DNA of 27,459 bases from an uncultured Oscillospiraceae bacterium (GTDB lineage: Bacteria; Bacillota; Clostridia; Christensenellales; Aristaeellaceae), in NCBI GenBank assembly GCA_964483645.1, contig CAZACG010000002.1, forward strand, positions 1 to 27,459. Reading direction: 5' to 3'. A model generated the notes under the pieces. That model was given only the letters and a program-made list of their open reading frames with translations, did no database searches and was not told the DNA's origin. Positions 1-27,459 of the stretch are shown piece after piece. A program made the translations under genes and the position numbers. The first letter of the stretch is position 1. Every line of letters starts with the position of its first letter.

Positions 1-1230
1 AGGCTGATCTGCGAGAAGGAACGCATTCGCCGCTTGCCGACGCAGTACCCATGGGACAGAAAAACTGCGCTGCTCAAGCTTCAGGAGCTTGCGCCGAAGG
101 CGACGAGCGAGGATTTTGAACGTTTGGAGCTGGCGGGCTGGGTGGATTTCATCTATATCGGGGGCGAAAAGCGTTACTTTGTGCGTTTTCATCGTAGTCT
201 GCTCAAAGCCGGCCTGCTGAGGGATGTGACGGAGGAAACGCCTAATCCCAAGAACGATTGGCTCGATCCGATGATCGCGCAGATTCGGGAGAAGGGCAGT
301 CTTACTCGGCGCATCACGCTGGATGTGAGCCTGAGCGTTGATCGGGAAGCATTTGTGCCGGGCGAATATTTAGTGCATCTGCCGTTTCCCGCAGTGTCGG
401 CGCAGCAGAGCGATATTGAGCTGATTTCAGGTGATCCGGATGGTGTGGGGGCGGAGAAAGCGCCTGCGCGTACGCTCTGGTGGAGACGCAGGCTGGATGC
501 ATGGCAACCCTTCAGCGTCCGTTACAGCTACACCAGCCGCATTCGCTATGCCGATCCGTTGCACAAGGAGGCTCCCGAGGAGGCGCTGTATCCCGGCGAA
601 GAGCCGCCCTGTGTGGAGGATTTGTCCGAGCGCGGCGCATATCTGCGCTTCACGCCGTATCTGCGAGCGCTGGCGGCCGAGCTGACGAAGGACGAGAACG
701 GCGATGTGGGTAAGGCTTGGAAAATATACGAATTCGTCACCACGAAAGTCAAATACGCCTTCGTGCGCGATTATTTTCAGTTTGACGACCATGGCGAATA
801 CTGTGCGGTCAACCTCAAGGGCGATTGCGGCTTGCAGGCGTTGTTTTTTATCATCCTCTGCCGCATCAGCGGGATTCCCGCACGCTGGCAAAGCGGCATG
901 GCGGTGGAGACGGATTATACAGGCGCGCACGACTGGGCGCAGTTCTATTTGAAGGGATGGGGCTGGTTGTTTGCGGATTGCAGCTATGGCGGCAGCGCGT
1001 ATCGCGCGGGCAATTCAATCCGGCATCAATTCTACTTTGGCAATCTTGACCCCATGCGCATGGTCGCAAACAGACAGTATCAGGCTGAGCTTGAACCGAA
1101 GAAGCAGGCGCTGCGTGCGGATCCCTTTGATAATCAGTCCGGCGAGATGGAGTGCGTGGGCGCGCCGCTGCCCTTTACCTTCCGACAGCTTGATTGCGAC
1201 GCGACGCTTGTATCCTACCGGGACCTGTAA
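1..1230 (+). CDS. Transglutaminase-like superfamily (papain-like Cys-His-Asp) protein, 5'-truncated by the window edge
   Basis: Frame is open from base 1 (RLICEKERIRRLPTQYPW...), so the TTG at 34 is probably internal. Motifs GDCGLQALFFIILCRISGIPARW (Cys), GAHDWAQFY (His) and WLFADCS (Asp) match the transglutaminase-like core. Confidence 0.85.
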   Translation, partial: RLICEKERIRRLPTQYPWDRKTALLKLQELAPKATSEDFERLELAGWVDFIYIGGEKRYFVRFHRSLLKAGLLRDVTEETPNPKNDWLDPMIAQIREKGSLTRRITLDVSLSVDREAFVPGEYLVHLPFPAVSAQQSDIELISGDPDGVGAEKAPARTLWWRRRLDAWQPFSVRYSYTSRIRYADPLHKEAPEEALYPGEEPPCVEDLSERGAYLRFTPYLRALAAELTKDENGDVGKAWKIYEFVTTKVKYAFVRDYFQFDDHGEYCAVNLKGDCGLQALFFIILCRISGIPARWQSGMAVETDYTGAHDWAQFYLKGWGWLFADCSYGGSAYRAGNSIRHQFYFGNLDPMRMVANRQYQAELEPKKQALRADPFDNQSGEMECVGAPLPFTFRQLDCDATLVSYRDL

Positions 1231-1339
1231 GGAGGGTGAAGGAAATTCAAGCGAAGCATGCATATGACTTTACAAAATGAAAGAAAAAGCGGAAAAAATG
1301 AAAATCCTTTGGAAAAAATCAAATTCGCCGGGTTGCGAA

Positions 1340-1368
1340 TTGCATTTTTCTCCAAAATGTGGTAAGGT
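1340..1368 (+). promoter_or_regulatory. Putative sigma-A promoter of the opp operon
   Basis: TTGCAT (1340-1345), 17-bp spacer ending TGG, TAAGGT (1363-1368); AAGGAGG RBS precedes ATG 1403. Confidence 0.5.
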
Positions 1369-1402
1369 AATCGCATGCTGAAAAAGACAAGGAGGAAATG
1401 AC

Positions 1403-3268
1403 ATGAGGAAGATTCTGGCTCTTGCGCTGTGCATGATGCTGATGATGGCCGCCGGCGTGACGCCCGTTATGGCCGAGGAAGCTTCTGCTTATCGCACGCT
1501 GTACTCGGGTGAAATCACCTCCCTCAACTACCTGACCACCTCGACGACGAACGAGTTTTCTCTCGCCGCCAACGTCATTGATACGCTGGTGGAGTATGAT
1601 AAATTCGGTCAGGTTCAGCCCTCTCTGGCGGAGAGCTGGGAGTATGACGCGGAAAATCTGACCTATACCTTCAAGCTTCGTCAGGATGCAACGTGGGTGA
1701 GGGCGGACGGCAGCGTCTATGCCAACGTGACCGCGCATGACTTTGTTTCTGCGGCCAAGTATGTGCTTGATGCGCAGAATGCATCCGCAACTGCCAATAT
1801 TTTCTATTCTGTCATCAAGGGCGCCGAGGATTACTATCTGGGTACCAGCACTCCGGAGGAGGGACAGGATCCCTATCCCGTGATGGATTGGGAGACGGTC
1901 GGCGTGAAGGCGATTGACGACTATACCCTCCAGTATACGCTCGTTGAGCCGGTGCCGTACTTCCTGTCCATGGTGACCTATGTCTGTTTCATGCCGGTGA
2001 ACGGTGACTTCCTCGCCGAAAAGGGCGCGGACTTCGGCGTGGCGACCAGCAATGAAAACATCCTCTATAACGGCGCATATGTGCTCTCGACCTTCGAGCC
2101 GCAGCAGAAGCGCATTTACACCAAGAATGAGGCGAACTGGGACGCCGATAACGTGTTCATCACGACCATCGAGCAGACCTATAACAAGGAATCCACTACC
2201 ATCTCTCCCGAGCTCTTCAGGCGTAATGAGGTGGACGACGCTTCCATCGACTCCACCATCGCTGCGGAATGGCTTGCCAACGAGGAGACTGCCGATCTGA
2301 TTCGACCGATCCGTCAGAGCGGCTTCTATACCTATTTCTATGCCTTCAATTTCGATCCGCAGTTTGATGCGGCGTATGAGCCTGAAAACTGGAAGCTCGC
2401 CGTCAATAACGTGAACTTCCGCAGGTCGATCTATGCCGGTATGGATCGCGTTAAGGCGATGCTGATTACCGAGCCGGACAATCCGGAATCCATCATGTTC
2501 AACACGGTGACGCCGCCGGAATTCGTTTCCATTGACGGTGTGGATTACACCGAGATGGGACCGCTGGCTGAGATCACGGCAAAGGGCGTCGATACCTTCA
2601 ACGAGGAAGAGGCGCTTGCCTACAAAGCGAAGGCTATGGAAGAACTGACCGCAGTCGGCGCGACCTTCCCAGTCAAGATCCTGATGTGCTACAATCCGTC
2701 CTCGACCGGCTGGGCTGAGGAGTGCGTGGTTGTGGAGCAGCAGCTTGAAGCACTGCTGGGCTCGGATTACATTGACATCATCGTTGAAGCGGGCCCGTCC
2801 TCCGGCTTCCTCAGCGAGGTTCGCCGCTCCGGAAAGTATGCGCTCATGAAGTGCAACTGGGGCCCGGATTATGCCGACCCGAGCACCTATACCGGCCCGT
2901 TCTATGACGCTGACTATAACTGGCCGGAGCTGGCGACCGAGTATCTGGATGCCGAGGGCAATTCCGAGTACTACAAGCTGGTTGACGAGGCAAACGGCAT
3001 TACCGATGATCTGAAGGCTCGTTATGAGGCGTATGCGAATGCCGAGGCGTTCCTGATCAATAACGCCATTGTGATTCCGTTTGGCTATGGCAACGGCGGT
3101 TATACCGCTTCCCGTCTCAATCCGTTTGAGAGCCAGTTTGCTCCGTTCGGAATCTCCAACGAACGCTACAAGGGTCAGAAGCTGCTTGATGCGCCGATGA
3201 ACACCGATCAGTACTTCGACGCGTATGATCAGTGGATCGATGAGCGCGCTGAGTTGGCCGGCGAGTAA
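1403..3268 (+). CDS. oppA: Oligopeptide ABC transporter substrate-binding protein (family 5, AmiA/AliA-like)
   Basis: 621 aa; signal peptide ending VMA-EE; family 5 signatures DTLVEYDKFGQVQPSLAESWE, YTFKLRQDATW, VKAIDDYTLQYTL, WGPDYADPSTY; first gene of a permease-permease-ATPase-ATPase cluster. Confidence 0.93.
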   Translation: MRKILALALCMMLMMAAGVTPVMAEEASAYRTLYSGEITSLNYLTTSTTNEFSLAANVIDTLVEYDKFGQVQPSLAESWEYDAENLTYTFKLRQDATWVRADGSVYANVTAHDFVSAAKYVLDAQNASATANIFYSVIKGAEDYYLGTSTPEEGQDPYPVMDWETVGVKAIDDYTLQYTLVEPVPYFLSMVTYVCFMPVNGDFLAEKGADFGVATSNENILYNGAYVLSTFEPQQKRIYTKNEANWDADNVFITTIEQTYNKESTTISPELFRRNEVDDASIDSTIAAEWLANEETADLIRPIRQSGFYTYFYAFNFDPQFDAAYEPENWKLAVNNVNFRRSIYAGMDRVKAMLITEPDNPESIMFNTVTPPEFVSIDGVDYTEMGPLAEITAKGVDTFNEEEALAYKAKAMEELTAVGATFPVKILMCYNPSSTGWAEECVVVEQQLEALLGSDYIDIIVEAGPSSGFLSEVRRSGKYALMKCNWGPDYADPSTYTGPFYDADYNWPELATEYLDAEGNSEYYKLVDEANGITDDLKARYEAYANAEAFLINNAIVIPFGYGNGGYTASRLNPFESQFAPFGISNERYKGQKLLDAPMNTDQYFDAYDQWIDERAELAGE

Positions 3269-3279
3269 TTTGAAGAAAA

Positions 3280-3334
3280 AGACACGATAACAACGCCCGG
3301 GCGGCTGGTTGTGCCGTCCGGGCATCACGTGTCT
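3280..3334 (+). terminator. Strong stem-loop after oppA (mRNA stabiliser or partial terminator)
   Basis: GCCCGGGCGGC (3295-3305) / GCCGTCCGGGC (3313-3323) with one G-U pair, extended by AGACACG (3280-3286) / CGTGTCT (3328-3334); no clean poly-U tail. Confidence 0.6.
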
Positions 3335-3530
3335 ATTGCTGAAGCCGCCGGTTAGACGGCCTTGGCTTTGTTTGATGGGGATAAGGCTCGCGTGTGCCTG
3401 TTCAGAGAAGGACCGGTGAAGTCGGCGAGATGGCTTTTTCTCCAGATGCAGTTGACTGACTGAAGAAAAATCCATTTCGCACCAGTTGTTCATCCATTAT
3501 TCATCAATACCCATTTGTCGCTAGAAGGTT

Positions 3531-4481
3531 GTGAATTGCATGCTCAAGTATACGCTCAAACGACTCTCTTCATCCATTGTCACGTTGCTGATCATCATTA
3601 CGGTGGTCTTTGTACTGCTGCGTCAGATGCCGATTGAAGGCTATTTTGATAACTTTGAAAAAGCGGATCAGGCGACCATTAATGCGAAGCTCAATCAGCT
3701 TGGTCTTAATGATCCGATGCCTGTTCAGCTGTTAAATTTCTTGCAGAAAATGTTCAAGGGCGACCTGGGGACTTCCGCAAGATACAGCGTGGGGGCGCCG
3801 ATCGCTGAGATCATCGCCAAGAAGGCGCCGATCTCCATCAAGCTCGGTCTGCTGTCCATGGCGCTTTCCATGATGATGGGCATCCCGCTGGGTGCGGCGA
3901 TGGCGCTTGGAAAGGGCAGGTTTTGGGATAAGGTCGGAACGGTTTTTATTGTATTCATCAACGCCGTGCCGGCCGCCGTTTATCATATTTTCATTCAGAT
4001 GTATGGCACAAGCTTTATGGGCATTTCCATGCTGTTTGATGAGGCTCAATGGACGACGTGGATTTTGCCCGTGTTCTCCATGTCCCTGGGCAATACGGCT
4101 TATTATGCCATGTGGCTGCGCCGCTACATGGTTGACGAGATGAATAAGGATTATGTGCGCCTTGCTCGCGCCAAGGGCGTCAGCAGCCGCAAAATCATGA
4201 TGAAGCATGTTTTCCGCAATGCTTTTGTGCCGATGATTCAGTACATCCCGTCGTCGCTGCTGTATACGATATCCGGCTCGATCTACATTGAATCGCTTTA
4301 TTCGATTCCGGGCATGGGCGGCCTGTTGGTGGACGTCATCGGTCGACAGGATAATCCGATGGTTCAGGCGATTGTCATGATTTATAGCTGTATAGGTATT
4401 GTGGGTCTGCTGCTGGGCGATTTGCTCATGGGCGTCATCGATCCGCGCATCAGCTTTGTGAAGAAGGAGGGGGCGCGCTGA
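3531..4481 (+). CDS. oppB: Oligopeptide ABC transporter permease
   Basis: LLRQMPIEGYF, GDLGTS, EAA-type loop DYVRLARAKGVSSRKIMMKHVFRNAF, C-terminal DPRI. Start is GTG 3531 or ATG 3540. Confidence 0.93.
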   Translation: MNCMLKYTLKRLSSSIVTLLIIITVVFVLLRQMPIEGYFDNFEKADQATINAKLNQLGLNDPMPVQLLNFLQKMFKGDLGTSARYSVGAPIAEIIAKKAPISIKLGLLSMALSMMMGIPLGAAMALGKGRFWDKVGTVFIVFINAVPAAVYHIFIQMYGTSFMGISMLFDEAQWTTWILPVFSMSLGNTAYYAMWLRRYMVDEMNKDYVRLARAKGVSSRKIMMKHVFRNAFVPMIQYIPSSLLYTISGSIYIESLYSIPGMGGLLVDVIGRQDNPMVQAIVMIYSCIGIVGLLLGDLLMGVIDPRISFVKKEGAR

Positions 4482-4482
4482 T

Positions 4483-5907
4483 ATGTTGAGCATCATGGAT
4501 AAAAAAAGCGAAAAGCTTGAAAGAGCGCTTGAGGAGCGGCTTCATGCAGAGCTGAGTAATGAGGAAGAAATCCATGAGGACGAGCTTTTTGTGCTCGCCG
4601 AGTATGACGAAGCGGCTGCCGAAAAGGGCGGTTATTCGAACTACTCGTACTGGCGCAGCACGTTTCAGGTGTTTTTGAAGAATAAGGTGGCTGTGCTGCT
4701 GGTTTTTGTGCTGCTTGCGCTGCTTCTCTTTACGTTCTTGCAGCCCTATCTGCCGGGACAGTATCCGGCGAATCTGATTAACAATCATCCTCAAACCGGC
4801 AAGCAGCTTTCCAATATCGCGCCGAGCCTGACGACCGTGCTGGCGACGGTGGAGGCAGATACACAGCTAATGGCCAGCTCGATTGAGGGAGACGATGAAT
4901 GGCTTGCCGTTCATAACATGCTGGACACGCTTCAGGCGCGTACCAAGTTTACCATTGTGGAGTATGGTGAGCAATGGTGCAAAATCGAGTATAAGGACAT
5001 CACGGGCTATGTCAAAAACAACTTCCAGACGAAGCTGAAGCTGCCGGAGGATCCAACCTTGGTTCCTTATGAGAGCCGCTCCAACTTCAAGCTGGATGTA
5101 TATATGCAACCGATGGATTATACCAATAACGGCACATCCCTGTATGCGAAGGCAGACAGCCTGACGATGCAGGAAGATGGGATGGCCGTCGCTAAGGAGA
5201 AAACGCAGCTGCGCATTCTGCCCAGCGAGCATGCCTTTTGGTTTGGCACGAATAATATCGGTCAGGATCTGTGGGCGCGTGTGTGGAGCGGAACGAGAAC
5301 GAGCCTTGTGATCGGCTTCTTGGTTGCCTTTTTCGAAGCGCTCATTGGCATCACGGTCGGCGTGCTCTGGGGTTACGTGCGCAAGCTCGACCGCATCCTC
5401 ACAGAGGTCTACAATGTGGTGGATAATATCCCCAATACGATTATCCTGATTCTAATTTCTTATATCATGAAGCCGGGCATGCGTACGCTGGTTTTTGCCA
5501 TGTGCTTGACCGGATGGTTGGGCATGGCGCGCTTCATCCGTAACCAGATCGTCATTATCCGTGACCGCGATTATAACATGGCCTCTCGCTGTCTGGGCAC
5601 CAATACGCGGCGCATCATCATGAAAAACCTGCTCCCCTATCTGGTGTCCGTCATTACCCTGCGTATGGCGCTGGCTATCCCGGGTGCGATTGGCAGCGAG
5701 GTGTTCATCACCTATATTGGTCTGGGTCTGCCGGTGGATATCCCGTCGCTGGGCAATCTGATTAACGAAGGACGCAAGCTGATCACCTCGGCTGCGCTTC
5801 GCTATCAGCTGATCTTCCCGGCGATCGTGCTGTCCATTGTCACCATTTCCTTCTATATCATCGGCAATGCGTTTGCAGACGCCGCCGATCCGAAGAATCA
5901 TCTGTAA
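4483..5907 (+). CDS. oppC: Oligopeptide ABC transporter permease with a large extracytoplasmic insertion
   Basis: YWRSTFQVFLKNKVAV N-terminal motif, WFGTNNIGQDLWARVWSGTRTSL, EAA loop DYNMASRCLGTNTRRIIMKNLLP; 474 aa, longer than a typical ~300-340 aa OppC. Confidence 0.92.
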   Translation: MLSIMDKKSEKLERALEERLHAELSNEEEIHEDELFVLAEYDEAAAEKGGYSNYSYWRSTFQVFLKNKVAVLLVFVLLALLLFTFLQPYLPGQYPANLINNHPQTGKQLSNIAPSLTTVLATVEADTQLMASSIEGDDEWLAVHNMLDTLQARTKFTIVEYGEQWCKIEYKDITGYVKNNFQTKLKLPEDPTLVPYESRSNFKLDVYMQPMDYTNNGTSLYAKADSLTMQEDGMAVAKEKTQLRILPSEHAFWFGTNNIGQDLWARVWSGTRTSLVIGFLVAFFEALIGITVGVLWGYVRKLDRILTEVYNVVDNIPNTIILILISYIMKPGMRTLVFAMCLTGWLGMARFIRNQIVIIRDRDYNMASRCLGTNTRRIIMKNLLPYLVSVITLRMALAIPGAIGSEVFITYIGLGLPVDIPSLGNLINEGRKLITSAALRYQLIFPAIVLSIVTISFYIIGNAFADAADPKNHL

Positions 5908-5923
5908 AGGAGGTTAAACGAAT

Positions 5924-6967
5924 ATGGAAAATACGCCTATTCTTTCGGTTCGCGACCTGAATATCAAGTTTAACCTCCGCGGCCGCAAATTGCATGCCAT
6001 CCGCGACGTATCTCTGGACCTTTATAAAGGCGAGAGCCTTGCCATTGTCGGAGAATCCGGTTCGGGAAAATCCGTGTTTGTCAAGAGCTTCATGGGTTTG
6101 CTGGATGCTAACGGATGGGTGGAAAGCGGCGAGATTCTGTATCATGGCGAGGATTTGACCCAATACACGACCGAGAAGCAGTGGCTCAAGGTGCGCGGCA
6201 AGGAAATTGCGATGGTGCTTCAGGATCCTATGACCAGCCTGAACCCGCTGAAAACCATCGGTGCGCAGATCCTCGAGGCGATTGAGCTGCATCAGGGTTT
6301 GCATGGCGAAACGGCACGCAAGGAGATGATCTCCGTGCTCAACGATGTGGGCATTACCGATCCGGAGCGCCGTGCCAAGCAGTACCCGCATGAGTTTTCC
6401 GGCGGTATGCGTCAGCGTGTGGTGATTGCCATCGCCGTGGCATGCAGGCCGCAGATTCTGATTTGCGACGAACCGACCACTGCGCTGGATGTGACCATTC
6501 AGGCGCAGATTCTCAGGCTGATCCGCTCCCTCAAGGAGAAGTATGAGCTGACGACCATCTATATCACGCATGATCTGGGCGTTGTCGCCAACGTTGCAGA
6601 TCGTATCGCAGTCATGTATGCGGGCGATATTGTGGAGATCGGCTTGTGCGAAGAGGTTTTTTATCAGCCGAAGCATCCTTACACATGGGCGTTGCTTTCC
6701 TCGCTGCCGCAGCTGGGCGTGAAGGGTGAGCCGCTCTATTCCATTCATGGCACGCCGCCGAACCTCTTTTTGGAGGTCAAGGGTGATGCGTTTGCGCCGC
6801 GCAATCCCAAGGCGCTCAAGATTGACTTTGTGAAGCGTCCGCCGTACTTTGAAGTATCGCCGACGCACAAGGCGCGGACATGGCTGCTTGATCCCAGAGC
6901 GCCGAAGATCGAGCCGCCGGAGGCTGTTCAGAAGCTGGCAACGGAAGGAGTGAAGGGCTATGCATGA
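5924..6967 (+). CDS. oppD: Oligopeptide ABC transporter ATP-binding protein
   Basis: Walker A GESGSGKS, signature FSGGMRQR, Walker [13 protein letters not shown]-terminal [10 protein letters not shown]. Confidence 0.95.
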
Positions 6968-7895
6968 GAACAGGGAAGTCCTTCTGTCCGTCAAGGACAT
7001 GTCCATCTGCTTTGGCAAGGGCAAGCATCTGTTTAAGGCGGTGGACAATGTCAGCTTTGACATCTACAAGGGCGAAACGTTTGGTCTGGTGGGCGAATCC
7101 GGATCGGGCAAAACCACGATTGGTCGTGCGATCATTCGAATCAATCCGACGACGTCCGGCGATGTGATTTTCAAGGGCGAAAAGATCAACGGAAAGATTT
7201 CCAAGGAACTGGATCGCCGTGTGACCCGTGAGATTCAGATGATCTTCCAAGATCCCATGGCTTCGCTCAATGAGCGCGCCAAGGTTGATTATATCGTTTC
7301 CGAGGGACTGTACAGCGGCGGGAAGCTGCCGGAGGAGGAACGCAAGCGCAGGGTGGAAAAGGCACTTGAAGAGGTTGGTCTGCTGCCGGAGTTTGCTTCT
7401 CGCTTTCCGCACGAGTTTTCCGGCGGCCAGCGTCAGCGCATCGGCGTAGCGCGTGCATTGATTATGCAGCCGGACTTCATCATTGCCGATGAGCCGATTT
7501 CTGCACTGGACGTGTCCATTCGTGCGCAGGTGCTCAATCTGCTCAGCGAGCTGCAAAAAGAGAGGGGCTTGACCTATCTCTTTATCTCCCACGATCTGTC
7601 CGTGATGCGCTTTATCTGCGATCGCATCGCCGTCATTCATAAGGGCGTTCTGGTCGAGCTGGCGCAGACGGAGAAGCTCTTTGCGCATCCGCTGCATCCC
7701 TATACCCGCGCGCTGCTCTCGGCGATTCCACTGCCCGATCCGGCGAGGGAGAAGAATAAGAAGCTGGAGGTTTATGACCCCTCGCAGCACGATTATTCCG
7801 TGGACAAGCCGCGCTGGGTGGAGATTGAGGAAGGTCATATGGTTTGGGGCAACGAGCGGGAACTCCATACATATCGTGACATGCTCAAGGCGTAA
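6960..7895 (+). CDS. oppF: Oligopeptide ABC transporter ATP-binding protein
   Basis: Walker [42 protein letters not shown]; overlaps oppD by 8 nt. Confidence 0.95.
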
Positions 7896-7901
7896 TGTCG
7901 G

Positions 7902-7935
7902 GGAGCTGCCGTTTTCGACAGCGGCAGCTCCTTTT
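7902..7935 (+). terminator. Rho-independent terminator of the opp operon
   Basis: GGAGCTGCCG / CGGCAGCTCC 10-bp perfect stem followed by TTTT, 6 nt after the oppF stop. Confidence 0.85.
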
Positions 7936-8030
7936 ATTCCTATACGATCAGAAAAATAATGATTAATCAGACTGGGTATAAACCGCCCAAATCAATCAGA
8001 AAGCTAAATGGCATGAGAGGAGCATGCGAT

Positions 8031-9176
8031 ATGAATATCTCCTACGAAGAAGCGATTTCCCGTTGCTGGGCCGAGGTCGATCTTTCCCGGCTTGCGCTTA
8101 ATTACCGCAATGCGCGTGCGCATCTTTCCGAGAAAACGCAGCTGATCTGTGTGCTCAAGGCGGATGCGTATGGGCTTGGATTGCCTGCGGTTGCGGCATG
8201 CCTGTGGAAAGAGGGCGCGCGGATGTTTGCTGTCGCCTCGTTTAACGAGGCCGCGCAGCTTCGGCGTACGCTGCCTCAAAGCGAAGCGCTTATTCTGGGG
8301 CTGGCGGGGGAATGCCAGCTTGAACGCGCAATCCGTGAAGGCATGCTGCTGACGGTGTTTTCGCAAGCCTATGCTCAAACGGTCGCGCGCGCGGCGCAGC
8401 GCGTGGGCTGTAAAGCAAGGGTGCATGTGAAGCTGGAGACGGGTCTCAATCGGCTCGGACTTGATCACCAAGAGGCGGCGAGTGCGATTGAGCGGATGCA
8501 AGAGAGCGGCTGGATGAAGATTGAGGGCCTGTTTACTCATCTGGCGCTGCGCAACGAGGCTTCGGATCGCAGGCAAATCGACCTGCTAAAGGCGTGCAGG
8601 GAGGAACTGCGCGCGCGCGGTATTGAGATTCCTATGACGCATGCGCTGGACAGCATTGGCATGGTGCGCTATCCGCAGGAGCATATGGATGCCGTGCGAA
8701 CAGGAGCATGGCTCTATGGCGTATATCCGCGTGGATATGCGCATCCCGAGGAGAGTCAGCTGGCGATGACGGTTAAAACGCGGATCGCGCAGCTGCATCG
8801 CGTGCAGGCCGGGGAATGCCTCGGCTACGACGAGACGCATCCGATTCAGCGTGACAGCGTGATCGCCACGCTCTCGGCGGGCTATATCGACGGCTATCCG
8901 CGCCTGAATAGCTGTGGAGAGGTTGAGATTCGCGGAAAACGTGCGCCGGTGGTAGGGCTTGTATGCATGGATCAGATGATGGTGGATGTGACCGATATCC
9001 CCGATGTGCAGGCCGGCGATGTGGTGACGCTGCTTGGCGGCGGAATCGGCGTGGACGAGTATGCCGCATGGGGCGGCCTGAACCGAAATGAGTCCCTCGC
9101 GCGAACTGGCAAGCGTGTGCCGCGTGTGTATCTGGAAGAGGGAAAGCGGGTAGGCGTTGTGGAGATGCTGGAGTAG
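8031..9176 (+). CDS. alr: Alanine racemase family PLP enzyme (Alr/VanT-like)
   Basis: ATG 8031 follows GAGAGGAG. PLP-lysine motif VLKADAYGLG (K43), HVKLETGLNRLG, EGLFTHLA, catalytic Tyr in CLGYD (Y266), GYIDGYPR, VCMDQMMVDV, RVPRVY. Confidence 0.9.
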   Translation: MNISYEEAISRCWAEVDLSRLALNYRNARAHLSEKTQLICVLKADAYGLGLPAVAACLWKEGARMFAVASFNEAAQLRRTLPQSEALILGLAGECQLERAIREGMLLTVFSQAYAQTVARAAQRVGCKARVHVKLETGLNRLGLDHQEAASAIERMQESGWMKIEGLFTHLALRNEASDRRQIDLLKACREELRARGIEIPMTHALDSIGMVRYPQEHMDAVRTGAWLYGVYPRGYAHPEESQLAMTVKTRIAQLHRVQAGECLGYDETHPIQRDSVIATLSAGYIDGYPRLNSCGEVEIRGKRAPVVGLVCMDQMMVDVTDIPDVQAGDVVTLLGGGIGVDEYAAWGGLNRNESLARTGKRVPRVYLEEGKRVGVVEMLE

Positions 9177-9243
9177 GACGCGATTCAAGGCGCGAAGACG
9201 AAAGAAATATCCGGAACAAGACACATTCCCGGGAGGAATCGAC

Positions 9244-10416
<1,173 letters not shown>

Positions 10417-10426
10417 GGAGGAGCCT

Positions 10427-11365
10427 ATGCTCAAGGGAAAGAAACTGCAAACGGGGGATACGATCGGCTTGATCGGTCCATCGGGCGCCGTGCGTACGGA
10501 GGGTGCGGTTGAGCGCGCCGTCGAATATGCCAAAGGGCTGGGCTTTCAGGTGAAGCTTGGCGAGAGCGCTCATGCGCGCTATGGCTATCTTTCCGGCACG
10601 GACGAGGTGCGCGCGCGCGACGTTAACGCGATGTTCGCAGACCCGCAGGTGGACGCGATCGTTTGTACACGAGGCGGCTACGGCACCATGCGCATTCTGG
10701 ATATGCTGGATTATGATGTAATTCGAGCCAATCCGAAGATCTTTGTCGGATTCAGCGATATCACCGCGATGCATATTGCCTTTTTGGAAAAGGCAGGACT
10801 GGCGACCTTCCATGGGCCGATGGCGACGGGCTGGAACGATGAATTCCCGGATGGATTTACGCAGAAAGCCTTTTATGACGCGGTGATGAAGGCGGAGCCG
10901 CTGGGTGCGCTGAATAACGCGCAGGGCTATCATGAGCGGAAGACCGTCAACGCGGGAAGCGCGGAGGGGTTGCTTGTGGGAGGCAATTTGTCGCTGATCG
11001 CCGGAACCATCGGAACGCCGTATGAGCTGGATACCAAGGGACGCATCCTCTTTATCGAGGAAATCGGCGAGCGCACTTACTGTGTGGATCGCATGCTGAC
11101 TCAGCTGCGTCTGGCTGGGAAATTCAATGATTGCGCGGGAATTGTGTTTGGCGATTTCAATGACTGCCCTGTGGAGTATCCGGAATTCGGGCTGACGCTG
11201 GAGGAGGTCATTCGCGATATCGCCGCGCCGTGCGCGAAGCCGATCTTTACAGGCCTTCAGGCAGGACATGTCTCGCCCAAGCTGACGCTGCCCTTAGGCG
11301 TACGCTGCGGGATGGATGCCGATGCCTGCACCTTAACCGTGCTGGAGGCGGCTGTTGAGCCATAA
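10427..11365 (+). CDS. S66 family LD-carboxypeptidase (LdcA/YkfA/MccF-like)
   Basis: RGGYG, nucleophile motif GFSDIT, GGNLSL, FIEEIGE (Glu), AGHVS (His); no signal peptide, so cytoplasmic; 10 nt after the M20 gene. Confidence 0.92.
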   Translation: MLKGKKLQTGDTIGLIGPSGAVRTEGAVERAVEYAKGLGFQVKLGESAHARYGYLSGTDEVRARDVNAMFADPQVDAIVCTRGGYGTMRILDMLDYDVIRANPKIFVGFSDITAMHIAFLEKAGLATFHGPMATGWNDEFPDGFTQKAFYDAVMKAEPLGALNNAQGYHERKTVNAGSAEGLLVGGNLSLIAGTIGTPYELDTKGRILFIEEIGERTYCVDRMLTQLRLAGKFNDCAGIVFGDFNDCPVEYPEFGLTLEEVIRDIAAPCAKPIFTGLQAGHVSPKLTLPLGVRCGMDADACTLTVLEAAVEP

Positions 11366-11400
11366 GCCGGGGGAAGGCGTGCCGGTGCGAAGTGTGGTTA

Positions 11401-11430
11401 TTGACAGGAAAAACATCAGCATTGTACAAT
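11401..11430 (+). promoter_or_regulatory. Sigma-A promoter of the CotH-family gene
   Basis: TTGACA (11401-11406), 18 bp, TACAAT (11425-11430). Confidence 0.7.
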
Positions 11431-11469
11431 AAATACATAATAGTTATCCTGATGGACGGAGGAAAAAAC

Positions 11470-13824
11470 ATGAACCGTATCGGATTAAGGCGCATTCTTC
11501 AGTTCCTGCTGCCGAGCGCTGCGTTGTTTTGGACGATGCTGTTCGTCATGCCGTGCGCGCTGGCGCAGGAGAGTGCTGCTGAGCAGGGGCTTGTCTTCAG
11601 CGAAGCCCAGAGCAATAACGATACGGAATGGGCATTGGGCTTTCGGGATTATGTGGAGCTGTTTAATGGCTCGGACAGCGTCGTGATGCTCTCGGATTAT
11701 TTTATCTCGCGCACAGAGGAGGAGCCCTTTGCATGCCATCTGCCGGCCGTCGAATTGCAGCCCGGCGCGTATGCGCTTTTGATCTGCGACGTAGATTTGC
11801 TGGATCTGCGTCTGCCCAAGGAAGGCTGTAAGCTGTATCTGACGCATCGGGACGGAGCACTTGCTGACGCGGTGGAGCTTCCAGCGATGGAAAATAATGT
11901 CTGGCAGGCGGGGCTTGGACTCACGCAGTCCCCGTCTCCGGGCTATCCCAATACCGCGGAGGGCGCGGCGGCTTATCGCGCGTCTCTTGAACAGACGCTG
12001 GTCATCAGCGAGGTGATCTCCTCCAACAGCAAGCTGCTACCGAAGGATGAGGAATATAACGACCTGATTGAGCTGCAAAATATCACGGACGGCGCTATTG
12101 AGCTAGGGCAATACTATCTTTCGGATAAGAAGAGCATGCCGTTTATGTATAGGCTGCCGGACGTGACGCTTGAGGCGGGCGAATGCTATGTGGTGCAGGC
12201 CTCGGGCCGAGAGGCAGAACACGAAGCGCCCTTCAAAATTTCTGCCACGGGAGAAGCGATTTATCTCAACGACGTCAATGGCGTGTGCGTGGATGCAATG
12301 TATGTTCCGGAGCTGACGCCCAACACTTCGTATGGCAGGAGCGAAGACGCCGCGGCGTTTTACGATATTCCGTCGATGGGCGAGCCAAACCCTAAAGGCG
12401 CGCAGGGAATCACGCAGACCCCGCAGGCCAGTATTCCAAGCGGCCCGATGAGCGGGATTGCCGAAATCACGCTGGACGGCGAAGGTGCGATTTACTATAC
12501 GCTCGATGGACGAGTTCCGACCGAAAAAAGCGCACGCTACGACGGAAGGCCGATCGTCATAGAGCAGAGCGCCGTGCTGCGCATCCGCGCGCTGGCGCAG
12601 GACAAGCTCTGGTCCTCCACAAGGACGTATCACTACCTGTATGATGCGGAAAAATACGAGCTGCCGCTCCTGTGCATCAGCGCGCAGCCGGGCGGCATCT
12701 TCGGCGTCAACGGCATTTACACCAACTGGGAAGCGCGCAATCTGGAAGCTCCGATCAATCTTGCGTTGATTGAAGAGGGCGAGGAGAAATTCAGCGTAGA
12801 TTGCGGTCTGAAAATCCACGGACAGGGAAGTCGTGCGCTGGATAAAAAGAGCTTTCAGGTGCGCTTTCGCAGCAAGTATGGTTGCGGCAGGCTGGAATAT
12901 AAATTATTTGAGGATGTTTCGGTCGCATCGTTCAACGCGCTGGTGCTTCGCAGCGGTTCAGAGGATGCGGACCGCGCTTTTTTTCGTGATGAATTTCAGA
13001 CGTCGCTGACGGCGCAGACCATGCCGGAGGTGCTCTATCAGGCGAATCGCCCGGTCAATCTGTTCATTGACGGCGAGTATTTCGGGATCTATTACATCCG
13101 CGAGCGTGTGACGGATTCCTTCGCAGCCTCTCATTTGGGCGGCACGGAGGAGGACATTGACATGGTCAAAGGCTGGAAAAATGAAGAACATGGCAGCCGC
13201 AAGGATTGGATATCCCTGATGACCTACTGCAAGAACCATGATCTCTCTATCGAAGAGAATTATCGGCACGTGGCCAGTCAGATTTCTCTGGAAAGCTTTA
13301 TGGATTACTATATCGCGCGCGCCTACACGGGAGATCGTGATTACCCGAATATCCGCCATGTGCGCAGCCGCGGAGGCGATGGGTTGTGGCGGCTTGTGAA
13401 TTTTGATTTGGACTGGGGCTTCGGCACGCAGCCGGCATCCTTCAGTCAGATGATCGGCAAGGCAAGCGAGACCTCCGGACTCAATACCGTGGTGATCAAT
13501 GCGTTACTGGAGAATGCCGGCTTCAAGGATCAGATGCTCACGCGCATGGCATGGCATTTCAATCATACCTACGCGCCGGAACGCGTGCTTGCGCATCTGG
13601 AGAGCATGTATGAAGAGGTCAAAAACGACATGCGCTATAACCACGAACGATGGCGTTTAAGCTATGAAAAATGGGAATGGCATGTGCAATTCCTGCGTGA
13701 TTTTGTGAAAAACGAGAAAACGGATCGCGTGGCGACCATGGTGCAGAGTGCAAAGCGCGCCTTCCGCCTGAACGATGAGGAAATGACACATTATTTCGGA
13801 AATCTCTATGTACCGCAGGAATGA
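11470..13824 (+). CDS. Secreted CotH-family atypical kinase with lamin-tail-like domains and a CHB_HEX_C/Fn3-like linker
   Basis: ATG 11470 follows GGAGG; signal peptide ending ALA-QE. Two LTD-like repeats (VFSEAQSNN...DYVELFN; VISEVISSN...DLIELQN...YYLSD), then IYYTLDGRVPT, and kinase region KIHGQGSR, KKSFQVRF, LVLRSG, YFGIYYIRERV, NFDLDWGF. Confidence 0.82.
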   Translation: MNRIGLRRILQFLLPSAALFWTMLFVMPCALAQESAAEQGLVFSEAQSNNDTEWALGFRDYVELFNGSDSVVMLSDYFISRTEEEPFACHLPAVELQPGAYALLICDVDLLDLRLPKEGCKLYLTHRDGALADAVELPAMENNVWQAGLGLTQSPSPGYPNTAEGAAAYRASLEQTLVISEVISSNSKLLPKDEEYNDLIELQNITDGAIELGQYYLSDKKSMPFMYRLPDVTLEAGECYVVQASGREAEHEAPFKISATGEAIYLNDVNGVCVDAMYVPELTPNTSYGRSEDAAAFYDIPSMGEPNPKGAQGITQTPQASIPSGPMSGIAEITLDGEGAIYYTLDGRVPTEKSARYDGRPIVIEQSAVLRIRALAQDKLWSSTRTYHYLYDAEKYELPLLCISAQPGGIFGVNGIYTNWEARNLEAPINLALIEEGEEKFSVDCGLKIHGQGSRALDKKSFQVRFRSKYGCGRLEYKLFEDVSVASFNALVLRSGSEDADRAFFRDEFQTSLTAQTMPEVLYQANRPVNLFIDGEYFGIYYIRERVTDSFAASHLGGTEEDIDMVKGWKNEEHGSRKDWISLMTYCKNHDLSIEENYRHVASQISLESFMDYYIARAYTGDRDYPNIRHVRSRGGDGLWRLVNFDLDWGFGTQPASFSQMIGKASETSGLNTVVINALLENAGFKDQMLTRMAWHFNHTYAPERVLAHLESMYEEVKNDMRYNHERWRLSYEKWEWHVQFLRDFVKNEKTDRVATMVQSAKRAFRLNDEEMTHYFGNLYVPQE

Positions 13825-13875
13825 CGGACGAAGAAGCTTTTTGATCATTCTGTCAGGATGGATGCTGAAGGTTGG

Positions 13876-13897
13876 CAAAAGACTGCCATGTCTTTTG
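13876..13897 (+). terminator. Candidate terminator hairpin after the CotH gene
   Basis: CAAAAGAC / GTCTTTTG 8-bp stem with a 6-nt loop; AT-rich and weak. Confidence 0.35.
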
Positions 13898-14143
13898 ATC
13901 AGGCAAATTACGAAGGATATAGGGTCAAACGCCGGAAAAATCGAAACGACAGAGCCATGCCGGGGAATACGTGCTGACGATCAATCCATTGCAGCGTGGA
14001 ATAACGAGATGGAAAACGTCGGCGAGAAGCTGCCAAGCGAAGAAATCGGAGCGCATTGAAATCTCCATCGGGTATTGCTGAAGAACAGACGCTGCGAGCC
14101 GCGCGTTGGCGACAGCGCCCAACCATTCCCAAAGCTGCCATGC

Positions 14144-14172
14144 GAATATTTCTCTTGGGTCAACTCATACTA
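14144..14172 (+). promoter_or_regulatory. Forespore sigma-G-type promoter of spoVT
   Basis: GAATA (14144-14148), 17 bp, CATACTA (14166-14172) matches the sigma-G consensus GHATR-N17/18-CATWHTA; spoVT is a known sigma-G target. Confidence 0.75.
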
Positions 14173-14210
14173 GGGAGGCCGAAAGAAAGAGAGAAGGAGG
14201 CAGCGTTTTC

Positions 14211-14765
14211 ATGCGAGCAACCGGAATAGTGCGCAGAATTGATGAGCTGGGGCGAGTGGTGATTCCCAAGGAAATCCGCCGAACCCTGCGTATTCGCGAG
14301 GGCGACCCGCTTGAAATCTATACGGATAAAGATGGAGAAGTGATCCTCAAGAAATATTCGCCGATTGGCGAAATTTCAAACTTTGCAAAGGATTATACCG
14401 AATCGCTTTTCAGATCCCTTGGGCACATTGCCTGCATTACCGATAAGGACATGATCGTTTCGGCGAGCGGTGTGTCGCGCAAGGAGCTTTGGGAAAAGCC
14501 CATCAGCAGGGATTTGGAACAGGCGATTCAGTCTCGTCAGGTGGTCACGGCGAATCGTGGCAGCGGCACGCGGCTGGTGCCTGTGACCAGCGAAGAGGAC
14601 ACGCAGGCCTACACCGCGCAGGTCATCTGTCCCATTATCGCAGATGGAGAGTCCATCGGCGCTGTGGTGCTCCTTTCGCGGGAGCCCGCAGCGAAAATGG
14701 GTGATACCGAGCTCAAGGTGGCAGAGACAACGGCGAGCATCGTGGGCAGGCAGATGGAGCAGTAA
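14211..14765 (+). CDS. spoVT: Stage V sporulation protein T (AbrB-like N-terminal domain plus GAF domain)
   Basis: MRATGIVRRIDELGRVVIPKEIRRTLRIREGDPLEIYTD...ILKKYSPIGE; 184 aa; AAGGAGG RBS before ATG 14211. Confidence 0.96.
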   Translation: MRATGIVRRIDELGRVVIPKEIRRTLRIREGDPLEIYTDKDGEVILKKYSPIGEISNFAKDYTESLFRSLGHIACITDKDMIVSASGVSRKELWEKPISRDLEQAIQSRQVVTANRGSGTRLVPVTSEEDTQAYTAQVICPIIADGESIGAVVLLSREPAAKMGDTELKVAETTASIVGRQMEQ

Positions 14766-14780
14766 TACCAAAGCGGCAGC

Positions 14781-14804
14781 GGAGAGCGAAAATGCTCTCC
14801 TTTT
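14781..14804 (+). terminator. Rho-independent terminator of spoVT
   Basis: GGAGAGC / GCTCTCC stem followed by TTTT. Confidence 0.8.
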
Positions 14805-14867
14805 ATTGTGCCCGGGACACAGTCCAGGGTAAAATACAGCGACTGTCAAACGAATGCCGAGCAGTTC

Positions 14868-15057
14868 ATACCATTCTCAGATAGACATGATCCATAAGCG
14901 CGAAGCGAATATGGGGTCAAGGGGCGAAGTCCCTTGGCAGGTTTGGGCAGCAGCCCAACGGTTTCCATAGCGAAGCCATGCTCTCAAAGCAGTCAGGGGG
15001 CGAAGGGAACATTGACGGTGGTTTCTCTTAAGGTTCGATGGGATTTGAGCGTAGTAT
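14868..15057. repeat. Non-coding MITE/REP-like element, copy A (190 bp)
   Basis: Shares ordered, equally spaced blocks with 21608-21805; imperfect terminal inverted repeats (ATACCATTCTCAGAT vs reverse-complemented right end ATACTACGCTCAAAT); internal hairpins; no ORF. Confidence 0.75.
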
Positions 15058-15123
15058 CAAAACACATTATCAGGCGGGAGGATATGCATTTGCTGTATCC
15101 GATGTACCCATCGGCACCGGAAC

Positions 15124-15152
15124 TTGTAAACCTGTCTCAATCATGATATAAT
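15124..15152 (+). promoter_or_regulatory. Sigma-A promoter with extended -10
   Basis: TTGTAA (15124-15129), 17 bp, TGa-TATAAT (15147-15152). Confidence 0.8.
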
Positions 15153-15196
15153 CATTCCATGAAAGATTCTGCCTGCTTCGCACCAAGGAGGAGCTT

Positions 15197-16126
15197 ATGG
15201 ATAAGGCTAAGGTATTCAAGATTGTTTTGCTGGCGGCGATGCTGCTTGCGCTCATGCTGCTTGCACCGTCTCCGGCACTGATGGAGGCATGGCAACCGGA
15301 TGCGACGAAGGTCGCGCCGATTGCCATGGATGCGACGCAGGGCTATGTGCCGCAGGAGGACGCCTATACCGAGCATGGCTATGAGGATCCGACGATCAAG
15401 CTGACGCTGGAGACGGATCGCTTTTGCGAGACGCCGATGCATATTGCCCGTGTCCGGATTGCGGACGCGTCCCAGCTGCGCACGATGATGGCGGGTCGCT
15501 ATGGTACGCAGCGCACGGCCTATGCGACGGCGCTGGCCGAGCGCGCCAATGCGGTCTTCACCATCAATGGTGATTATTATTCCTACATTCACACGGGACT
15601 TGTCATTCGGCAGGGACACGCTTACCGAGAGAGAGAGGATGCGCAGCTTGATGCGCTCATCATTGACACCGCGGGCGACCTGCACACGATCTGCGGTCTT
15701 GATCAGGCGACGATGGACGCGGCGCTTGCTGAGTTTGGCGGTGCGGCGGAGGACGGCGGCAGCATTGTGCATGCGTTGACCTTTGGCCCTGCGCTTGTTA
15801 TTGAGGGGCAGCGTGCGCATGAGCAGTTTATGCGCCCGGACGGCAGCGAGAACAAGCGCACCCAGCGCATGGTCATCGCGCAGGACGGCCCGCTGTCCTA
15901 TGTGCTTGTGTGCTGCGAGGGTCCGGACAATACGGATTCGCAGGGCTTGACGCTTGACGAGATGGCGCAGTACATGCTTTCTCTGGGCGTTGAGACGGCG
16001 TACAACCTCGACGGAGGCGGATCGACGACCATGGTGTTCAGAGGCGAGAAGATCAACGCGACGTCCACGAGCAAGAACCGTTCCGTGTCGGATATCATCT
16101 ATTTCTGCTCCGCCTTGGCGCAGTAA
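15197..16126 (+). CDS. Secreted phosphodiester glycosidase family protein (NAGPA/DUF2233-like)
   Basis: Hydrophobic N-terminal signal; motifs INGDYY, LTFGPALV, RTQRMVIAQ, AYNLDGGGSTTM; AAGGAGG RBS. Confidence 0.85.
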   Translation: MDKAKVFKIVLLAAMLLALMLLAPSPALMEAWQPDATKVAPIAMDATQGYVPQEDAYTEHGYEDPTIKLTLETDRFCETPMHIARVRIADASQLRTMMAGRYGTQRTAYATALAERANAVFTINGDYYSYIHTGLVIRQGHAYREREDAQLDALIIDTAGDLHTICGLDQATMDAALAEFGGAAEDGGSIVHALTFGPALVIEGQRAHEQFMRPDGSENKRTQRMVIAQDGPLSYVLVCCEGPDNTDSQGLTLDEMAQYMLSLGVETAYNLDGGGSTTMVFRGEKINATSTSKNRSVSDIIYFCSALAQ

Positions 16127-16141
16127 GGGGAGGAGCAGAGA

Positions 16142-17101
16142 ATGGAACAGACGATGATCACGCCCTACGGCGTGCTCGTTGCGCTTGCCGCGCTTTGCGC
16201 TGTGCTTCTGCTGTATATGCAGCGCAGGGCGGAGGAAAGGCGGCTGATTCGGGAGCTTTGCCTTAAACGCTCGGACGGTCCGACGGCGATTTTTATCGTG
16301 GGCAGGGTGGAGCCGCTGACGCTCTCCCTAGTCTGCATTCCCGCTGCATTTGTCGGCGCGAGGCTGACATATTGTCTGATTCGTGCAGATTTTTATTGGG
16401 TCGAGCTGGGCGCTGTGTCCGTGCTGCGCACGTGGGAGGGCGGTTTCCTGCTCTATGGCGCTGTGCTGGGCGCTCTGAGCGCTGCGGCGCTGCTGGCCAA
16501 GAAGCAGAAGGCGTCTGTCGCCCATACGCTTGACGAGCTTGCCGCGCCGGGGTGTCTGGCGATCTGCATTTGCCGTCTGGCGGAAGGCTTTACGCCGGAG
16601 GGCGTGGGCGTCTGGCTGGAGAATGAGCATCTGACGCATTTTCCGATTGCTGTCATGAATGAATTCGGAGAGTGGCAGCTCGCGGTCTTCATGCTTGAAG
16701 CGCTGGCCGCCGCGCTAATCCTCGTGTATATCGCCTTCCTGCGTAAGGCAGATGGAGAAAGAATACTGCGCGCGCTGCTGCTTTACGCCTGCTGTCAGAT
16801 TGTGCCGGAAAGCCTGCGCATGGACAGTTGCCTGCGTATCGGCTTTGTGCGTGTGTCGCAGGTGATATCCGCGGCTGTGATTCTCGGCGTAACCTGCATC
16901 TATGCTTACCGCAGAGGCGGAATGCGGCTGATCGGCGTTCGCGGAGGAATCGTGTGTGTCGGCATCGTGGTGATTGGCGGTTTGGAGTGGGCGCTGGACA
17001 AGACGGCAGTCTCCAATCCGGTGCTCTATGCGGTGATGGCTGCCGTTTGCGCAGGTCTGGCCGTTAACGCGCTGTTGTTGGCCGGAAAGCACAAACTTTG
17101 A
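16142..17101 (+). CDS. Prolipoprotein diacylglyceryl transferase (Lgt)-like membrane protein, divergent
   Basis: TPYGVLV, GARLTY, WEGGFLLYGA, CRLAEGFTPEGVG and QIVPESLRMD align with Lgt motifs; extra C-terminal transmembrane helices; several conserved residues are substituted. Confidence 0.75.
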   Translation: MEQTMITPYGVLVALAALCAVLLLYMQRRAEERRLIRELCLKRSDGPTAIFIVGRVEPLTLSLVCIPAAFVGARLTYCLIRADFYWVELGAVSVLRTWEGGFLLYGAVLGALSAAALLAKKQKASVAHTLDELAAPGCLAICICRLAEGFTPEGVGVWLENEHLTHFPIAVMNEFGEWQLAVFMLEALAAALILVYIAFLRKADGERILRALLLYACCQIVPESLRMDSCLRIGFVRVSQVISAAVILGVTCIYAYRRGGMRLIGVRGGIVCVGIVVIGGLEWALDKTAVSNPVLYAVMAAVCAGLAVNALLLAGKHKL

Positions 17102-17141
17102 TAGGAATTCAAAACGAAAGTCGCTTTCCTGAAAAATGCAT

Positions 17142-17201
17142 ATGCGCCCTTGATGAGGAGCAGTGAAATGAGACGCTGTTCATCATCAAGGGCGCGTTTT
17201 T
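17142..17201 (+). terminator. Long hairpin terminator after the Lgt-like gene
   Basis: GCGCCCTTGATGA (17144-17156) / TCATCAAGGGCGC (17183-17195), a 13-bp perfect stem with an inner GAGCAG/CTGTTC stem, followed by TTTTT. Confidence 0.8.
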
Positions 17202-17569
17202 ATGTTTAGAGAAAAAGTGATGCTGGAAGAGAACGGTATGGCGGCAAAGAAATGTGCGAATGGATGCAGCGCTATACAATGAACGGCGTTTGGGCCTTTA
17301 TGCCCCAACATCACACTGTATACATGGGGATAAAGCGGAGAAGTATTGGAGAATACCTTATCGGAGAAGCTTTTATGCGATAACATAGGATGCCTTCAAT
17401 GCGGACTAGGCGTGCTCACGCCGACGGAAAATGCGTGCAATTCCCGGCTGCATAAAGAGCTTACGACAGCCTAGCAGCTATGGGAGGCTCAAAATCCTGT
17501 CATATGATTTCATGGCTACTGCGATGGGCGGCTTAAACTCCGAGAGGAGTATTCGGGATTGCCTTGATG

Positions 17570-19417
17570 TCAGAGCGGCTTCAGCGCATCGACTTCCTGC
17601 ATCAGCAGCGTTATTTGCGCGTCCGATGGCATGTGCCAGCCGTCGCGAGGGGACAGGCTGACTGAGCTGATCTGCGGGCCGTCCGGCATGGACGAGCGCT
17701 TGAACTGCTGAGTGAAGAAGCGGCGAATGAAGACGGTCAACGCCGCATGGATCGTCGCTTTGTCATATTGCCCGTTAAAGGCGATGCAGGAAAGCGCAAA
17801 GAGCTTTGAAGGCGACGCGCCGCTGTCCATCATATGATAGAGAAAGAAATCATGCAACTCATATGCGCCGAGTGTATCCTCGGTGCGCTGACTCAGCTCG
17901 CCCTCTGCGCCGGGAATCAGCTCCGGCGAAATCGGGGTATTGATGATGTCCTGCGCGACGGACAGCACGTCTTCGCCCAGCTGTTTGGCGGCGCAGCGCA
18001 CGAGCGAACGCATCAGCGTCTTGGGAACGGAGCCGTTGAGGTTGTACATGCTCATCTGATCGCCGTTATATGTACACCAGCCCAGCGCAAGCTCGCTCAA
18101 ATCACCCGTACCCAGCGCGAGCGCACCGATTTTATTGGCATAATCCATCACAATCTGTGTGCGTTCGCGTGCCTGCGCATTCTCATAGCAGATATCATGC
18201 ACAGACGGGTTTTGACCGATATCCTCAAAGTGCTGCATCACAGCTGTATCAATGGGAATGGTCAGCGCTGTACAGCCAATCAGCGCCATGAGCCGGTCTG
18301 CGTTGTTTCTTGTGCGGCTGCCTGTGCCGAAACCGGGCATGGTGATTCCGAGCAGATCCTTTTTGTCCCAGCCTGCACGCTCATAGGTATAGGCTGCAGC
18401 GAGCAACGCAAGCGTGGAATCCAGCCCGCCGGACACGCCGAGCACGACTTTGCGGGTGCGTACCTGCTCCATACGGCGCAGCAGCGCTTGAGATTGAAGC
18501 ATGAGCGCTTCATGAAGCAGCGCATCATCCTGTGGGACAAACGGCTGCGTCTTAAGCGGGCGAAGCAGGCGATCGTCGCGGCTGGGCGGCATGTTGAAGC
18601 GCGGACAGATGACGGGCTGGGATTCTGAGGACGCAGACGGCGAGCTGCTTGTCCTGCGCAGATATCGCAGACGCGCGACATCAATATCGGCAAGCGAATA
18701 GGTCGATTCACGCGCAAAGCGCGTATTTTCCGAAAGAAGCGTTCCCGTTTCATAGATACATGCGTCGCCGGAAAAGACATGATCCGTGGTCGATTCACCC
18801 CAGCCTGCACAGGCGCAGACGATGGCGGAGCGCTTCTGTGCGCTCTGCGCCGCCCATTGCAGCCGACGGGACGACAGACTGCCCATATATGCCGCAGGCG
18901 CAGCAGGCTGCGCGAAGATCAGCGCATCGGAAGCGGAACCGATGGCGAAATCAAAATCCTCGCAGAAGAAGCGTAGATTGCCGCATGCATAAGAGGATGA
19001 ATGGATTGGAATGCTCGCGGGCGCAGTATGTGCAGGCGCAAAAACGGTGTGCAGGTGCGCATCGGAAGGATTAAACGGCACAAGACCTAACAACCTGCCC
19101 CCGCAGACGGCGGCATGGCAGGCATAGACACGGCCCTGCGCTTCAAGCGGAAGGCTGAGGACAAACGCAGCCCGAATGGGGAGCGCAAGCAGCGTATCGA
19201 GCGCTTGCAGGGCGCTTTGCAGCAGCGCATCCTGTGCAAACAGATCGCCGCAGGTGCTGCCCGTCAGGCAGAGCTCGGGAAAGACGCAGAGCGAAACGCC
19301 GCTTTGATCGGCGATTTCAAGCAGCGCGGCAATTTCGCGCGCGTTTGCATCAGGCGCGCACAGATGCACATGGGGCGAGGCGGCCATGACGCGGATCATG
19401 CCGGGAATAACGGACAT
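17570..19417 (-). CDS. nadE: Two-domain NAD+ synthetase (glutamine-dependent type architecture; glutaminase domain looks degenerate)
   Basis: Synthetase motifs SGGLDST, ENAQARERTQI, GTGDLSELALGW, SPEL and QQFKRS...SLSPR are intact. The nitrilase-like domain has VFPELCLTG and GESTTD. The start is placed at the second Met (19417), 7 nt from AAGGAG; the ORF track uses 19423. Confidence 0.92.
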   Translation of the reverse strand: MSVIPGMIRVMAASPHVHLCAPDANAREIAALLEIADQSGVSLCVFPELCLTGSTCGDLFAQDALLQSALQALDTLLALPIRAAFVLSLPLEAQGRVYACHAAVCGGRLLGLVPFNPSDAHLHTVFAPAHTAPASIPIHSSSYACGNLRFFCEDFDFAIGSASDALIFAQPAAPAAYMGSLSSRRLQWAAQSAQKRSAIVCACAGWGESTTDHVFSGDACIYETGTLLSENTRFARESTYSLADIDVARLRYLRRTSSSPSASSESQPVICPRFNMPPSRDDRLLRPLKTQPFVPQDDALLHEALMLQSQALLRRMEQVRTRKVVLGVSGGLDSTLALLAAAYTYERAGWDKKDLLGITMPGFGTGSRTRNNADRLMALIGCTALTIPIDTAVMQHFEDIGQNPSVHDICYENAQARERTQIVMDYANKIGALALGTGDLSELALGWCTYNGDQMSMYNLNGSVPKTLMRSLVRCAAKQLGEDVLSVAQDIINTPISPELIPGAEGELSQRTEDTLGAYELHDFFLYHMMDSGASPSKLFALSCIAFNGQYDKATIHAALTVFIRRFFTQQFKRSSMPDGPQISSVSLSPRDGWHMPSDAQITLLMQEVDALKPL

Positions 19418-19455
19418 GCCCATTCTCCTTTCGGGGACAATTGATCATTCATCCT

Positions 19456-19485
19456 TCATAATTTACCACATTTCCGTCCAAAATA
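19456..19485 (+). promoter_or_regulatory. Putative forespore (sigma-G/F-type) promoter of gpr-dacF
   Basis: TCATA (19456-19460), 18 bp, CAAAATA (19479-19485); one mismatch per element to GHATR/CATWHTA; gpr and dacF are known forespore-regulon genes. Confidence 0.45.
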
Positions 19486-19488
19486 CAA
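19460..19488 (-). promoter_or_regulatory. Putative sigma-A promoter of nadE
   Basis: On the minus strand: TTGTAT, 17 bp ending TGTGG, TAAATT. Confidence 0.55.
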
Positions 19489-19516
19489 ACGGCAGTTTGA
19501 CAACGGGAGGGAAAGA

Positions 19517-20416
19517 ATGAGAACGAAATGGACGGATCTGGCCGTAGAGGTGCACAGCGCCGAAAAGCTGCGCACGGAGAGTCTTCCAAGCGGCATTGAA
19601 CGCACAATCGTGCATATTGATACGCAGGAGGCTGCGCGTGCGTTGAGCAGACCGATGGGAACCTATGTGACGCTCAGCTGTCCGCAGACGATGACTATTG
19701 AGCTTTCCATGCGCAGAGCTCTGGCGCGGGAGCTGGGACGGACGATCACGAAGATGCTGCCGAAGAATGCGCACACTGTTTTGGTCACGGGGCTGGGTAA
19801 TCGCAGCGTGACGCCTGATGCATTGGGTCCGCGTACCGTGGAGCGCGTGCTTGTCACGCGGCATATGGAGGGCTGCCTGCCTGAGGATGTGGCGGAGCGC
19901 ATGAACAGCATCTGCACGGCTTCGCCCGGCGTGCTGGGGGTGACGGGGCTTGAGACGGCAGAGGTGCTGCGCGGCATGGTGGAGCACGTGCGCCCGGATG
20001 CGGTGATCGCCATCGACGCATTGGCTGCGCGCAGCAGCGCACGGATCTGCTCGACGATACAGATTGCGGATACGGGCATCACGCCCGGCTCCGGCGTGGG
20101 AAATCATCGAAAGGCGCTCTCGGGCGCGTCTTTGGGCGTGCCTGTGATTGCCGTGGGCGTGCCGATGGTCGTCTATGCCTCCACAATCGCCATGGATGTT
20201 CTGACGGCGTTTGACGGCATGGCGCAGGAGGATGAGGCGCGGCTGAGCGCATGCGTGGAAAGGGTGGTCTCCGAGCGGCTGGGTGAGATGATCGTAACGC
20301 CGCGCGAGGTGGACGCGCTGGTGGAGCGCATGGCCGGAATTGTGGCGGAGGGCGTCAATTTGGCGCTGCATCCGGGGCTGAGCGGACAGGAGATCGCACA
20401 GCTGATGGCTCAATAG
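19517..20416 (+). CDS. gpr: Spore germination protease (GPR endopeptidase)
   Basis: TDLAVE autoprocessing motif, GLGNRSVTPDALGP, VIAIDALAAR, IQIADTGITPGSGVGNHR, MIVTPREVD. Confidence 0.94.
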   Translation: MRTKWTDLAVEVHSAEKLRTESLPSGIERTIVHIDTQEAARALSRPMGTYVTLSCPQTMTIELSMRRALARELGRTITKMLPKNAHTVLVTGLGNRSVTPDALGPRTVERVLVTRHMEGCLPEDVAERMNSICTASPGVLGVTGLETAEVLRGMVEHVRPDAVIAIDALAARSSARICSTIQIADTGITPGSGVGNHRKALSGASLGVPVIAVGVPMVVYASTIAMDVLTAFDGMAQEDEARLSACVERVVSERLGEMIVTPREVDALVERMAGIVAEGVNLALHPGLSGQEIAQLMAQ

Positions 20417-20425
20417 GGAGGAAGA

Positions 20426-21604
20426 GTGAGAATGAAGAGAATCGCTTGGATAGGGCTGACGATGCTTGGATTGCTGATGGCGCCCGGTGCTCCGGCACAG
20501 GAGGATGAGCCGCTGGAGAGCGGAACGCCGATGACGATTTCAAGCCCCAGCGTGATCCTTGTGGAAGCGTCGACGGGACGAGTGATCTTTGAAAAGAACG
20601 CAGACGAGCAGCGCCCGGTCGCCAGCGTGACGAAGGTGATGACGATTCTTCTGACGCTGGAGGCTATTGACGAGGGGCGTATCAGCGAAAAGGACGGCGT
20701 ACTGATTTCCGATCATGCCGGAGGCATGGGCGGCAGTCAGGCGTTTTTAGACGCAGGCTCCTCCTACACTGTCTCAGAATTGCTCAAAAGCATGATTATC
20801 GCCAGCGCGAACGATTCTGCCGTGGCGCTGGCGGAGTATATCGGCGGTTCGGAGGAGGCCTTTGTGCGCAGGATGAATGAACGTGCAGCGGAGCTGGGGC
20901 TGACCCACACGCATTACGTCAACTGCACCGGGTTGCCCGCACAGGGGCATTATACCACCGCGCGCGATGTGGCGAAGCTGAGCGCGCAGTTGGATCGGCA
21001 TCCGCTGTACTATACCTTTTCTACCGTCTGGATGGACGAAATTCGGCACAGGGGCGGACGAACCACGCAGTTGACGAACACCAATCGGCTTGTGCGCTTT
21101 TATCCGGGCTGTGATGGATATAAGACGGGATCGACCAACGAGGCGCGCTATTGTATCTCGGCGACGGCGCAAAAGGAGGGCATGCGCCTGATTGCCGTGG
21201 TGCTGGGCTCGGACGCCAGTCAGACGCGCTTTGATGAAGCGAGAGCGATGCTGGAATACGGTTTTTCGGTGTATCGGCTTTTTTGCCCGGTGAAGGTCGG
21301 CGACGTGCTGAATATGAGTGTCCCTGTGCGCTTGGGCGGCAGGGATGCGGTGAGCGCCGTCAGCGGCGGAACGAGCGAGCTGCTCCTGCGAAAGGGAGAA
21401 CAGAGCGGCGTATTGCTGGAGGCTGCGCTGGTGGAGTGTGTTACCGCGCCGATTCACAGGGGCGATGTGCTGGGCGAGGTGCGTGTCATGGTCAATGGCG
21501 AGGTTGTGCAGGTACTTGACGCTGTGGCGGGCGAGGATGTGGAACTGCCGGGCATGATGCAGGCGCTCATTCGCATTCGGAATGGTTTTATGCTGTGGAA
21601 ATAG
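20426..21604 (+). CDS. dacF: D-alanyl-D-alanine carboxypeptidase, S11 family, DacF-like
   Basis: Signal peptide; SxxK (ASVTK), SxN (SAND) and KTG motifs; TNTNRLVRFYPGCDGYKTGST is typical of DacF. Start is GTG 20426 or ATG 20432. Confidence 0.85.
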   Translation: MRMKRIAWIGLTMLGLLMAPGAPAQEDEPLESGTPMTISSPSVILVEASTGRVIFEKNADEQRPVASVTKVMTILLTLEAIDEGRISEKDGVLISDHAGGMGGSQAFLDAGSSYTVSELLKSMIIASANDSAVALAEYIGGSEEAFVRRMNERAAELGLTHTHYVNCTGLPAQGHYTTARDVAKLSAQLDRHPLYYTFSTVWMDEIRHRGGRTTQLTNTNRLVRFYPGCDGYKTGSTNEARYCISATAQKEGMRLIAVVLGSDASQTRFDEARAMLEYGFSVYRLFCPVKVGDVLNMSVPVRLGGRDAVSAVSGGTSELLLRKGEQSGVLLEAALVECVTAPIHRGDVLGEVRVMVNGEVVQVLDAVAGEDVELPGMMQALIRIRNGFMLWK

Positions 21605-21607
21605 CCT

Positions 21608-21805
21608 ATACTGATCTCAGATCAAAACGAGCTATCAGCGCGAAGCGAAGAAGGGGATCTGGGGACAATATCCCCAGTCTGGGGGGTGGGGGATGAAATC
21701 CCGCATCGTACTCAATCGCGAAGCGATCTTGAAAAATCGTCATGGAGTGAAGCGAACCCTGACGGGGGGAGTTCCTCAAAGCTCAATTTGATTTGAAAAT
21801 AGTGT
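21608..21805. repeat. Non-coding MITE/REP-like element, copy B (198 bp)
   Basis: Same ordered blocks as 14868-15057; imperfect terminal inverted repeats (ATACTGATCTCAGATC vs reverse-complemented right end ACACTATTTTCAAATC); begins 3 nt after the dacF stop codon. Confidence 0.75.
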
Positions 21806-21836
21806 TAGTGAACAATCTGCCCCAAAAAAGGAAAAC

Positions 21837-21869
21837 GCCGGGCTTCCAAGGGAGGAGTGGAAGCCCGGC
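21837..21869 (-). terminator. Rho-independent terminator, probably bidirectional, between dacF and DUF3793
   Basis: GCCGGGCTTCCA / TGGAAGCCCGGC 12-bp perfect stem; T-rich tail on the minus strand and TTT on the plus strand. Confidence 0.85.
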
Positions 21870-21898
21870 TTTCCGTTAAGGGGGAGAGATGGAAAGGC

Positions 21899-22453
21899 TT
21901 ATTGCTTGACGGTCAGCTGCTCAAGAGATCGTCCTGCAACATACAGTCGCTTGTAGACCTCGGTACACTTGTTGTACTTGGCAAAGAGCTTGCGTGCGCC
22001 GCATTCATCCGTATAGGCCTTCCAATGACCGCAGCAAAGGCAGTTTCGTCCTTTGTTTTCAATGAATGCGATCACATCGGGTAACGGATAGCCCAGAAAG
22101 AGACCGACTTCGTGCGGAAAGCCGTCGCTTTCAGACAGGCGCGAGCACAGCGTATCCAGCGCGTCCTGCGGCTCAAGACAGGAATAGCCCTGTTTTTTGA
22201 GGAAGGACGCAATGTCGGGATCGCACAAAATGCGTTCAAGGTGCGTTCCGCGATAGAGATAGCATAGCGCGCGGCCGTTTTCGGCGGGAATGATGCGCAG
22301 GGACAGCCCTTTTTGACGAAGCTGCCGGGTGAGCACGCAGGCTTGATCACAGAGCTGATTCAGACAAGGAGTGAAGAAGCTGAACAGGCTGCCAACCTTC
22401 AGGCTTGCGAGCGTGGGTGAGCAATGCTCGATCAGAGCAGGTTCCAAAGACAA
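21899..22453 (-). CDS. DUF3793 family protein
   Basis: LIEHCSPTLASLKVGSLF, LCYLYR and FPHEVGLFLGYPLPDVIAFI...CGHWKAY are family-typical; TTG start after GGAAAGGA. Confidence 0.85.
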   Translation of the reverse strand: MSLEPALIEHCSPTLASLKVGSLFSFFTPCLNQLCDQACVLTRQLRQKGLSLRIIPAENGRALCYLYRGTHLERILCDPDIASFLKKQGYSCLEPQDALDTLCSRLSESDGFPHEVGLFLGYPLPDVIAFIENKGRNCLCCGHWKAYTDECGARKLFAKYNKCTEVYKRLYVAGRSLEQLTVKQ

Positions 22454-22477
22454 GGGAACACCGTCCTTTCCAATACA

Positions 22478-22493
22478 GTTAGATTAGACTAAC
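22478..22493. promoter_or_regulatory. Palindromic operator 1, GTTAG-N6-CTAAC
   Basis: GTTAG-ATTAGA-CTAAC lies just upstream of the DUF3793 RBS; a second copy is at 22546-22563. Confidence 0.7.
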
Positions 22494-22545
22494 CTGTAGG
22501 GCAAAAAGTATGCGGCAGAGCCGCCAGGAGGAAAATTTGCTTAAA

Positions 22546-22563
22546 AGTTAGCTGTATCTAACT
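22546..22563. promoter_or_regulatory. Palindromic operator 2, AGTTAG-N6-CTAACT
   Basis: AGTTAG-CTGTAT-CTAACT lies immediately downstream of the predicted transcription start of the DUF3793 promoter. Confidence 0.7.
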
Positions 22564-22572
22564 GATGGGTTT

Positions 22573-22601
22573 ATTATACAGGTTCACAGGCTTGCTGTCA
22601 A
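22573..22601 (-). promoter_or_regulatory. Consensus sigma-A promoter of DUF3793
   Basis: Minus strand: TTGACA, 17 bp, TATAAT (perfect consensus). Confidence 0.9.
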
Positions 22602-22772
22602 GAGGATTTTGAAAGAAATGCAAAAAAGTGAGCAGTGCGCGTCTCACCGCCGAAAACAGTTTCCGTCATGAAGCTACTTCGTGCTTGCTGTACGTTGCTT
22701 TGCGCAGATTTCCTATACATTAAAAAGACTTGTACGGAACGGAAGTACCTCTTTGTGGAAGCGGCGCCCTTC

Positions 22773-22802
22773 TTGACAAGGTGGAGCGGAAAAGCGTATC
22801 AT
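22773..22802 (+). promoter_or_regulatory. Sigma-A promoter of cca
   Basis: TTGACA (22773-22778), 18 bp, TATCAT (22797-22802). Confidence 0.65.
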
Positions 22803-22828
22803 GAGCACCAGGAAAGCATGGGGGATGA

Positions 22829-24049
22829 GTGGACATGACGATGGAGAAAGGCGCTGCGCAGGTGATTGACAAACTTTGTGCAGCAGGATATAAAGCCTAT
22901 GTCGTCGGCGGGTGCGTGCGCGACAGTCTATTGGGCAAGATGCCGCAGGATTGGGACGTTTGTACGAGCGCGCTTCCGGAGCAGGTTATATCTCTCTTTG
23001 GCCAAGCGCATACCCTCCTTACGGGAATCAAGCATGGAACCGTTACCGTGCGTATGGACAACAGTTTCTATGAGGTGACCACCTTCCGAACAGAGGGCGC
23101 ATATTCGGACGGCAGGCATCCCGACCGGGTCGATTTTATTGGCGATGTACACGGGGATTTGAGCCGCAGGGATTTTACGATGAACGCCATGGCATATCAC
23201 CCGAAGGAGGGACTGATTGACCCGTTTGGCGGGCGAAAGGATCTGCTGCAGGCGCGCGTTGTGCGCGCCGTGGGCGATCCGATGAAGCGGTTTGAGGAAG
23301 ATGCGCTGCGTATTTTACGCTTGTTCCGCTTTGCGGCGCGAGAGGAGCTGTCCATTGACGAAGCGACGCTTGAAGCAGCGCTTGCGCTTGCGGACGGACT
23401 TGTACGTGTGTCCGGAGAGCGTATTCGAGAAGAGCTGATGAAGCTGCTGGGAACCAAGAATCCCGGAGACTATATGCCGCAGAAGGTCATATCCGCCTGC
23501 ATCCCTGCGCTTGGCGGTATGGAGAAACAGCAATACAGGCACATGCTGGCGCAAGTGAATGCTGCGCCGGCCGATGCGGCTTTGCGTCTTGCGCTGCTGG
23601 TGCAGGAAGAGACGAATAGCTCAGAGGCATTGAGCGCTCTCAAGCTCGATCATGAGACCTTGAGCGAGGTATCCGGGCTTGTACAGAGCCTGAATCTTGC
23701 GCCACAGCCCCATATCCGTGCGCAGGCTAGAAGGATGCTTGGAAGCATAGGGCTGCGGCAAATTGAGCGGATAACCGTTCTTCGGACGGCGCAGAGGGCT
23801 TGCGGAAGCAACAAGGAGGATCTTCTTGTGCTGCTGGCAGCTGCGCGAAAAGCGCAGGAGGAGGGCGATTGCTGCCGTCTTCGCGATTTGGCGGTGAGCG
23901 GACGGGACGTCATCGCCCTTGGCGTATCGCCCGGGCCGAAGGTCGGACGGATGCTTGAAGACATGCTTGAGGCGGTCATTGTGGACGAGGTGGAGAATAC
24001 GAGGGAAGCGCTGTTCCCATGGATGGCAGAATGGATAAAAAGAAACTGA
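22829..24049 (+). CDS. cca: CCA-adding tRNA nucleotidyltransferase (class II)
   Basis: VVGGCVRDSLLG..PQDWDVCT (DxD), TTFRTEGAYSDGRHP flexible loop, DLSRRDFTMNAMA, GDPMKRFEEDALRILR, LAVSGRDV. Start is ambiguous among 22829, 22835 and 22841. Confidence 0.9.
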   Translation: MDMTMEKGAAQVIDKLCAAGYKAYVVGGCVRDSLLGKMPQDWDVCTSALPEQVISLFGQAHTLLTGIKHGTVTVRMDNSFYEVTTFRTEGAYSDGRHPDRVDFIGDVHGDLSRRDFTMNAMAYHPKEGLIDPFGGRKDLLQARVVRAVGDPMKRFEEDALRILRLFRFAAREELSIDEATLEAALALADGLVRVSGERIREELMKLLGTKNPGDYMPQKVISACIPALGGMEKQQYRHMLAQVNAAPADAALRLALLVQEETNSSEALSALKLDHETLSEVSGLVQSLNLAPQPHIRAQARRMLGSIGLRQIERITVLRTAQRACGSNKEDLLVLLAAARKAQEEGDCCRLRDLAVSGRDVIALGVSPGPKVGRMLEDMLEAVIVDEVENTREALFPWMAEWIKRN

Positions 24050-24113
24050 CAATCGGCATGCGCAGAGCATGCTTAATGGTTTCTCGCGCAGGAAAGCACT
24101 ATGGGTATGAGGA

Positions 24114-24686
24114 TCATAGCCTGATGATTTTCATGCTCTCTGCGTCGCGCTCGTCATGCGTGACCAGAAGAAGAAGCTTATCCTGCGCACATTCTTTGAC
24201 CAGAGAGAGCATTCGCGCGTGCGTCTCCTCGTCGAGCGCACGGAAGGGCTCGTCCAGCAGCAAAATGGGCGCGTCATAAGCCAGTGCACGGGCGAGCGCG
24301 GCACGCCGCTTCATGCCGCCTGAAAGCTCCGAGGGGTAGGCGTTTCCCTCGCCGTCAAGCCCTACGCGTGCGAGCCATTGATCGGCAAGGACATATGCTT
24401 CCTTCTTGGGCAGATGAGGAAGCGCCAATTCGATGTTTTTGCGTACCGTGAACCATGGAAGGAGGCGATCCTCTTGGAAGCAGAAGGCGATTCGAGGATT
24501 GCCGTCCATGCGGATTTCGCCGGACACCGGCGTTTCAAGCCCCGCAATCAGGCGCAGCAGCGTCGTCTTTCCGCGCCCGGAGGGGCCGAGCAGCGCATAA
24601 TGCTCGGGAAAATCAAGACGCAGAGAGAGTTGGTTCAGCACCGACTTGTCGCCGTAGGCCATTTGGACGTTTGTAAGCTCAATCAT
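24114..24686 (-). CDS. ABC transporter ATP-binding protein (NitT/TauT, SsuB-like)
   Basis: GPSGRGKTT, FQEDRLLPW, LSGGMKRR, LLLDEPF, VTHD; 190 aa. Confidence 0.9.
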   Translation of the reverse strand: MIELTNVQMAYGDKSVLNQLSLRLDFPEHYALLGPSGRGKTTLLRLIAGLETPVSGEIRMDGNPRIAFCFQEDRLLPWFTVRKNIELALPHLPKKEAYVLADQWLARVGLDGEGNAYPSELSGGMKRRAALARALAYDAPILLLDEPFRALDEETHARMLSLVKECAQDKLLLLVTHDERDAESMKIIRL

Positions 24687-25449
24687 GGCGCACCTCCGTC
24701 AGACGTTTGGCTGCGCGTCGAAGCAGGTTCTCAAGCAGGACGCTGAAGAGAACGACCGTGAGCGTCCATGCAAGCAGGCTGTCGGTTTCCAGATAAATCT
24801 TGGCTTCATAGAGCATGCTGCCTACGGCCAGCTTGGGCGTACCGATGACCTCAGCCGCCACAACGGCTTTCCAGCATAGACCGATAGCCGCCAGACAGCT
24901 CTGGACAAAGGACGGCAGTACGGCGGGGAGGAGCACGCATCGCAGCGTACCCAAACGGCCGAAGCGATACAGACGAGCCATTTCAAGCAGGCGAGGATCG
25001 ATCTCGCGGACGGCTTGCACAAGACTGGAATACACCACGGGCAGCGTCATTAAAAAGCCAGTCAGCATGGGAACGCGGCTGCCTGAGAGCCAGACCAGCG
25101 CGAGCACGATGAAGGAGGAAACGGGCGTGGCACGTATGGCGGAAAGCAGCGGAGCGAGCAGCGCATCCGCTAAAGCAAAGCGACAGCACAGCGCGCACAG
25201 CAGCACGGCGACGACGACGCCCAGCGCGTAAGCCGCGAGCGTGCGAAGCAGCGTCATGAGCAGCGTCAGCCAAAAGGAGGGGGCAGGTAGCAGCGAGAGC
25301 AACCGCGCAAGCACAGCGCCGGGAGAGGGCAGAAGCAGCGGCGTATTAACAGCCTGCGCAAGCAGCGACCAAACTGTCAGATAAAAGAGCAAAACGCCCG
25401 CGCGCCGGAGCAGAGCCTTGGCGCGCGGGCTGATGGTCTTAGCGGGCAT
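24679..25449 (-). CDS. ABC transporter permease (NitT/TauT, SsuC-like)
   Basis: LLLPSP, IRATPVSSF, EAA-like loop DPRLLEMARLYRFG, WKAVVAAEVIG. Start placed at MPAKT (25449), overlapping the upstream gene's stop; the ORF-track extension to 25689 lies inside that gene. Confidence 0.88.
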   Translation of the reverse strand: MPAKTISPRAKALLRRAGVLLFYLTVWSLLAQAVNTPLLLPSPGAVLARLLSLLPAPSFWLTLLMTLLRTLAAYALGVVVAVLLCALCCRFALADALLAPLLSAIRATPVSSFIVLALVWLSGSRVPMLTGFLMTLPVVYSSLVQAVREIDPRLLEMARLYRFGRLGTLRCVLLPAVLPSFVQSCLAAIGLCWKAVVAAEVIGTPKLAVGSMLYEAKIYLETDSLLAWTLTVVLFSVLLENLLRRAAKRLTEVRHD

Positions 25450-26389
25450 AGTAGAAAGCATCCTCGGGCATCGCGCCGCCGATGGACTTCGGGTTAGCCG
25501 CGAGCAGCAGTTCGAAGAGCGGCTCGATCTGCGCACGCATCTCCTCGCCCTCCACGAAGACGATGTGGCAGTTCGGAATGGCCTTGACGGCAACCGCAGC
25601 CTTGGGCATGACGCCGTGAGATTGAACCTTTTCGCCTGCCGCAGCGGGATCCGCGTTGACCGACTGCACGGAGGCCGCGTAGCTGTCAAGGAATGCGGCG
25701 ACCTTTTCCGGGTTAGCCTCGGCGAATTCGCGGCGCACGATCACGCAGCCCATGGAGAGCACCATGTTTTCGTTTCCGGCGGCCTTGGCGGTTTCATCGA
25801 ATACGGAGGTGATGTCAAGCGCGGCGCGCAGATTCTCGTTCTGCATCAGCGCGCTGGTGACATGCGGCTCGGGCAGGATGCCGATCTCAGCCTGACCGGA
25901 GGCGAGCAGGGTTGCCAGCTCGCTGTGTTCGGCGACATACTCAAGCTCCACGCGGTCCTTGATGTTGTTCCGGCTGAGAATGTAATCAATCGCGTACTCC
26001 GGCACGCTGCCCTGACCGGTCGCGTAAACCTTGCGCCCCGCCAGATCGTCGATGGAGTCGATGGTCGGGTCAGAGGTGACCACATGCAGAACGCCCAGCG
26101 TGTTCAGTGCAAGCAGCTGCACGCCGCCGTTCGTTTTCACATTCAGTGTAGCGGCGAGGTTGGTCGGGCAGGCAGCGATATCTGCGCTGCCGCTGGCTAC
26201 GGCAGCAACGATCTCATCGCCCGCGCCCACCAGCGTGAAGGCGTAGGCATCCGTATCGTCCATCAGCTCCACCATGCCGATACCGGTCGGTCCCTTGAGC
26301 GCATAAACGCGCACGGGTTCATCGGCTGCGCCGATGCAGGAAACCGCGACAAGCAGCGCGGCCAGAAGCAAAAGAGCCATCTTCTTCAT
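25439..26389 (-). CDS. ABC transporter substrate-binding protein (NitT/TauT, SsuA/NMT1-like)
   Basis: Signal peptide MKKMALLLLAALL; LKGPTGIG, ACPTNLAATL, LNTLGVLHVV, ILPEPHVT; GAAGGAGG RBS. Confidence 0.85.
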   Translation of the reverse strand: MKKMALLLLAALLVAVSCIGAADEPVRVYALKGPTGIGMVELMDDTDAYAFTLVGAGDEIVAAVASGSADIAACPTNLAATLNVKTNGGVQLLALNTLGVLHVVTSDPTIDSIDDLAGRKVYATGQGSVPEYAIDYILSRNNIKDRVELEYVAEHSELATLLASGQAEIGILPEPHVTSALMQNENLRAALDITSVFDETAKAAGNENMVLSMGCVIVRREFAEANPEKVAAFLDSYAASVQSVNADPAAAGEKVQSHGVMPKAAVAVKAIPNCHIVFVEGEEMRAQIEPLFELLLAANPKSIGGAMPEDAFYYAR

Positions 26390-26435
26390 GAGAAAAACCC
26401 TCCTTCAAAACGTTAGGGATGACAAATTCCGACTC

Positions 26436-26464
26436 ATTATAGCACAAAGGCATCGTTTTTACAA
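26436..26464 (-). promoter_or_regulatory. Sigma-A promoter of the ABC operon
   Basis: Minus strand: TTGTAA, 17 bp ending TGTGC, TATAAT. Confidence 0.8.
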
Positions 26465-26474
26465 CTTTGTTACA
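26458..26474. promoter_or_regulatory. OmpR/PhoB-family direct-repeat box
   Basis: TTACA-N6-TTACA (11-bp period); the minus strand reads TGTAAC-AAAGT-TGTAAA. Confidence 0.65.
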
Positions 26475-26490
26475 GGGCAAAGCGATCATC

Positions 26491-26501
26491 TGTGCTATAA
26501 T
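26491..26501 (+). promoter_or_regulatory. Extended -10 promoter of the two-component operon
   Basis: TGTGC-TATAAT with no recognisable -35 at 17-bp spacing (CAGGGC). Confidence 0.7.
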
Positions 26502-26592
26502 TTGGCGGAAGCAAGGCGCGACGTCTAGGCATCGGAAGCCGCGCGGCGCGCTTTGACGAGTAGGAATAAAGAATGGCAAAGGAGGAACAGAC

Positions 26593-27255
26593 ATGGCGGA
26601 TATCCTGATCGTGGAGGATGAAGCGTCCATTCGGCAGGTGCTTTCCATGCATTTTTCGCTTGTGGGGCATGAGGTTTGCGAAGCGGAGGACGCCGAGCAG
26701 GCGAGGATGCAGCTGGAAAAATCGGCACCCGACCTGGCCGTGCTGGACGTGATGCTGCCGGGAGAGGATGGTTTTTCTCTGGCGCAGACCGTGATCGAGC
26801 GCAATATCCCCGTGCTGTTTCTGACTGCGAAGACGAGTGTGCCGGATCGTGTGCGCGGCCTTTCCATGGGCGCGCAGGATTACATGCTCAAGCCCTTTGA
26901 GCCTGCGGAGCTGCTGGCGCGCGTGGAAAATATACTGCGCAGAACCAAGCGTGAGGAGCGTCGCTTTGCATGCGGCGGACTGAACATTGATTTTGAAGCC
27001 CGGCGCGTGACGCTGGAGGGCAGAGAGATACAGCTCACTGCGCTGGAGTTTAATTTGCTGACGATGCTTGTGCGCAGGCGCAATGTCGCCATGAGCCGCG
27101 AAGAGCTGCTTGTCGGCGTTTGGGGCTACGATTACGCAGGCGAAACGCGCACCGTAGATGTGCATGTGCAGCGGCTTCGCAGCAAGATCGGCGCGGGATA
27201 TATTGAGACGGTGTATAAATACGGGTATCGGTTTTCGGCGGAGGGACACGCATGA
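26593..27255 (+). CDS. OmpR/PhoB-family response regulator
   Basis: ILIVEDE, phospho-acceptor VLDVMLPGEDG, FLTAK, GAQDYMLKPF, winged-helix motifs LTALEFNLL, RTVDVHVQRLRSKI and ETVYKYGYRF. Confidence 0.95.
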   Translation: MADILIVEDEASIRQVLSMHFSLVGHEVCEAEDAEQARMQLEKSAPDLAVLDVMLPGEDGFSLAQTVIERNIPVLFLTAKTSVPDRVRGLSMGAQDYMLKPFEPAELLARVENILRRTKREERRFACGGLNIDFEARRVTLEGREIQLTALEFNLLTMLVRRRNVAMSREELLVGVWGYDYAGETRTVDVHVQRLRSKIGAGYIETVYKYGYRFSAEGHA

Positions 27256-27459
27256 GAAAACGCATGGCCATCTCCATGGTGCTGCTGGTTTTGCTGCTCT
27301 TTCCCATCGGAACGGGTCTGATTGTCTCGCGCTGCTTTGATTTGACCATGGAGCGCGAACGCATGCGGGCGCTTTCCGAGGAGGCTGCCATTGCGCGCGC
27401 TGTCGCGATGGAGATCAGCTCCGGCACGCAGGAAACGATCTTTGCCGTGGCGAGCGGCG
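27252..27459 (+). CDS. Probable sensor histidine kinase, N-terminal fragment (3'-truncated)
   Basis: ATGA overlap with the regulator stop; the frame is open to the window end (MRKRMAISMVLLVLLLFPIGTGLIVSRCF...) with an N-terminal transmembrane helix. The kinase call comes from position only; no kinase domain is visible. Confidence 0.7.
   Translation, partial: MRKRMAISMVLLVLLLFPIGTGLIVSRCFDLTMERERMRALSEEAAIARAVAMEISSGTQETIFAVASG

Follow-up and report, generated by a model that had tools for sequence, protein, structure and literature searches.

Permeases of ABC importers rarely, to our knowledge, carry folded accessory domains in their extracytoplasmic loops, and the textbook case is the P2 loop of MalF. 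P2 is Ig-like and lies between TM3 and TM4. It is inserted in the permease of a type I ABC importer, folds in the periplasm beside the docking site of the substrate-binding protein (SBP), and stays bound to MalE throughout the cycle (PMC6906923). In the oligopeptide and dipeptide importers of known structure (E. coli OppC, 8z21; M. tuberculosis OppC, 8j5q; E. coli DppC, 8z1v), the OppC-type subunit combines an OppC_N TM1 with a BPD_transp_1 core. The TM1-TM2 regions of both DppB and DppC are periplasmic, and the pseudo-symmetric TM1-TM2 'scoop motif' of DppB inserts into DppA (PMC12136057). SH3b domains are found on other components: in the B. subtilis dpp-ykfABCD system, an SH3b domain of the peptidase YkfC helps in the recognition of murein peptides (PMC2954226), and an extracellular SH3b-like domain has been recorded for B. 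subtilis in TagH, the NBD subunit of TagGH (PMC11466899).

We analyzed a stretch of 27,459 nucleotides (hereafter the window) from an uncultured Oscillospiraceae bacterium; all features described below lie on its forward strand. The oppC gene (4483..5907) encodes a permease of 474 aa with both an OppC_N helix (aa 55-95; PF12911, E=1.3e-8) and a BPD_transp_1 core (aa 289-471; PF00528, E=6e-24). It aligns with the solved OppC and DppC chains over the transmembrane domain (TMD) with E-values of 1e-30 to 1e-20, and shares with these systems an operon containing oppA, oppB, oppD, and oppF. TM1 (aa 68-88; 4684..4746), visible as a hydropathy peak at aa 69-87 (score 2.89), aligns with TM1 of E. coli OppC (8z21_B), and the core TMD, TM2-TM6 (5227..5907, with TM2 at aa 276-294), aligns with residues 79-301 of the same chain (E=1.2e-30). 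The NCBIfam OppC models (E=7e-99) match in two stretches on either side of an additional segment, and the alignment to E. coli OppC is in two parts (query 46-91 with chain 15-60, query 249-472 with chain 79-301), which implies about 139 extra residues in the query. The M. tuberculosis chain (8j5q_C) gives the same picture, and where the known structures have about 10-18 residues the window OppC has about 157.

The sequence-only reading had placed about 133 extra residues between the motifs NIAPS and EHAFWFGTN, and this holds exactly against both solved OppC chains and an insert-less paralogue. The last residue of NIAPS is aa 115 and the first of EHAFWFGTN is aa 249, so that the insert (4828..5226) corresponds exactly to aa 116-248 (133 aa); it includes the stretch TLQARTKFTIVEYGEQWCKIEYKDITGYVKNNF, cited in that reading. 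The insert-less OppC paralogue of a genome of the same genus (L020) reads ...MLKNQPPS-STFWFGTN... and gives the exact junction. The TM1-TM2 loop is too short for a folded domain both in the closest insert-less paralogue and in the solved chains that match best, those of E. coli and M. tuberculosis OppC. The insert contains no hydrophobic segment, and its position between TM1 and TM2, a region that is periplasmic in the solved Dpp and Opp translocators (PMC12136057), upholds the earlier proposal that it is extracytoplasmic, as would be expected by homology to the DppBC and OppBC structures. A full-length AF2 model of OppC was poor (pLDDT 58, from a shallow alignment) and uninformative on how the insert packs against the TMD. 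We conclude with high confidence that a lineage-specific domain occupies the extracytoplasmic TM1-TM2 loop of OppC, and that it is made up of one SH3_3 module, probably folded as a barrel, a Pro-containing linker of very high conservation, and a beta-rich part that is less conserved.

The SH3_3 core (aa 127-180; 4861..5022), with the motif YGEQWCKIEYKDITGYV, is matched by Pfam, by PDB profiles, and by the profile of the insert family. Pfam SH3_3 matches the whole OppC at E=4.5e-5, the isolated insert matches it (PF08239) at E=5.5e-6 with 26.9 bits, just 0.1 bit short of the gathering score (27), and 59 of the 60 members of the insert family are matched at E<=1e-3 (best E=4.2e-9), so that the SH3b signature noted from the letters alone is borne out by HMM search. 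The PDB profile matches of the core are the C. perfringens SH3b domains 2kt8, 2kyb, and 2kq8; with such SH3_3 repeats of wall hydrolases and surface proteins, including the endolysin of phage phiSM101 (4krt), the insert shares the motif G-x-x-W-C-K-[IV]-x-Y-x-G-x-x-G-Y-V. The matches are reciprocal: the insert-family profile retrieves 724 proteins at E<1e-3, and all those scanned were tandem SH3_3 proteins except four OppC fragments. The tandem matches reach E-values down to 8.6e-43, at about 17-24 bits per repeat, and several bear wall-hydrolase modules (Glucosaminidase, SpoIID, NlpC/P60 or LysM). Judged by these profiles, the core of the insert is a true SH3_3 homologue. The setting is different, since the window insert has a single SH3_3 copy (two in some relatives) nested in a permease loop, whereas the known proteins carry tandem arrays on secreted hydrolases.

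Structural comparisons add less. The AF2 model of the insert is all-beta (pLDDT 76.8, with block values of 74-91 over the core), and its residues 42-85 superpose on SH3 and SH3b domains with an rmsd of 1.7-2.5 A over about 40-45 residues at weak Z-scores of 2.5-3.4. Foldseek with the insert model gave no match at E<=0.001 in PDB and BFVD. An ESM-Atlas feature search with aa 116-248 returned scores of at most 0.75, an uninformative level, and a structure search in the same resource retrieved only the protein's own OppC cluster (TM 0.75) together with weak matches to SH3_3-bearing hydrolases. Literature searches for SH3, SH3b or SH3_3 with OppC or ABC permease (BPD_transp_1) found no description of an SH3b-OppC architecture, in agreement with the sequence-only reading, though databases already tag insert-bearing OppC proteins automatically with PF08239.

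The SH3_3 core is followed by a nearly invariant linker, NFQTKLKLPEDPTxVPYESRSNF (aa 181-203; 5023..5091), which is the most constrained part of the insert, yet is modeled with low confidence (pLDDT 54-63). The C-terminal beta-rich part (aa 204-248; 5092..5226) forms strands in the AF2 model and may, together with a strand at aa 119-123, represent a second small beta subdomain. It had been suggested that two TQL-containing segments of the insert reflect an internal repeat or permutation. We found no internal repeat at the sequence level, as the SH3 core, compared by hhalign with the C-terminal part and with the 'outer' strands, gave E-values of 0.25-0.5. The structural hints of a second, discontinuous SH3-like barrel are all below the noise level of the tool. 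They come from a discontinuous range of the model (11..139), of which 53-56 residues superpose on 6s3y, 6hx0, and 1xov with Z-scores of 5.3-5.5, and on 1tuc, a permuted SH3, with a Z-score of 5.6. The first three are cell-wall-binding domains (CBDs) of Listeria phage endolysins (the PlyPSA, CBD500, CBDP35 group), which consist of two SH3b-like barrels interlocked by swapped strands, and Pfam scans of OppC and of the insert gave no PSA_CBD match. The suggested repeat is not supported. Some family members do have two SH3 modules, in 548-aa OppC variants where the SH3+linker unit is tandemly duplicated; the OppA of these systems is still about 80% identical to that of the window.

The dN/dS of the insert (0.28) indicates purifying selection, which is tightest in the linker (0.065), below the value of the TMD (0.13), and intermediate in the SH3 core (0.22), while the C-terminal part evolves faster (0.52). 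Sixty insert sequences, 62-95% identical to the window copy, share 44 invariant columns. More than 50 genomes have intact frames, which together with this selection rules out chance, an assembly artefact (chimera) or a pseudogene. Some matches lie in open frames of 600-740 aa, which we checked for extra domains; these reflect in-frame upstream read-through in GC-rich DNA and not longer proteins. The insert was found in 247 protein clusters. An order-wide sample had suggested that the fusion is limited to one or two genera, but this was overturned by a denser sample of the family, in which 50 of 200 genomes and 21 of 72 genera have it. With none of 286 genomes from the other 41 families of Christensenellales carrying the insert, the SH3b-OppC fusion is confined, in these samples, to a single bacterial family.

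The insert-bearing oppC is encoded with oppA (SBP_bac_5), oppB, and two oligo_HPY ATPases, a synteny found in nine loci of the same genus and ten of other genera. In the window, oppA (1403..3268; SBP_bac_5, E=2.5e-46) encodes a family-5 SBP of 621 aa which, in a comparison of the N-termini of 10 orthologues, has a signal-peptidase-I-type signal (…TPVMA/EEAS) and no lipobox. The permease OppB (3531..4481; 316 aa; BPD_transp_1, E=3.6e-35; BPD_transp_1_N, E=1.9e-8) has an N-terminal periplasmic region of the scoop type, and oppD (5924-6967) and oppF (6960-7895) code for ATPases with ABC_tran and oligo_HPY domains. Upstream lies a gene for a transglutaminase-core protein with a Cys-protease fold (1..1230; Transglut_core, E=1.9e-17), whose 5' part is cut by the window edge; a full-length orthologue (L010) has 457 aa and lacks a signal peptide, which indicates a cytoplasmic protein. 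Three genes follow oppF in the same orientation (7959..11365), all with Pfam and NCBIfam matches: an alanine-racemase family gene (7959-9176), an M20 amidohydrolase (9157-10416), and an S66 LD-carboxypeptidase (10427-11365; E=6.7e-56 to the LdcA model). The order transglutaminase-like gene, oppABCDF, alanine-racemase family gene, M20, S66 LD-carboxypeptidase is that of the window genus, with synteny conserved in nine of its genomes.

With an importer next to an LD-carboxypeptidase and enzymes for D-amino-acid peptides, the window locus has the gene content of a putative murein-peptide salvage system. Divergent insert-bearing members have the same gene set plus an M55 D-aminopeptidase, a DD-peptidase-type gene (PF00144), and an S58 gene. 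A racemase homologue adjoins the insert-bearing locus in five of nine further genera, and in the remaining four the flanking genes are unrelated. Roughly half of the additional genera examined thus keep a context of murein or D-amino-acid peptide salvage. M20 and racemase homologues also lie downstream of an insert-less Opp operon (L022). No specific partner gene was found conserved across the whole insert family. Individual loci have further neighbours: in one (G319), a protein with five PG_binding_1 domains and a SpoIID protein are encoded just upstream, and in another (L037) a protein with three SH3_3 domains is encoded directly upstream of oppA.

The B. subtilis dppABCDE-ykfABCD locus similarly combines a peptide ABC importer with an S66 LD-carboxypeptidase and D-amino-acid peptide enzymes (PMC2954226). 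The two loci nevertheless differ in several components. In B. subtilis the SH3b domains are on the peptidase YkfC (SH3b-SH3b-NlpC/P60), whereas in the window locus the domain is on the permease. An NlpC/P60 gene of the YkfC type is absent at the window locus, where the cytoplasmic Transglut_core gene replaces it in the upstream position, and the M55 gene is likewise absent from the window. YkfB is an enolase-superfamily epimerase, unlike the window racemase, which belongs to the PLP-dependent alanine-racemase family.

The insert probably either aids the transporter in dealing with cell-wall-derived peptides or docks its binding protein. Our favoured reading, held tentatively and on the basis of homology and gene context, is that the SH3b insert binds peptidoglycan-derived material beside the translocator. 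The module would be a peptidoglycan-recognition element of an Opp system that is specialised for peptides derived from murein or containing D-amino acids. Its ligands would be wall fragments with stem peptides, or nascent or turned-over material near the membrane, and it would hold the substrate, or the transporter itself, where peptides are released. Soluble OppA would then load such peptides and deliver them to OppBC, and once imported they would become substrates of the enzymes encoded alongside, namely the LD-carboxypeptidase, the M20 hydrolase, the racemase-family enzyme, and the transglutaminase-fold peptidase. Given the position of the loop, the insert is also likely to touch docked OppA, a role compatible with wall-fragment binding. 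The S66, racemase-family, and M20 genes of the operon are consistent with capture of wall fragments, and we also count in its favour the tandem duplication of the SH3+linker unit beside a little-changed OppA, which is typical of avidity-type wall-binding repeats. Against it, SH3b homology leaves the ligand unspecified, the murein-peptide context is not universal (it is missing in the four genera above, and the insert-less L022 operon has M20 and racemase genes), the most constrained element is the linker and not an obvious SH3 surface, and the matches at the level of the fold are weak (no Z above 5.6). Given the dimensions of the Gram-positive envelope, the mature wall of a monoderm may be out of reach for a domain held within a few nanometres of the membrane, which makes soluble fragments the more realistic ligand. 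A bolder form of this proposal, which we regard as rather unlikely, is that the permease bears its own peptidoglycan-fragment receptor, comparable to a carbohydrate-binding module on a glycosidase, that would concentrate stem-peptide fragments at the importer mouth and pass them to a free, non-anchored OppA.

Alternatively, the insert might be a docking platform that keeps OppA at or near the translocator without binding the wall, similarly to MalF P2, a possibility that we consider doubtful but worth weighing. The TM1-TM2 loop that bears it is on the SBP-docking face of the permease, and there are parallels both in the DppB scoop motif that enters DppA (PMC12136057) and in the MalE-binding P2 domain of MalF (PMC6906923), although the insert is an SH3b domain between TM1 and TM2 for which SBP binding is weakly predicted. 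The linker, invariant yet of low pLDDT, looks like an interface segment. Moreover, retention by the insert would be useful to an OppA without a lipid anchor, and the OppA orthologues compared have SPase-I-type signals and no lipobox. However, the sequence-only reading's rationale that the insert tethers the non-lipidated OppA does not survive comparison, as the OppA proteins beside insert-less OppC in the same genus and family (L020, L021, and L022) also have signal-peptidase-I-type signals and no lipobox, and the insert-bearing G319 has an OppA with a lipobox-like SSFAC; the insert and non-lipidated OppA are thus not correlated. Complex prediction of OppA(25-621) with the insert gave weak support, with a median score of 0.56 (runs 0.56, 0.65, and 0.00; best control 0.00). 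According to the calibration of the tool, scores in this range are wrong more often than right: its mark is reached by 58 of 80 solved complexes, against 2 of 110 mismatched pairs, and scores of 0.60 or less include only 7 of those 80 complexes and both of the mismatches that passed. Agreement between the runs is at least 0% of contacts, with a partner pLDDT of at least 70. The duplicated SH3+linker unit with an essentially unchanged OppA also fits poorly with a precise docking geometry, and the nearest SH3_3 relatives are wall-targeting repeats. It is improbable, in our view, that the module binds another envelope polymer or protein (a teichoic acid or other secondary wall polymer, the S-layer, a secreted hydrolase) and localises the transporter without handling substrate. 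The teichoic-acid exporter subunit TagH (5bnd, Z 3.0) does carry an extracytoplasmic SH3b-like module, as does the window OppC, but as a C-terminal appendage of an ATPase subunit after an extra TM helix, instead of an insertion in the permease loop of an importer. This match and those to the Listeria phage endolysin CBDs, together with the SH3_3 x3 protein of L037 and the PG_binding_1 x5 protein of G319, would speak for such a role; the Z-scores are all under the tool's meaningful level, and the family as a whole shares no specific partner gene. We judge it most improbable that the insert has no ligand and is no more than a neutral or structural addition tolerated in a permissive loop. Its patchy spread (50 of 200 genomes), its fast-evolving C-terminal part, and a closest paralogue that lacks it entirely, and which we assume to function nonetheless, would be in line with this, but the insert is held with an intact frame across 21 genera, its SH3 core and linker are under strong purifying selection, the latter tighter than the TMD, and its many invariant columns persist among sequences as little as 62% identical to the window copy.

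The SH3b-OppC fusion represents a second example, unrelated to MalF P2, of a folded loop domain in an ABC importer permease. An SH3b domain of the wall-binding type has been long retained in the OppC of a gut Clostridia family (21 of 72 sampled genera), often beside enzymes for murein or D-amino-acid peptides. If the insert docks OppA, it would show how a monoderm holds a non-lipidated binding protein at its transporter. If it binds peptidoglycan fragments, substrate capture would be linked directly to the translocator, and murein-peptide scavenging would emerge as a nutritional niche in the gut. Should the permease bear its own receptor, this would be an accessory principle new to type I ABC importers, and would give gut Clostridia a dedicated means of scavenging murein peptides.

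The window carries an oppABCDF operon whose genes are all co-oriented: oppA (1403-3268), oppB (3531-4481), oppC (4483-5907, coding for a 474-aa product), oppD (5924-6967) and oppF (6960-7895). OppC contains the Pfam domains OppC_N (aa 55-95) and BPD_transp_1 (aa 289-471), and the NCBIfam OppC models match it in two stretches with a gap between them. The sequence-only reading had noticed extra residues between the motifs NIAPS and EHAFWFGTN, and indeed the former ends at aa 115 and the latter starts at aa 249, nucleotides 4828-5226 coding exactly for aa 116-248. E. coli OppC (8z21_B) aligns over query residues 46-91 (chain 15-60) and 249-472 (chain 79-301), M. tuberculosis OppC (8j5q_C) gives the same pattern, skipping the insert region, and an insert-less Opp paralog of the same genus reads …MLKNQPPS-STFWFGTN…, a junction exact to the residue. 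At the level of sequence, these three comparisons confirm that aa 116-248 is an insertion.

TM1 (aa 69-87) and TM2 (aa 276-294) flank the insert, in which no hydrophobic segment was found. The structures of E. coli DppBCDF/DppABCDF place the TM1-TM2 regions of both permeases in the periplasm, and that of DppB includes a 'scoop motif' that enters the cleft of DppA (PMC12136057). By homology to these solved regions, the insert would be extracytoplasmic, as initially proposed, and would sit beside the docking face of the substrate-binding protein.

Two further features of the operon were observed. Ahead of TM1, the cytoplasmic N-terminus of OppC is extended by a long acidic stretch (aa 1-67; 4483-4683) with a predicted helix at aa 4-26; this extension is conserved across the family, and the insert-less paralog has one too. 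The gap between oppA and oppB (3269-3530) harbours a strong GC-rich hairpin at 3280-3334, just 3' of the oppA stop, with an 11-bp stem (GCCCGGGCGGC/GCCGUCCGGGC) within a longer one, the 274-nt region folding at -100.1 kcal/mol (z=-3.7 vs shuffles). As no T-run follows the hairpin, its appearance is that of an intercistronic stabiliser or attenuator rather than of a canonical terminator.

By family, the protein belongs to OppC and the core of its insert to SH3_3. This Pfam model matches OppC at aa 146-179 (E=4.5e-5), scores 26.9 bits on the isolated insert (gathering score 27), and is found in 59 of 60 aligned family members (best E=4.2e-9), SH3_4 being found in 35. Used as a database query, the insert retrieved 247 protein clusters, nearly all OppCs of 471-481 aa with 60-72% identity over the insert, many of them already tagged PF08239. 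A profile of the insert run against 1.84 billion representative proteins matched 724 at E<1e-3, four of which are OppC fragments; the other matches scanned are all tandem SH3_3 proteins sharing the repeat G-x-x-W-C-K-x-x-Y-x-G-x-T-G-Y-V, several joined to Glucosaminidase, SpoIID, NlpC/P60, LysM or Big_2 modules. The best matches among PDB sequences are SH3b domains of C. perfringens (2kt8, 2kyb, 2kq8). The SH3b signature first recognized from the sequence alone is thus recovered by profile search, and the assignment of the core to SH3b is solid, mainly on sequence grounds.

Structure prediction had been suggested as a check. The AF2 model of aa 104-256 is all-beta (pLDDT 76.8); it has seven strands as far as aa ~178, then a linker of low confidence and five short strands. 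Foldseek returned no match for the insert model, and those from the VIA aligner were weak and fell into two sets, with Z-scores below the level that it deems meaningful, including Z 2.5-3.4 for model residues 42-85 against ordinary SH3/SH3b domains. A second, nested SH3-like barrel is accordingly a lead only. The two TQL segments, put forward as a hint of an internal repeat, find no support at sequence level, as hhalign detected no repeat within the insert (E 0.25-0.5).

A real repeat is seen in relatives: three 548-aa variants from JGI metagenome contigs (P0012, P0018, P0040) have tandem copies of the SH3+linker unit, i.e. two SH3b modules per loop, and the locus of P0018 is the same murein-peptide-type operon as in the window. 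The linker (aa 181-203, NFQTKLKLPEDPTxVPYESRSNF) follows the SH3 core, and the two together (model residues 40-110; 4861-5091) superpose on 2jmc, an engineered SH3 fused to its own proline-rich ligand (Z 4.6, rmsd 3.4 A, 67 residues), with low pLDDT in the linker. As a weak lead from this model, the conserved LPEDPxxxPY linker may sit in the groove of its own SH3 in cis, which would explain why linker and SH3 are duplicated jointly.

Among 11 orthologs, the insert as a whole has a dN/dS of 0.28, its SH3 core 0.22 and its C-terminal part 0.52, and the linker, at 0.065, is constrained more tightly than the TMD (0.13); all values are approximate since dS is near saturation. Of 24 other genomes of the same genus, 10 have the full insert, and across the family it is present in 50 of 200 genomes (21 of 72 genera), source names being 'Candidatus Ventricola sp.' and 'Christensenellales bacterium'; it was found in none of 286 sampled genomes from the 41 other families of the order. 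The OppC-SH3b fusion is old and patchy, does not extend beyond one family and has been kept by selection. Consistent with the initial impression of novelty, we found no description of an SH3_3-OppC combination in the literature searched, automatic database tags aside.

Upstream of the operon lies a Transglut_core gene, whose full-length ortholog has no signal peptide, and downstream are an alanine-racemase-family gene (7959-9176), an M20 amidohydrolase and an S66 LD-carboxypeptidase (E=6.7e-56 to the LdcA model). The racemase exceeds the cut-off of the general alr model (254 bits vs 168) and scores highest, among NCBIfam models, against the catalytic one for VanT-type serine racemases (285 bits, under the cut-off of 460), so its substrate may not be alanine. 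Directly after the S66 gene, an 810-aa protein (11392-13824) combines LTD (lamin-tail), Fn3-associated/CHB_HEX_C and CotH kinase-like domains. The order Transglut-oppABCDF-racemase is common to nine genomes of the same genus, and in members of greater divergence there are, in addition, genes for an M55 D-aminopeptidase, a PF00144 DD-peptidase-type protein and an S58 peptidase. In an insert-bearing genome of another genus (G319; L019 1943-4446), a protein with five PG_binding_1 domains and a SpoIID protein directly precede oppA, and a racemase follows the operon. In ten further genera, a racemase homologue is adjacent in five, flanks are unrelated in four and the contig ends in one, and M20 and racemase homologues also lie downstream of one insert-less operon (L022); the murein-peptide-type context of insert-bearing operons is not universal. 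Overall, operon and context resemble the B. subtilis dpp-ykfABCD locus, where an SH3b domain of YkfC contributes to recognising murein peptides by their free L-Ala end (PMC2954226).

Other arrangements were also seen: in one insert-bearing genus, the gene immediately preceding oppA (L037 5310-6407) codes for a 365-aa protein with three SH3_3 repeats, and in three genera an alanine-racemase-family gene directly follows oppC (L031 11076-12161, L033 8198-9277, L035 11098-12165), with no oppD/oppF between; in these, the ATPases must be encoded at another site or else be borrowed by the transporter.

Concerning function, we tentatively favour binding of wall fragments, at somewhat less than even probability. 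Four observations speak for it: the SH3 core has its closest kin among wall-targeting repeats; murein or D-amino-acid peptides are suggested by the operon context; some members carry the tandem SH3 duplication typical of avidity-type binding; and the OppA beside a two-SH3 OppC is still ~80% identical to that of the window. Docking of OppA, in the manner of the MalF P2 loop (PMC6906923), is possible but rather doubtful. The loop position speaks for it, as do a linker that is invariant yet poorly modelled and a weak pass in complex prediction: the OppA-insert pair had a median of 0.56 (runs 0.56, 0.65, 0.00; best control 0.00), against a mark that 58 of 80 solved complexes and 2 of 110 mismatched pairs attain, scores <=0.60 holding only 7 of the 80 and both passing mismatches, with contact agreement of at least 0% and partner pLDDT of at least 70 across runs.

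The related proposal of a tether for a non-lipidated OppA stands only in its premise. All orthologs of the window's OppA have SPase-I-type signals with no lipobox, but so do the OppAs beside insert-less OppCs (L020, L021, L022), and the insert-bearing system of G319 has a lipobox-like SSFAC; presence of the insert thus does not go with lack of a lipid anchor. Signals of the …PAAA|E and …PALA|E type were seen in the OppAs of several distinct Opp operons of the family (window 1403-1480, L007-L016, L020-L022), insert or not, and non-lipidated OppAs regardless of the insert raise the question of how a presumed monoderm retains its binding proteins. It seems unlikely that the insert binds another envelope ligand, and quite improbable that it is a decoration with no ligand at all.

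Wall-fragment binding and OppA docking are not mutually exclusive. The closest functional precedents differ from the present case: SBP binding is proven for MalF P2, which has a different fold and occupies a different loop; TagH has an extracellular SH3b-like domain, but as a C-terminal appendage of an exporter; and in YkfC the SH3b is carried by a peptidase, whereas here it is carried by a permease. The OppC insert is directly testable as a small soluble domain.
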